A DNA stretch of 64,000 nucleotides from Fonticula alba ATCC 38817 (taxonomy: Eukaryota > Protista > Nucleariida). Both the position numbers and the translations under genes were made by a program. This document shows, piece by piece, positions 1 through 64,000 of the stretch. Location of the stretch: assembly GCA_000388065.2 (NCBI GenBank), contig KB932201.1. The stretch is one strand, 5' to 3'. The number at the start of each line of letters is the position of its first letter. Within the stretch, counting starts at the first letter, position 1. Under the pieces are notes generated by a model. That model did no database searches. It had not been told where the DNA came from and was given only the letters and a program-made list of their open reading frames with translations.

Positions 1-312
1 AGAGAGAGAGAGAGAGAGAGGGAGACAGACGGCCACGAGCCCGCTACCCGATGCACGGAATATTGAGAATACGAGCACGAGGAAAAAGACACAACCGAGA
101 ACATACAAGGACACACTCAGGATGGCTGGCATCGGTAAGTCCACACGTCCGTACACAGGTCGGAGCCCCGACGCCGGGGGCGCGGAGGGGGGGAGGGGGA
201 TACACGCCGCGCAAACCGAGCAGCCTTTGGAAAAAGCGCGAAGATGGGAAACCGCGTGGAGGTGTATTTATTGCACGTGACCATCCACGCCTCGGGCCTG
301 CCTGCGGCGTGA

Positions 313-3300
313 TCATAGTCGCGGGGGGGTGCCCCTCCCATTCACCAGCAGGAAGGAGGAGGAGGACGATCGGGACAGCGGGGCAGGGCCGCCGGCGCCG
401 CCCCCGCCTGGAGAGGGAGTCGGTGTGGGGGCATTTTCCCGGGAATCGAGAGCCGATCGTTGGACCGGCTGAGGGGCCGTGGCCAGGCGCTGTGGTGTTT
501 GCCCGAGAGCCGGGCCGCCGTTGCCGCCGCCACCGCTGCCAAGGGAGAAGGCACTGCCGACACTGCCGCCGCCGAAGGCTGGCGAGACGGACGCCTCGGC
601 CGCCACCATGCTAGGGACGATGCCGCGCGGCTGAGCCGCAAAATGCAACCCCGGCTCGCCGCTCTCGAAGACCACCGGGTCATCATCGCCACACGGGGCC
701 AGGAAGGGCAGCTCGGAGATGAGGGTCCGCGCGCGAGGGGACCGAAGCAGCGGCGAAAGCGGACGCTTGGTCAGCCAGTCAACCACGGCTCGGAGATACT
801 GCTGGAGCTGCTCGCGGCGGGACTGGTGTTGGCGGAGTCACATTTGCCGAGCCAGGCAGGAGGTGAGAACTTCCAGGCCCAGAGACACAGGATGATCGAA
901 AGGCAAGATGGTGCGCGCACCTCGACGACGCTCAGGCTGGTGGAGCCGAAGTAGTACCTCTTGGGGAAGAGCGCGGCAATGGTGTCCGGCAGGCAGGACA
1001 CCTTGCGCAAGTGGCGATCCAGCTCGTAGAACTGCTTGAACCGGCGCTCAATGCGCCAGCAGGCATCGCAGGTGATGATGATGATGGTAAAAACATGGTG
1101 AGACCCACTGGCCCCAGGCAGGGGGACTGCGCTGGACGAGGTATCCTTCACCAGCCGATAGCGCGGGATGCTGATCTCGATATCGGGATACTCGGAGGCG
1201 GGGGCGCCAGAGGGCGCCGGCTGGCCCGCCACGGGATTTGAATCAGCGACGGAGCCCGGCTGCTGTTCCGCGGCAATCGATGGCCCGACTGCCGGGGGCG
1301 GCTCAGCACCAGAGACCAAGGTCGCCGCCGGTGGATCACCTAACCCGCCAGCTGCCACAGAATGGGAGGCCTGACGCAGGGCGGCAGACAACTGTGAATC
1401 GGCCACGGGACCCGAGCTCGGCGGCACAGCTGTCACGGACTCCGGGATTTGGGGATCGGCACCGGGCTCGGCCGCCATGCGAGGCGATGGCTGGACCGGG
1501 GAAGCGCCGTCGTCGGTGCTCGATGTGAAAGAGCCCTCGTGGAGTCCGGGAGAGTCGGCCGAGGCGCCGGACAGCCTTCGGAAGCCGGGCTCCCCAGGTT
1601 GGGCCGGAGGATAGGGCGAAGGACCCTCACCAGCCCTGTGGCAGAGGCATGTTATCAAGGGGAGCAAGGAGAGGGAGAGAAAGGGAGAGGGAGAGAAAGG
1701 GAGAGGGAGAGAGGGAGAGAAAGGAGGCGAAGAAGATAGAGGGAGATAGGGACGTGGGACGAGAGACCGGTGAGTTGACAGCCAGGCAATTTGAGATACC
1801 CGACGGAAAAGGTAACGTGGAGCACATACCGATGAAGGCGAAGGGCCTCAGCCTCCTGCGGGTGTTGGAATCGAAAGGTGACATGGCAGCCAAGATCAAT
1901 GCGCTGACCATGGCGCAAGCGGTATGGCCCGGTCGCTGGCAATGGAACCCCCTCCACCTGGACCAGGGACTCGGCCGGCAGGCTGGAGGGCGCGCACGCC
2001 GGGGCCAGCCACACCCCCTCGGGACCGCCATCAAAGAGGATGGCATGTGCCGGCCGAACATCCCCCGATGAAAGGGTCAGGTGGACGCGCGCCTCGGGTC
2101 CCTGGGGCTCGGCATCGGGCGATGCCCCCTCGACAGAGACAAGGGTGTCGGCCGGGACAACCGGGCAGGGAGTTGCCGGGTCACTGGTGGCCCGGTGCGC
2201 CGCCGTGACATGCTCCGGTAGCCCAAGCAAAAGATCCGCCTCAGAGATGCCGACCATGCCGCGAGCCGAGCCGATGACCGTCAGCCCGGGCCGAATCATG
2301 AAGAGCACCAAGCCGTCGGCCACTTGGGGCTCGTCGCTCAAATTCAGCAAATGCGGCTGGTGCAGGGTTGTATCCAGCCGCAGGGCCGAGCCATCACTCT
2401 TGAGGTTTAGCAGGCCGGCCTCCTTGCGCTTGGAGGCGGCCAGACGCTCCTCCCAGGTCATTGCCATCTCGGCCATGAGCCTCTCACTGCACGCAGGTGG
2501 AGACCCATGTGCGCCGTGTGCCGGGAAAGACGCCGGTCAGGATGGGAGAGGCCCCAAAAGGAGAAGAAAATGGGGCCAGAGAAAATTGAGCCTCCCCCTG
2601 TCGTCCACCCCCCCCCCCCCCTGGTCCTTGTGGATGACGGACGCACTTTTCCAGGAGGCGCTCGCGCAGGGAGGCAATCTGCGCGGCGTCTTCCGATGCC
2701 GAGGAGGGCGGCAGTCCGCCCTGGGCCAATTTCAACTGGCGAATTTCCTCACGCAACTCGCGGATGATCCGGGCATTGGCGTCCTCATTGACGACGGCCT
2801 GGTTGACAATGTGCTTGGCACTGTCGGCGTAGCGGAGCGTGCTCATGGTTTCCTCGTAGCTGTCGGCGGCCGGGGAGATGGCCGCAATCATGATGGTCTT
2901 GGAATTGCCGCCAAGGCTGTCCCGGATCAGGTATGTCAGGACCGAGTCACGGTAGGGGATGAAAATACTGGCCGGGTTGCCGCCGGCGCTGCGCCGGGCT
3001 TCCCGATCCACCAGCGCCTTGATCACCAGGCCCAATGTTGACAGGGACTTGTTGATGGAGGCGCCTTCCTGTCGAGNNNNNNNNNNNNNNNNNNNNNNNN
3101 NNNNNNNNNNNNNNNNNNNNNNNNNNNNNNNNNNNNNNNNNNNNNNNNNNNNNNNNNNNNNNNNNNNNNNNNNNNNNNNNNNNNNNNNNNNNNNNNNNNN
3201 NNNNNNNNNNNNNNNNNNNNNNNNNNNNNNNNNNNNNNNNNNNNNNNNNNNNNNNNNNNNNNNNNNNNNNNNNNNNNNNNNNNNNNNNNNNNNNNNNNNN

Positions 3301-4186
3301 NTCGGCTGGCCCGCTCGCTGCCAGCCAAATCCACCAAGGAGATCTTACTGGTGCGCTCGGTCGACAGGCCGGACACGGCGCACTGACGAAGCTGGGTGAA
3401 CTCCACCGAGAAGATGGCATGCGACCGACTGCTCGTGGCATTCATCAGCGTCGAGGCCACGGTGCGTGTCTTGTTGCCCATCTCCATGATCCGGTAGAAC
3501 TCCTCGGGAGAGGAGACCACAAACCTGAGCAACACATGGGAGAAGGGCGAGGGAGGGGGGGGGGCGAGAGAGAGAGAGAGAGAGAGAGCGAAGCATCAGC
3601 ATATGCGCCTGAAGCGTGTCCAGATGATCGCGCGTGGAGCAGGGCCGGAGGCGGAGGAAAACGCACTTGGTAAGTCCCTGGACATACGGCCCGAGGCTCG
3701 GGTGCTCGCGGACTTTCAGCTTCAGGAATACCATCGAGGATACCAGCCACCGGCAGGTGACCGGGGGTGGAGACAGGGTGAGCACATGGACGAGGGAGGA
3801 GGAGGCGAGGGGCGAGAATGGCGGGAGGGAGTGAAGGGCTCCGGAGATCGACAGACGCGCACATTATGCCCGGCCTGGGTGGGGTTCAAGAGATCCTTCA
3901 CGTTTTCGTTGTAGATCTCAATGTAGCTGACCTCGATCTTGTAGTTGACCGTCTCGGTGGAGGCCGGATCGACAGCTGGCAGGAAGGGCAGAGAGCTGGT
4001 GCCGGACATGATGGCGAACAGGGCTTCGCAGATGCGTGGCACGATGCCGGGCTCGCTGTCGGTGCCCATCATGCTGTAACTCTTGCCGGAGCCCGTTTGA
4101 CCATAGGCAAAGATGCAGGCATTGTAACCTTCCATAGCTGTACAAGGACACATGGAGGCATATGGGCGTGTGCGTGCGTGTGCATA

Positions 4187-4218
<32 letters not shown>

Positions 4219-4645
4219 TGGGGGGGAGGGGGAGGGGGAGTGCGTCACATTTAACCGGGAGAATGGAAGGCGAACTGCACATCGGGACAGGAGTGAGCGC
4301 ACCATTTCGCAAAACTTCATGGCCGAGATCCTCGAAAAGTTTCTCCTGTCCGGCGAATTCGCCGCCATTGCTGGCGTCCGTCCCGCTGGGGCCACTCCAA
4401 TAGGCATGGTCGAAGGTGAATTTGCGCTCCGGGGCACCACCGCCCTTGCCGGGGGGATTTCGGATGGCGATCTGCTGGCCACTGACCGAGATCACTGGCT
4501 CGGCATGGGCCTGGCGTTCTCTGTGTGACGGAAGGTGAGTGCGTGTGAGTGTGCATCTGGGCGTACGATGAAATAGGGCAGGGAGGGAAGAGACGGACCG
4601 TTCGTTGAACGGCCGGCACCGGACGGCAACCCGGATGGAGGACAT
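313..4645 (-). CDS. Kinesin-3 family motor with FHA and C-terminal PX domain (KIF16B/SNX23-like architecture), multi-exon
   Basis: Spliced reading [16 protein letters not shown]..., P-loop GQTGSGKS, switch I SSRSHA, switch [20 protein letters not shown], neck [21 protein letters not shown] segment LTVIGS...[23 protein letters not shown] segment [34 protein letters not shown]|[18 protein letters not shown] introns restore frame (e.g. 4598-4521). One N-gap lies inside the gene. Confidence 0.92.
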
Positions 4646-5565
4646 CGGAAGTGGCCGGCCGGCCGTGCGCCAAGGGGGCGAGGGAGAAAAGTCGGAGGGA
4701 GAGGGAAGAAGGGAGGCGAGGAGGGGTGTGGGAGGAAAGACACAAAGAGAGCGTGCGCGAGCGACAGGGAGGAAGTGAGGGAAGGAGGGGACGGGGCGGG
4801 CTACCAGGCGCCCAGGTTGGGCGTCATACGACTGATCCCCGAAAAAGGCACCGTCCCCCCGGGGAGAGGAGGGCGCGAAAGGGGACCACAAGGAGCGAGA
4901 GGGATCGCTTGCGGGAAGAACACCACGGAAGGTGCGAAGCCGGTGCGCCTTTCTCCCCCCCGCCCGCCCGCCCGCCCGCCCGCCCCCCCCCCCCTGGGCC
5001 TCAGGATTCCAGTTCGATTGCCCCTGCGTGCCCTTCCTGTCTGTTCCGAGTTTCTGTCCCCCTGTCCCGTGGTCTCCTGCGCTCTTTCTCCTTGGTTCCC
5101 GTCTCGGGTGGATTTCTTTCCCGGGCCCCACCGTCCCCCGTTCCTGGTCCCCGCACGATCCTCCNNNNNNNNNNNNNNNNNNNNNNNNNNNNNNNNNNNN
5201 NNNNNNNNNNNNNNNNNNNNNNNNNNNNNNNNNNNNNNNNNNNNNNNNNNNNNNNNNNNNNNNNNNNNNNNNNNNNNNNNNNNNNNNNNNNNNNNNNNNN
5301 NNNNNNNNNNNNNNNNNNNNNNNNNNNNNNNNNNNNNNNNNNNNNNNNNNNNNNNNNNNNNNNNNNNNNNNNNNNNNNNNNNNNNNNNNNNNNNNNNNNN
5401 NNNNNNNNNNNNNNNNNNNNNNNNNNNNNNNNNNNNNNNNNNNNNNNNNNNNNNNNNNNNNNNNNNNNNNNNNNNNNNNNNNNNNNNNNNNNNNNNNNNN
5501 NNNNNNNNNNNNNNNNNNNNNNNNNNNNNNNNNNNNNNNNNNNNNNNNNNNNNNNNNNNNNNNNN

Positions 5566-5707
5566 CCTTGTGCACGTGTGTCGTGCTCTGATGCGCAGTC
5601 GTCGACGCGTCCAGATCTGGACACCCCGGTTTAGATGAGGGAGAAAATATCGCCCAAATGGCGAGCCCGCATTGTTGCATCCATCGGCCCGCAGTGTGTA
5701 TGCCCTC
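5566..5707. repeat. Copy 1 of bipartite dispersed repeat (34-bp block + 37-nt spacer + 71-bp block)
   Basis: 5566-5599 is identical to 9404-9437, and 5637-5707 is identical to 9475-9545. Confidence 0.95.
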
Positions 5708-7600
5708 GTTGGGAGAGGGAGGGAAATGTCCGGCGGAAGCCCATTTTCGCCGACCCCCTGGGCAAGGGCAATATTTGTCTGGGCGTCAGTGAATATGTGC
5801 TCCAGGGGCCGAGGGGCGGATGATCGGGGGCGTGATCCACAAATGGCCTTCCCTTATCTGAATGCGTCCTCGGTCGGGGCCATGGTAAATCAACGGCATG
5901 TGCCAATGATTTGGCCGTCCATTGACACGCCCGTGCTTAGGTCCCGGCCGACCACCATGACTGCGGCGCTTGCGGCTGGCGGGCGGGGGCCGGACCGACG
6001 ACCGGCCGGGAGGCTGTATGTGGGGGCCCCTTCAAGCGACCGCCTGACCTCGGTGGCGGCGGCGGCGGTGGCGGCGGCGGTGGCGGCGGCGGTGGCGGCA
6101 GCGGTGGCGGCGGCGGAGGTCCGGGCCCTGGGCCGTTTCCCATGCCCTGTCGGCCGCGCGCCGGGGGCGCTCCAGGGGAGGAAGGCGGAGGGNNNNNNNN
6201 NNNNNNNNNNNNNNNNNNNNNNNNNNNNNNNNNNNNNNNNNNNNNNNNNNNNNNNNNNNNNNNNNNNNNNNNNNNNNNNNNNNNNNNNNNNNNNNNNNNN
6301 NNNNNNNNNNNNNNNNNNNNNNNNNNNNNNNNNNNNNNNNNNNNNNNNNNNNNNNNNNNNNNNNNNNNNNNNNNNNNNNNNNNNNNNNNNNNNNNNNNNN
6401 NNNNNNNNNNNNNGGGGGGGGGGGTGTCCTGTTCGGGGCGCGGGAGGGACGACGCCTTTCACACACCGGGACGTGGACGCCAGCATGCGTTAGCTCGTGC
6501 GGGTTTGTCCTAAATGGGCGTCCGCTTTGGCTTGTGATTTTCGCCAAAGCTCACCGCAGGGCTGCCCCCTTCTGTTGGGAGGTTGAGGGAGAGACGCAAA
6601 CACCGCGCGAGAGAGGGCCGGGAGATCGGGAGGCCGCGCTCGTGCTCCTTTGTTCCTGCACCGGGGGGCGGGGGGGGGGGGGATGTCTCGGCCCCTCGAC
6701 CCAGAGAAAATCATGGCCTCCCGCCCCTCCGCAGGCCCCTCTCCCGGGGTTCACACCGGAGGCAGGTGCGCGGCTGACCCTGGCGAAAATCGGCCGCCCT
6801 TCCCCGGCCTCGCCGTCCCTCCCTCCGCGGCCGCGCAAAAGCTCGATGGGGCGCCGCGGCGTGGTCGAGTCTCGCCAATACGCTTTCTCCGATTATAGAT
6901 GGGGGGCGCCGGGAGGTGCACGAGCAAGAGCGCGCCCGGAGGGCTGTCTTGTCACAGCACAGGAGGAGGGGGGAGCGAGGCGCACGAGTGATCCCGAGGC
7001 TGGCCTCACTTTCTGGAAGCATCACCTCCAGCTGGGCGCCGAATTTCCCCTGTTTCATTTGCGCGCGCCGGCGCGCGCAAAGTGCCTGTGCAGGGCTTGT
7101 CCGGTGGTTCTGGTATCTCCTTGGTGCAGGTCTGGAGACGCGCGCGCGCGCGCGTGTGTCGTGCTCGGGCCGGCCCTCGTGCACTAGTTTGTCCGGGTCG
7201 GCGGGTGGGCAGGCGGACGGGCGGATGGGCGGGCGGGTGGACGGGCACCCCCCTCCCCCCCCCCCCCGGCCTGGGGTGTAGGCGGTAGCCGCCCTGGTGG
7301 CTGGGAAAAAGGAAAAAAAGGCAAAAAACGAGGAGGCCGGGTGACCGGTATTGGCCAAGGGCCGGCGCCCGAGGTGGGCCAACCAGACCGGTGAGGCCGG
7401 GCCAGCCGTGCCAGGGGGCCCCTCCCCGGGGGAGGGGAAGTGGGCGTACGCGGGGAGTGGGGGTGAGTGGGCGCGTGTCACCGTCCCCCCTCCCCCTGTT
7501 CAGCCTGCCGGGGTCGGTGGGCGGATAAAAAGCCCCGGGGCACCTTGGCCGGAATGGCAGCCACCTCTCGCTTTGATTTGAACTTTCGGTTCGTCCCTCC

Positions 7601-7765
7601 CCTCCTTTCTTCCCTTCCTCCTTTCTTCCCTTCCTCCTTTCTTCCCTTCCTCCTTTCTTCCCTTCCTCCTTTCTTCCCTTCCTCCTTTCCTCCCTTCCTC
7701 CTTTCTCCCCTTCCTCCCTTCCTCCTTTCTCCCCTTCCTCCTTTCTTCCCTTCCTCCTTTCTTCC
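7601..7765 (+). repeat. 16-bp polypyrimidine minisatellite (CCTCCTTTCTTCCCTT) x ~10
   Basis: Five perfect units at 7601-7680 followed by variant units. Lies upstream of the phosphate-carrier ATG. Confidence 0.95.
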
Positions 7766-7979
7766 TCTCCCTCCCTTCCCCCCTTCCTCCCCTCAGCTGC
7801 CCCACCCCACCACTTCATCCGGCGTCTCCTTCTACCCACATCATGTCCTCTTGTTCCTCTCTTACCCCCTCGTCACTAATGTCCTCTCAACCCTCGCACG
7901 CGCTCCCCTCACCCCCCGGTATCACGACCCACCAAAAACAGATCTTTGTCGCAGACCGCCCCCCCCCCTCCAAACCACC

Positions 7980-8921
7980 ATGTCCGCCTCCGCCCCCGCC
8001 AAGTGGGATGCCCGCTTCAGCCACCCCATCCCCCACACCGGCACCTACTACGCCAAGTGCATGCTTGGTGGTGTTTTCGCCTGCGGTGGTACCCACTGGC
8101 TTGTCACCCCCCTCGATGTGACTAAGTGCAACATGCAGGTCAACCCCTCCAAGTACCGCGGCCTGATCAGCGGTCTGCGCACCATCGCCGCTGAGGAGGG
8201 TGCTCGCGGTCTCTTCAAGGGCCACATCCCCACCCTGGTTGGCTACTCCGCCCAGGGTGCCCTGAAGTTCGGTCTCTACGAGGCCTTCAAGGACATCTAC
8301 GCCAACGTCCTCGGCGAGGAGAACTCCGTCAAGTACAAGTCTCTTGTCTGGGCCTCCGCCTCCGCTTCCGCCGAGCTGTTCGCCGACATTGCCCTCTGCC
8401 CCATGGAGATGGTCAAGGTCAAGGTCCAGACCTCTCCCCCGGGTACCTTCCCCACCGGCACCATGGCCGCTCTGGCTGCCATGCGCGCCAACGCCGCCGA
8501 GACCCGCTTCCCCTTCGGCTCTCTGGTTCCCCTCTGGTCTCGCCAGATCCCGTACACCGTGGCCAAGTTCGTCTGCTTCGAGGCCGCCGTCCAGTTCTTC
8601 TACAAGAACGTCTTCACCAAGCCCAAGGACTCCTACTCCAAGTCCACCCAGCTCGGCATCACCTTCGCCTCCGGTTACACCGCCGGTGTCATCTGCGCCG
8701 TTGTCTCCCACCCGGCCGATTCCATCGTCTCCCTCATGTCCAAGGCCAGCAACAAGGGCAAGTCCGTCGGCACCATCGCCTCTGAGTTCGGTCTCTTCAA
8801 CCTCTTCACCAAGGGTCTCGGCACTCGTGTCCTGATGATCGGTACCCTGACCGGTCTCCAGTGGTGGGTGTACGACTCCTTCAAGACCGCCATGGGCATG
8901 GGTACCTCCGGTGGCAAGTAA
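7980..8921 (+). CDS. SLC25A3: Mitochondrial phosphate carrier (SLC25A3/Mir1 family), 313 aa, intronless CDS
   Basis: Carrier signatures TPLDVTKCNMQ, CPMEMVKVKVQT, SHPADSIVS; LWSRQIPYTVAKF and RVLMIGTLTGLQWWVYDSFK are typical of PiC. Strong C/T-ending codon bias. Confidence 0.97.
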   Translation: MSASAPAKWDARFSHPIPHTGTYYAKCMLGGVFACGGTHWLVTPLDVTKCNMQVNPSKYRGLISGLRTIAAEEGARGLFKGHIPTLVGYSAQGALKFGLYEAFKDIYANVLGEENSVKYKSLVWASASASAELFADIALCPMEMVKVKVQTSPPGTFPTGTMAALAAMRANAAETRFPFGSLVPLWSRQIPYTVAKFVCFEAAVQFFYKNVFTKPKDSYSKSTQLGITFASGYTAGVICAVVSHPADSIVSLMSKASNKGKSVGTIASEFGLFNLFTKGLGTRVLMIGTLTGLQWWVYDSFKTAMGMGTSGGK

Positions 8922-9403
8922 TTGCACACTCCTGGTGTTCCTCCCCTGCCCCCTGCCCCCCTCCCCCCTTTCTCCGGTCTTGTGGGGCAGGGAGCGGGCA
9001 GGTGCCCGAAAGGATCGGGAACGTGCGTATGCACGTGTATATGTGTGTGTGTGTGTGCGCGCGCAGCGCACGGCCCGAGGCGCGCGTGCACACGCCCGCC
9101 GCCAGCCTTCGGGTCACATACATACACACATGTGCATACGCACACTCGCCGGCTCGCTTCTCTCTACCCGCGCGCGCGTATCTCCCTTGCCTTCCTCTCT
9201 TTCCCCCTCCGTTATGGAGACCGCCGCGAGCGAAGGGGCGGGAGGGAGACCCGCACGGCGCGGGGCGAGCTGTGTGGATCGGCGGGGAGGAGGTGTGCCC
9301 ATTCCCCGGGTCGTGTCCCCTCCTTCTCTCTTCCTCTCTTTCACACTTCATCCAACAAATACATGGCGCTCTTGTCGGACATGGATCCTGTGCCTTTTTT
9401 CTT

Positions 9404-9545
9404 CCTTGTGCACGTGTGTCGTGCTCTGATGCGCAGTGGGCCCGACGATCGGCATCGAGGGCGGGAGAGGGAGGGAGGGAGAAAATATCGCCCAAATGGC
9501 GAGCCCGCATTGTTGCATCCATCGGCCCGCAGTGTGTATGCCCTC
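9404..9545. repeat. Copy 2 of bipartite dispersed repeat
   Basis: Identical blocks to 5566-5707 in direct orientation; spacer of the same length (37 nt) but different sequence. Confidence 0.95.
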
Positions 9546-9743
9546 CCCCCCCCCCCCCCAGCCTGTGTGTTGCGCATGTGTGTCTGTGTGCGTGGCTTTT
9601 TCCTTTGGGCACGAGAACCCAGGTGTGATTGGAGATGCGGGGAGCTGCAGGTGTATTTCTGCAAATGTGTGTGAAAGAGAAAAGGGCAGGGAGAGAGGGG
9701 GAGAGAGAGAGGGGGGGGGGCGGGCGGAAAAACACGAGACATC

Positions 9744-10591
9744 TCAAGAGGGCGGTGGTAGCTGCCCCTGCTGATGCTGCTGCTGGCGCTGCTGCTGCTG
9801 GCGCTGCTGCTGCTGGGCCTCGGCCACGGCGCCAGCCGCCGCGTCCGCCGCCTCGGCAGCCCGCTCATGGCGGATGACCACACGCTGCACCGCGGCAAAG
9901 AGGTCTGACGCCTCTCGCAGTTCGCAAAACTCAATGCAAAAGATCTGCAGTTCCGGCAGCAGGAGGTACGGCGCGATGGCCTCCTCCTCACCGGCGCCGG
10001 GAGCCGGCCCGGCCAGTGCCAAGCCCGGCGGCAGGGCACTGGGCTCAGTCGGACCGGCCCCCGGGGCCGCCACGCTCCCCGCCCCGGGACCTCCTGGGGA
10101 CTCGGCCACAAAGGGATCCGGCGCCAGAGGAAGCCACCCAGAACGGATGATCCGTGTGGCGAGCAGGCTCGTCATGCGGGCCAGCAAAATCCGATCCGAC
10201 GGGTCGATGAACAGGGCCGGATGCTGGGAATGCTGCGGGTGGGGGCGCTGAATGCCGCGGCCGTGCCTGCCACGACGGTCCTCCCCCTCCTCCGTCGGCT
10301 GCTCTTCTTCATGCTGGTAGTGCTGCCGGTGGTGCCGAAGGAAATGATCACTCGCCGACTCCTCCAGAGCGTCTCCCGATTGGCCAGCCAGCATGAGCGT
10401 CGCGTCATGGTGATTGTACCGGTCATCATCCAGCCCCCCGGGCGAGGAACGCCCAGAGGGCCGATGGCGGTGAAGGTGGTAGGGATGGCGCTGGCGGCCA
10501 CAGGGACGGCGACGGCGGAGATGATCAGGGGTGTCATCACCGACGTCGTGCTCCTCCTCGCTACCAGCCTCGTGAGCACTGTCGAGGCCCG

Positions 10592-10622
<31 letters not shown>

Positions 10623-10928
10623 ATGGTCATCAGTGTCCTCAAGGTCATCATCATCATCGTCGTCGTCGTCGTCGTCGTCGTCGTCATCATCATCGCCATC
10701 ATCGTCGTCGTCGTCATCATCGTCATCGTCGTCGATGCTACTGCCGCCAAGATGATCGCAGAGGTACCCGTCGCTGTCCGGCAACTGGAGGCTAGCCGGA
10801 TCATCAGCAGGCAGTGAGCAGATGGAGATGCTGATGCATCCAAACGCAAAGGGAGTATGGTCAGCCACCAGGGGGAAGGGGGGCGGGGGAGCAGAGAATG
10901 ATGAGAGGACCCCAGAGAAGACCGCCTC

Positions 10929-11008
<80 letters not shown>

Positions 11009-12461
11009 ATGTACGTACCAGAATGACACGAAGCGTGTGAAAAAGCTGGACAGAATGCTCACCACCTGAGGATGAATGTCGCTCGTGGAGAAGTGTGCCG
11101 TCTGCTCCATGATCCCGGCCAAGCTGAGAACCACGCCAAGGATTTGCACGCTGAAGTAATTCGGCCGGGTCAGGCCCGACAACAGCAGTCCATACAGATA
11201 GAGCATGGACGTTGTCTCAAACCTCCGGTAGGGGCTGCACAGCCGCCGGGCCGGTCGATCACGGACACCAAGTAAGTAACCCTGTATGAGGGGGGGGGGG
11301 GGGAGCGCCTCGACGCGCGTGGCGAAAGGGGAAAGCAACACGCACCGGCAGATCATGTCCGCCTGAAGGGTCAACTGGGCGAGGATCATCCCCAAGAGCG
11401 AGGGATTGTGCTCGGCAAATTGATGAAGGTAGAGTTTACGTCCGTCGGCCCCGGCTCCGGCTCCGATTCCGGGCCCGGTCCCAGCCCCGGAGGGGAGGCC
11501 GGGATCTGAGTCAGCTCGCGGCGGCCGGTAGATGTCCGTCAAAATGAGGCACAACTCAGTGCCAGAGCAATTGGATGACATTTGTAGGAGTTCCTGCAAA
11601 AATACCAGAAAGAGGCGGACCAAGCAATCGCAATGCGTAAGTGGCTGACCTCTTGCCTCCTTTCATTGAGGGCTCTCCTCTCGCCTCGCCCTCCCCCCCC
11701 CCTCTCCCTCTCCCAGGAAAAATAATGGGCGGGACACAGGCTGCGCACCAGTTGCCGATCGGTAGAAAGGGGCCCTTGGCAGCCGAGAATGATTTGCTCC
11801 AGCATTTTGGCCGATTTTTCTGTCAAGCCCACAGGCAGTGAGCGGCATGCCGGGTCAGTGAGCGCGCGGCGGGGGAGGCACCAAATAAAGCCAGGCATCC
11901 AGTGTCGTACCTCGATCGAAAGCATGGCGTTGAGCTCGCGGGGTCCCGTCATGGGAGAGGTCGTGACTGGACCCGGGGGAGGGGTGCCCGCCGAAGCCGC
12001 CGCTGGCTTGAATTCCGGCTTCGGAACTGGGCGGGCCTGGGGCTGGTTCGGAGGCCGGGATCCCGGGCGAGCTACCATGGCCCAGGCCATGCGACTGCTG
12101 TCCAAGACCAAAGGCCGAGAGTGCCAGCGAGGGGCTCTGGCTTGAGCACTCGAGGCCGCCCGCCGGTGGGTGCGCCGGATGCCCAGCAGAGTGCGATGAA
12201 TGCGACAAGAAGGGCTCTGAGGTGCTGGTGGCGGCGGCGGCGGCGGCGGCGGTGGCAGCGACAGCGGCAGCAGCGGGCCCGGCCGTACGACATGCTGGCA
12301 ATCAACGCACGATGGGTCAGGCAACATGAGCAAGGGGGCACGCGCGATTACAGGCCCGGGAGAAGCGCACCATGTACAGGGGGAGCCGGTACGGGCCAGG
12401 GGACATCGTCCTCATCATCTTCAAGATCATCGCTGTTATCACAACCGTCATCATCGTCATC

Positions 12462-12511
<50 letters not shown>

Positions 12512-15500
12512 GGTCACTGTGGTCGTCGTCGTCGTCCTCGTCGTCCTCGTCGTCCCCATCGTCATCATCATCATCATCGTCCTCGTCATCATCGTCGTCG
12601 TCCTCGTCGTCGTCGTCGTCGTCGTCTGCACTATCCAGCTCGTACCCATCTTCCTCATCCTCGCTGCCCTGGTCCTCGCCATCCGGAACAGAGCGCAACG
12701 CAAGCCCCGACAGGGCACCGGTGGACCCCGCGTCGGCTGACGCCGAGTGGGACTCCCGGTGGCGGAGCTCCGCCCGGTAAACGGCCTCCGTGGCGTCATT
12801 GAGCGCGGAGTTGGCCGCCATCGAGGCGGCCGACACATTAGACAGGGCCACATTCAGATCACTGAGCATGGCGTCGTCCCAGGCAAATTGCGGTGAAATC
12901 AGGGCCGGATACATCCAGGGGATGTCCTGGTCAACATCCGACTCATCACTCAGGCCATTGAAATCCCCGAGACTGTCGATGTACGTCTGCAAGTCCAGAT
13001 CCACCATCTCGATGGAGGAGTCGGCAGGTCGAGACTGGGCCTCATCGGAGGCCAGGCTGGCAGCCGCGTCGCCAGCGGCCTCGCCCCGGCCCCGGCGCAT
13101 GCGAAAGGCCGCGGCCACCGGATCCAGGAACACTGACCGGTCGAACTGATCCAGGCCAAAGGCCAGTGCCTGCTCCGCCGCATCCAGGTCCATCTCCGGC
13201 AAGCTTGCCAACGTGGCCGAGCAATCCGGGAACATGTCAGCCAGCAGGTGCGATGCCAGGCGCGGTGTCAGTGCCTCGAGCTGCCGCTCGAAGTCCGAAT
13301 CCGAGGCCACCCCACCGACTTCGACCCCGAGACCCTCCTCTGCAGGGGGAACCCGGACCAGCGGGTCCAGCAGGCAGACCGGCATCGGGGGCTCCGTGGC
13401 CGAGGGGGAATCCCCATCCAGGGCCACCGACAGGGCCGGGCCCGGGCGAGTGCCGGCCGACGGGGCATACCCAAACACCGAGAAGGGGAAATACGGGATG
13501 GAAGGCGTCTCAAAGAGCCACATCGGGGCATAGTGCGAGGGGGGCAGCGAGGAGGCCAGCAAGCCATCCGGGCTGATCGCGGTATCGACTGGGGTCATGC
13601 GCGCGGCATCCTGTGCAATGGTCAGGGTGGTGGCCTGGGCGGCAGCCAGGGCCGCTGCGCGCTCCCGGGCGTTGGCCTTGGCGGCGGCCAGCGCCGCGGC
13701 CGCGGCCGCATTATTTCGCCGCCCTGCGCGCCCACCCCCGGCCGGGGCTCCCCGTGGAGTGATCACCGGCGGGTGAAGCTCAGACCCCCCGCCGAGGGAA
13801 GATCCCCCGCCGGGGCCAGGGCCGCTGGCAGATTGGTGCCCGGATGCCGACCCTCCGGCCGCCCCGGCCAGCAGGGCCCCGGTAGGATCAATGCTCTGCG
13901 CATAGCGAAGGAGATCCCCATATGGGATGACCGAAGGCGAGAAGCTAACCAGGCCGAGATCCGGCCCTGAAGAAGGGCCCCCGGACTCCGGGCTGACACC
14001 TATCCCCGGGGCTTCGGCCGCCGGGCCGCCATGTCTCAAAATGCTCAGATCCCGAGAGAGGGACAGCAGCGACTTGCTGCTGGGCCGGAAGAGGGCCAAG
14101 GACAGGGGATCCGGCGTGTGGAGCTTGGCCGCCACCGCCAACGATGTGGAGTGCGCCAACAGGGGCCCAAGGAAGCCGGCCACACCACTGGCCACCAGCG
14201 CTGTCAAGGTTACATGCGCCAACCGGCGGAAGTCCTCCGTTTGCAGGAAGTCCTCCGTGTCGACAGCCACGCCGACCGACGATGCCGGGGAATCAACGCG
14301 ACCACGGCCAGCGCCAGTGACGCCGCCGCCCGGCCCGGTCCGCCGCTGAGGTCCGCCAGAAGAGGAGGCGCCGCCAGCCGGCGAGTGTTGCGGCGGCGGT
14401 GGCGACTGGTGCTGCTGCTGCGGATGTTGCTGCTCGGCCAGCGAGGAGCCCAGCACCCCGGGGACCGGACCGGCCTTTAGGTGGCCGCCGGACCGGTGCG
14501 ACGAGAGAATCAGCTGCGCCTCTCGGGGAAGGGGGTCCGGCTCGGGAGAAGGCATGGTGTGGGGGAAGAAGGGCAAGCAGTCTGCCGTGGTGGTGGTGGT
14601 GGTGGTGCTGCTGCTGCTGGTGCTGGTGCTGGTGCTGGCGCTGGCGGTGGCATCGGCCGAGGCCGGAACCGGCCCCGACGACCGAATGGAGATGTTTCCC
14701 AACCCGAAGGACAGCGGGACAGACACCCGTGCCGAGCCGCCATCCAGCGGGGCATCTGCCAAGTGCGCCGGCCAGTCGGCATGCGTTGTCCCGGCTCCGA
14801 AGGCGAAGGGACTGGCCTCGGCCATGGTCGAGGGGGCATTGCTGCCAGCGGCGCCCGCCGGACCACCCGCCGAGAAAGCCCCCTCGGCATCAAAGAGCGC
14901 AGCCACAATGTGAGGAAGTTGATGTGACAAACGGATCGGATCCATGTGCAGGATGCGTAGCAGTTGGAGGAAAACCACCCAATTGGCTCGGAGGAGCTCG
15001 CAAGCTGAGCACTCGCGCCGGGGTTTGGTCGAACCGCTGCCGCCGGGCCCGCCGCCGCCGCCGCTGCCGCCGCCGCGATTAGCCGGCGCTGACGACACCG
15101 GCTCCGGGCATGGACCCCCCTGAGAGCAGGGCGCCCCGGTGCCAATGGCCACGGCCAACTGCATGCGCAAAAAGAGAGCCACAAGGGCAGCAAACGGCCG
15201 GGCCAGGGACTGTGCCTGGCTGCCGATGTTGCCGGTGCTCCCAGAGCCGGCACCGCTCGCGCCACGGCCCCCACCAGACCCTGTGGCGCCGGTCGATCGG
15301 GCGCCCTTCCGGCCGACATCGCGCCGGCTCGCGGTCGGCCCGGGCCACGATCCCGAAGCTCCCGGGGCGTCGGATCCCAGCAGGGCTTGAACAGGCTCAG
15401 TCAGATACGGGTCCGCCGGGGCCGGGAATGCCGGGCCTTGATATGTGCGACTGGCCCAGGCCTCCAACAACGGCAGGAAGGGGTGCGAGTCGACCGGGCG

Positions 15501-16278
15501 CACTCCGGTCGCTGGGATCGCCGGGAGCTGGCTGCCGGCACCGAAAGCGATCTGATCCAGTCCAACCAAGGCGTCGACGTCCAGGAAGATCGGCGGCACA
15601 GGCTCAACCAGAGGCGCCGGGCCTGTCTGGGGCTCGGATGGTGTGGCTGGTGCCGATGATGCCGATGATGCCGATGATGCCGATACTGCTGTGGCCGCCG
15701 CAAAGACCGGCAGATAATCGCAATACAGGAGACCGAGCACGGCCAGGGAATAGGCCTGCAGGGCCGGGCAGGTCACAAGGCCGGCCTTTTTGTTTATCCC
15801 ACGCACGAGGCACAGCCCCCAACATCCAAGTCAGTGATTGACGGCACACGCGAAGGAGACACACGGGGGGGAGGGGGGGGGGGGCGCGGAGAGCAGGAAA
15901 CCGGAGATCAAAGATCTTACACACCTCGAGCATCTGTCCGAGCACCAAGCCGGCGGTGTCGCGCTCATGCACGCCGAACGTCCGCAAGAAGCCCACAAGG
16001 GCACCGAGGAAGGTGACCGGCGCCTGGGTGGAGCCCTGGCAGAAATCGCACTCATGTCCGTCCGGCAGGAAGGACGCCGCGAGGCTGCGACTGCCAGGAC
16101 CACCGCCGCGCCGACGTGCTGGCGGTACTGCCGCTGGCGGTGATGGCTCCACACCGGCGGCCGGGACCTCCGTACGTAGCCAGGCAAAAGAAACCACCGT
16201 GGCGTAGTAGGCTTGGTTGGCGTCGGAAATCCCGGCGTTAATCCGGGCCTCGGCCGGGAGAGTCGGCACACCCGCCAT
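9744..16278 (-). CDS. CNOT11: CCR4-NOT subunit 11 (CNOT11/C2orf29)-like protein, ~1950 aa with large low-complexity insertions, ~5 exons; start codon uncertain
   Basis: C-terminal PELQIFCIEFCELREASDLF matches CNOT11 EVQAFCIEFSRIREAAGLF (recalled). Collinear motifs QFAEHNPSLL (LVENNPLV), TRFVSF|CISIC (LYISNCISTC), GCQGPLSTDRQ (AFKSPLSSPQQ). N-terminal TAGLVLGQMLE|AGLVTCPALQAYSLAVLGLLY and LARPFAAL match the CNOT11 N-domain. Confidence 0.78.
10931..11007. repeat. (GT)n microsatellite in a CNOT11 intron
   Basis: About 38 consecutive GT units visible directly. Confidence 0.95.
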
Positions 16279-17251
16279 GCCGGACTTCGACCTTCGCGCG
16301 GTGGCCGGGGGCGTCAGGAGACCTCCCGGGGCCGGGGCCAGGATGGCGCCCGCAGCAGCTGCAAGGAGGGAAGGAGATTGGAGAGGGGAGGTGGAAGGGG
16401 CGGAATGGGGGGGGGGGGGGTGGGAAGATGCGTATTCCGCCGCCTGAACCTCCTCCCCCCTCCCCTCGCATCCTCTTCTCATGGCGCGGGGGGGGGGGGG
16501 GGGGGCGGCGAGGGGCGGCGCGCAGACATATGGCCATATACTTCCGTCTCTCTCTCTCTGCGGCCTCCTCCCCCTCCACGCCACTGTTCTCCTCCCTTGT
16601 CCTCCCGCCACTGTCCAACATCATTTTTTTCCTCTGTGTGCGCTCCAGTTGAGCGCACATGTGTGTGTGTACACGCGCGCGCGCGCGCGCGAGCACACGA
16701 ACGCGTGCCTACCCCCCCCCCTCCCCCCTGCGCATGGCCTGCGCGTCGGGCTGTCATCATTCTCTCGCCCCCCAAAATGAATATAGATTTCTTGTGCCTT
16801 CCTCTGTGTGTGTGCGCGCGCGCGCGCATGCATGCATACCGCCTGCTTGTGACTTTACCGAGGTTCCCCTCTCGAGCATCAGCAGAGCTTGTGTGGATTG
16901 TGGGGGGTATATTTGTTGGGGAAAGGGAGAGGAGGGCAGGGAGAAGGTCACGCCTCGAGGGGGGGGGGGGGAGGGGCACACAAGGGAAGAGGTTGAGGGG
17001 AGGGGGGGGGGGAAAGAGGCAGGACGAACTGACGCCCCGACGGGGGAAAGCGTGAGGGCGTGCGTGCAGGGACGCACGCCGCTCGCTGCGCCGCCAGCCA
17101 CAAGCTGGCGACTGGCAAGCGCAGGATCGCAACAAGGACGGATGGCGAGGCCGCCGGGCAGGGGGGAGGGAGCAGCAGCAACAGCCGCAGCAGCAACGGC
17201 CGCAGCAACGGCCGCAGCAACGGCCGCAGCAACCGCAGCGGCCGTGGTAGC

Positions 17252-18165
17252 TTAATCGGAGCTGTTGCCGGACCGACGGTTGCGACCACCGGCACCGCCG
17301 CCGCGGCCACCGCCGCGACCGCCGCCGCGGCCGCCAGAGCGGTATGTGCTGGAGGTGCCATCGCGACGGCCTGTCTGGTTGCCGCCGTCGCGAGGGGCCA
17401 TGGCGGAGGAGGCCTCGCGCGCCTCGCGCGCCTGGGCGCGGCGGGCGTTCTGCTCCTCGATCGAAGCGATGACCTGCGATACGCGTGACCGGGCGCGGGG
17501 GAGGGGGGTACAGATAGCCAGGGCGTGAGCATGGGCGGGGCCAGGGGCAAGGAGGCAGCGCAGGTGTCACAGTGTCGGCGCACCTCATCCGAAACACGGA
17601 CGGTTCGGAACTGATTCCCGCGGATGTAGAGCTCGGGGATCTTGAAGAAGCGGGCATCCTACGAGCAAGGAGGGGGAGCGGGGGGAGGAGGAGGAGGGAG
17701 AGGGACGCGAATGGTCAGAGCCGCTGGCGGGGGCAGCACAAGCAGGAAGGCCGGTCGCAGAGGGAGCCGCGTCGCCCGGGGGCACACGCACCCGGGTGGT
17801 GAGGATGACGTCGCGCAGGGTGATGTTCATGAAGGAATCCGAGGCCACCAGGACACCGTTGTAAACCAGGCCGTTCTTCATCTCGACGGACTGCACAGCG
17901 TCGGAGTGAGGGGGAGGGGGAGAGAGAGAGAGAGAGAGGGAGGGAGAGAGAGGGAGACGACATCAGCGGGCGAAAGGGGGGGGGGGGCCGAGGCGGGTGT
18001 GGAGGCTGCGCGGCGGAGGAGAGGGAGAAACGCACCACAGTCAGGCCGACGCAGGCCTGGATGAGGGCGGTCGGGAGCTGCGGGCGAGGGGGCGGGAGGC
18101 ATGTTAGACCAGGCAACGGCGGTCGCGGAGGGCAGCGACAGCAGCATGACGGCAACGGTAATGGC

Positions 18166-18201
<36 letters not shown>

Positions 18202-18257
18202 TGCGAAGGCGCGGGAGGAGGACCGGGCGCTGGGTGTCGGGCACGACGCACCACCAT
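17252..18257 (-). CDS. LSM4: U6 snRNA-associated Sm-like protein LSm4, 5 exons
   Basis: Spliced MV|LPTALIQACVGLTV|SVEMKNGLVYNGVLVASDSFMNITLRDVILTTR|DARFFKIPELYIRGNQFRTVRVSDE|VIASIEEQ...[23 protein letters not shown]. Sm1/Sm2 motifs plus an RGG tail characteristic of LSm4. Confidence 0.88.
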
Positions 18258-19126
18258 GTTGGATGGATGTGTGGATCAAGGGAGGAAAATGAGGGTGCGC
18301 GCGCGCGCAGATCCGGAGCGGCGGGGNNNNNNNNNNCCCCCCCCCTCGCCGTGGCTGGCTCGACGTGGTAATTTGCGGGCGTCTAGAATTTTCACTAACA
18401 CAACGCCATGCCCGGAAACGCACGCGCGCGCGCGCGCGCACGCACTGAAAGGCAGTGCCAAGTGGCGAACGGGCAGGAAAGCCCACGAGCGAGGGCCGGC
18501 CCGGGAGAAGGCGCAAGCCCAGCTAGCGTGAACCATCCGCGCAGAGTTCGGCCCCGCGTGCGGGATCAGATGGTGTGCATCTGCCCTGATGAGGGCCAGT
18601 TGGTCCCCCCCCCCCCCTCCCCCCCTTCCCCGAGCCGTGTAACTCTGCAAACAACGGCCGTCGCTGGCCACAGTCAACGGCCACTCACAAACGGACGCCC
18701 ACGCACCCGACCACCTGCCGGCAGATGAGGCTAATGGGGGGAGGGGGGCCGATTTCGCGAAGAAAGGCAGGCACAGACAGACTGCCGCGGGGGCGGGGGG
18801 ATGCCAGGCGCGCAAGTCCGAACACGGCCCCGGGAGCGCGCAGGTGCCGACTTTTCAATTCCCCCCGCCCCCTCCGTTCCCCCCGCTGCACCGGGGCCCC
18901 GGTGATGGACACGGCGTGCTCTACACGGCTCGAACGCGCTCATCAGCCGGGGCACCGTGGGCCGCATCCGGGCCGAGCAGATCGAAGTGCAGGTAGCGAG
19001 GTCCCAACGGATGGGCGCCCAGAGGCATCATGCGTCTGTGTCGCCCCCTCTCCTTGCCATCCGCTTCTGTGTGCTTTACATTCTCTGCCCCCGTACTCCA
19101 TCTTCTGGGGAAGAGCCCTGGGGCGT

Positions 19127-19173
<47 letters not shown>

Positions 19174-19501
19174 AGGAAGGAGCAAGGGAGACCTCTCCAC
19201 ATGCGCAAGACACGGTCAGACACCGTGGACCCGCCCGGAGACTTGCCTTGCTCAGCATGCCCTATAGTCCCACTCCGATCTGAGCTCCCTGCTCCACCCA
19301 CAGGCCCCTGTGGTGCGCGGTCCTGCCGCCATGCCGCATCGGTAGCCCGCATGCCTGCACACATCTTTCAAACAATGCCCCCTCTCCTCCTGCCCCGCCA
19401 CCGCCCGCGCGCGACGGGAGTCCTCTCAGTGACGCCATGGGGTCTTCTATTGTGTCGGGGGAGGGGGAGATGTGAGGGGAATAGAGGGGGAGGGCGACAG
19501 A

Positions 19502-19642
19502 CTACTGCCACCACTTCTCCAGGCCAAGACCGTCCTGGTTGGCCGCGGCCTGCATGTTCGGAGGGGGGAGACAGGGACATGATCGAAGGTCAGTGCAAGA
19601 TGACAGAGGAGCCGGGCGGAAGGCAGGAGGAGGGGGAGGGGG

Positions 19643-19675
<33 letters not shown>

Positions 19676-20629
19676 GGAGGGAGGAAGGGGGAGGAGCAAA
19701 AGGCGAGACGCGAGACGCACAATCAACGAGAAAGGCGGTTGAGTGGGGGCGGCTTCACTGGTGTCGGCCTGCTCTTCCGCCGGGAAGGCGCCCGGCGTGG
19801 CGGCGGTGGGCTTCTTGAACTGCTCGAAATACACATGCTCCACAATGCGGAAGCGGATGCGGTTCTCCACATCCATATAGAGCTTGTTATCAAAGTAGTT
19901 CCACACCCAAACCTGCTCCTCGTGGTCGCTGCCAGCCAACACCCAGGTAACATGGGAGGTGTCGATGTTAGAGCAGGGCATAGGTCCCCCGTGAGCGCGG
20001 GGGAAAAACAGGGGCAAATGGTCGCACAGAGCAGGCGCCAATACACATCGAGGCACGCACAAAACCGTGTTCTCCTGGAGCTGGTCCGCCGGAATGAGGA
20101 TGTCCTCGAAGAAGCCCAACGTCACGAAGACACCCTCGGGGGTGCACTTCTTAATGCGCCCGGAAAGGATCTGCCCGACGAATGGCCGGAAGACAATATA
20201 CGTGAAGGTGACTGGCAGACGATCAAGCGAGGAGCAGATGCAATGGCATGACAGTCAGAACACCACTGTGGCAGGGCATCTCGCCTGGAAGGATGAGGGC
20301 GGACGGAGGGCGGACAGAGGGCGGACAGAGGGCGGACAGAGGGCGGACGGAAGGCGGGCGGAAGGCGGGCGGGGGGGGGGGGGGGGGGGGGGGGGGGGAG
20401 GAACACCATAAAAGCACACACCCTTTACATGGGTGCACCCATCGGCCGGGACAACCAGCGGGTCACCGACCGAGTGCAGCTCAAACAGGCTAATGCAGAG
20501 GCCTACCCGCTTGACCACCTTGTTGGCATACTTCTTGTTCAGCTCATCGATCACTGCGTCCGAGAGCTTCTTTCTGAAGTCCGCCGGCGCGATGCGCACG
20601 CTGTCGGAAAACTTCACCAGGACAAACAT
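19502..20629 (-). CDS. POLR3H: RNA polymerase III subunit RPC8/RPC25, 4 exons
   Basis: MFVLVKFSDSVRIAPADF..ELNKKYANKVVKRVGLCISLFE, |VTFTYIVFRPFVGQIL, LGFFEDILIP, F|DHEEQVWVWNY, LYMDVENRIRFRI, DGLGLEKWW*. Confidence 0.95.
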
Positions 20630-21062
20630 CCTGGCCGCGGGCGGGTAGAGACAAAGGGCGGGTGTATACCAGACGGGGAGGGGGTGGGGATGGGAAAGGA
20701 GGTAGGGGGAGTTTGCGCGGCAGGCGTCGGTGAAGGAGGCAGCGGCGAGGCGGGCAAAGAGAGAGGGGGAGGGAGAGGGAGGGAGGGAGATGCATGCCAT
20801 CGAGTGGCTGGTGCTCTCGGGGTCTCCGACCCCGGTCCTCAAGAAAGACTCACTCTTGGAGGATGCTGCATCCGTCCCAAGTGTGACTCCGCCCGGCAAC
20901 GATCAGTCCCACTGCCAGGGGAGGGGGGAGGGGGGGGCACCGTGCAGGTGAACTCTCGTGCGTGGGTGTCCCCCGCTGGCCCCCAGGCTCCGACGGACGA
21001 CCACGCGATCGGAAGCATTGGCATCTGGTCGTGGGAGCTTGAGCACATCGCGGCGGCATGTT

Positions 21063-21070
21063 CTGGTGTG

Positions 21071-21106
<36 letters not shown>

Positions 21107-21120
21107 TGTGTGTGTGTGTG

Positions 21121-21167
<47 letters not shown>

Positions 21168-21203
21168 GTGTGTGTGTGTGTGTGCGTGCGTGCTTGTGTG
21201 TGG
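21063..21203. repeat. Compound (GTGC)n/(GT)n microsatellite
   Basis: Directly visible in the intergenic region between RPC8 and CD2BP2. Confidence 0.9.
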
Positions 21204-21343
21204 GTGTGTGCATGTCCGCCATGCTGGTATCTGCACATGCCAGAGACAAGTTCCATGTGTCGGGCCGGCAGTCGCCAGGAAAGACTCGGTGTATATTTTT
21301 CTTTGCCGCATCTCGCAGCACGCGCCCGCCCCCGCACGGTGGC

Positions 21344-23163
21344 TCAGTCGATGTACAAGGAGAAGTCGATGCGCTTGGATGAGCGGAAGGGCGCATCGGA
21401 GAAGTCCTCCGGCTCGCCGGCCCCCGGAGGAGGGGCCGCCCGGCGGACAAACACCGCCCCGGAGGGCGTCTGCGAAAAGAGCCCAGCCTCGGCCCAGGCG
21501 TGCATTTGCGTCGAGGAGAAGGGCCCATACACCGGCGTGGCGGGGTCCTCATCCTCGGTCCACTTGTACTCCCAGAAGGCCTCGGTCGATGTGGAGGCGG
21601 GAAGAGGGCCAGCGGCCGGGGCAGCTGTGGTCGCGGCCGCGGGCGAAGCCACCCCCGGGCCAGCCGCCAGGGAGAACATGTCATCCGAATCGGACCCGGC
21701 ATCGGTGGGCTCGACGGCCGCCGCCGCGGTGCGCGCACGTCGAGCCTGCTCCGCCTCCCGGAGGGCGGCAATCTGCTGGGCCACCTCGGCCTGGGTCATT
21801 TGGTAGATGTCCACCATGTCATGCCGGTCGACCATGGCCGTCAACAGGGCGGTCAGTCGATCAAGCTGGGCCTGTGCCTCGGGAGCCAGGGCCGGGCGCC
21901 GGACACGAGCTCCACCCGGGGCACCGGGGCCCCCCTTCGGCGCGGCCAGTCGCCGCATCGCCGCGGCCGGAGTATCTTGAGGCCGGTCGGAAGCCAGATA
22001 CTGGGCCAAGTCCTCCAGCATGCCGAGCTGGGTGCTTGGGATGGCGAGAGTCCCATCGCGCGCGAGGCGCTCGGCCTCGGCCGCCTCGGCCCCCTCGGCT
22101 TGTCGGCGCTTGGCCTCGGCCGCCTGATCATGAGGCAACCGGTGGCAGAAGGACCCGATTGAGAGGTGGAGGGGGAGAGACAGAGAGGGAGAGGGAGAGG
22201 GAGTCAGTGCCCGATTGGAGTGGGAAAGGCCCGATTGGAGTCGACAAAATGACAAGCCAGCAGACGGGGAAACAAATGCACGCAGACTTGAGACACACCT
22301 CGACCATGGCACCCTTGTCGAAATTCATCAAGGACGCCTCTTCGGCAGTCACCCGATCGACATCCTCGTCCGAGTCGCTGGCCGCATCGGAATCGTCGGA
22401 GTCCCCCGCCGTCCGGGACCCCCGGCCGCCGAGGGCACGAGACACAAAGAAGCCGGTCTGGTCGAATTGCCCACTGCGCATCTCGGCATCCAGGTTGAAG
22501 GCCTCAATGCCGACGGAGGACTCGTCCTCCTGCAGGGAGGTTGTCTCGCCGGGGATCGAGGCACCGGCGCGCTCGCCGAGCCCTCGCACATCGCTGTCAT
22601 CGGCCAGGAGCCGATTCAGGGTGCCCCGCTCGAGGCGATCCCTCGTACGAATGGGCGCAGATGGGCGCTCGCGGAACTCCGGCGGCACAGCCGCCTCATC
22701 GTCATCCTCATCTGAGCCGGCGTCACCGGCAGCCGGGCCCACCGGACGCCCGGTCACCGGGTCCACCTCCAAGCGAGAGCGCTTCCGCCGAGCATCCGGG
22801 CCCGACAGGTGGTCCTCCATGTCGGAGTCTGCCCCGTCCGAAGCAAATCCCAAGTCGGAATCCTCGCCGCTGGAGTTGTTATCATGTGAATAGAGCTGCT
22901 TGACGCGGCGCTCTGGCCGGGCGAACGGCGAGAAGCGGATAAGTCAGTGGCCTGCAGTGAGAGAGAGAGAGAGAGAGACGGGGAGAGAGAGAGAGAGAGA
23001 GGGACGGCAAGTGAGACAGCAAGTGAGACATTTACCCCATTGGTAGGGAGGAGAGGAGAGACACACTTGGACGGTTACCAACGTCGCTGTCCTGAAGAAA
23101 GATGTTCCCCGAGCCCGAGCCAGCCCGGCGGCCCGGTACGGCGGCCTTCCCCTGGTTGGACAT
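21344..23163 (-). CDS. CD2BP2: CD2BP2 / U5-52K / Lin1 (GYF domain), 3 exons
   Basis: GIEAFNLDAEMRSGQFDQTGFF (N-terminal CD2BP2 motif), DTPAAAMRRL, QLDRLTALLTAM..DIYQMT, C-terminal GYF domain FWEYKWTED..VYGPFSSTQMHAWAEAGLF..RIDFSLYID*. Exon 1 predicted as MSNQGK...DSDV. Confidence 0.92.
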
Positions 23164-24578
23164 CGGGAAGAGCGCGTGTGTGTGTGTGTGTGTGTCTGTG
23201 CCTGCGTGACGCTCGCGGGCTGTTGACTGGGTGGGCGGGGAGAGGGGACGAATGCAAGAAAGAGGGCCAGGGGGGAGCGGACCAGCAGAGATCTCTCAGC
23301 CTGGAAGGGGTAGATAATACGATTGGTAGAGGGAGGTGGGGATGACGCCTCCACCGGGGCCGGGCAGCCTGCACCCCAGTGGGAAAAAAACCTTGGAGAC
23401 TAAGCCCACATGCCAACGAATGATTCGGTGGTAGCAATCGGCGTGCTTCCCGGCAAGGCCAGCGCCATCCACATGCGTGTGAGTGTGCGTGTGTGCGTAC
23501 GCGTGCGCGTATCTGTGCCCAGCCGAAGTAGCACGTGCCTGTCCGTTCTTTCATCCAAAAGGGGGGGGGGGCATCACCCAGTCCCCTCGGAGGCACAGGG
23601 TCCACACCGCTGCATTCTTGCTAGAAGGTTTCGGGCGGGCGGGGGAGGAAGCGTGATGACATGGAAGCGGACGTAGCGCCCGGCCGCCTACACACTGGCA
23701 CACCACGAGAATTGAAACATCGGCAGGGGACACGGAGAGAGAGGGAGAGAGGGAGAGAGAGAGAACAAGACACAGGGGCATGGAACCTATCCCAACAGTG
23801 AACCGCCACGCTCGCCAAAAGCCCCACACCCCGACAACACAGGCACGCGTTCGAGAAAGAAGGGAAAAAACAACAGTCAGAGGGTGGGTAGTATGTGGGG
23901 GTTTTGTGACTTTGTATTTTGGGGGGGGTGAAGGAACAGGAGAGGCAAGTGGCTCGTCGACTGTTACACATGGGGCACCCCCGCATGGGGGGAGAAAGAG
24001 AGAGGGGAAAATAAAGGAGGAGGAGGAAGAGAGCACGGAGCTCGCATCCACACACCGGGCGCAGGCCCACAGCCCCCGGCAGGAGGGAAGGAGGGCGCAA
24101 CAGATAATGTACAGTGAGGGGGGAAGAGAGGGGCACGAGAGGGGGCCTCTGCACGCTGTCACCGTCCGCTTAAGAGCGGAAAGAGAGAGGGAGAGAGAGC
24201 AGGGCGCCTCCGCGATGTGAAGGACACGCGCGTGCGGGGAAAAGGACACGCGCGCGGCGCACCCCCGTCGGAAAAGACGGCAAAATGCACGCCGCCTCGA
24301 GGGAAGAGGCGCAAAGGAGAGCATTACCGATCATATTCCTTCCGGAGACGGAGAGAAGCGGGAGCCGGGCTTCCAGAGCAGAAGCACCCGGTATCTCCCG
24401 TTAGGCCAGGCAGGCACACACACACACACACCAGCGCACATGACGACAAAGCATCAGGCTGTGCGCACAGGGAGGGGGAGGGGGAGCACTGCGGCCGCAT
24501 CCCGAGAATCACGACCACCGGGGTCGTCTCCTCTAGGGCGAGGGGGGGAGACACACAGCAGCAACCAGGTGCACACAT

Positions 24579-25100
24579 TTAGGCAGCCGCCTCAGTGGCG
24601 CCGCGGATGTAGAGCACATTGTTGCAGCGAATCATGACCTCGCCGATCGGCGTGCCGACGCCCTGGACAATCTCCTCGCAGTCAAGAAGCTAAGAATGGG
24701 CCAGGAAGGGGGTCAGCACAAAGGGAGAGGGGAGGAGAGAGGCGAGCAGAGCGGGAGGGGGGGGGCAGCAGAGGAGCGAGGAGGGCGCGGTGGTGGGTCT
24801 TTGTTCAGAGAAGACGTTGAGTGCACAGTCACGACAAATGCCATGATACTTACACAAGAGGTGTCAGTTTTACGTCAATCATCAGTACGATGACCGACAC
24901 CAACCGACGCCACTCACACGGAGGAGGAGGGGGAGGGGGGAGGGGGGGGGGGAGGAGCAGCATGGACATACCTGGAGGTTCATGTAGAGGTCGAAGGACT
25001 TGAGCACCCCGCGGAACTCCATACCCCACTTGAGCTTGACGTGGACCATCTGGCCAGTCAGGTTGGCAAGGAAGGGCTTCGGGTTGATGAAGTTGGACAT
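24579..25100 (-). CDS. SNRPF: Small nuclear ribonucleoprotein F (SmF), 79 aa, 2 exons (25100-24972, 24689-24579)
   Basis: [43 protein letters not shown]|[30 protein letters not shown]. Confidence 0.96.
24803..24886 (-). ncRNA. Candidate intronic box C/D snoRNA in the SmF intron
   Basis: Sense strand: box C TGATGA (24884-24879), internal CTGA, box D CTGA (24808-24805). 80-nt AT-rich island inside a GC-rich intron. Target uncertain. Confidence 0.55.
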
Positions 25101-26017
25101 ATGGAGGGGAGGGGGTGGAGAAAGAGAGAGAGAGAGGCTGGAAGGAGGGGAGAGGGGGAGAAAACTCGGGAGACGGACTCTGGTAAGGAGGCTGCCTCAT
25201 CTGCAAGTTGCTCACCTTGCCCGGGCCAGGCACCTTATATACCTCCCCTTGAGGGAGCGGACTTCACCCGTTTCGGTGGCGGGCTTAGCCCGTCTCGGCG
25301 GCGGACAGTCGAACTGAGCCCCCCTCCTCTCCGGAACACCGCCTCCGGCAAGGGGAGACCTCCTGCATCAACGCGCGCATGTTCCTCCAGCGCGGCGCAC
25401 GGGCACCCTGGGACGGGCTTACCTCGGGCCCGCGCCGGAAATGGGGAAAGCGCGCCAGTTGGCTTCGCAACCCCCCCCCCCCCCCCCTCGCGCCCGGATA
25501 CCCAGCACCGCGTTGTGGCCCGCCCAGGAACGAACATAACGGGACGGGACGCAGGAAACCCGCCCTGCCCCCCTCCCCCCCCCCCGCCCGCGGCACTGGG
25601 AACAGGTTCCGCGCGTACCGGCCCGAAGGAAAGAACCCAATCCATCCGGGGGTGGGAGGGAGGGGGAAAAAGCACAAAAGCTCGAATTTTAATACCTCTC
25701 AATTTGTACCTCGCCCCGAGTTTTTGAAAAGATCCACTTGCTGGGGGAGCTGGACAAAAAAAGGAGCACGCCCAAGGGCCCGAAAAAGTACACGCCCAAC
25801 CCTTCTCCTGTTCCCCCCCCCGCGCCCAGGGTCGCCTCTGCGCCTTCTTGGGGAAGCCGAAAATCGCCGCGCCTGCTACCGACTAGACCAAATGCCACTT
25901 GTGCCAGGACGCCAACCAACCCTCCCTCATGGCCTCGCTCCTCGCAAGCCGGCCGGGGGAGGGCAACTGACGCGCTCCGCTAGCCACTTCGGAACAGAAC
26001 ACCACAATAGTCTGCCT

Positions 26018-26072
26018 ATTCAGATCCACTTAAAACGCTATTGTTCGATCACACCGGAGTCGCTCATCACAC
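26018..26072 (-). ncRNA. Weak candidate box C/D-like RNA between SmF and VPS35L
   Basis: GTGATGA (26070-26064) ... CTGA (26023-26020) in an AT-rich island. No rRNA complement recognised. Confidence 0.3.
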
Positions 26073-26849
26073 CACCGAGACCGCCTCACCCGGGCGGTGT
26101 TTATTATTGCCGACGCTGCCGGGGTCTGCCACTGGGCGTCCCACCCCTCCCCAGCCAAGGTGACCTGTGCTCACTTCGGCTCCCGGCGGTCCTCCCGAGG
26201 ACTCCCTCGCCCCGCCCGGTGATCCGCACACCAAGGACTCTCCCCCCCCCCCCCCCCCCCCCCCTGCCCTCCTTGGCAGACCGGAGACACAAGGACCGGG
26301 TGTGTTGGGCGAAGTGGCGGGTATGAAGGCCCGGCAAGAAGGGGCCTTTGTCCCGGGCGTTGCTCTTGAGCCCGAGTGGCTCGCGTCTTTTTTTTCTTGT
26401 GCCCTCACACCACTGCCGGGCACCCCCCGTTGTTATTTTGTGACCTTGACCGGGGGGGGGGGCGGGGCGGGGCGGGGGGGATCTTCTTTCCCAGCACAGG
26501 TTGGTGCCCGTTCCGCCGGCTGAGGACGCCCCACGCCCAGGCCGGAGGGACCGCCCCTCGTCCTCTTGCCGAGAGGGGGCGGCCGGGGGAGGGGTCATCT
26601 CCGGGACTGCCATCTGACGACGACTAGCGGGGGTGGCCCCGGCTGGGCTTTTCAGATCCCCCTCCGCCTGAGCGGCGCCCCCGCCGGAGACACGCCTCCT
26701 CCGACTCTTTCGAGCACCCCCTCCCCTCCCTCCCCCGCTCTGCCTCTGCCCGCCGACCACACCCACCGCGCTTCTCGCACTCGCTGCCTCGCCCCCTCCC
26801 CCTCCCCCTTGCGGTCCCGCACGTGCCCGTCGCCCTTCCGCTCCCGACC

Positions 26850-28803
26850 ATGGCCGACTCCGCCGACCAGCACTCCCCCCTCGAGTGGTACGTGAGGGCC
26901 GCCACCTCGCGCTGGTCCTTCTTTTGTTCCGCCACTCGTGCCGCCGTGCCCGTTTGGACATCCGATCGCGACTGACCCACCTGCGCCCTGCCCTTGTCAT
27001 GTGTGCACGCGTGTGTGTATGTTTGCGCGTGGTTGTGGCCCATCGCGGGCCTTGTTGAACCCTCCCCCCCCTCCCTCCCCCCCCACACCCCCACAGGCCC
27101 AGCAGCCGACCCATTAAGCTGGACCTCGCGGCCACTACCCCCCTGCCTGCGGTCTCCGTGAGCCAGGAGGATCATCCGCTCGCCGTCAAGGCCAACGTTG
27201 TGATCGTCACCACCTCCAGCGACAAGGCCGTCGAGGTATGCCCGCCTGTGCCCGGCCCCATGGCCATAGCGCCACCTCTTTTCTTTGCCCCCCCCCTCCC
27301 TATCCAACCTCCTCTCACCCACGCCCCTCCTCCCCCTGGCACCCGCCCCCGTTCCAAAGAGCCCGAAGGCTCTGTCGGTCGAGGACAAGATCGATCCAAG
27401 CCTGGATCCGCTGGGTGCCGCCCTCGCGGCCGCCACCTCCCGTCAGACGGAGCCCGAGGCCTTCGTCGACCCTCTCTCCGCGCATCTGGCCGTACGGCNN
27501 NNNNNNNNNNNNNNNNNNNNNNNNNNNNNNNNNNNNNNNNNNNNNNNNNNNNNNNNNNNNNNNNNNNNNNNNNNNNNNNNNNNNNNNNNNNNNNNNNNNN
27601 NNNNNNNNNNNNNNNNNNNNNNNNNNNNNNNNNNNNNNNNNNNNNNNNNNNNNNNNNNNNNNNNNNNNNNNNNNNNNNNNNNNNNNNNNNNNNNNNNNNN
27701 NNNNNNNNNNNNNNNNNNNNNNNNNNNNNNNNNNNNNNNNNNNNNNNNNNNNNNNNNNNNNNNNNNNNNNNNNNNNNNNNCCCCCCTTCCCCTCCCCCCC
27801 CCTCCCTCCGCCCTGCCCCATGCTCAGTTGACCGCACCCAGGCCCGGCTCGACTCACTTTCCGATCCGGATAGCATGCTGCAGACCCGGCGCGACCTGAC
27901 CCAGCAGGAGTACACCAAGCACATTGACTTCCTGCACCAGCAGCTGGTGTCCTCCTGGGCGGCGGACCAGCGAGTCACCTCGCTGAAGATCGCCATCCAA
28001 AATGCCAAGACCATGACCAACACCGAGGTCCTGCAGTTCTACCCCTCGAAGTTTGTCCTGTCTACCGAGATCCTGGACACCTTCGGCAAGCTGGTGTACG
28101 AGCGCATCCTGGAGCGCAGTGGCCGGCCCTCGGTCGATGCGCCCCCCTCCTCCGACCCGCAGGCCTTCGAGCGGAATGAGTCGGCCAAGGAGATGTGCAA
28201 GAATTGGTTCTACAAGATTGCCTCCATCCGAGAGCTCATTCCTCGCATGTACATTGAGATGGCCCTGCTGGCATGCTATCGGTTCCTGTCGCTCACCGAG
28301 TACGACACGGCCCTCGAGCGCCTGGCCAAGATGTGTCGCGGCATCGGCGACCCGCTGATCGCCGCCTACTGCCGGGCCTACATCTGTCGCAAGGGCATGG
28401 AGGTGTCGCCGAAGCTGCGCAAGCACCTGTACATCGTCTTCGAGGACTTCTGCACCTCCTTCTCCCAGCTGACGCCGGACCGCCTGCAGCACATCCTGCG
28501 CGAATGTGAGCTTTCCTTCTCCGAGTACCTGGCCCTCTTTGTGCCGGCCCTCGAGTGGATTCTCCAGTGCCTGTCTCACCGGTCTTCCGACGACACTCTC
28601 AACACCATCCTCCACTGGTATGAGCGCTGCAACAATTCCCTGGTCCTGGATGCGGTCATGACCTCCTTCGATCCGAAGTATGTGTCGGACAATGCGCTGC
28701 GCTTCGCCGATCTCATCAAGAAAGCCGACGGGCTTGGGTGCCCGCAGGTGTGTCGCGTCCCCGGCTGCCCGATTGCCCGCCTACTCTCTCCCTCCCTCTC
28801 TCC

Positions 28804-28834
<31 letters not shown>

Positions 28835-30720
28835 CATGGGCTTCGCTCTGTCGTGTTTTCTCGCCCCTCTTTTCTTTTCCCCCTCTTTTACACACACACA
28901 CACACGTGCGCGGCCATGCAGCCGGATTGACCATGCATTTGTCAAAATCAGCATCAACTCTACATGTCCTTCGGCCTGAGTCTCGTCCTGTCGTACCCCG
29001 ACAAGGCAGTTCTCCGGCGGATTTTGCGCGACCACTGGAAGGTCATTGTGCAGCTGGAGAACCCGGATGACTTCCTCCGTTGCGCCGATGTATACATCGA
29101 GATCCCGGCCAAGCACTTTACCGCGGCCGATGTGGACCATCTGCTCGGGGACATTGTCCGTCGTGTTGGCGAGTTGCCCACTTCGACGGTGTCCACTGGC
29201 GCCGGCAGCCCCGGGGCCATTGCCGCGGCGGCGGCCGCCGCCGCCCCGATCGTATCTGGAGCTGCCTCCCCCACTGCCGGAGCCGCCGCCCCGATCAGCA
29301 CTCTGACCCTGGAGCAGGCCCTGCCCCGGCTACAGTCGATCCTGGACAAGATCCTGACGCATCTCCGGAACTTCTCGGATCTCTTCGAGATGCGGCACTT
29401 CCTGCCGATGGTGGATCTTTTCCAGACGGACCTGGTCATTCGCAATGAGGTCTGCAAGAGCATCCTCACGCGCTTTGCCTACCCGGGCTCCACGTCGCTC
29501 TTCGTGTCGGCCGTCGATCGGTCCGAGGTCCTGGCCGAGGCGACCCAGCTCCTGACCGACCTGCCGCGCGTCAATACCATGATGTACTTCGCCAAGTCCC
29601 TGCACGATTCGGTCAACATCATGACCGTCGACGATGAGCGCCGGCAGATCACCGAGCTGATCCTGGCCTTCGTTCGCCGTGTGCGTGTCTACTCGCCAAA
29701 GTCCGGCTCACGCGAATGCTCCTCCATCCTCATCATCCCCCCGCCCCCCCCCCCCCCTATCGCGCCCTTCTGCTTGTTTATTCNNNNNNNNNNNNNNNNN
29801 NNNNNNNNNNNNNNNNNNNNNNNNNNNNNNNNNNNNNNNNNNNNNNNNNNNNNNNNNNNNNNNNNNNNNNNNNNNNNNNNNNNNNNNNNNNNNNNNNNNN
29901 NNNNNNNNNNNNNNNNNNNNNNNNNNNNNNNNNNNNNNNNNNNNNNNNNNNNNNNNNNNNNNNNNNNNNNNNNNNNNNNNNNNNNNNNNNNNNNNNNNNN
30001 NNNNNNNNNNNNNNNNNNNNNNNNNNNNNNNNNNNNNNNNNNNNNNNNNNNNNNNNNNNNNNNNNNNNNNNNNNNNNNNNNNNNNNNNNNNNNNNNNNNN
30101 NNNNNNNNNNNNNNNNNNNNNNNNNNNNNNNNNNNNNNNNNNNNNNNNNNNNNNNNNNNNNNNNNNNNNNNNNNNNNNNNNNNNNNNNNNNNNNNNNNNN
30201 NNNNNNNNNNNNNNNNNNNNNNNNNNNNNNNNNNNNNNNNNNNNNNNNNNNNNNNNNNNNNNNNNNNNNNNNNNNNNNNNNNNNNNNNNNNNNNNNNNNN
30301 NNNNNNNNNNNNNNNNNNNNNNNNNNNNNNNNNNNNNNNNNNNNNNNNNNNNNNNNNNNNNNNNNNNNNNNNNNNNNNNNNNNNNNNNNNNNNNNNNNNN
30401 NNNNNNNNNNNNNNNNNNNNNNNNNNNNNNNNNNNNNNNNNNNNNNNNNNNNNNNNNNNNTCGGATGAGTGGCTGGTCAGCTACATCGCCAATGTGGCGT
30501 CCTTCCTGATCGGTCTCCCCGGCAGCCCGGACCAGGGTCCCTTCTTCATCCTCCGGCAGTTCCTTGAGGCGCTGGAGTCCTACCCCTGGAACAACACCTC
30601 CGACGGCAAGGCCTGGTGCTTCCTCTCCATCATGAAGGCCCTTTCGCACCTGCGCACCAACCGGTCCCGCTTCAACTACCTTGGTGGTACGCTGCCTGCT
30701 CTTCCGCGCTTCCCCCCCCT

Positions 30721-30751
<31 letters not shown>

Positions 30752-31158
30752 CCCGTTGTTGACAAGTGCTCCTGCCGCCTCCCAAACCGCCCTGCCATTT
30801 ATATCACTTTCACTTGCATGGCCACGGGGCTCCGCGCACAGTCATCCCCAACAGCGTCCTCTATGACAGCGATGACCGGTACGAGGCCGAGGTGGATAGT
30901 CTGCTGGACATCATCGCCGAGCAGGTGACCGCGCACTTGGCCGACTTGAAGCGCGAGGATAGCTCCCATGCGGCTGCCCGTCGGGCCACTCTTTCCCTGC
31001 ACCTGTCGCACATCCTCAACGATTACTTCTCCTGCACCGAAGCCACCGGCGCCATGGCCCTGTTGCAGAGCGCTCGGGCCAACCTTCGCGAGACCAGCTC
31101 TCATCTGCCGACCAGTCTGCATGCCCTTTTCCGCTCGGATCCGTCGGTGGTTTCCTGA
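26850..31158 (+). CDS. VPS35L: VPS35L (C16orf62), Retriever/Commander subunit, multi-exon, two N-gaps inside
   Basis: DHPL and VDPL motifs; LTQQEYTKHI..SWAADQRVTSLKIAIQ..VLQFYPSKFVLSTEILDTFGKLVYERI; WFYKIASIRELIPRMYIEMALL; RGIGDPLIAAYCRAY. Confidence 0.95.
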
Positions 31159-31484
31159 GTCGGGCAACGCCTATGGCAGGGGTAGGAGGGCGAGGGGGGA
31201 TATTCTTCCCTTTTTATGGTGTTCCTCCGTGCGACGTCCCCTGCCTCCCCCCTCCCATCTTCTCGTCCCTGAAACGCCCCATCCGCCTCTCCCTCCCTCC
31301 CTCCCTCCCTCCCTCCCCCCTGCCTCTTGTATACCGAAATAAAGTCTCCTACCAGCCACGCGAGGGATCCTTCCTGTTGGCTCCGCAGGCCCACTTGGCA
31401 GCCAGCATGACAGTGCTCGAACAGCAGCCGGATGTATTTTCGGTGGATGTACTCCACGTGGTGGCCCCCGCATGTGGCCGCCAC

Positions 31485-32188
31485 TTAGAGAAGCTCCCCG
31501 CCAGCGGCCAGGCCCTGGCGGATGCGCTCCTCCTGATCGAACTCCTCCAGCCCAGGCAGGGCATCACAATTGCCACCGAGTTTCCCGATCTCCCGACGCA
31601 GGCTGGCAATTTGGGCCACGGTCTTGTCGATGATGGGGTCATTCTCGGTGATGGCCTCCGCCGCGTCAGCGTCCCCTGCATCGGCGAAGGGCTGGAGCTC
31701 GCGCTGTGTGTGCCGCAGGCATTTCAGCGACAAGAGGGCCTGCTGCAGCTCCAGCCGCATCAGCTCGACATTGTTGGCGCTCACAGTATTGACTGGCGGT
31801 CTGATGGGGTGGTTATGGGTGTCGGGTGCTTGGTTAGGACAGAGCACTGCACAGCGACGGCGACAGCAGCAGGGCTGGTGTGGAAGAGGTTGGGGGGGGG
31901 GGGGGGGAGAGGACACGCAAAGGGAACATACCTGGCAGGGGCCGCAGCGGCCGGCGGGTTGGCGGCATTCTTCATCAACTTATCTCGAGAGCCCACGAGA
32001 AAAATCCCGGGCGCCAACTCGTGCTCAATCAAATCAGCCCCAAGGCCGCTGCCGGGAGCCGAGCCAACCGCCGCCGCCATCCGCGCGTGGCTGGCCGGGT
32101 CCAGAGCCGGCGCATTTGCCAACGACTCGGGGGTGGGAAGCTTGAAGGAGGACTGCTCGGGATGATGGGAATTCGAGGATGAGGACAT
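31485..32188 (-). CDS. Hypothetical 190-aa protein with C-terminal helical/coiled-coil region, 2 exons (32188-31932, 31800-31485)
   Basis: GT-AG intron with CTAAC branch point joins the two ORFs in frame: ...APAR|PPVNTVSANNVELMRLELQQALLSLKCLRHTQRELQPFADAGDADAAEAITENDPIIDKTVAQIASLRREI...GGELL*. Confidence 0.75.
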
Positions 32189-32190
32189 GC

Positions 32191-32223
<33 letters not shown>

Positions 32224-32943
32224 GTGTGTGTGTGTGTTTGAGTGGGCAGACGAGCGCGCGTGCGGACGTCGCGCAGGCGCAGGGGAGGCTAGGGAGAGGA
32301 GGTGGGAGAGAGAGAGAGAGAGGACCGTGTGGCAGGTATGCGAGCCGACCCAATCCGGAGCCCTTGGATGGCTGCAGAAATGCCCGCGATCGACGGCCAG
32401 CAGTCTGCCCCCTGCATCAGGCCTTCTCCGCCACGCCCCCTGAGTGGAGTAAGGTTGACAATCATGATCGCCTACTTCCCCCCCCCCCCCCCCCCCCCCC
32501 CCTCCCTCCAGCCGGCTAGAGCCTTCTCCTTCCAAGCGGCCGGACGCACACCAGGAGAGGGGCGATCGCGCGTCGGTGCGTCTCTCCTGTCTTTCGAAAA
32601 GGGCGGCACAAGAGTGGGCAGTCGTGCGAGAGGCGCGATCCCATGACGCGAAGGCGCGCTCCACACTCCAGCCCCTGTGCAAGTGCCCCCGGACCAGGCG
32701 GTGGTGGTGCATCCATCTTTTGACACCGACCCTGGAGTCCAGTGCCTCTGGGCAGGGGGCTTCCTCCTGGGGGGGGGGGGGGGGAAGGTTCGTAGGAGGG
32801 GAGGATTTCAGGACCGGGTTCCCGGGGCTGGAGGTCCTCAGGACTCGCATCCGCACATGCCCCTGCCACCCCTCGCTCGCTCTGCACTTGTGCCTCGCTC
32901 CTTCTCCTCCCCCCCCTCTCCCCCCCCCCTCGCCCGTGTAGTC

Positions 32944-33917
32944 ATGAACCTCGCCAGCCTGCTCGCCCCGCAGAAGAAGACAGCCAAGAGTCCGCCGGCC
33001 CCGGTGGTCCCGCTGCTCAATGAGCCGATCACTGAGGCTCAGGCGGCTCGCTTTGGTGGCCTGCGTGCGACCATCGCCTCGGGCATCGCTGCCGGGGAGC
33101 TTTACGACGCTTTGGAATCCATCAATGCTCTCTTCACCCGGTGCGCACTTCACCAGTGTCTCGTCGTACCTCCTTCGCGCCCGTGCTCTCTTCTTCCTGC
33201 TGACACAGACTTCATGATGGATTGTGCCTTCGTCGGGTGCGTGTGCCGGCTCTGGCAGCCTCATGCGCGCGAAGCAGTTCAAGGAGGCCTTCGATGTGAG
33301 CATGGAGTTTTCGAAGCTTTTCTTCGCGGCCGGTGTGCGCCATCACCCGAACGCCGTGTCTCTGAGCAACTCCCTCTCCACCAAGCTGCTGGTGCCGAAG
33401 CGCATCGCCTTCAGCCCGGAACTGTCCTCGGCGGTGGTCAACACCCTGGTCGAGGCTGATGCCCAGCTCAAGGAGAAGGCTGCCGCTGCCGGCCCCGCCG
33501 GTGCCGAGGACTTTGCCTGGAGTGAGGAGGCTCTGCTGAGCTGGCTGAATTTCTTCTTCAAGTACGTCTTTCCAATGCCGTCCTCTCTTCAACTGCCGCC
33601 TGTTCTGGCCGACCGTTCGCCGGTCGCTCGCCCGGTCGCTCGCCCGGCCACTCACCCTCCCCCCTTGACCCCCTGCTCGGCTCTCGTTCTACTTGCTGTC
33701 GCCGATTGGCTTTCCTCAGCTGGATCCAGGCGGTGGATCCGGCCAGCACCGGCTCCTTCTCCCTGGCCGTGGGCTGCTTTGCCAAGAAGGGTCCGTTTCC
33801 TTTTCTTTTCGTCGCGCCTCCTCCTCTCCCTTCCTCTCCCTTCCTCTCTCTCTCTCTCTCTGTGATACTGCCCCTGGCCCCCTCACGTGCTCACTCTCCC
33901 TTTTTCTTCAACATACT

Positions 33918-33964
<47 letters not shown>

Positions 33965-34888
33965 AACAACAACAACAACAACAACAAACAAACGTGAACG
34001 TATTCCCGCACACGCCTGCTGGGATCTGATAGCCGGTCTCTTCCAGGTTGCCGAGCGTTATCTCCTGTACGGCACCGGCGACGCGCCCGACCAGCTGGTC
34101 TCCCTGCATCTTGGCACCACTGCCAAGGAGCTGACTCCCGAGCTGAAGACCGAGCTTGCCTTCTTCGGCGCTCGCTGTGCACTCAGGTACACCCTCCAAA
34201 TGTCCCCTGCCATCCTCATCGTGTCCCCTCTCTCCGGCTCCCATCGCCCCTCTCTACCATCGGTCCTCCTCATGAGCCCCCTGCTCACCTGTCCCTCTCC
34301 CCCTGATGCAGCTTCCTGGCTCAGACCCGCCCGAAGGACGCCTACCACTTCCTGATGACTTTCGTCAAGACCCTGGTCAAGCTGTATCCCGAGCTGCAGG
34401 CTCACGAGGAGCGCGTGATGACCGCCCCTGGCGTGGGCCTTCCGGCCAACTTCCTCCAGACCGTCCTGCCCCAGCTGACCTACGCTCATCTGGTCCTGAT
34501 CCTGGTCGAGCGCGGCCTCGACCCGAAGGCGCTGGCCTCCCTGCGCATGGTGCTCTCCGAGGGTGTGCTCAATGTCCCGGAGTCGGCCGATCTGAACCGG
34601 GTACGCGCTCTCCCGTGGCGACTTTGTGCAATGCTTGTGTTCTACACTCCCACCCATTCGTCCGACGTTTCGCCTTTCTTCCTTCTTTCTGTCTCTTCCC
34701 CTCCCTCACACCATGACCGTTACCACCACCACCACCACCACCACCACCGCCGCCGCCGCCGCCGCCTGAAAACCATGTCACCCACACGAGCGCAGCTCAC
34801 CAAGACCATCACCCGCAAGTATGGTCGCCCGGAGCATAACAACTTCTACGATAGCCTCTTTCGCACCGTCGGGCAGTCCGATGCCTAA
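32944..34888 (+). CDS. GET4: GET4/TRC35-like tail-anchored protein pretargeting factor, multi-exon
   Basis: LRATIASGIAAGELYDALESINALFTR|LMRAKQFKEAFDVSMEFSKLFF resembles the GET4 N-terminus; FQVAERYLLYG, ELAFFGARCAL and DLNR|LTKTITRKYG follow the order of GET4 helices (recalled). Confidence 0.7.
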
Positions 34889-35275
34889 GCGATTCTAGTG
34901 GCAACGTGCGAGGATGCGCCTGATCACCGGGTGTCACCTCCTTCTTTTCCTTCTCCCAGCCGGGCAGCCGCTCGTATCTGCCCATTTCCGGTCTCCCTGC
35001 CGAGCACGCGCCCGGCGAAATACGCACTTTCACACATACACTCAGATGCACTCGATCCCAGCCTGCTCCTTGTCCTTTTGCCCCTTCCTTTCTGGGAGTC
35101 TATATTGTGTGTCTATGTATTTTGGAGGAGGGGAAGGGTAGGGGGGGGGGGGGGTGCAACTTTGTATCTTTTCGCTTTTTCTTCGCGTAGTTCCGCACGT
35201 GCGCATTCATGCCAGCGGACTATGTGCGTGCGTGCATGCGCGTGGCTACACGGTGTGCAGGATGGCTACACGGTG

Positions 35276-36781
35276 TCAGGTTTGAGCGCGCGAGCGCTGC
35301 TGCTGTGCCTGTTGGGCCTGGTGCTGCATGTGGCGGATGTGCGTGCGAAGCTCCGAGTCATTGAGGGTGAGGCGTGGAACGCGGCGTTCCTTCGGGTGCA
35401 GGGGCGTCCGGCAGCAGGGGCACGGGGCGATCGGATTCGACTGGAGCAGGTCCACCATGCAGCCCGAGTGGAAGACATGGCCACAGAAGTACAGCTGCAC
35501 CGAAAGGTGTGTCAAGCGGACATCCTCGATGCAAATGACGCAGACGTGATTCTCCGGAACCACGGCCCGGGGGGGAGCCAGCGGCCGGATTCGGGGGTTG
35601 CAGCCGCGGTTTTTGGACAGCTTGGGGACCTGCTTGCCGCGGTTGGCCGCCTGGTTGAAAAGGATGTTCACAAACCAGGACACATAGCCCAATCGGGCGA
35701 GGGCCTTGATGTGCTGCAATGCGCCACATTGCGGCCGGAGGGGGGGGGGGGGGGGGGGGGATGTCAGCATCAGGCAAGGGGCCGCAGGGCGACCCGGGCA
35801 GCGTCGTCCATGGCCGGGTCCAGGAGAGGAGAGGCAGCAAAGGTGAGGCCGCTTGGCCATCTTTGGGCGAAGGCGTACCATGTTATTCCGCTCGCACATC
35901 TCCGGGTCATAAACCTCGTCCTCCGGGCCGAGGACCGGCTTGCCGGACCCGGTGTCCTCGGGCTCGCTGTCCGACAGGGGGGGCAGCTTCTCGGTGGGGG
36001 CGTAGCACTTGGCCGAGGTGTGGCCATCGGCACCCTGATCGGCCGCCGGGGGGAAGAACCCCACCGGAGAGGGAGGCTCGGTCTGGATGCCACCGAGCAG
36101 GCTCGCAGGCAGATCGGACGAGCTGGAATCCCGGTCGCCGAGAGCGAAGCGTGCCCCGCCAGCGGGGTCCGACGCCTCGCCAGCAGCATTCGGTTCCAGG
36201 TCGGCCAATGCCCGCAGCGAGGCCAGGTCCGGCAGGGAGGACACGCGACCAAGCTCGCCAGATGCCAAGCCCAAGGCCGGGGCTGGGGCCAGGCTCGGGG
36301 AGTCGGTCGGGGTGATCGGTGCGGCCCCGGTCCGCCGGGCCAGCTGCCCTGCCAGGGCCAGGGTGTCCGTGTGGGACAGGGCATGCACTCCGAGCAGGGC
36401 CCCGAGGACCAGCACCTCCGGGGCGTCCTGCACAAGGAAGCGCAGGAGCAGCTGAGAGCTACTGCTGACGGCGCCGTGCAGCGGCTGCAGGGCCGCCTGC
36501 AGGTGTTGCCGAATTTGGAGCAGTTGCTCCGGCCGCCGATCGCGAAGGTCGCGCAGCCAGCCCGGAACGCGCTCCAACGCGGCAGGAGCCCGCTGGAGGA
36601 GGTCCACCAGGGCGACCTCGTCCAGGGGAGGCGCCCGGGTTCCATTGCGACGATACTGCTCCAGCAGGCGCGCAAACTGCAGGGCCGACGAGTGAAGCAC
36701 CGCCGGCAGGGGGGCCAGCAGGGCGCATGCCAGGGCGCCGGCGTCAATGCCGCCAGACGCCGGGGCCTCGATCCGGGTCAT
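35276..36781 (-). CDS. RING-H2 E3 ubiquitin ligase, probably 2 exons
   Basis: C-terminal CVICIEDV..FCGHVFHSGCM..CPCCR (C3H2C3). A probable in-frame intron (GTACGC...TTGCAG) lies inside the 501-aa ORF. Confidence 0.85.
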   Translation of the reverse strand: MTRIEAPASGGIDAGALACALLAPLPAVLHSSALQFARLLEQYRRNGTRAPPLDEVALVDLLQRAPAALERVPGWLRDLRDRRPEQLLQIRQHLQAALQPLHGAVSSSSQLLLRFLVQDAPEVLVLGALLGVHALSHTDTLALAGQLARRTGAAPITPTDSPSLAPAPALGLASGELGRVSSLPDLASLRALADLEPNAAGEASDPAGGARFALGDRDSSSSDLPASLLGGIQTEPPSPVGFFPPAADQGADGHTSAKCYAPTEKLPPLSDSEPEDTGSGKPVLGPEDEVYDPEMCERNNMVRLRPKMAKRPHLCCLSSPGPGHGRRCPGRPAAPCLMLTSPPPPPPLRPQCGALQHIKALARLGYVSWFVNILFNQAANRGKQVPKLSKNRGCNPRIRPLAPPRAVVPENHVCVICIEDVRLTHLSVQLYFCGHVFHSGCMVDLLQSNPIAPCPCCRTPLHPKERRVPRLTLNDSELRTHIRHMQHQAQQAQQQRSRAQT

Positions 36782-37046
36782 GTGGGATGGAGTTTGACGA
36801 GCGCAATGCAGGCAGGGTGCAAGGGTGGGCAGGGGGATGGGGCGGAGCGGGGCCTGCGTGCAGACAGAGTGCCTGTGCGGGGTGTGGGCCGCGGTGTCGA
36901 AGTGTCGAGGGGAAAAGTGAGGACTCGGAGGCTGGTTTGGAGGCTGGGAGGTACACGGTGGGTCCCGGTGCCTTTACGATGGTCAAGGTAGCGCCAGCAC
37001 ACCAAGGGGCGACTAGGGCCGGGTGTGCAATTATGCGTGTATATGA

Positions 37047-37083
<37 letters not shown>

Positions 37084-38386
37084 AGCCGGTGGATTGGGAG
37101 AGGGGACAGGCGAGCAGAGGGGATGGCGAGCCACAGGGCGAGGAAGTGGCAGAGTATGTATGCATGTGTGAATGTGAGTGTGGGTGCGAGGGGGTGGGGT
37201 TGCCCCCGGGGATGTAGCCCGGGAGGTGGCCAATATAGGGTGTGAGTCAATCGGCAGAGGCGCACACAGGGACAACGACCGGGGGTGAGCACGCGGGCTG
37301 GATGCGCGGCGAGAGGGGGAGAGGCCAAGCGCGCCAGTCGGCGAGTGACCGGGCCGGGCCGGCATAAAAAAGGCCCGATCTGCCTCCAGCACGAGGAGAA
37401 TGCACCTGCGCCGAGCCCTGGAAACAGGCCGTGTGCCAGGGTGGCTGTGTGTCAATGGCGGTGGGAGAGAGAGAGAGAGTGAGCAAGAATATACATGTGG
37501 GTGGAGGGACTGCCCGGGGGGCAGGGGGGGGGGCGCGTGGTTGTTGTGGGTGGCTGACCGGCCCCGGCCCAGGGCACGCACGCGACATGCCTGTTTGTTC
37601 GTGGACCGGTGCCCGCGAGGTCGGGGAGCGGGGATGGAGGCACTCGTGCCTGGGCCCGTTGTCAAAGGGGACCGAGCTCGACGCCCCACCCTTCCGGCCC
37701 CCGCCCCACCCTCCCCCCTGGCCCACCCCCTGGCGGTCGGCCCTCCCCCCCCCCCCACACACACACGGCGCGCGGGGACCCGGAAAAGGGACTGGGCGGT
37801 CTTCATCCGAATCCGGGGTGGGAGGCAGGGAGGGGCCCAGCGTTCACACCATGATGTACAAACAACGTACCGAGGAGCTGTGGTTGTCCGGCCGGCACCG
37901 TCCGTGTGAGCCTGGATCTTGCTCGAGCCAGGCCCCGCAGCCCCCTGGGGTGCGGGTGCGGGTGCGGGCGCGCGCGCCGATGCGTAGGTAGAACGAAAGA
38001 GGGCCCCCCGGGGGGGGAGGGGGGGGGGGGGCGAAGGAAAGCCGGAGGGGATTCGTCGTCTAGGGAGGACGGGGCGGTCTGCATGCCCGCGTGCATGCCA
38101 CTGGTCGCCCACACCACGGCATGGAGCCCCCCAGGACGCGCCCCAACAGCCTGTTGCCGTGGTCGCGCCCGGAGCCCGGATGTTGGCAGCGGCTTCGGCC
38201 CTTGCCCGCCCGCGCCCGCCTCGCCCCTCCGCTGCTGCCCTTGCTCGGCCCCCCTCACCCTTGCCCGTGAGCAGCTCACCCCCCACATACTGCAAGGCGA
38301 TTGGGCAAGGCCAGCACATGGGACCACGCCCACCCTGGTGCGAGTCCTCCCCGGACCAGATGGACACGAAGTAGGCGCACAAGCCC

Positions 38387-38417
<31 letters not shown>

Positions 38418-39061
38418 CCCTGGAGGGGCCTCGTGTGCGGCTCACGTCGTCGCCCCCCCGCTCTTGGCCATCCTCAGCCGGAACGGGGGCACCAGCAGCC
38501 CGAGGCGCGGCCGGCGAGCCACGCGATCCGTCAGACCCATGGGTGCAGAAAAATTAACAGACAGAAAGGCCTGGAGGTCGAGCGACCACGGGCGAGACCC
38601 GGAGACAGCTCGCGCGCGTTTCGAGCGGTGAGACTTGCTCAAATGCGCCGGCCCACGCCGGGCGGCCGGCGCATTCGGCCCCTCGGCCGCCCCGGCACTT
38701 GGTTTCGTTGACTCGACCAATAACAAATGTGAAACCGCCCAGCCGGCTGGGGCTGGATGTCCCAAAAGACAGTCCTGGATAGGCGGGGCTCGCATCGTTN
38801 NNNNNNNNNNNNNNNNNNNNNNNNNNNNNNNNNNNNNNNNNNNNNNNNNNNNNNNNNNNNNNNNNNNNNNNNNNNNNNNNNNNNNNNNNNNNNNNNNNNN
38901 NNNNNNNNNNNNNNNNNNNNNNNNNNNNNNNNNNNNNNNNNNCCTCAAACTCCCACCTCCCGCCCCCTTCTGCTCCTCCTTTCCAGCCCTTATCCCCACT
39001 TCCCCGAGCCCACTTGACCACCGGCCCCTGCCCCCCTCTTCCTCAGAGGCGCGTCGCAGCA

Positions 39062-41222
39062 ATGTCAGCTGTACGTGTGTTGGTGTTCCCCGAAGCGCGA
39101 CCGCGCGACGCCTCGCTCGAGCTCCACTGTCGTTTGCTGCAATTGAACGCCCAGCGCCTGGTCCCGGCATACGGTGTCCCGGTGCCAATCTCCCAAGCAC
39201 AGCAGTCCCCGGCCGGCGGCAGTGGTCCTGGTGGCGGCAGCGGCAGCGGCATTCCCGGCGTCGCGCCCGGAGTTCCCATCCCCCCTGGGCCCGGGGCCGG
39301 GTCCGGCGGCTCCGGCATCGGGTCCGGCAGTCTGTCCGGCACCGGTCCCCTTGCCTTCACCTCCTCGCTGGTGGCCGGCGACGACCACTCGGCTCCGCAT
39401 GACAGCCACCGGGCGGCCAGCAGCGTCCCCTTCGGCACAGCCTGGAGCTATGGCATCAATGTTCTCCGGTCGGCCAGCAGCAGTCTCCTGGCATCGGTGG
39501 CAGATGGGTCACCTGGCACCGGGGTCGCGGCCCCGAAAAGCCCAGCCTCCAATGCGGCCGCTGTCGATGGGGCGGCCCCTGTCGCCGGTGGCGATGGCGG
39601 GCCGGGCCCCGCCGCACCAGCCACCTCTGGCCACCCCACCACCCCGCTGTATATTTGTCTGTCCCTGGCACGCGGCGGGCTGGACCTGGGCGGTGGCGGC
39701 GGCACCGGGCATCTGATCATGCAGGACCCCCGGGAGTTGGGGTTGCACCGGTTGCCGGAGGTCATCAGCCAGCAGGCGGCCGCCTTGCAGGCGCCTGCTG
39801 GAACGGCGGATGCCGCGCTGGCCTTGCGCGCGCGTGCACACCTCTGGGGCCCAGCCCTACAGGGCCCTCTGACCACCAAGCAGCTTCCCGGGACTGTCGG
39901 CCTGCCAGTGGCCACGGTCATCGGGCCGCAGTGCGTGGTCGGGCGCTTTGTGCCAGCTACAGCGCCGGCTGCCACTCCGGCGGCCTCTCCCTCGACGCCT
40001 GCGCTCGGATCCAGCGCGGCGACCAATGCCGAGGTGCATGCCCTGCTGTCCGGCGGGCTTGGACCCGGGCCGCTGGAGGGCCCTGCCGTTCCGCTGGACT
40101 TCTACACCCCGCTGACGCTGCCCCTCCCTGGGAATGTGGTTTCGCGCGACATCAGCCACATTCTCCCGCGCATGCATGGGCTCCTCCACCGAGCGTCCAT
40201 CCAGGTCGAGGTGCGTACACGAGCTCCCTGCCCCCTTCGGCTCTCTTTGCCATCTGCTTTGTCCTTTCCATCTGCTTTGCCTGCGACGGGCTGCCCTCAA
40301 TGTCTCACCCCTCCTTGCTCGCGCCCTGCCCATGTCATGTTCTTTCCTTCTCCTATCTCTCTCTCTCTCCCTCCCTCCCTCCCTCCCCCCCCCCCACCCG
40401 CACCATTGNNNNNNNNNNNNNNNNNNNNNNNNNNNNNNNNNNNNNNNNNNNNNNNNNNNNNNNNNNNNNNNNNNNNNNNNNNNNNNNNNNNNNNNNNNNN
40501 NNNNNNNNNNNNNNNNNNNNNNNNNNNNNNNNNNNNNNNNNNNNNNNNNNNNNNNNNNNNNNNNNNNNNNNNNNNNNNNNNNNNNNNNNNNNNNNNNNNN
40601 NNNNNNNNNNNNNNNNNNNNNNNNNNNNNNNNNNNNNNNNNNNNNNNNNNNNNNNNNNNNNNNNNNNNNNNNNNNNNNNNNNNNNNNNNNNNNNNNNNNA
40701 TACCTTGTCGGCAATATGATTGTCCGGTTCGGGGCCCTGCGCACGATGGTCCCCTCGGTCCAGCGCCTGGCCACTTACAAGGCCAACCTGCCGACGAATC
40801 CGATCATGCGAGGCTTCGTCCTGGAGGTGGAGTGCATTTCCATGTCCCTGCCGGACTTCGAGGCGGCCACCTCGGACTCGGTGCAGCGGTATTTGCACGA
40901 GTTCGCCGAAATGCTGGTCAATGGGACCTTCCCCTCGAGCGACCCGACCTTCATAGCCCCGACGGCGATTGCTCTGGGGCCTTTTGAGCCGGCCGGAGCC
41001 CCGGTCACTCCGATGGCCCGGTGGGCCCCGCCTGTGGTCCCGCACCAGCGTCCCGCCGCCCCGGTGCTTGGAGTGCAGCCGCGCTTCTGGCAACGCTCGA
41101 CTGGGGCCGGGGCCCAGGAGGTTGAGGACTTTGCTCGCCAGCCCCTTTGCTCGGATGTCTTCGCCTCGCAACAGTATATCGCCGCCATCAGCCGGTGCTG
41201 CCTGCTGGGAGGTGTGCCATGA
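39062..41222 (+). CDS. MED20: Mediator subunit 20-like (CYTH-like fold) with long Gly/Ala/Pro insertions; N-gap in intron
   Basis: LHCRLLQLNAQR, HRASIQVE|..YLVGNMIVRFG..RGFVLEVEC and terminal QQYIAAI follow MED20 motifs (KIETRGTRYQYCDFLVKVG..RGISVEVEY..QYMELF, recalled). Confidence 0.6.
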
Positions 41223-41428
41223 GTGCGAGACAGGCCGGCCACCCAATACACCCCCCCCCCCGCTCTTTGGGCGCCACCAGGACAAAAGAAGCCAAGTGCA
41301 GAGGGCAGGGGGCCGGGGCAGGACGGTGACATCGACCGGCACATACGCGAGCCGTGGTCGTGTGCACTGCAGTGCGCTTTGGGCTTGGCTTTTGGGTTTT
41401 ATTGCTCTGACATCTCGCCGGGGGCCGG

Positions 41429-42082
41429 CTAGAGCTCATTCTTGATGTGCCGCTTCGTGTCGGCTAGGCAGCTCATGACAAAGGATATCTCCTCCAGTGG
41501 CCGGCGTGTGACGACGATGGCCTTTAGCGCGTGAAAGCCCCAGGCCTGGGATCCGGGCTCGGGGTTCTCCAAGGGCCCGGTCTTCCCGATCAGCTGGACC
41601 ACGTCACCTGGTTGGTTGTGTTGGAGTTGTTGGTTGATATTTCCCCCCCCCCCCCCCCCGCATGCGCGTGCGCACCGACGGAGCGCGGTGTCGGAAGAGG
41701 CCGGCTTGTTAGAATGGGGCAGGGCAGGAGGGGAGGCGTAGCCAGCTGCTTCAGGACATGGGAGGAGGGGGGGGGGACACGCACCGACCTGCAGCCGGCC
41801 CAATACACCGAGAAGTAAGTCACCCGACTGGGCCGGGCGCGCCAGGATGCAAGCTGTCCCATCGTCCAGGACCAGGGACGTGGCGCTGGGCTTGGCCACA
41901 ACGTCTCCCTGGATCCAGAAGTGGGTATTACCTGCCGCACCGGGGGAGGGGGGCCGGCGGCCGGCCTGGCTCAGGCCTGGCGACGCCGCCGGCAGGGCCG
42001 ACCCAGATTCTGTCAGAGCGGCTGAGATGAAGAGCTTTTTGATGACGGCCGGGGCCGGGGGGGAACTCGCCGGGCTGGCCAT
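41429..42082 (-). CDS. RMI2: RMI2-like single OB-fold protein, 2 exons
   Basis: VIKKLFI..HFWIQGDVV..LVLDDGTA..LQVG|DVVQLIG..FHALKAIVVTRRPLEEISFVMSCLADTKRHI resembles RMI2 (VWMQGRVV..RLRDPSG..VPGKYVMVMG..LQAVKMTDLSDNPIHESMW). Confidence 0.6.
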   Translation of the reverse strand: MASPASSPPAPAVIKKLFISAALTESGSALPAASPGLSQAGRRPPSPGAAGNTHFWIQGDVVAKPSATSLVLDDGTACILARPAQSGDLLLGVLGRLQVGACPPPLLPCPEAAGYASPPALPHSNKPASSDTALRRCARACGGGGGGNINQQLQHNQPGDVVQLIGKTGPLENPEPGSQAWGFHALKAIVVTRRPLEEISFVMSCLADTKRHIKNEL

Positions 42083-42668
42083 CGCGAGTGGTATATCCGC
42101 AGGAGCCGGTGCGTGTGTCCTCCAGGGGGAAGGGGCAGATGGCGAGGGGGAGAGCGCGCGACGAGGGGCAGATGGCGAGGCGAGGGAAGAAGAGGATGCT
42201 GCTATGCGAGCGCAGGCAGGCGGCGGCGGCGGCGGCGGCGAGCTGGCACAATAGTTGCCCTTCATTGACCGTATGGCCGGTGTCCGCCCCCCCAGCGCCC
42301 ACCCCCCCCCCCCCCCCCTCCCCCCGGAGAGGCCGCAGTGGGTGGCGCGCCCGGGGCTCCCCCTCCTCCCCGCCGGACGGGCCGCCCCTCTTTCCCGCGA
42401 CAAGCCCGGGCCTCCAGCCCCGATCGGCAGCGAATCGCGCACATACTGCCAACGCAAGGGGTGTGCTCTGGCGGCGTCTCTTCATCTGGGTGTGGTGCGG
42501 CTCTGTGGGGCCCGGGGCCCGCCCCGGCATCAGACAATCCACCCACCAGTGTCAAATCCCTCTCCTCCCTCTCTTTCGCTCCCTCTCCTCCCTTTCGTTT
42601 GCTCCCTCTCCACACACACCCCCCCTCTGTCCGCCTGTCTGCGCAAAAAAAAGGAAGAAAGATCAACA

Positions 42669-43384
42669 ATGAGCTCCCAGCAAGCGCCCCCCCGGTCGAC
42701 GCCGGCCGACAAGCGTGCCCCCCAGGGCCCGCCTCCTGACCCCCGGATCCGGCGGACCGAGCAGATCCGTGAGCTGAATGAGGTGGTCCGGGACCAGCGC
42801 GCCTTCGAGCTGCTGCAGTCGACCGCCGAGCTTGAGCGCCAGACCAAGGCTCTGATGGAGCTCTGTTCGCATACCATTGGCAACGTCCAGTCGCAGATGC
42901 ACGCGGTGCGGATGTGCCCTTCTCCTTGCGCCTCTCTCCTCCCCCCGCCTTGGCCATGGCGACTGTGGCTTTCTAACACGCGCCTGCCACATGTCTTCCC
43001 CTCGTGCGCCAGATGTCCGGCATCACTCTGCAGGCGGTGGAGATCTTGGCCTCGGCCGCCGAGAAGGCCAATGCCCAAACCACCAAGGCCATTGACGAGG
43101 CGCACGAATTCTTGCTTACCGCTGACCAGATCTCCGCCAGCATGGAGCCGGTCATCCAGCTGGCCGAGCAAATGTGCGTCTCCCCTCCGATCTCTCTCTC
43201 TCTCTCTCTCTCTCACTGATGCGGACCCGCTTGTATGCATTCATATCCCCCCCCCTCCCCCTCCTGCTCACACGCACTCTCACACCTCTGTCCCCTTCCC
43301 TTCGCCCCGTGTTTGTCTCGCTCTCTGGCCCATAGTAAGGACGTCCGGCGGACTCTCACCGTCTTGGAGGCTGCCTGCGAGTAG
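42669..43384 (+). CDS. BORCS6: BORC subunit 6 (lyspersin, DUF2365)-like coiled-coil protein, 3 exons
   Basis: AELERQTKAL..IGNVQSQMHA|MSGITLQAVEIL..AIDEAHEFLLTADQISASMEPVIQLAEQI|KDVRRTLTVLE matches the recalled BORCS6 C-terminal domain pattern (LEREA..SxxT..LxxxAEEITKSMKPTEQLGQRIREIKRLVDMLD). Confidence 0.75.
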
Positions 43385-44828
43385 ACGCGCATCTCAGGCC
43401 ATCTCTTTCTCCATGTATCACGGTCAGTCGGAGGCCGACTGACCGGCGCAAGGGGAAGGGGTCTCCCAAGGTGTTGTTTCCTCTGGGCAAGCTCGCGGCC
43501 CTGCAGCCATCCCTCTCAGCGGCCTCATGCCGCACACGCCCGAATGTATGCCACTAAATCGCCAAATATCCAGAGAGTCATGCGCGCGGCGGATGGCGAC
43601 ACAAGCGCCAAGAGGCAGGGGAGGAGCGGAACAAGCAGGGGACCCTGGGCATTTGAATGATACATCGCCGCCCCCTCCGCGGGGGTTGCTCTGCTGCTTC
43701 CCCCGCTGCTGATGGTGAGTTGATGTTGTTGTTTTTGCCGCCCAAGTAGCCCCAAGATACAGAGGAGAACCCTCAGCGGGGGGGAGGGGGGGAATTGCAC
43801 GAAGGAGAGCCCGCCCTTGCATTGCAATCTCTCAAAAGCGCGGCGGCTGTTTGGGCGGCGGGGGCGGCGCGGGAGACGGGTTTCGCGGAGCGCTGGTGCC
43901 GATCACATTGTGTTCACGTGAGAGTCAACACAGGTCCAATCACGCTTCCTGTTCCGGTGAAACCGATCCCACCCGGGTCTTGTAACTTCGCCCATTTGAC
44001 CGGGAAGAGGCACGCAAAAGCGCACCCAGGCTGCGGGTGAAATTCAGGGGCCTGTTTCGAGCCCCCTACTGTGTCCTGGGGGGGGGTGCCATCCACGCGT
44101 CCAGCCCGGCCCTGGCCTGGGAGAAGTTCGGCGCTTGGCGCGCCAGGCCGAGTGTGGGGAATCCCGGGGGGAGGGAGGACGGGGGAAGGGGGGACCGGGG
44201 GGACGGTCCGTCGATCGTGTGGCGACCGAAGGGCTGTTTGTCATGCAGCACAGAGTGGCAGAGCAGCGTCTTCTTCCTAGTCGTGTGGAGTCAAGAAGAA
44301 GAAGCAAGCCCCCCCCCCCCCCCCCCCCCCCCCCCGCCCCTCGCCCCCGCTGAGACCGGGGCGTCTCGGTGGCTTCACGAGCGGCCGATGCGCAGCTGAA
44401 CATTCGCTCCGAAAGTCAACGTCGTTGAAAATCTCCCGCCGATCGGTGGGCCCAGTTCCCAGCCATCGTAGCTTGTGTTTCCAGCTCGGGTGAAAGAAGG
44501 AGAGAGAACCGGAGGGGATGGCTAGGGGCCCCCATCGGAGGGGCGGGGGGGGTATGTATGGCTCAACTTACCTTGCCACCACGGGTGAGGTGCCTGTGTG
44601 TGTGTGTTGGCCAGCGCGATCTTCGAGGGAAGAGAAGACATCCCGGACAGTGAGGAGTACGGGGGGCTCTTGCTGGGGCCTGTTGCGGAGCTGGTCCGAG
44701 GAGGGGGTGTGTGCCCTATCCCCCCCCCCCCCCCCCCCCCGCCCCCTCCCTCCTCCTCGTCCTCTGCGCACGCACGCGGGGGACAGACACATGCTGCGGC
44801 CCCTTTTCCAAGGGAGCAAACAGGCTTG

Positions 44829-44864
<36 letters not shown>

Positions 44865-44970
44865 CTGGACACAGGACGCTGCGGGCCGCCGCGAGGGGGG
44901 GGGCAGAGGGAAGGGCAGGGGAGGGGGGTCTGCCCCCTTTGTCCGGGGGGGGGGGAAGCCCGGGGGCAGA

Positions 44971-44978
44971 TATAAAAA
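44971..44978 (+). promoter_or_regulatory. TATA box candidate for the 417-aa orphan gene
   Basis: TATAAAAA in a GC-rich context about 520 bp upstream of the ATG at 45497. Confidence 0.45.
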
Positions 44979-45496
44979 GGGGTGGCCTGCTAGCGAGCCT
45001 GATGTGCCGCCTCCAGAAACCATCCTACTGATTACGTCCATCGCAAGATTAAAAAGAAACCGATATCCTTCACGCTCCCGTGAACTTTTTTATTTTACAC
45101 CGTATGCCCACGACGCCATCTTTCCTGCCCCTCCCCCGCCGCCCTCCTCCAGCCCGCAGTTCGCGCGCGTACCACTTGAATAATTGAGAACTCCCCCCCC
45201 CCTTCCCCCTCCCCGGGGCTCACCTCATGTCCTCTTTACTCGCATGCCGTCCTCCTTTCCTCATTCATGCGCCATTCCTCCCCCTGATGCATTTGCTTAC
45301 TCACATACCCGCCCCTTCTCTGCCTCGCCACTGGCGCATGCTCTTCTGTGTTCTCCTCCCCCCCCTTCTCCTCCTCCTCGACCTCTCCGCGCTCTGTGTG
45401 GGCTGGGGGGCCACCGAGTATAGCTCCGGAAAAAACACCCCCCCCCCCCATCCCCGTGTACCTCAATTCCCCCGCCCCCCCTCCATAACCACCACC

Positions 45497-46750
45497 ATGT
45501 CGTCAAGCAGACCCAACCAGCAGCCGGAGAAGCTGATCGACTTCGCCAAGATCGACCGTGATCTGGCTCAATCGGCCGACCAGGCGTCCCGGTCGGCGGC
45601 GGCCGCGGCGCAGCATGCCCTCACGGCCTCGGAGTTCGCCCGGCGCTCGGTCATTGATGCCAGCGACCCGGCCAGTCGCGAGGTGTCGCGCTCGGCTCAG
45701 CAGGCGGCCAATGCCGCGCGCAATGCCGCCGAAGCGGCCGCCATCAATGCCAAGAACGCCCAGCAGGTGGCCATGAGCGCCTCGCCACCGGGCTCCCCCC
45801 GGTCGCCGACCGCCTCTTCCGGCCCCTTCGGTCTGGGAAATATCCTGGAGAAGGCCAAGCACGCGTTCTTCGGTGACCCGGATGCCGCCCAAATGGCCGA
45901 TACCTACTCTGCTTCGGGCGCCTCTCCCCGCGGAAGCACCGGCGGCCAGTCGCAGTACAACTTCCACCAGAGCGAGACCTCGCTCGTGGACCAGTGGCCA
46001 CGTCCCGGCATCGAGGGGCTGATGCAGCGCCAGGGCCAGATTGCTCGGGAGAACAGCCAGCTGGCTGGTTCCCCGCCGGAGGCCTACGTCAACCTGTCAG
46101 ACACCAATGCCTTCATGGAGTCACTGCGGGCTCGCCGTCAGGCGGTGCAGCAGGTGGCCCAGGATGCCCTGGCGGCCCCCCGGTCGCAGGTCTGGGCCGA
46201 TAATGCCGATCGTCTAGTGCATGAGGCTATCAGTGACTCGCAGCGCGCGGCCTCCGGCGGCAAGATGGCCGCCATCGGTGCCGACGTGTCGAACTCCATC
46301 CAGCAGAAGGCCGGTCGGATGGCCGGAGCCGTGGCCCAGGCCACCGGCGCCCAGGCCACCCCGCCCCCGATCGGCAGCGGGATCAACACCACCACGGTGT
46401 CTGGTCGCCTGCCGGGAGGTGCCTACACCTACACCTCTTCGGCCACCCCGGGCTGGACTTCGGAGAACTACAGGGCCTACCAGCAGAGCAGCGGTGCCCT
46501 GCCGGTGGGCGATGCCTTCTTCAACCGGGCGGTCCCCGGGCCGATGGTCTCCCCGCGTGGTGGTTCCACCGCCGGGAGCAGCTTCTTCCCGGCTAGCCTG
46601 AATCAGCCGGGTGTGCCGCTCATGCGCCAGAACCAGCAGATCGACTACCGGGCCAAGACCATGGGCCAGCGCTACTCGGAGGTGGAGCACTCGGCGGCCG
46701 GTGGCAAGTCCACCGTGCTGGACGAGTCCTCCACCCTTGGTACCGCTTAG
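45497..46750 (+). CDS. Hypothetical 417-aa Ala/Ser/Gln-rich protein, intronless
   Basis: Uninterrupted ORF with ACCACCATG context and coding-like codon use. No family motif recognised. Confidence 0.8.
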   Translation: MSSSRPNQQPEKLIDFAKIDRDLAQSADQASRSAAAAAQHALTASEFARRSVIDASDPASREVSRSAQQAANAARNAAEAAAINAKNAQQVAMSASPPGSPRSPTASSGPFGLGNILEKAKHAFFGDPDAAQMADTYSASGASPRGSTGGQSQYNFHQSETSLVDQWPRPGIEGLMQRQGQIARENSQLAGSPPEAYVNLSDTNAFMESLRARRQAVQQVAQDALAAPRSQVWADNADRLVHEAISDSQRAASGGKMAAIGADVSNSIQQKAGRMAGAVAQATGAQATPPPIGSGINTTTVSGRLPGGAYTYTSSATPGWTSENYRAYQQSSGALPVGDAFFNRAVPGPMVSPRGGSTAGSSFFPASLNQPGVPLMRQNQQIDYRAKTMGQRYSEVEHSAAGGKSTVLDESSTLGTA

Positions 46751-48457
46751 AAAAATAGCAAGGGATCCCCCCTCCGACGTGCGGTGTGATTGATAGCTAC
46801 GCAGGAAGGGTGCGACAGGGGGGAGGGGCATGATTGAGGACAAGAGACAGCGACCAAGAGAGAGAGGGGGCGAGAGAAGAGGCTGAGCCGAGAAGATTAG
46901 TATGTGCTCGCGTTCTCTCTCTCCTCTCTCTCTCTCTCTCTCCCCCCCCCCCCCTCTCTGCGGGAGGATCCTTGTTGTTCCTGTCCTGCTAGCCGAGGAG
47001 GCGATGTATAAGCGCGCGGGGCCCTCCTTCTTGACCTTGCGGTGGAGAAGAGTGCTTGCCCTTATTTTCGGCCTTCTCACGAGTTGACAGAGAACCAAGT
47101 ACAATTTCCCTCCCTCTCCCCTCCCTCTCTCCCTCCTTGTTTCGCTCCCGCTTTCCACCCATTTTTCTCCTCCCACCCTCCCACCCGTGTCCACTCTTTG
47201 AGGTGTTGTCAAATTACCCGCATGCACTCTGGGCGCGCGTATGCGCATTGCTGTTCCACGCTCTGAACGGGAGGAGACGCTGGGACACAAGCACAAAATA
47301 TCTACACGCGTGTGTCCTGCCCTGTTTCCTTTACCAGTTGCTGTATGATAAGGCAGAGAGAAAGAGTGAGAGAGGCAAGTGGGGAGGAGGGAGCAAGGCA
47401 ACAGCCCGCGTGATCCCTTCGTCTCCGACATTCATCCCGGTGTCCCCCCACCCTTCCAAATTATCATGCCCTGGTGTCTCTTGCACACACATGGGGCGAG
47501 AAAGAGGAGCAGGAGGAGAGGGGATGTGTATGTGCGCATTCTCCCCCCCCCCCCCCGCCCTTTCTCTCTGTGCGTGTCCGAGAAACAGCTTTGCATGGTA
47601 AAAATAGATTGCTTCCGTTGCCCTGTGATGTCTTTGTGCGCGCATGTTCGGGGGGGGGGGGGGGGNNNNNNNNNNNNNNNNNNNNNNNNNNNNNNNNNNN
47701 NNNNNNNNNNNNNNNNNNNNNNNNNNNNNNNNNNNNNNNNNNNNNNNNNNNNNNNNNNNNNNNNNNNNNNNNNNNNNNNNNNNNNNNNNNNNNNNNNNNN
47801 NNNNNNNNNNNNNNNNNNNNNNNNNNNNNNNNNNNATCTATATATGAGAGATGGGTGGGGTGGGGTGGGTAGAATTGGAATCATGTTCCCGAGCAGCGGC
47901 ACTTCACGAAGAGGGGGGGGGGGCGGGGTCTTTGGGTGTTTTTATCGGGCTTTTTGTGTATTGAAGTGTTGAATGCGGGGAAGAGAGTGGACAGGCGACC
48001 AAAATGGGCACGCAAAAGCAGCCGAGAAGCAGCTTTGGGAGATTACAAGGNNNNNNNNNNNNNNNNNNNNNNNNNNNNNNNNNCGGGGTCTTTGGGTGTT
48101 TTTATCGGGCTTTTTGTGTATTGAAGTGTTGAATGCGGGGAAGAGAGTGGACAGGCGACCAAAATGGGCACGCAAAAGCAGCCGAGAAGCAGCTTTGGGA
48201 GAACGCTCACGCCACTCGCGCACGCGATCATGGGTACTATCATTCCCTGTGGGAAATGGGAGGGGGGGGGAGTGGCAGGGGGGATGTTGGGCAGGATTTT
48301 GTATAATGTCCACACCCATGCCGCCTCCTACATCGGAGGAAGTGGACTGTGCCGTGTGTGGGAGGTGGCAGGCAATGGTCGGGCACCGAGGGGAGGTGGG
48401 ATGGAGAAGGGAGGAAGAGAAAGAGAGAGAGAGAGAGGCGTGTAGATCTGAGGGGAG

Positions 48458-48828
48458 CAGCGCCCGCATATTACGACCTCGAGGGGAGAGAAAGGCCGAG
48501 AGATAGAAAGGAGTAAGGACGCCCAAGGGGCCGGCTTGATGAGAAAGGATGTATATGTATTCGGATCAGAGGAGGGAGAAGGACAAGAAGGAAGGGAAGG
48601 AGAAAGAGGGGGAGATGGAATACAACGGAGGAGAGATCGGAAGAGCACACGTCAGCGCCCGCATATTACGACCTCGAGGGGAGAGAAAGGCCGAGAGATA
48701 GAAAGGAGTAAGGACGCCCAAGGGGCCGGCTTGATGAGAAAGGATGTATATGTATTCGGATCAGAGGAGGGAGAAGGACAAGAAGGAAGGGAAGGAGAAA
48801 GAGGGGGAGATGGAATACAACGGAGGAG
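48458..48828. other. Assembly artefact: 176-bp direct duplication joined by an Illumina TruSeq adapter
   Basis: 48458-48633 equals 48653-48828. Between them, AGATCGGAAGAGCACACGTC (48634-48653) is the first 20 nt of the TruSeq read-through adapter. Confidence 0.93.
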
Positions 48829-48854
48829 CGGTAGGGCGCGAGCCAGCGCAAGCC

Positions 48855-49541
48855 CTACTCCTCGGTTTTCTCAGGTGGCTTTTCAGCCATGGTGCCCAGG
48901 GCATCCGGATGGAGGAGAGGGTTGTCCGAGCTTAGCCAGAAGATGTGCGGCAGCCGGTCGCGCAGAAACACCGGCACTAGGCCGTCCCGGCGCATGGTCT
49001 GTCGGAAGAGGGTATCATCGATGCCACGATCGGTGAGCTCACGCGCGGCGCCGGACGACAGGAAGGGCCAGGGGAGGATGGTGGGCGTTGGCGCTTGCCC
49101 TGGGGATCCTGGGCCTGTCTCCTCATTGGGGGGTCTCTCCTGCAGGAAGTCCAAGACGGAGGGCTGGGCCCCGGGAGCCAGGTGGTCCGGGTGGGCCAGC
49201 TGCCAGGCGGCTGCCTCGCGCAGGGCTCCCAGGATGTCGGCCGTCGACAGGGGGCCCGGCGTGGCGGCATACAAGCGCGCCAGTATGAGGGACGCGCGCA
49301 TGATCTCGGCTCGGTGGTCTTCAGCACGGCGGCGGGGTGGAGCCCGGGCCCGGGGCGGCTTGGATGCCGCGGAGCCAGGTGTCGAGGAGGGAGGACGGCC
49401 ATCTGCAGAGGTGTCGACTGCGGCCTTCGAGTGGATGCAGCGCACGGGCGAGGACACCCAACGAATGGCAGCGAACCCTAGCGGCCGAAGGGAAACACAT
49501 TGCCTGGTAGGCATCAAGACCGGTGCCGCAAGTAAGCTCAT
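48855..49541 (-). CDS. Hypothetical 228-aa protein with mitochondrial presequence-like N-terminus
   Basis: MSLLAAPVLMPTRQCVSLRPLGFAAIRWVSSPVRCIHSKAA is Arg/Ser-rich, acid-free and has an R-x-x-H-S cleavage-like site; open to TAG at 48855. Confidence 0.65.
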   Translation of the reverse strand: MSLLAAPVLMPTRQCVSLRPLGFAAIRWVSSPVRCIHSKAAVDTSADGRPPSSTPGSAASKPPRARAPPRRRAEDHRAEIMRASLILARLYAATPGPLSTADILGALREAAAWQLAHPDHLAPGAQPSVLDFLQERPPNEETGPGSPGQAPTPTILPWPFLSSGAARELTDRGIDDTLFRQTMRRDGLVPVFLRDRLPHIFWLSSDNPLLHPDALGTMAEKPPEKTEE

Positions 49542-49771
49542 TGTAGCTGTGTGTAGAGGAGGGAATTCAGCAGGGCAGGGCGAGGCGTGTGTCTCACGCT
49601 GCCCCCGGCGTGCGCCTGAGATTGTCGGGGGGGAGGGAGGGGGAGGGGATAGACAGGAAGGGGTGGTAAAACAGCCAGGCCCTCTGGCTTCGATGGGGGG
49701 AGATCTTGAAAAACCCCTCGGCGACCCCGATCGCGCACTGGGCAAAGCAAGAAAGGCGGAAGAGAAAGAGA

Positions 49772-49833
<62 letters not shown>

Positions 49834-50747
49834 GATCGGTTCAGATGTTCCAAGAGGTGGGCATGGGTCCTCTGTCTCTTCCCCAGCATGTGGTCGAACT
49901 GGGACAGAGGGAATAAATATGAAATGCCAACGCAATCGGCGTCCGCGGAATGCGTCAGGTGATCAGAGATCCAGAACCTGGCCTTCCGCCGACCAGATGA
50001 TGGGACACCTCACTCGCCCACCCCCGCCTCCCCTCGGCACGACGCGCGGGGGGGGGGTCAGGGCGAGGCACGGAAAAAACGCCCTCCACTGGCCCGCCAG
50101 CCGGTCGGGCAGCCTCCCCCCCCCCCCCCAGGGGGACGAGTACGCACACACGCACACAGGGAGGATTGCAAAGGGGGGGGGGAGGACGGGCCGGGGACCG
50201 GCTCCCCAAGCAGTCACCGGGACAAACGGGCCGATTGCTGTGCCGATCATCTCTTCTGTGCTGCGGCCAGATCCGCCCCCGGGGCCAGGCATGAATCGGC
50301 ACGCGTGCGTCGATGCGCATCGATCCCTGAGCAGGCAACAGGCTGGGGAGCATGAGACAGGGGGGGGCGGAGGGGGGGGCGCTGAAATCGACCCCCCCAC
50401 AGAAGAAGGGGGACTACGTCATGGATTCACCGCCAGATCACCTCCTCCCCACCTCACTTTACGCTCCCGAAATATACACGCACGGCCCGGCCGCCATACG
50501 TGTGCATCCTCCCTCTGTTGGCTGCCACCACCCCCGCTGACTGTCCTCCCGTGTTCTTTCTCCTCGCCTGTTTCTCCTGTGCGTCCTGTCCATCCGCCTC
50601 TCCCTTCTCCCCGCCCACATCACCCACATCACCCACATCGCCCGCCTCCCTTCGCCGTGCCATCCCCCCGGCATAGCCACCTCCCTTTACGCACTTTTCC
50701 CTTGGCATCTGACCGCCTCCCCTTGCTTTGCGCCGGCTCCCAGCCTC

Positions 50748-51176
50748 ATGGCCAGCCAACGCCCCGACGGCGGGCGCACTGATGTGAAGCGTCCGCGCCT
50801 GGCCGGCGCCCCGGCCGCTGCGGTCGATGACGGCGACTCTCCACAGGCGGGCGAGTCGCCCAGCTCCTCGCCGGCGACCGCCAGCACCCCGGGGTCAGGT
50901 CAATCGACCAGCCGCCCGCGCGCGGTCTTCGCCAAGATGACCCAATGCGAGAAGAAGCGCCACGTCCGAGAGATCAATCGCCGTGCGGCGGCCAAGCTCC
51001 GGAACAAGATCGCCGCCAATGAAGATGCCGAGAAGCGCGAGCTCGCTGATCTTCTCCGGCAAAATGAGGCCCTCGAGCGCGAGCGGGCCAACCTGGTTGG
51101 TGTCATGCGTGGTCTGGAGACCCTCTGTACACTGCACTCGCTATCGCAATGCGAGCTGGCGAAAAAATCGAAATAG
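50748..51176 (+). CDS. Small bZIP transcription factor (AP-1/ATF-like), 142 aa
   Basis: Basic region KKRHVREINRRAAAKLRNK with invariant N-x7-R, followed by four Leu heptads (L-x6-L-x6-L-x6-L) in DLLRQNEALERERANLVGVMRGL. Confidence 0.9.
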   Translation: MASQRPDGGRTDVKRPRLAGAPAAAVDDGDSPQAGESPSSSPATASTPGSGQSTSRPRAVFAKMTQCEKKRHVREINRRAAAKLRNKIAANEDAEKRELADLLRQNEALERERANLVGVMRGLETLCTLHSLSQCELAKKSK

Positions 51177-51390
51177 ATGTGCACCCTTTTCTAAGACGTC
51201 CTCCCCGTTTCTTTGCCGGGCGCACATAAGACACGGACATCCACACACACACACACACATGTATATATGACTAATGCGTGTATGGCTGCGTGGAGAAGGA
51301 GGCGAGGAGTGGGGGGGGGGGATATCTTTATTCGGATGTGGGCCGCGGCCACGACGTGCGCATGAGTGATGGCGGCAGCAGCGGCGGCAA

Positions 51391-53383
51391 CTACAGGTCT
51401 GACAGCTCGGAAAAGTCCCACCCACGCAAGCTCCCTGCGCCATCGGCGGATACGCTCTGCCAGCTGGGTGTGACAGGTGTTGACAGAGGAGAGGAGAGGA
51501 GAGGAGACGGAGGTCAGTGAATATGCAAGAGAGGGGGGGGAGGAAGAGGAGAGGGGAGGAGAGAAGGAGGGAGGATGGAGACGCGATTGCTTCTACTCAT
51601 CGCCCCCCCCCCCCTCGCCCTGATAGAGAGGAGAGCCTACGCACACGGTCACCTCATTGGCGTAGCCCTCGTCCGAGAGCAGGGAATAAAGGGTCTTGTT
51701 GAATCGGACCACCGTCAGGAAGTGGTTGTTCCAGAAAAGTACCCCCACTGGCAGGTGAAGCGTGGCATGGGGGGATTCCGGCAGGCGGGTGGGCTGGACT
51801 TGACGCGTGGTGGTCGAGAATTGGAAGGCGTGCGCCGCGCGCACCCACGGCGGCCAGCTGCAGAAGTCCAGCAGACAGCTGATAACCTGCCGCAGGCCCT
51901 GGGTCGTCATCTGCGAGGAGCTGGCCACAAGGAAGTTCTGCAGCACCTTGGCTGGCATGGCAAGAGGCAAGGGAGAGAAGGCGGCCGGTGGGGAGGGGTG
52001 GGGGGGGAGAAAGAAACAAGAACACGGGGAAAGAAGGCCAAAGGTCAGCATGGTCGGCCCGCGACGCTGGAGCCACTCGGGCATGTCTGCGCACCCTGAT
52101 ACTTCAGTGCCAGGTCCTCGCTGCTTGATGCGGACACGATGATGTTTTGGATGTCATTGTAGCTCCGGCCCCGGAGGGCCTCAATTTGCGACAGGTGGTC
52201 GATCTTTTCCTGGGACAGCTCGCCGGAGGACAGGTTCTTCGGCAGCGATTGGGGAATCCACGCGTGGAACAGCGGGAGTTCCAGGATTTCAAAGAAAAAC
52301 CGCGCGTCGGACTCCTTGAACTCCTTGACGCTGAATGTGGCACGAGTGCAAGTGAGGGGCAATGGAGGAGCGAAGAAGGTTAAGCATGACATTGTTGGTT
52401 GGGGATCTGCGAAGGGCATGGCCGACGCACTGGTCGAATACCAAGTCGATGTCCAGGCCACGGATGGATTTGCGAATGGCCTCGTGTGCCGCTTGCAACT
52501 CCAGCAGGTACTGCAGGAAGTGGTCCGGCACGTAGTCGCTCTGGATGTGGGCTCCAGAGAAGAGCGAGTCGCGGCAAGAGCGCAGGGTGTTGTTATCCAG
52601 GGGAATCGAGTGCTGGAGTGCACGGATGGGCCATCGGGGGAAGGGGCGAGGCCGAGCAGGGTCAATCACATGTTGGAGAGAAGAGGCAGCAAGGAGGGAG
52701 AGGGGGCGGGGAGCTGTCAGAAACGACTGGCCGGCTTACCTTCTTCGAGAGGAAGCGCCGGGCGATGTCAAACACCAGCTTAGCCAGGTCCGTAGCGGGA
52801 ATGGAGTTGAATCCGGGAGGGATCGACAGGCGTCCCTGCAGAATGAGGGCATTTGCTGGGGACCAGGCGAAGGAAGTCAACATCGGGTGAGGGGCTCAAC
52901 AAAGGACACGGCCCCAAAGAGTGAACGCCTTATGTGCGTGCGTGCGTGCGTGCGTGTATGCGTGTGCTCACGCCTTCCCTCTGCCCCCACCGGGACAGAT
53001 TGGCGCGTACCAGCCGAAATCATCGGGCAGGGCCCGTTGGCGTTCTGGGAAACCACCTGAATGGGCATGGGCTCAACAGGGTCGCGTCCGGCCGCGCACC
53101 CGGGCCACACCATTGTCTTCAGGGTGTACTCGGAGAAGAGAAACCCATCGGCCCCGGGGTCGGAGGCGCCATGGGAGCTTGCATGGTCGCCGAAGAAGCG
53201 GAAGTCCTCGAGCGACAGCCGGTCCAGATGCTTATCAATCGCCAGCGAGAGGGGGTGTGGGGAGCCCGATCCGGAGGAAAAGCGTTCCCGCTCTAGGGCC
53301 AGCGCAATCTCGCGGTCCTCCTCAGAGAGCAGGAACTCAAACGACATGTTATCCGGAGGGGAGGTGGGGAGAGCGGGAGCCAC
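51391..53383 (-). CDS. MINDY1: MINDY-1/2 family deubiquitinase (FAM63/Miy1), multi-exon; start may extend into the N-gap
   Basis: Catalytic Cys motif QNANGPCPMISA|NALILQG, LFHAWIP, SYNDIQ, catalytic His motif LFWNNHFLT..LYSLLSDEGY; final exon V|WQSVSADGAGSL..F. Confidence 0.9.
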
Positions 53384-54751
53384 GGGGCCAACAAGGACGA
53401 AGGGAGAGGCGGGAAGAGGCAGCCAGATGGGAAGGGGCGCTAAGTCGATGGAGGGGCGGTGTGAAGGNNNNNNNNNNNNNNNNNNNNNNNNNNNNNNNNN
53501 NNNNNNNNNNNNNNNNNNNNNNNNNNNNNNNNNNNNNNNNNNNNNNNNNNNNNNNNNNNNNNNGGGGGGGGGGACGTGATATTGGCTAGAGCCCGAGCGG
53601 ACGGGGCGCAGGACCGGGACATGGGCAGATCTGACGGCCGATCATGCCAGTCCCCTCCGGTCCGATCGTCCCCCCCCCTCCCCATCACCACCACCCCGTT
53701 GCCGCCAGCGCCAGACACGCAATGGATGGTTCTGGGACCCCTGGGCCAGGAGGATTTGAATCAGAGAAGCGGCGGGTCCCCTGGGCGGGGGGGGGGGGGG
53801 GGTTGCGTGCCCATGAAAGAGCGGGCCTGCGTCCGCCGACACTCCGGGGCACGCCCGGCGGACGCTTGATTCTGAAGCTAAAGCACCAGGGCATCCCACG
53901 CAGAAGGCGCATTTCAGCCCGCCCAAGGGGCGACGGAGAGGCGGGGGGAAAAAAGAGAGGGCCGACAAATGGGCGAGGGGACGACAATATGGTGGCGGTG
54001 CCCAGCGTGCGGGGCGCCCTTCAAAACCGGCCACCGCAGACCACCACCCGCCGGAGGAGGCACCCCCGCCCCCCAGCAAGGGCACCTGCTCTGCCCTCTC
54101 CTGCGAGGGGACAGCCATCCGTCCGGGTGTGCGGCGAGGTGGATGCGCACCATGCAGCACACACAACGGCAATCCGCTCGGCACATGAATCGCCACCCCC
54201 CCCCCCCCTCCCACCCACACGCGGCTCACTTCGGGTTTGGACACATACACCTCCAGTCACAGTCGGGACATAAAAAAGTCCACCCCCGAGGGAGGCACTG
54301 GCTCCTGCTCAGGACTCTCCCCTGCCCTCCTCGCATGCCTCTCGCCACCGCCCCCCCCCCCACCAGTCTTAAAAAGCGCGTCGGAAGGCAAAATGTTTCA
54401 ATTCTTAAGAGGAGAAGAGAAAGGCCAGGGAAGAAGGCGCATTTCTCGTTGCAAACGAGGACAGTCACAGGAAGCCAGAGGCAAGAAAAGGAGCAAGAGA
54501 GAGCAGGCACGGGGGGGGGCGCGCGCGCGCGCACACACACACACACCGCCCCACGCCGGGCCACCTTGCATCTTTCTAGGGGGATAATGGCAACCGATGT
54601 GTGCGACTGGGCGAATGCAAAAAGCCGGCTACTGGAGGGGAGGAGAGAGGGCAGGATGCGTTAGAGGAGTGGTGGGGAAGAGATGCAGGGAGAGGGGGGA
54701 AAAGAGGGCGAGAGCGGGTTCAGAAAATGGTAAGAAGGGTATCTTCAATGA

Positions 54752-54820
54752 CACTTCAGAAGCAGAACTGGGTAGATTTTCATCAGTACAGCTCACGCGT
54801 CCCAAGAGGATCATCAGGGG
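54752..54820 (-). ncRNA. snR61: Box C/D snoRNA, snR61/SNORD38 homolog (LSU Am1133 yeast numbering)
   Basis: Box C TGATGA 54816-54811; box D CTGA 54759-54756. Guide CCAGTTCTGCTT is a 12-nt perfect complement to the conserved LSU AAGCAGAACUGG, and the D+5 rule selects the A of AAGC[A]GAAC. Confidence 0.9.
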
Positions 54821-55021
54821 GAGGGAGGAAAGGGCGCGAAAGACTTACCGATGGAAGAGGAGCTGCTTGCTCACACAGGGCGACGACAGGGAGGAGGGCG
54901 GATCACCCACTGCCGAGCCTAAGGGGGCGCACAGGGTGGAGGGAGGGAGGAAGGCGGCGAGTGTGAGTGACAGGAGGAAGGGGAAGGGGGAGGAAGGAGC
55001 GAAAGAGGGGGGAAGGTAGAG

Positions 55022-55093
55022 AGTGCAGATGGTAGTGCATGTTGGTATCGATCATGTTTCTCAGTCGATTATGTTTGTTCCTCATCCTCAATA
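55022..55093 (-). ncRNA. snR55: Box C/D snoRNA, snR55/SNORD33 homolog (SSU Um1269), with degenerate boxes
   Basis: Guide CATGCACTACCAT pairs with SSU GUGGUGGUGCAUG (G-U wobbles), and D+5 selects UGG[U]GGUGC. Box D reads CTGC (55028-55025), box C TGAGGA, internal CTGA and ATGATC. Confidence 0.78.
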
Positions 55094-55392
55094 CCTGAGA
55101 AAGAAAGTGAAAGCAAAGGAATGGCGAGACGGGAAGGGGTCGAGGGGGGGAAGAGCGCATGCATGTGTACCTCTGAGGCCTGTCCCCACTCAGGGGGGGA
55201 GGAAGGAAGCACGCGGGCAGCCGATCGCCCCAGCGAACAAGAGGCAAGGGCGACGGCTCCCGGCACTGGCGTACGCATGCCTGACAGCGCACCAACATAC
55301 ACTGGACAGGGAGAGAAAAAGGGAGGGGACATGTCAGCGGGAGCCAGGGGAGGGGGGAGGGGCGAGCGAGGAGAGGGAGGGGAGAGGGGTGT

Positions 55393-55484
55393 CTTCAGAA
55401 ACGAGGAATTGTCTTAGCCCATCGTATCAACGCAAGCTGTCAGGCAAGCGGATCTAGACTACAAACTGTGAAAAAACATCAGAA
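55393..55484 (-). ncRNA. snR57: Box C/D snoRNA, snR57 homolog (SSU Gm1572)
   Basis: Box C TGATGT 55481-55476; D' CTGA; box D CTGA 55398-55395. Guide AATTCCTCGTT is an 11-nt complement to SSU AACGAGGAAUU, and D+5 selects AAC[G]AGG. Confidence 0.88.
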
Positions 55485-56650
55485 GGAACACGCCGCCTTG
55501 GAGGGGGGGGGAGCCACAACCAGGGAGAGGGAGGATGTATATGTACCTGACACGCATGGGCTTGGAGCGCGCACGGGGGGAAGGCATATGGCAGGGCATC
55601 TCGGAAAGATGGGCCCGCGGCGGACATGACAGTGAAGCCGCGCACGCGCAGAGGGACCAACACGCTCAGGCCCGAGGGACGAGAGGAAGGGAGGGCACGC
55701 CCCCTACGCCACCGCGCGGCAAAATCCCAGGACAGAGGGACGTGCGCGAGCACGCACGCACCAAGCCACGGGAAGTAGAGAGGCGTGTGCAGGTGGGTGT
55801 GGGGGGAGGGGCCCAGCCCCCGAAATGGGTCGTGGGAAGGGGAATGTGCGCGTGCTTGGGGGCTATCGCACCAGCCCGGGTCTCTTTTATAGTGGCCAGA
55901 AATGTGCCGCGGTCATTCGGCCACCCCTCCTCTCGTGCCGGGGTCGCCACGCTTGCACAGTTCACGCGGCCCTCTTTCCTCGAACGCGCGCCTTGTCACC
56001 GCCTCCCAGGCAAACAGCCCCGGGGCATGCACGGCGCGCGCCGGGTCTCTCTGAGACAACGACCTGAGCAGCCGTGCGCCGGTCCGTCGCTCCAGCGAAG
56101 GGCCCTGGACCCCTTCATTCTTGTCCGGGGGGAGAAGGGTCCCCTCCCCGAGGTGCGAGCAGGCCGGGCAGAGCTCCCTCCTCCGCCCCACCCAGCGAGA
56201 CCGCACCGGCCCAGACGCGCCCCCATCCTCCTGAGCCCGGGGGGGTGGGGGGGTGCCAGCCCTACTGCCCGCCGGATAGATGTGTATTCTAAATCCCCCT
56301 CCACACGCCGACCCCCAATCGCGGTCAGGGTCCCCGCTGTGTAGGACTCGGTGGAGGAACCCCGAACAGGTGCCACAAAAAGTGGCATGCATCATCACAT
56401 GCTGTGAGAGGTGCCCACGTATCACCTTCCTCCCGGATCCCGATCGCCCCCCCCCCCCCCAGCCCTGCCGATTCAACACACTCACACATGCTTGCACTCC
56501 GCCGACAAGATGGTGGAACGTTTGTCTGAGGGGGCACCCCTGTCGGATTTGGGCGCGAGCTGGCCCGTGCAGTGAGAGCCTCTGCCATTCTTCCCCCCCC
56601 CCCCTTCTCCCTCCCCTCCCCGGCCTGGACCTCTCGCCCTCTCGCCCACG

Positions 56651-57741
56651 ATGGCCATCCTCTCGCTCCTCATTGCCTGCGGGGCCGGCTTCTATGTTCT
56701 CGGTGCGCCGCGGTCCGGCATCTTGGTCGCCTCTTGCTGTAGAATTGGACCCCTCCCCCCCCACTGATGCCCTTGCTCGATCATGGTGTGCGCGAAAATG
56801 AACACAAAAAGGCCCCACTGGCGCCCCGCAAGCAGCCCGGGTCCTCGGCTACACGGTCGGCACGGTGGTCAATATGGTCGTGCGCGGGCGCAGCGGCTTC
56901 ACCCGCTTTGTCAATCAGGCTGGACTACAGGATGTACGTGCCCCCGCCCCTGCCCTCCCTCTGGCTTTTCCTGCCGGCCAACGCACACGGCTGACTGATG
57001 TGCTTTCAGGTTCACCGCGATTTGGAGGGCACCATCGATCAGATCCACTCCATTCGTCGGGATCTGAGCTTTCGTGGAGCCATCCAGCAGGCCGTCTTCT
57101 CTGGTGGCGCCTCGGCATCAGCCCAGCACTATGTTCCACGCGAGCGAGTTACCCCGGCACCTGGGCCCGATGGCCCGGCAGCCTCGATCCCGGCGACCGG
57201 CGGTGCTGCTCCCTTTTCTCCTCTTTCCCCGGCCTCGCAGGCCGCTCCACCCGAGCACGGGGGCCAGGCGCCCGCGACAGTGGCCAGCATCCTGACCGCG
57301 GCGGCCAGTCAGGCCTCCCGACCGGTGGTCACGCACAGCGACCCAGGGTCCCTGAGCCCGGCTTCTCACTCTGGGACCATTTCCGGCGGCCATCGTCCGA
57401 TGGCCACGCCCGGGGGTGTTTTCGCCTCGCCCAGTCGAACAGGCACGCACTGGATGGCGAGAGGGCAATGCCGGACGGGGGGAGGGGCAGTGGGGCTGGA
57501 GCTGCCAGATCCCGGGGGGGGGGCACCTTCTCCTGACCCACACATCTCGCACAAGCATACACATACACCCATGCCTTTGCTGACCCTCTTGGCTCGCGTC
57601 CCCCCCCCCCCACGTATACGTCACCGCGTCGATGGCCACAATTCTCCCATACACAACCGCACAGATGCTCTTCCCGGCGGAGCGGATATCGTGGCACAGT
57701 CCTTCGCTCGCTCGCTCCAGCGCCCACAGCGGCCATCCTGA
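56651..57741 (+). CDS. tatB: TatB-like twin-arginine translocase subunit (mitochondrial mtTatB-type), ~227 aa, 4 exons (56651-56702, 56812-56933, 57010-57442, 57665-57741)
   Basis: Spliced product MAILSLLIACGAGFYVL-GP-TGAPQAARVLGYTVGTVVNMVVRGRSGFTRFVNQAGLQD|VHRDLEGTIDQIHSIRRDLSF..., disordered Pro/Ala/Ser linker, C-terminal GGADIVAQSFARSL. It has an N-terminal TM helix, an LGP hinge and an amphipathic helix. Exon lengths 52+122+433+77 = 684 nt keep frame. Confidence 0.75.
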
Positions 57742-57825
57742 GGCCGTGCCTGGTCATCCCACTGGACGCGGCACCCTTTCTTTCTGCCCAATCGAACGCA
57801 AAAACGACCCCTGTGTCCTCGTTGA

Positions 57826-57867
<42 letters not shown>

Positions 57868-60246
57868 TCCTCCTCCCCTCCTTTCGCCTGCGTCCCTCTC
57901 TCTGCTTGGGGAAGGGCAGTCGCCTGTGCTCGGGATCTGACCCGGCCGATCCGAGGCCGGCGCTGCGTCGGCGGTCACGGGTGTTTCTCGTGATTGGCCC
58001 CGTTGGAGCGTTGGCACTCATATATGCGCCCCATTTCTCTCGGGCGCCCTGCCCCTTGCAGGTAGCACATACCAAGGGTTGCCGCTGCTTGTGTAGCAGC
58101 CCCTTCCTGTTTCTCACTCAGCCCCTTCCCTTGCGGGAGGGGAACGCGGGGGCGCAGGGCACAATACGTTGCGCCCGGCGTCGCCGCGGTACACGCGTCC
58201 AGGGTGTGCCGGATGCGGCAATGCCCGGGTGCAGGGCGGGGGGGGGGGGGGGGGCGAGGTACCCGGACCTCGCGCCGATGACGAATGTCGCCGGCGGCAC
58301 ACGCTCGCCTGGGGGCCGCGCGTGTTGGCATTTTGAATGTGGCTGGGGGGGGGGGGGGGGGGCAGAGAGCCGAGACGAGTCAATTTGCGGTCCCCCCCCC
58401 TCTGCCATGGGGAGAGTGGGTAGGGGGATGATTATTGGCCCGCCGGGGCGCCCACGCCCGGGTGTCCCCCCCCCTCCCCGGGCATGGGGATGCCTCACAG
58501 GAGGAGAACGAGCTTGGCCCGACGCGCAGCGAGCAAAAGGCCCGGCAAAAATGGGGAATAATAATGTTGAGAATATGGCCAAAATCGGGTGCGTTCGCCG
58601 CGGGTCGCCGCCGCCCCACACGCCGGGGCGTTACACAAAGCGGGCAGGGAAGGGGATCCTGCGTCGCACCCCAGTTCCCGGATGGGGGAGCACCCTGCTT
58701 TTGTCCCCCGCCCGCAGATTGATTGCCAGGGCACNNNNNNNNNNNNNNNNNNNNNNNNNNNNNNNNNNNNNNNNNNNNNNNNNNNNNNNNNNNNNNNNNN
58801 NNNNNNNNNNNNNNNNNNNNNNNNNNNNNNNNNNNNNNNNNNNNNNNNNNNNNNNNNNNNNNNNNNNNNNNNNNNNNNNNNNNNNNNNNNNNNNNNNNNN
58901 NNNNNNNNNNNNNNNNNNNNNNNNNNNNNNNNNNNNNNNNNNNNNNNNNNNNNNNNNNNNNNNNNNNNNNNNNNNNNNNNNNNNNNNNNNNNNNNNNNNC
59001 CCCAATGCCTCTCTTTCGTGCATATCCACCTGCCTGGGGGAGGGGGTGTTGCGCGGCATTTTCCCCGACCCGGGCGCATCTCTCATCTGAGGCCGGCTGT
59101 CCACTCGTTGGCGAGGCGCCCGCGCAAATCATTCCCCCCCCGGCTCCCCGTCCTTGCAGACGGGCGGATCAAGGGAACCGGGGGCGGGGGGAGGCCCAGA
59201 CCGCGATGGTTGAGGGGTGGCCTCATGGCCCATTCCAGGGGATTTCCCCGACCGCGGCCACACGCACACACATGCATCTGCGCAAAGGCGCGCCCGGGTC
59301 CCCGTGCGGATGGTTATGGTACATGTATGATGTGCGTGTGTGCATGTGTGCGTGTGTGCGTGCGTGTGTGCGTGTGTGCGTGTGTGTAAATGCGCACGTG
59401 TCGGGGGCCCTACACCGGGCGGCCGACAGTTCCCCTTGTCGGTGCACTCCCTGCGGCCCCTTTGGCTTTTGACGCTCAGCCACGGACCCATGGTGCGCTC
59501 ACTCGCATCTGGGGGCATTCCCCCGGCCCACTGTTGGATGCCCTCGTCTGACAACTCGGGGCATTTCGTCGGAAGGCCTTGTCTCGGCCCTGGTTCGGGA
59601 CCCCGGCCCCCGTTCCTTGGGGCCGGGGCGCGAGGCCGGGGCGCGGGGCGCAGGGCACGGGGGGCACCCACCGTCTTGCCTTGGCGTGCCGCGAGCCCGC
59701 GCCCGATTGCAGCGCACGGGGCGCGGGGTGGCGGCGGGCCGGCTGGCGCCCCATGCATCGGATGCGCCTTCTGGCCGGGTCGGGCCGGCCGACCGCAAGA
59801 ACGGCCCGCCGGACATCGCAAAGGCGGTGCTTGGGATGTGTATCCGGGACGGCCAGGAGTTCTCGGCGTCGGGCCGGCACCCCTTCCTCGGGGGTAGGGC
59901 GCGGGGGGATGTCGGGCGCCCCCCCCCCCCCGCCCCCGGACATGGCCGGATGTGCGCGCGGTTTGTGCCCCCGGCCTCTAAGGCACGCCACCGGCAGGGG
60001 ATGGGCGATGTGCAGACGGATGCGTGCGCGCGCACTCTCACACACGCGTGTGCGGGCCAGGGGCGAGAGAAAGCGGCCGAGAGAGAGGGCCAGGAGTTGC
60101 ACATGCCCTGGGGCCCCGTACTCGGGCCACCATGGGTTGTGCTTCTCCCGGCCCCGCCGGCGATGTGGCCTCAGCCATGTTCCCGCAACGCCTCTCGGAT
60201 GAGTGGCGCGCGCGCCTCCACCCGCGAGCCCCTTGACATTCCGACT

Positions 60247-60278
<32 letters not shown>

Positions 60279-61502
60279 GCCATGTGCGCGGGTGGGCCTT
60301 CATGCCCTGGACGTCCCCCTCCCCCTGCCTCGCCCCCTGCCTGCCGCGCCCAGCTCGCGAGTCGGTCAGCGTCCACGCCCCCCCCCCGGCGCCCCTGTTA
60401 CCCACTTTCGCGCAAGGGGCTTTCTCCCGGGGGGGGGGGGGGGGGGGGGGGGCTGACCGGCGGGCACCGGGATGGGCGGCCGTCCTGCCCCACGTCTTTC
60501 CGGGGGACCGACGGCTCGGGAAAAGAAGGNNNNNNNNNNNNNNNNNNNNNNNNNNNNNNNNNNNNNNNNNNCCAGGGCGCCGGCCGCGGTCCTTTGTCGC
60601 CGCGGGGGGGGGGGGGCGGGAGGGCGGGCGGGTCGAGAGCGGTCGGCAGGTCCGCGCCACGAAGATGCGCCTTGTCAGGCAGGGCGAGGTCTTTGGGGGG
60701 CGGGGGGAGGGGGGGCATGCACGGGGTAACCCGCTGGCCTGGTGCCGGTTGTGTGCCCGTACCCCCCCTCCCCCCCCCTTCCCCCCGTCCGCTCACGATC
60801 CGCTCCGGAGGCCGCGGACGGCCACGCCACCCGCAAGGATGCGTCTGCCGAGGTACCTTCCGGGGGATGGCCCCTGTTGGCGGAATCCTGGCCCTGCCGC
60901 CCCCGCCCCTCTGGCCCCGGGCACCGGCGTTGCCTCAGATGTCCCCCTGCAGGCCCTACCCGGGGGCAGGGGTCTTTTCCTCGAGACGCACATGCGTGCA
61001 GGCGCTCCTGCATTTCACCACACCTCCTTTGGCCCGACGCGCCGAGGCCCTCAGGCCCGAGCATGTACACGCCGCTGCTCGCCCTCTCCGTCATCTCCCT
61101 CCTTCTTCAGGGGGGCAGGTATATTCACACGCGCCAGAGGGGGCGCGGGCCGGGCGTGGCCACGCCCCTTCCGACTCGGGGCCATCGCCCCGTGTGGGGA
61201 GACCCTGCCTTTCGTGCTTTTCTCTCTCTCTCTCTCTCTCTCTCCTGCTCTCCCGCTCCCTCCCCCGGGCCTCTCGTGCACCCTGTCCCGGCATCCCCCG
61301 GGGCCTGGTGCCCGGAGAAGCAGGCGCGTGAAGCACGGGCCCAGGCGATCTCCCCGTCCAGCTGGCACAAGCAAGGGGGTCCGGCATCAGAGGACTCCGC
61401 TCCTGCCCCCGCCCGCCCTGCAGCGCCCCCTCGCCCCCCCCCCCGTCGGTGAGGGGTGGTCGGCTTGTTTTTTTTTTCGCCCCCGGGCACGCCTTTTGGC
61501 CA

Positions 61503-61515
61503 TATATATTATAAG
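61503..61515 (+). promoter_or_regulatory. TATA-like element upstream of the FHA gene
   Basis: TATATATTATAAG in a GC-rich background about 1 kb upstream of the ATG at 62556; the intervening pyrimidine-rich sequence resembles a 5' UTR/intron. Confidence 0.35.
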
Positions 61516-62555
61516 CACAGCCTACCCGGACCCCAGGCCCACGACGACAGTGCCGCCGGCCCGCCCCCGCGGCGTGAAGTTGTTGTTTTCTCATGGGCCG
61601 CTCTCTGGGAGGGGGGGGGGGGGGGGCGTTGGCGCGCGCGCGCGGGCACACGCACACATGCACGTCCGCCCCCCACCCTCTGCCGGGCGATACCCAGGGG
61701 GAGGGGGGCGCGGGTAGGGGACCCTCGCCCCCGCCAGGGAACCGCGCTTGTCTGCCGTGGCCAAGTTCCTGGTCGCGACCGCGCGCGCCAATCACTCATG
61801 CCAAGGAGAGCGCCGGGAGCCGAGGGGAACAGTGGCCGGAAAAAAGCCCCCTCCCCCGGGGCGACGCTTGCACCGTGCCGGTCACCCCCCCTCATTTGCT
61901 CCTCCCCCTCCCTGGCTCGCCCCTCTGCCCCTCCGCCCCTTCCTCCCGTTCTCCTCCTGCGCGCCCGCCTCCTTCCCTCCCCCTCTCCTCCTCTGCTCGC
62001 GCGCTCCCGCTGCGCCTCCGGCTCTTGCCCGGCCCCACCCAAAGAGCAGGTACACGCCGCGCTCCTGCATTTCCGAGACACCTCTGTGCTCCTGCGCCCC
62101 TCCGTTGTCGTTCGCAGGTTTCTACCCCGAAGCTGACGCCCCCCCCCCCTCCCCCTCCTCCTCCTGTGTGTTCTTCACTGCCGTTTTTGGTGTCTGGCGC
62201 CCGTGCCCGCGCACTCACGCAGATCCCCAACCCACCGGCCAGCCCCGTCACCCCCCGCCGCCTCCGACGCCCTCCCCCCGCCTCCTCCTGCCCCTCTCCC
62301 TCTGCCTGCCTGCTCAGCATTTGCCGCGGCGCACCGGCCCTCGCCCCTCACCCTCCCTTGCGAGAAGCGCCCACTTCAACTCCCCCCCGGCCGGCCCCGT
62401 ACGTTGCCCCGGCTGTTTCTCCCCGTCGCTTCTATTTCCACCATCCCATGCTGTGCATTTGCACACCGGTGCTGACACCCGCCGCTCGCTCTCTACCACC
62501 GGCCTACTTTTACACAGAACTCTCCCAGGCCTTTTCGCCTCTCTTAAAGCCCACC

Positions 62556-63078
62556 ATGGCAAGCCATTCTTCGTCATCGCTACCGCGTCCGCCGCCGAGC
62601 TTCCCCGGCGCCAGCGGCAGCGACGTGCTCACGGTCCAGCTGCACCCGGTGAACCAGAGCTTCGTTACCAAGCACTTCCAGTTGATGGATGGCCAGCATA
62701 TCGAACTCGGTCGCCTTGTTGACCACAACGACGGCCCCCAGGTCCCTCGTTTCTCCAGCAAGGTCGTCTCTCGGCGGCATGCGTTCATCATGCGCTCTGG
62801 CATGCGCGTACGTCCTTCCCTCACCCCATCCCTTTTCGGCCTTCGCTCTGCCGTGTCTGTGGTCTCCCTTTTCCGGCTCGACTCACCGCCCCGTGTGCCC
62901 TTCTTCCTCCCTCCGCTCTGTGTAGCTCTTCCTCAAGGACATCCGGTCCTCTTCGGGCACCTTCCTCACCTCGGCCCGGACTGGCCTCAACCTCCTGCGC
63001 CTGAGCGAGATGGTACGCGCGCGCTCCCACCAACCATCTGCGCTTCTTCCCTCCCGTGCCGGGCTAACTCTCTCGCTC

Positions 63079-63152
<74 letters not shown>

Positions 63153-63211
63153 GCTCTCGCTCTCGCTCTCGCTCTCGCTCTCGCTCTCGCTCTCGCTCTC
63201 GCTCTCGCTCT

Positions 63212-63249
<38 letters not shown>

Positions 63250-64000
63250 CCCGCCTCAGGGCAATGAGAGCCAGCATCACGAGATCTTCGATGGGGATAT
63301 CATTCAGCTGGGAGAGGATTGCGTCGTCGACGGTGCTCACTACAAGTGCGTCGCGATGCAGCTCTCGATTTTGCAACACGACGACCGTGGGTCCCCCACG
63401 CCCGGGTCCGTGCCGATCCCCTTCCCGGCCAAGGCCAAGTTCGCCGACTCGCCTGCCGGTAGCGGTGGCACTCCAGGCACCTTCTCCCCGGACCATGGGA
63501 GTTTCATGAGCGGGTCCCTCGGCCGGCGGAGCTCTTCCCTGGTCAGCGGCGCAGCCAGTCTCAATCGGCACAGCTCCTTCCGCCGGCATGGGTCCATGAT
63601 TCGCCACGACTCGACACAGAGCATCGCATCCAGCCCGATGGCCATCCCCGGCGGCGGGTCGCCCTCTTCTCCCTTCGCAGTTGGCAGCTCCAACTCCTCC
63701 TCGTCGCTTAGCACGACCCTGGTCCGGCCAGTGCTCGACACCAACTCCCCGGCCGGTGGCACATCCACCGACGGCGCCTTCGATGGGGCCGAGGAGGACT
63801 ACATGTGCGCATGGCCCCTTTCCCCGTTCCTTTTTGTTTCTCCCCCTCTCCCTATCTGTCTCTGTTTCGGGCTCTCGCTCTTTCCGTGTTCATTGTTCGC
63901 AGTGTCAACACGCCCAGCCTCCGGTCCTGACCCACCTTCTGCCCCCCCCCCCCCTTCCCCCCGCCTGTCCCCAATCCAGCGATTATTCCAACGATCCAGA
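62556..64000 (+). CDS. FHA-domain protein (Dma1/SLMAP-type FHA), 5' part only, runs off the window end
   Basis: ELGR..FSSKVVSRRHAFI..|LFLKDIRSSSGTFL..|HEIFDGDIIQLGED..YKCVAMQL across three exons, followed by a Ser-rich linker. Confidence 0.88.
63066..63246. repeat. Compound (CT)n/(CTCG-CT)n microsatellite in an FHA-gene intron
   Basis: Directly visible. Confidence 0.9.

Follow-up and report, generated by a model that had tools for sequence, protein, structure and literature searches.

A spliced transcript of Fonticula alba with snR57-, snR55-, and snR61-type box C/D snoRNAs in three introns

A spliced minus-strand host transcript

The locus described here lies on the minus strand of a 64,000-nt stretch of Fonticula alba DNA (the window), where a Pfam search with twenty ORFs yielded a kinesin motor and a RING finger and nothing else. 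A minus-strand spliced transcript with three GT..AG introns, running from 55832 to 54384, can be traced in RNA contigs of four runs from two samples (X10, X11, X12, and X14). The spliced contigs omit positions 55546-55302, 55170-54919, and 54848-54632, and each omitted stretch runs from GT to AG on the minus strand. Word depth was 68 to 109 in the spliced host contigs and zero in both flanks, demonstrating that these contigs are not DNA carry-over. Transcription, strand, and the three introns were observed directly, and the locus with three intronic snoRNAs in one spliced host is confirmed as an observation. The features of the host are as follows.

55884..55891, minus strand: TATA-like box TATAAAAG, read from the sequence; putative promoter element
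55547..55832, minus strand: host exon 1, from RNA contigs of X10, X11, X12, and X14
55302..55546, minus strand: intron 1, 245 nt, GT..AG; joint 55301/55547 in all four RNA runs
A at 55334, minus strand: predicted branch point of intron 1, CTGAC, from motif search
55171..55301, minus strand: host exon 2, 131 nt, from RNA contigs; boundary placed according to the GT..AG register ("cut +1")
54919..55170, minus strand: intron 2, 252 nt, GT..AG; joint in all four RNA runs
A at 54964, minus strand: predicted branch point of intron 2, CTCAC, from motif search
54849..54918, minus strand: host exon 3, 70 nt, from RNA contigs
54632..54848, minus strand: intron 3, 217 nt, GT..AG; joint in three RNA runs
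A at 54661, minus strand: predicted branch point of intron 3, CTAAC, from motif search
54384..54631, minus strand: host exon 4, from RNA contigs
54503-54557: (GT)n(GC)n poly-C repeat in exon 4

The RNA contigs reach 55832 at their 5' limit, 52 nt short of the TATA-like box TATAAAAG. As exon 1 is delimited by these contigs, its true start may be further upstream. In exon 4, two contigs have their 3' ends at 54384 and 54386. The host contigs are of the spliced poly(A) type, and the only intron sequence among them comes from a depth-3 contig that covers the 3' portion of intron 1. A cryptic acceptor site is located within island 1. The RNA contigs and the assembly are mismatched at 55760. One YTNAY branch-point candidate was found per intron (three of three introns), and the distance from box D to this downstream candidate is 61 nt in islands 1 and 2 and 59 nt in island 3. 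An earlier note on this DNA had placed each island in a GT-AG intron with a branch point, downstream of a TATA box. The RNA contigs, the single YTNAY candidates, and TATAAAAG at 55891-55884, with its presumed promoter function, bear this out. The same note had described the exons between the islands as micro-exons, a term that does not fit internal exons of 131 and 70 nt.

The host transcript looks noncoding, as had been proposed. Its longest sense ORF, of 75 aa, covers exons 1 to 3 and opens with the first AUG, at position 206 of the spliced transcript, as might be expected if the host were a gene for a small protein and the snoRNAs were merely passengers in its introns. A small-protein gene is nevertheless highly improbable, since shuffled transcripts are expected to contain a longer one (longest ORF, 92 ± 46 aa on average; at least 75 aa in 60% of shuffles) and the GC content of the codon positions in the 75-aa ORF is flat (0.68/0.63/0.70, with no GC3 bias), whereas that of the kinesin motor region in the window is 0.50/0.46/0.76. 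In addition, a Pfam search with the 75-aa ORF gave no match, and the size of the ORF is within the 159-to-267-bp range of the short ORFs in the noncoding, UHG-like hosts of fungal cluster II (PMC2780460). These data favor a noncoding host.

Three AT-rich box C/D islands

Each intron contains its own AT-rich island on the minus strand, with a GC content of 0.42 to 0.45 compared to 0.55 to 0.69 in the intron flanks, and these islands match those originally described in number, strand, and composition. Their elements are listed below.

55395..55482, minus strand: island 1, snR57-type box C/D snoRNA by guide, register, and spacing; predicted target 18S G1572
55482-55476, minus strand: island 1 box C, CTGATGT
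55443-55440, minus strand: island 1 D', CTGA
55429-55422, minus strand: island 1 C'-like element, TGATACGA
55410-55400, minus strand: island 1 guide, 11 nt
55398-55395, minus strand: island 1 box D, CTGA
55025..55088, minus strand: island 2, snR55/SNORD33-type box C/D snoRNA; predicted target 18S U1269
55085-55079, minus strand: island 2 box C, ATGAGGA, overlapping AGGATGA at 55088-55082
55064-55061, minus strand: island 2 D', CTGA
55055-55048, minus strand: island 2 C', ATGATCGA
55041-55029, minus strand: island 2 guide, 13 nt, with one internal G.U
55028-55025, minus strand: island 2 box D position, CTGC
54717..54791, minus strand: island 3, snR61/Z1/SNORD38-type box C/D snoRNA (Rfam RF00476); predicted target 25S A1133
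54786-54780, minus strand: island 3 box C, CTGATGA
54771-54760, minus strand: island 3 guide, 12 nt
54759-54756, minus strand: island 3 D', CTGA
54747-54742, minus strand: island 3 C', TGAAGA
54734-54728, minus strand: island 3 accessory element, CTTACCA
54723-54720, minus strand: island 3 box D, CTGA

The guides of islands 1, 2, and 3 are 11, 13 (one G.U), and 12 nt long, respectively, and each stops 0 to 1 nt short of box D or D', in agreement with the 11- to 13-nt guides first claimed. By the fifth-nucleotide rule, the predicted targets on Saccharomyces-type rDNA are 18S G1572, 18S U1269, and 25S A1133, which are the sites of snR57, snR55, and snR61; the guides on yeast-type rDNA thus uphold the three identities in the earlier note. 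Targets were mapped with yeast numbering on yeast-type rDNA as a proxy for F. alba rRNA, which is not encoded in the window, using a proxy set of 120 eukaryotic rDNA contaminants from the genome collection. Among the fetched eukaryotic rDNAs, the target motifs were present in 115 of 120 for G1572, in at least 94 of 106 for U1269 (10-nt core), and in 42 of 47 for A1133. The motifs of the islands were observed directly, as was the geometry of guides and targets on actual eukaryotic rDNA. About 2.3 rRNA-complementary 11-mers are expected by chance anywhere in the locus; the guide signal is the position adjoining the box and not the 11-mer complementarity in itself. A guide scan of the whole window also returned a U18-like 11-mer at 17588 on the minus strand, without Rfam support, and 10-mers at 5858 and 11151 on the plus strand; all of these are at chance level and were rejected.

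By inspection, the terminal stems are short, with 3- to 5-bp blocks of complementary flanks at all three islands. An unconstrained minimum-energy fold recovered the proposed stems only partially, giving one for island 1 only. Islands 1 (CUGAUGU/CUGA) and 3 (CUGAUGA/CUGA) fit the general box C/D consensus RUGAUGA/CUGA, whereas island 2 combines an AUGAGGA variant with CUGC, and the latter does not fit. The description of all three as box C/D islands therefore stands for islands 1 and 3, with their CTGA box D, and needs amending for island 2, where CTGC had been overlooked.

The three islands were compared with Rfam. Island 3 was matched by snosnR61 (RF00476) with 51.2 bits at 54791-54717, above the gathering score of 45, and with an E value of 1.2e-4 over the whole window. 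Its accessory element is complementary to 25S 1125-1131, and accessory pairing of snR61 by its target has been described (PMC3116282). Island 2 was matched by SNORD33 (RF00133, clan CL00054) with a perfect guide and 27.5 bits, short of the 44-bit gathering score. A second model, R1, was built from 49 cluster-linked environmental snR55 copies only and is independent of the window; it matched island 2 with an E value of 3.2e-7, the sole match in 64 kb. Family-level homology is established for islands 2 and 3. Island 1 had no Rfam match up to an E value of 10, either in a 2-kb search or when 131 nt was searched alone. The Rfam check proposed in advance thus succeeded for snR61, stayed below the threshold for SNORD33, and gave nothing for island 1.

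In place of an Rfam match, the homology of island 1 is supported by its guide, register, spacing, position, and relatives. Its guide and box D are identical to those of four environmental copies (L143, L145, L216, and L237). The guide ends in CGTTT straight before box D, as in snR57 of Debaryomyces, Candida, and Yarrowia (PMC3596301, Table S1), and the counted distance from D' to D is 41 nt, the same as in Yarrowia snR57. In the whole window there is a single occurrence of the snR57 signature (guide plus box D), compared to 0.01 expected, and the internal regions of snR57-type copies are barely alignable with one another. Island 1 also contains a 14-nt element resembling 18S helix 43, which is lineage specific and was found in none of the relatives.

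In island 2, CTGC removes the A of one sheared G.A pair of the kink-turn. The GA of box D is needed for snoRNP assembly in C/D kink-turns. The environmental search for snR55 allowed A, C, or G at the last base of box D, and still none of the 64 environmental snR55-type relatives ended in C; all ended in A. Because island 2 has CTGC where 64 of 64 relatives have a final A, it may, as judged from its sequence, be inactive. On that account the cluster is real and two snoRNAs work, while island 2 is an inactive or decaying copy that has no terminal kink-turn or Snu13 binding, and the U1269 equivalent would be either unmethylated or guided by another genomic copy. The end of the R1 alignment at CUG points the same way. 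We regard this account as possible but somewhat improbable, since island 2 has kept its ATGAGGA box C, which is specific to the family, its 13-nt guide, D' and C', and a terminal stem of 8 bp with interruptions. The ATGAGGA variant is common to island 2 and 11 unique environmental copies. With the other elements of island 2 intact, long neutral decay is unlikely, and the last base of CTGC could also be an assembly or strain difference, as the RNA contigs do differ from the assembly elsewhere in the locus. A literature search on CUGC box D returned nothing relevant. A host with three snoRNAs remains the preferred reading.

Cluster order, environmental relatives, and age

Within one transcript, each island occupies the intron of the same number, which gives the 5'-to-3' order 57-55-61. 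This is the yeast order reported in the earlier note, and it is also the order of fungal cluster II (PMC3596301). [quoted passage not shown] The intronic 57-55-61 layout has been described in Ascomycota, Basidiomycota, and Zygomycota (PMC3596301, PMC2780460), and that this layout is the ancestral state had already been inferred within fungi.

Among 126 environmental snR61 copies, 64 have an snR55 located 110 to 290 nt upstream on the same strand, and 7 of these 64 loci have snR57 further upstream as well. No opposite-strand matches were found. One of the loci recovered is the published Candida albicans cluster (L214), which served as a positive control for the environmental search.

The likeness to fungal cluster II could in principle reflect independent assembly, fungal contamination, or horizontal transfer instead of inherited synteny, and snoRNA-bearing introns in fungi are known to move, to be lost, and to recombine (PMC3596301). 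However, the three targets, the order, the strand, the separate introns, and the noncoding host all match those in fungi, and the unusual ATGAGGA box C of island 2 is present in environmental copies as well. The introns are GC rich with C tracts, like the rest of the window, and the locus is present in both DNA and RNA runs of the same organism. A noninherited origin is therefore very unlikely. It is reasonable to conclude, in favor of inheritance, that cluster II was present in the ancestor of fungi and Fonticula, with its order and intronic layout.

A broader claim is that the 57-55-61 cluster and its one-per-intron host predate the split between fungi and Fonticula and survive in at least one further nonfungal lineage. 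The candidate is an AT-rich environmental eukaryote (27% GC) with a complete cluster (L145/L216), whose snR57 guide and box D are the same as those of island 1. In a tree, the flippase encoded next to this cluster fell outside the clades of Fungi, Holozoa, and Amoebozoa, and an AU test of its grouping with Fungi gave a borderline rejection (p-AU, 0.041), the branch being very long. With so long a branch, the flippase gives only a tentative placement of L145. We consider this extension unlikely. If true, the cluster would be among the oldest conserved gene orders for a noncoding transcript.

Neither the gene layout nor the snoRNA families nor the mechanism is new; the locus adds one step in phylogenetic range. 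The Fonticula member dates the cluster II order and the splicing-dependent, one-per-intron layout to the ancestor of fungi and nucleariids/Fonticula and supports the idea, already published, that intron loss gave rise to the yeast polycistron. A literature search for Holomycota snoRNA host genes or Fonticula snoRNAs found nothing relevant. The locus is also an instance of a genuine, highly expressed gene that is invisible to ORF-based annotation.

Proposed mechanism and comparison with known systems

We conclude, with a probability of about 0.85, that this is a noncoding snoRNA host gene of the UHG/GAS5 type, driven by a TATA box, highly expressed, and spliced, and that it is an orthologue of fungal cluster II. 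RNA polymerase II would transcribe a single minus-strand precursor, from which splicing would take out the three introns. The excised introns would then be debranched and trimmed by exonucleases to box C/D snoRNPs, each protected by Snu13, Nop56, Nop58, and fibrillarin, and the spliced exons would be a by-product. By this processing route, the snoRNAs are expected to accumulate as small RNAs, to pair with F. alba rRNA, and to direct 2'-O-methylation to the rRNA residue that pairs with the fifth guide nucleotide, counted upstream from box D or D'. The predicted methylation sites, in yeast numbering, are small-subunit G1572 for island 1, small-subunit U1269 for island 2, and large-subunit A1133 for island 3.

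In animals, UHG and GAS5 are likewise spliced, poorly coding hosts with one box C/D snoRNA per intron, kept at a constant distance from the branch point downstream of it, as observed here. Their snoRNA content is different, and no homology of host exons is expected. The human relatives of two of the islands lie in other hosts, SNORD33 in RPL13A and SNORD38 in RPS8.

The SNR57-SNR55-SNR61 polycistron of Saccharomyces cerevisiae has the same set, order, and targets (18S Gm1572, 18S Um1269, and 25S Am1133). Its precursor is intronless, cut by the RNase III Rnt1, and trimmed by exonucleases. Release of the snoRNAs would depend on splicing in Fonticula, in contrast to Rnt1 cutting in the yeast polycistron.

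The closest known system is the intronic cluster II of Neurospora, Candida, basidiomycetes, and Rhizopus, which has the same three predicted targets in the same order (PMC3596301, PMC2780460). There too, each snoRNA occupies its own GT..AG intron in a UHG-like host with short ORFs only, 3' splice sites in the host are used alternatively, as here, and snR61 has an accessory pairing beside its target. The Fonticula cluster differs from yeast examples of cluster II in the snR57 box D, which is CTGA instead of ATGA, and from fungal cluster II generally in the CTGC at box D of its snR55 copy, in the 14-nt 18S-like element of island 1, and in its GC- and C-rich introns. Finally, the host itself, Fonticula alba, lies outside Fungi.

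The spliced host transcript

The minus strand from 55892 to 54632 contains three AT-rich islands, as the earlier note had described, set in C-rich surroundings; island GC is 0.42 to 0.45 versus 0.55 to 0.69 in the flanks. Four RNA runs, made from two samples of the source organism, each yielded a contig on 55832-54384. RNA word depth was 68 to 109 over this host, whereas it was 0 on either flank. The contigs omit three pieces, each with GT..AG ends, and the contig of one run (X14) is without the third joint and ends in exon 3. The zero depth on both flanks and the GT..AG skips indicate that these contigs do not derive from genomic DNA. The features concerned are as follows.

55891-55884, minus strand: TATA-like box TATAAAAG, read from sequence, putative
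55546-55302, minus strand: intron 1, with island 1 (snR57 type)
55170-54919, minus strand: intron 2, with island 2 (snR55, or SNORD33, type)
54848-54632, minus strand: intron 3, with island 3 (snR61 type)

The exons measure at least 286, 131, 70, and about 248 nt, and all three introns carry one island each. The proposal that every island lies in a GT-AG intron with a branch point is upheld by the contig joints and by a single branch-point motif within the last 80 nt of each intron. The predicted branch-point A lies 61, 61, and 59 nt beyond the last base of box D (55395-55334, 55025-54964, and 54720-54661), and 33, 46, and 30 nt separate it from the 3' splice site (counted by script). Assembly of intronic snoRNPs is coupled to splicing in vertebrates, and the regular spacing between box D and the branch point is what such coupling would predict here.

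The host RNA looks noncoding, in agreement with the original proposal. The longest sense ORF of the 735-nt spliced RNA is 75 amino acids (aa), whereas shuffled transcripts gave a mean longest ORF of 92 ± 46 aa and reached at least 75 aa in 60% of cases. Codon-position GC in this ORF is flat (0.68/0.63/0.70), compared with 0.50/0.46/0.76 for a kinesin motor region of the same window, and a search of the ORF against Pfam gave no match.

Three further features of the transcript were observed. In a contig of depth 3 (versus about 109), exon 1 is joined at its end to a cryptic AG within island 1 (55414/55413, minus strand); this minor isoform retains the remainder of intron 1 and would destroy the snR57-type snoRNA. 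Position 55760 is G in every one of the four RNA runs and A in the assembly (plus strand), a T-to-C change in the transcript; the strain, an error in the assembly, or a change at the RNA level may account for it. In exon 4, a compound (GT)n(GC)n repeat precedes a poly-C run (54503-54557); this stretch was passed over as repeat when reads were aligned.

Guides, targets, and relatives of the islands

Because the window is without rRNA, targets were mapped on 120 eukaryotic rDNAs present as contaminants in the genome collection, several of them Saccharomyces type with an 18S that measures exactly 1800 nt. The target nucleotide was taken as the one that pairs with the fifth nucleotide of the guide, counted upstream from box D or D'. 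On Saccharomyces-type rDNA, the predicted targets of islands 1, 2, and 3 are 18S G1572, 18S U1269, and 25S A1133, which are the positions attributed to snR57, snR55, and snR61; the guide assignments made earlier therefore stand. The 10-nt core of the island 1 target is present in at least 94 of 106 fetched rDNAs, the island 2 segment in 115 of 120, and the island 3 segment in 42 of 47. Such wide conservation makes it likely that the islands pair with the organism's own rRNA. About 2.3 rRNA-complementary 11-mers are expected by chance in the 1.5-kb locus, so the evidence lies not in complementarity alone, but in its location directly beside a box and on a known site. In island 3, the accessory element CTTACCA is retained as well, complementary to 25S 1125-1131 and adjoining the target; snR61 is listed as one of the snoRNAs whose extra pairing is conserved (PMC3116282).

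The Rfam check suggested in the earlier note was positive for snR61 and fell short for the other two. At gathering thresholds, the sole match in the full 64-kb window was snosnR61 (RF00476) at 54791-54717; its 51.2 bits exceed the cutoff of 45. A permissive local scan placed SNORD33, of the snR55 clan, at 55089-55019 with a perfect guide and 27.5 bits, under the cutoff of 44. Island 1 had no Rfam match, even when a 131-nt piece was searched alone, which is explained by how poorly the interiors of snR57-type RNAs align among themselves.

A structured snR61-type pattern retrieved 120 metagenome loci with 126 snR61 instances. An snR55-type guide with box D lay 110 to 290 nt upstream on the same strand in 64 of these, 7 of which had an snR57-type guide still further upstream; the opposite strand at these loci gave no linked guide matches. 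Locus L214 reproduces the Candida albicans snR57 intron of Table S1 in PMC3596301 and serves as a positive control. With an snR55 model built from 49 environmental copies, the window left out, the only match in the whole window was island 2 (E = 3.2e-7). Its unusual box C, ATGAGGA, occurs in 11 unique environmental copies and is therefore a family trait rather than damage. The guide and box D of island 1, AATTCCTCGTTTCTGA, are identical in environmental loci L143, L145, L216, and L237 and occur once in the window versus 0.01 times expected. Fungal snR57 shares the register of island 1, with CGTTT immediately 5' of box D, and by our own count the D'-to-D spacing is 41 nt in both island 1 and Yarrowia snR57. 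On the 1287-nt contig L237, the snR61-type element is followed 235 nt downstream, on the same strand, by an snR57-type element, representing either a tandem cluster repeat or a different order.

Departures in islands 1 and 2

The box D of island 2 (55028-55025, minus strand) reads CTGC, whereas box D ends in A in all 64 environmental snR55 relatives, in a search that permitted A, C, or G. In the C/D kink-turn, this final A makes one of the two sheared G.A pairs required for Snu13 binding; lacking it, the island 2 copy may be inactive. For the CTGC, three readings are possible: the change inactivates the snoRNA, the variant is tolerated, or the base reflects the assembly or the strain. The last is raised because the RNA contigs already depart from the assembly at another position.

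Between D' and C' of island 1 (55439-55426, minus strand), the 14-nt element CAGCTTGCGTTGAT equals yeast-type 18S 1599-1612 in the same sense. Within 18S, that stretch makes up the 3' strand of helix 43 and lies 27 nt downstream of G1572, the target. Because CAGCTTGCGTTGAT copies one strand of the helix, it can pair with the other, and the predicted partner is 18S ~1587-1594 (duplex energy, -13.2 kcal/mol). Its place 5' of the island 1 guide gives the correct geometry for accessory pairing. The element was not found in any environmental or fungal snR57-type copy compared.

Relationship to fungal cluster II

Cluster II, defined as snR57-snR55-snR61, is present in nearly all fungi analyzed, and Table S3 of the same study confirms snR57 ahead of snR55 (PMC3596301). 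The yeast order claimed for the islands agrees with that study and with the seven environmental loci. The locus is the orthologue of fungal cluster II in an organism reported to be a nonfungal holomycotan; mature snoRNAs and rRNA methylation from the three islands are predicted from sequence. A literature search for snoRNA clusters of Fonticula or other nonfungal Holomycota found no paper. The locus is useful for dating cluster II and for annotation.

A complete cluster, with one snoRNA per GT..AG intron, was also seen at L145 (6800-7650, plus strand) and the near-identical L216, from an AT-rich environmental eukaryote (27% GC). The adjacent P4-ATPase (flippase) has only 43 to 47% identity to anything sequenced and forms a long branch outside Fungi, Holozoa, and Amoebozoa (p-AU of 0.041 when constrained with Fungi). 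An origin of the snR57-snR55-snR61 cluster before Holomycota is compatible with this placement but has a low probability.

Polycistronic cluster II is limited to Saccharomyces cerevisiae and close relatives, and in Euascomycetes, Basidiomycota, and Rhizopus the introns of a poorly coding host hold one snoRNA each (PMC3596301). Neurospora has the same intronic arrangement; its cluster hosts, likened to UHG and GAS5, contain ORFs of 159 to 267 bp (PMC2780460). Beside the cryptic AG joint in island 1 of the present host, alternative 3' splice sites are also reported for Neurospora cluster II (PMC2780460).

What the first reader, a model, noticed from the sequence alone, without database searches (positions are those of the whole stretch)
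56651..57741. Nuclear gene for a mitochondrial-type TatB: candidate twin-arginine translocase in an apparent opisthokont
Seen: no single ORF shows it, but splicing four exons gives a short N-terminal hydrophobic helix, a VL-GP hinge, an amphipathic helix (APQAARVLGYTVGTVVNMVVRGRSGF), then VHRDLEGTIDQIHSIRRDLS, a long disordered linker and a terminal GGADIVAQSF block. Established: TatA/B proteins have TM + (F/L)GP hinge + amphipathic helix. From memory, plant mitochondrial TatB has GPKDLPxIARxAGR..VHKELQDTIAQLxAIRxEI and a C-terminal GSD-containing block, and works with mtDNA-encoded TatC to move the folded Rieske protein. In fungi and animals the AAA ATPase Bcs1 does this job. Inference: this lineage, which otherwise looks fungal-related, may keep an ancestral mitochondrial Tat pathway with a nuclear intron-containing TatB that gene callers would miss or fragment.
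Basis: partly seen in the sequence, partly recalled or inferred. Interest (0 to 1): 0.92.

Follow-up and report, generated by a model that had tools for sequence, protein, structure and literature searches.

The report
Nuclear TatB-like gene in Fonticula
A small, spliced and expressed nuclear gene of the slime-mould-like fungal relative Fonticula alba encodes a protein that statistically matches the TatB subunit of the alphaproteobacterial folded-protein export machine, so this relative of fungi may still use a bacterial-type Tat pathway in its mitochondria; the partner TatC could not be looked for.

Summary
The window is Fonticula alba, nuclear scaffold KB932201.1. The deposited model, H696_00413 (210 aa, "hypothetical protein"), uses other splice sites and deletes the hinge.

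No public search recognises the protein. Pfam gives nothing on the exon pieces or the deposited model. An exhaustive phmmer of the deposited model against 1.84 billion proteins finds only itself.

I built a profile from 69 alphaproteobacterial-type TatB proteins fetched from metagenomes.
- The correctly spliced protein scores 16.8 bits (E 2.7e-7 for one target), in one ungapped alignment from the hinge through both helices.
- None of 40,000 shuffles exceeds 9.1 bits.
- The deposited model scores 7.0 bits.
- hhalign gives 89% probability.
- A TatA profile gives nothing.
- Protein-language-model neighbours are almost all TatA/B clusters.

I read it as a real TatB homologue, most likely a mitochondrial inner-membrane Tat subunit. 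Nuclear mitochondrial TatB is published only for plants, ochrophytes, oomycetes and cryptophytes.

The scan noted this same stretch once before, in an overlapping window (s1-065370).

The parts
56583..56650 (+). 5' untranslated region (the RNA contigs begin at 56583-56636); contains a C12 tract at 56593-56604
   Evidence: table 8. One run's contig lacks one C of the tract (table 4).
56651..56702 (+). Exon 1 coding part: Met1 to the first base of the Gly18 codon. It holds the whole short hydrophobic helix (residues 2-17), with no presequence in front of it.
   Evidence: Kyte-Doolittle 2.0 over residues 1-15; RNA joint; in-frame stop 27 codons upstream.
56703..56811 (+). Intron 1, 109 nt, GT..AG. 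It splits the Gly18 codon of the Gly-Pro hinge.
   Evidence: joint seen in all four runs. The deposited model uses another acceptor and so loses GPTGAPQA.
56812..56933 (+). Exon 2: the rest of Gly18, Pro19, and the basic amphipathic helix (residues 19 to about 50), up to Asp58.
   Evidence: hydrophobic moment 1.3-1.6. Even unspliced, it is the best hit of the TatB profile among 1,083 six-frame pieces of the window.
56934..57009 (+). Intron 2, 76 nt, GT..AG.
   Evidence: joint seen in all four runs.
57010..57442 (+). Exon 3: second helical stretch (VHRDLEGTIDQIHSIRRDL, residues 59-77), then a Pro/Ala/Ser/Gly-rich linker that is probably disordered, to residue 202.
   Evidence: The profile alignment runs to residue 68. 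On its own this exon shows no Tat signal.
57443..57664 (+). Intron 3, 222 nt, GC..AG, with no in-frame stop, so retention would keep the frame open.
   Evidence: three runs; joint printed as 57438/57661 with 4 letters of slack; only the +4 placement has splice-like ends.
57665..57741 (+). Exon 4 coding part: the C-terminal 25 residues with GGADIVAQSF, and the TGA stop at 57739-57741.
57742..57811 (+). 3' untranslated region (contigs end at 57776-57811), just before a (TG)16 microsatellite at 57829-57860.
56693..57039 (+). Genomic span of residues 15-68 (interrupted by introns 1 and 2). This is the stretch that aligns without gaps to positions 18-71 of the alphaproteobacterial-type TatB profile.

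Best explanation
This is an expressed nuclear gene of Fonticula alba for a 227-aa TatB-family protein of alphaproteobacterial, and therefore presumably mitochondrial, descent.

Shown:
- The exon structure.
- The architecture: a 16-residue N-terminal membrane helix, a Gly-Pro hinge, an amphipathic helix, a second helix and a long low-complexity tail.
- A statistically significant, ungapped, in-register match to alphaproteobacterial-type TatB but not to TatA.

Inferred:
- The membrane helix, followed by a basic helix with no acidic residue, acts as an internal mitochondrial import and sorting signal.
- This would place the N-terminus in the intermembrane space and the helices and tail on the matrix face of the inner membrane, the same topology as bacterial TatB.
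- There the protein would pair with TatC to receive the folded Fe-S domain of the Rieske protein and pass it across the inner membrane, driven by the membrane potential. This is what plant mitochondrial TatBC does.

Whether TatC exists in Fonticula is not known.
For: Gene model and expression:
- Spliced contigs in four RNA runs.
- A 4.77-Mb nuclear scaffold with ordinary eukaryotic neighbours.

Homology:
- I built a profile from 69 TatB proteins extracted from metagenome loci.
- The spliced protein scores 16.8 bits, E 2.7e-7 for one target, over the N-terminal 75 positions. It scores 24.8 bits, E 1.5e-9, against the full-length profile.
- None of 40,000 shuffles passes 9.1 bits. Among 1,280 other ORFs of the same loci, only Tat proteins score above about 6 bits, and true TatA proteins score 6-15.
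- hhalign gives 89% probability, P 2.3e-6.
- In the reciprocal phmmer search of 1,671 sequences, every listed non-self hit (the top 23) is a TatB, up to 28.7 bits.
- Identity to the best TatBs is 32% over 56 columns, with G18-P19, P23, A25, R27, G30, V33, G34 and R-S-G-F in register.

TatB rather than TatA:
- The TatA profile gives -1.8 bits and 0.2% probability.

Independent method:
- ESM Atlas neighbours of the whole protein score 0.92, and 98 of 100 are clusters that carry PF02416. The top ones are eukaryotic (green algae and plants), and one is named TatB.
- For residues 1-85 alone, 98 of 100 neighbours are bacterial TatA/B clusters.

Targeting inference:
- There is no acidic residue in the first 57 positions. 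All 69 bacterial TatBs have 4-8 acidic residues in the 40 residues after the hinge.

Size:
- 227 aa, against 232 aa for Arabidopsis mitochondrial TatB (PMC13456617).
Against: - Pfam gave no TatA_B_E hit on the exon pieces or on the deposited model. The scan of the full spliced product was not run.
- Exhaustive phmmer with the deposited model found no relative in 1.84 billion proteins, so no orthologue from any other eukaryote backs it.
- My profile is home-made, from one motif-selected sample. Corrected for a proteome of roughly 6,000 proteins (my recollection), the N-terminal match is E about 2e-3.
- The N-terminal MFDIG..E signature of TatB is missing, and Ser5 stands where the conserved Glu8 should be.
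- Among the opisthokont mitochondrial genomes covered by the review read here, tatC is reported only in Monosiga and oscarellid sponges. Nuclearia simplex is not reported to have it.
- No localisation data exist. Opisthokonts normally use Bcs1 for this step.
Confidence: 0.6

Rival explanations
1. It is a TatB-derived relic. The protein descends from TatB, but Fonticula has lost TatC and moves its Rieske protein with Bcs1. The protein then survives with a changed role in the inner membrane, for instance as a helper in complex III assembly, or it is drifting towards loss.
For: - The Glu of the membrane helix and the MFDIG start are lost.
- No orthologue was detected elsewhere.
- tatC is not reported in the Nuclearia simplex mitochondrial genome, or in any opisthokont mitochondrial genome covered by that review apart from Monosiga and Oscarellidae.
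- The first-stage notes on this genome never mention tatC. This is weak, since those are unaided readings.
Against: - The frame is intact over four exons, and the RNA contigs are spliced with an assembler word depth of about 40-50.
- The hinge and the amphipathic helix, which contact TatC in bacteria, are the best conserved part.
- Every eukaryote so far found with nuclear TatB also has mitochondrial tatC (PMC6251230).
Confidence: 0.22
2. It is a chance look-alike: an unrelated small single-pass membrane protein whose membrane helix plus amphipathic helix merely resembles TatB.
For: - The family is tiny and of simple architecture.
- Scores are modest (17-25 bits).
- The curated libraries gave no hit on the pieces tested.
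Against: - The alignment is ungapped over 54-58 residues, with the hinge in register.
- None of 40,000 composition-preserving shuffles comes close, including shuffles kept within segments.
- The match is specific for TatB over TatA.
- A second, alignment-free method agrees.
Confidence: 0.1
3. It is a bacterial TatB gene taken up by horizontal transfer from prey or associated alphaproteobacteria and later given introns, not a vertical inheritance from the mitochondrial endosymbiont.
For: - Fonticula eats bacteria (my own knowledge, not checked here).
- The closest sequences in hand are free-living alphaproteobacterial-type TatBs.
- Plant mitochondrial TatB is described as having an entirely different sequence from TatB (bioRxiv 10.1101/2020.04.06.026997).
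Against: - Identity to the best bacterial TatB is only about 32%.
- The gene has three spliceosomal introns, host-like GC content, a eukaryote-style tail and acid-free targeting-like helices. These point to long residence.
- Whole-protein language-model neighbours are eukaryotic TatB-like clusters.
- The protein is too short for a tree to decide.
Confidence: 0.08

Closest known systems
Alphaproteobacterial TatB (TatA/B/E family, Pfam PF02416; NCBIfam TatB)
   Same: - Short N-terminal membrane helix, Gly-Pro hinge and a second Pro four residues on.
- Amphipathic helix with R..G..VG....R-S-G-F in register, followed by a second helix and a Pro/Ala-rich tail.
- Significant profile match.
   Different: - Encoded in a eukaryotic nucleus, with three introns.
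- Three residues shorter at the N-terminus.
- Ser in place of the conserved Glu8; GPTGAP instead of GPKDLP.
- No acidic residue in the first 57 positions, against 4-8 after the hinge in bacteria.
- No adjacent tatA or tatC.
Nuclear-encoded mitochondrial TatB of plants (Arabidopsis At5g43680), ochrophytes, oomycetes and cryptophytes (Carrie et al. 2016; Petru et al. 2018, PMC6251230)
   Same: - Nuclear gene and the same overall architecture.
- Similar length (227 against 232 aa).
- The nearest language-model clusters of the whole protein are green-algal and plant TatB-like clusters.
- The expected job is insertion of the Rieske Fe-S protein together with TatC.
   Different: - It comes from an opisthokont lineage (Holomycota), where none has been reported.
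- The plant protein is described as unrelated in sequence to bacterial TatB, whereas this one still matches alphaproteobacterial TatB.
- The glutamate in the membrane helix, reported as conserved in eukaryotic TatB, is absent.
- Presence of a TatC partner is unknown.
Bcs1 AAA-ATPase pathway of fungi and animals
   Same: - It does the same job: moving the folded Rieske domain across the inner membrane.
- Bcs1 is likewise imported by way of a membrane helix followed by a basic, presequence-like helix. This point is from my own knowledge.
   Different: It is an unrelated protein and mechanism, ATP-driven rather than a Tat receptor driven by the membrane potential. Whether Fonticula has Bcs1 was not tested.

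Membership tests
TatA/B/E family (PF02416) | Short N-terminal transmembrane helix of about 15-17 residues at the very start of the mature protein | tested here: met
   Residues 2-17 are hydrophobic (Kyte-Doolittle 2.0). The first start codon follows an in-frame stop, and the RNA 5' ends lie 15-68 nt upstream of the ATG.
TatA/B/E family (PF02416) | Hinge glycine directly after the helix, followed by an amphipathic helix | tested here: met
   G18 follows the helix, and residues 19-50 have a hydrophobic moment of 1.3-1.6. The hinge exists only with the RNA-supported 56702/56812 junction.
TatA/B/E family (PF02416) | Significant match to the curated family profile | tested here: inconclusive
   Pfam gave no hit on exon 2, exon 3 or the mis-spliced 210-aa model. 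The correctly spliced product has no reference and was not typed in, so the curated profile was never run on it.
TatB subfamily (alphaproteobacterial type) | Significant, in-register sequence match to TatB proteins and not to TatA | tested here: met
   - Home-made TatB profile: 16.8 bits, E 2.7e-7 (Z=1); full-length profile 24.8 bits.
- No shuffle of 40,000 exceeds 9.1 bits.
- hhalign 89%.
- TatA profile -1.8 bits and 0.2%.
- An enterobacterial TatB profile gives only 2.9 bits, but in register.
TatB subfamily | Proline after the hinge glycine (GP), and a second proline four residues later | tested here: met
   G18-P19 and P23 align with G21-P22 and P26 of E. coli and alphaproteobacterial TatB.
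TatB subfamily | Conserved polar glutamate in the membrane helix (Glu8 of E. coli TatB; reported as conserved in eukaryotic TatB by PMC6251230) | tested here: not met
   In the ungapped register Ser5 stands at that position, and there is no Asp or Glu before residue 58.
Mitochondrial Tat pathway (TatBC type) | A TatC partner, mitochondrially encoded in every known case | not testable with these tools
   - Only this 64-kb window of the genome was readable, and it has no TatC in six frames.
- No paper holds both Fonticula and tatC.
- Nuclearia simplex mtDNA is not reported to have it.
Mitochondrial Tat pathway (TatBC type) | Location in the mitochondrial inner membrane, and a Rieske protein with a twin-arginine-like signal | not tested
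   The only clue is an inference from the acid-free, basic N-terminal 57 residues.
   - No plant sequence could be fetched.
- Only language-model neighbours point that way.
- Exon 3 alone gives no signal.

The most novel reading that the evidence does not exclude
Fonticula alba keeps a working mitochondrial Tat pathway, which would be the first in Holomycota.
- Its nuclear TatB still carries a readable alphaproteobacterial TatB signature. That would tie the disputed nuclear 'TatB-like' genes of eukaryotes to the mitochondrial endosymbiont.
- It would also place the transfer of tatB to the nucleus before opisthokonts split from other eukaryotes.
- If the second TatA/TatB-like nuclear gene noted elsewhere in this genome (s1-065361, unchecked) is real, the whole TatA/B side of the machine would be nuclear, which has never been described for mitochondria.
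Probability: 0.4. Interest if true: 0.85.

Novelty: new member of a known kind. Interest (0 to 1): 0.7.

Why it matters
- **Known range.** Mitochondrial Tat is thought to have been replaced by Bcs1 in opisthokonts. Only a choanoflagellate and one sponge family are reported to keep tatC, and nuclear TatB is known only from plants, stramenopiles and cryptophytes.
- **What this would add.** A TatB in the sister lineage of fungi would widen that range. It would also give a testable case of Tat and Bcs1 coexisting or replacing each other.
- **Origin of nuclear TatB.** The literature calls the origin of nuclear mitochondrial TatB unresolved, and even questions common ancestry with bacterial TatB. 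This protein still matches alphaproteobacterial TatB, so it offers a bridge sequence.
- **Method lesson.** One wrong splice acceptor in the deposited model removed the hinge and hid the gene from a published HMM survey that included this proteome.

Tried and rejected
- **Pfam scans**. No Tat hit on the exon pieces or the deposited model. The first exon-2 query, was in the wrong frame; I repeated it correctly.
- **Word-index searches** with exon 3 and with residues 1-85 of the deposited model. They found only the protein itself.
- **Exhaustive phmmer** with the deposited model. It found only itself and one low-complexity hit. The best pairwise TatB scores, about 29 bits, would not reach significance in a library of that size, so this blank is uninformative.
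- **E. coli TatB as bait** in the protein index and in the genome collection. The enterobacterial profile is too narrow, giving 2.9 bits.
- **tblastn against plasmids**. It gave a few diverse TatBs; I used one, from Azospirillum, to check the GPKDLP hinge motif before the metagenome pattern scan.
- **Language-model search with exon 3 alone**.
- **TatC and TatA profiles on the six-frame window**. Nothing found.
- **Literature search for Fonticula with tatC or twin-arginine**. Nothing found.
- I did not scan the full 227-aa spliced product against Pfam or NCBIfam, or predict its structure, because a spliced protein has no reference and I did not type it in. I rejected structure prediction of the deposited model as uninformative, since it lacks the hinge and the Atlas model has pLDDT 0.52.

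Full report
**What is there**

The window is GC-rich eukaryotic DNA, about 60-70% GC. No single ORF covers the feature.

Four public RNA runs from one 2012 study hold the stretch.
- Exon 1 runs to 56702.
- A GT..AG intron of 109 nt follows.
- Exon 2 is 56812-56933.
- A GT..AG intron of 76 nt follows.
- Exon 3 starts at 57010.
- In three of the four runs a 222-nt skip follows, into the last exon.

The tool printed that last joint as 57438/57661 with four letters that fit on either side. Only the +4 placement (57443-57664) has splice-like ends, GC..AG.

The joined coding sequence is 684 nt, giving 227 residues plus a stop. An in-frame stop lies 27 codons upstream of the ATG, and no other start codon lies between them. 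The N-terminus therefore begins directly with the hydrophobic helix.

**Whose gene it is and why it was missed**

A search with exon 3 returned one protein: H696_00413 of Fonticula alba, 210 aa, "hypothetical protein", with no Pfam domain. It lies on the 4.77-Mb scaffold KB932201.1 of GCA_000388065.2, between genes that include a MINDY deubiquitinase and an FHA-domain protein. It is therefore nuclear.

The deposited model differs from the RNA-supported one at two introns:
- It lacks GPTGAPQA, which is the hinge.
- It lacks GVFASPSRT near the C-terminus.

Petru et al. 2018 (PMC6251230) searched 60 eukaryotic proteomes with Tat profiles, and Fonticula alba was among them. They reported nuclear mitochondrial TatB only in plants, ochrophytes, oomycetes and Guillardia. 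No paper in the library mentions Fonticula together with tatC or twin-arginine.

**Standard searches are blank**

- Pfam finds no TatA_B_E match in exon 2, exon 3 or the deposited model.
- The word-index search finds only the protein itself.
- An exhaustive phmmer of the deposited model against 1.84 billion representatives finds itself and one low-complexity hit.

This is not strong negative evidence. The best pairwise score I later measured against any TatB is 28.7 bits. By my extrapolation of that search's E-value to a library of that size, that score corresponds to E of about 0.1. The query also lacked the hinge.

**A direct test of TatB homology**

I could not fetch plant mitochondrial TatB. 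Two searches with E. coli TatB as bait returned only Enterobacteriaceae.

I then did the following:
1. I confirmed on an Azospirillum chromid that alphaproteobacterial TatB carries VIGPKDLP at the hinge.
2. I scanned the metagenome collection for that peptide as a degenerate DNA pattern.
3. From the 120 loci I extracted 69 TatB-type proteins of 95 aa or more, 40 short SAR11-like ones and 32 neighbouring TatA proteins.
4. I built profiles from them in the sandbox.

Fonticula has VLGPTGAP at this place. It shares only G, P and P with the selection motif, so the sample is not biased towards it.

Results:
- **N-terminal 75-position TatB profile.** The spliced protein scores 16.8 bits, E 2.7e-7 for one target. 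The alignment is a single ungapped stretch, profile positions 18-71 against residues 15-68.
- **Full-length profile.** It gives 24.8 bits, but part of that comes from the low-complexity tail, so I rely on the first figure.
- **Deposited, mis-spliced model.** It scores 7.0 and 16.6 bits. The wrong acceptor costs about 8-10 bits.
- **Shuffles.** No sequence out of 20,000 whole-protein shuffles and 20,000 within-segment shuffles exceeds 9.1 bits.
- **Real decoys.** Among 1,280 other ORFs from the same loci, the only scores above about 6 bits belong to TatB fragments and genuine TatA proteins, which score 6-15 bits.
- **Window background.** The 290 ORFs of the window stay below 2 bits. In a six-frame scan of the window the top hit is exon 2 itself.
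- **hhalign.** It gives 89% probability, P 2.3e-6, over residues 11-68.
- **TatA.** The TatA profile gives -1.8 bits and 0.2% probability.
- **Enterobacterial TatB.** That profile gives only 2.9 bits, but it aligns the membrane helix and hinge in the same register.
- **Reciprocal search.** Residues 1-90 used as a phmmer query against 1,671 sequences return, after the window's own ORFs, only TatB proteins in the listed top 25.
- **Identity.** It is about 32% over 56 columns to the best of them.

**An independent method agrees**

The ESM Atlas feature search does not use alignment.
- For the whole deposited protein, the best hits score 0.92 with 189-192 shared features. Of the 100 nearest clusters, 98 belong to the set carrying PF02416. 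The top three are eukaryotic (green algae and plants), and one is named a putative TatB.
- For residues 1-85 alone, the nearest clusters are again 98 of 100 TatA_B_E, this time bacterial, with scores of 0.85-0.86.
- Exon 3 alone gives nothing. The signal therefore lies in the helix-hinge-helix part and in the overall architecture.

**Anatomy compared with TatB**

In the ungapped register the protein starts three residues later than bacterial TatB. It lacks the MFDIG..E opening, and Ser5 stands where the conserved Glu8 is. After that, the following line up:
- L6-L7
- G18-P19
- P23
- A25
- R27
- G30
- V33-G34
- M38
- R44-S-G-F47
- V51
- A54
- L56

The first 57 residues contain no Asp or Glu and four Arg. 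Every one of the 69 bacterial TatBs has 4-8 acidic residues in the 40 positions after the hinge, plus one or more before it.

A membrane helix followed by a basic, acid-free amphipathic helix is what an internal mitochondrial sorting signal looks like. From my own knowledge, Bcs1 is imported this way. I take this as an inferred adaptation to import, with the N-terminus facing the intermembrane space and the rest on the matrix side. Nothing here shows localisation.

**What could not be tested**

TatC is the critical unknown.
- All known eukaryotes with nuclear TatB have mitochondrial tatC.
- Among the opisthokont mitochondrial genomes covered by the review read here, tatC is reported only for Monosiga and oscarellid sponges. 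The Nuclearia simplex mitochondrial genome is described without it.
- Only this window of the Fonticula genome was readable. It holds no TatC or TatA.
- BCS1 and the Rieske protein were equally out of reach.
- Earlier notes of this scan mention a second TatA/TatB-like nuclear gene (s1-065361) and a possibly multipartite mitochondrial genome (s1-065381) in the same assembly. I did not check either.

**Verdict**

- The gene and its product are real (about 0.98).
- The product is a TatB homologue (about 0.85).
- That it works as the TatB of a living mitochondrial Tat pathway is the best reading, but it depends on an unseen TatC (about 0.6 for the whole statement).
- The main rival is a TatB relic without TatC. 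Chance resemblance and later horizontal transfer are less likely.

It is a new member of a known kind, from a lineage where the kind was thought absent. Unlike the plant protein as the literature describes it, it keeps a readable bacterial TatB sequence.

Noticed in passing
window 56651-57741 versus the deposited model H696_00413: The deposited gene model uses a different acceptor for intron 1 and different boundaries for intron 3. It gives 210 aa instead of the RNA-supported 227 aa, and it deletes the functionally central Gly-Pro hinge.
   Followed up: yes
window 57443-57664: Intron 3 is a GC..AG intron of 222 nt, a multiple of three, with no in-frame stop. Retention would give an in-frame 301-aa isoform. 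It contains a G10 tract and a C12 tract.
   Followed up: partly
window 56593-56604: There is a C12 tract in the 5' untranslated region. One RNA run's contig is one C shorter, which could be homopolymer length variation or an assembly or sequencing slip.
   Followed up: no
window 57829-57860: A (TG)16 microsatellite starts about 20 nt after the point where the transcript contigs end. The read-laying tool skipped it as a repeat.
   Followed up: no
window 56447-56460, 58238-58254, 58345-58362: Long C and G homopolymer tracts (14-18 nt) flank the gene. They seem to be a feature of the intergenic DNA of this genome.
   Followed up: no
window, 13 runs of N (for example 58735-58999 and 53468-53563): The 64-kb window has 13 assembly gaps, 2,856 N in all. 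One lies 1 kb downstream of the gene, so the neighbouring gene models there are unreliable.
   Followed up: no
I did not examine it.
   Followed up: no
loci L090-L201 (metagenome contigs): About 40 very short (66-80 aa) proteins of the form MPQIGWFEIL...GPKDFP, probably from SAR11-like marine bacteria. They combine a TatB-type Gly-Pro hinge with TatA-like length.
   Followed up: no
whole 227-aa product: The protein contains no lysine at all (16 Arg, 0 Lys). This fits the strong GC bias of the genome.
   Followed up: no
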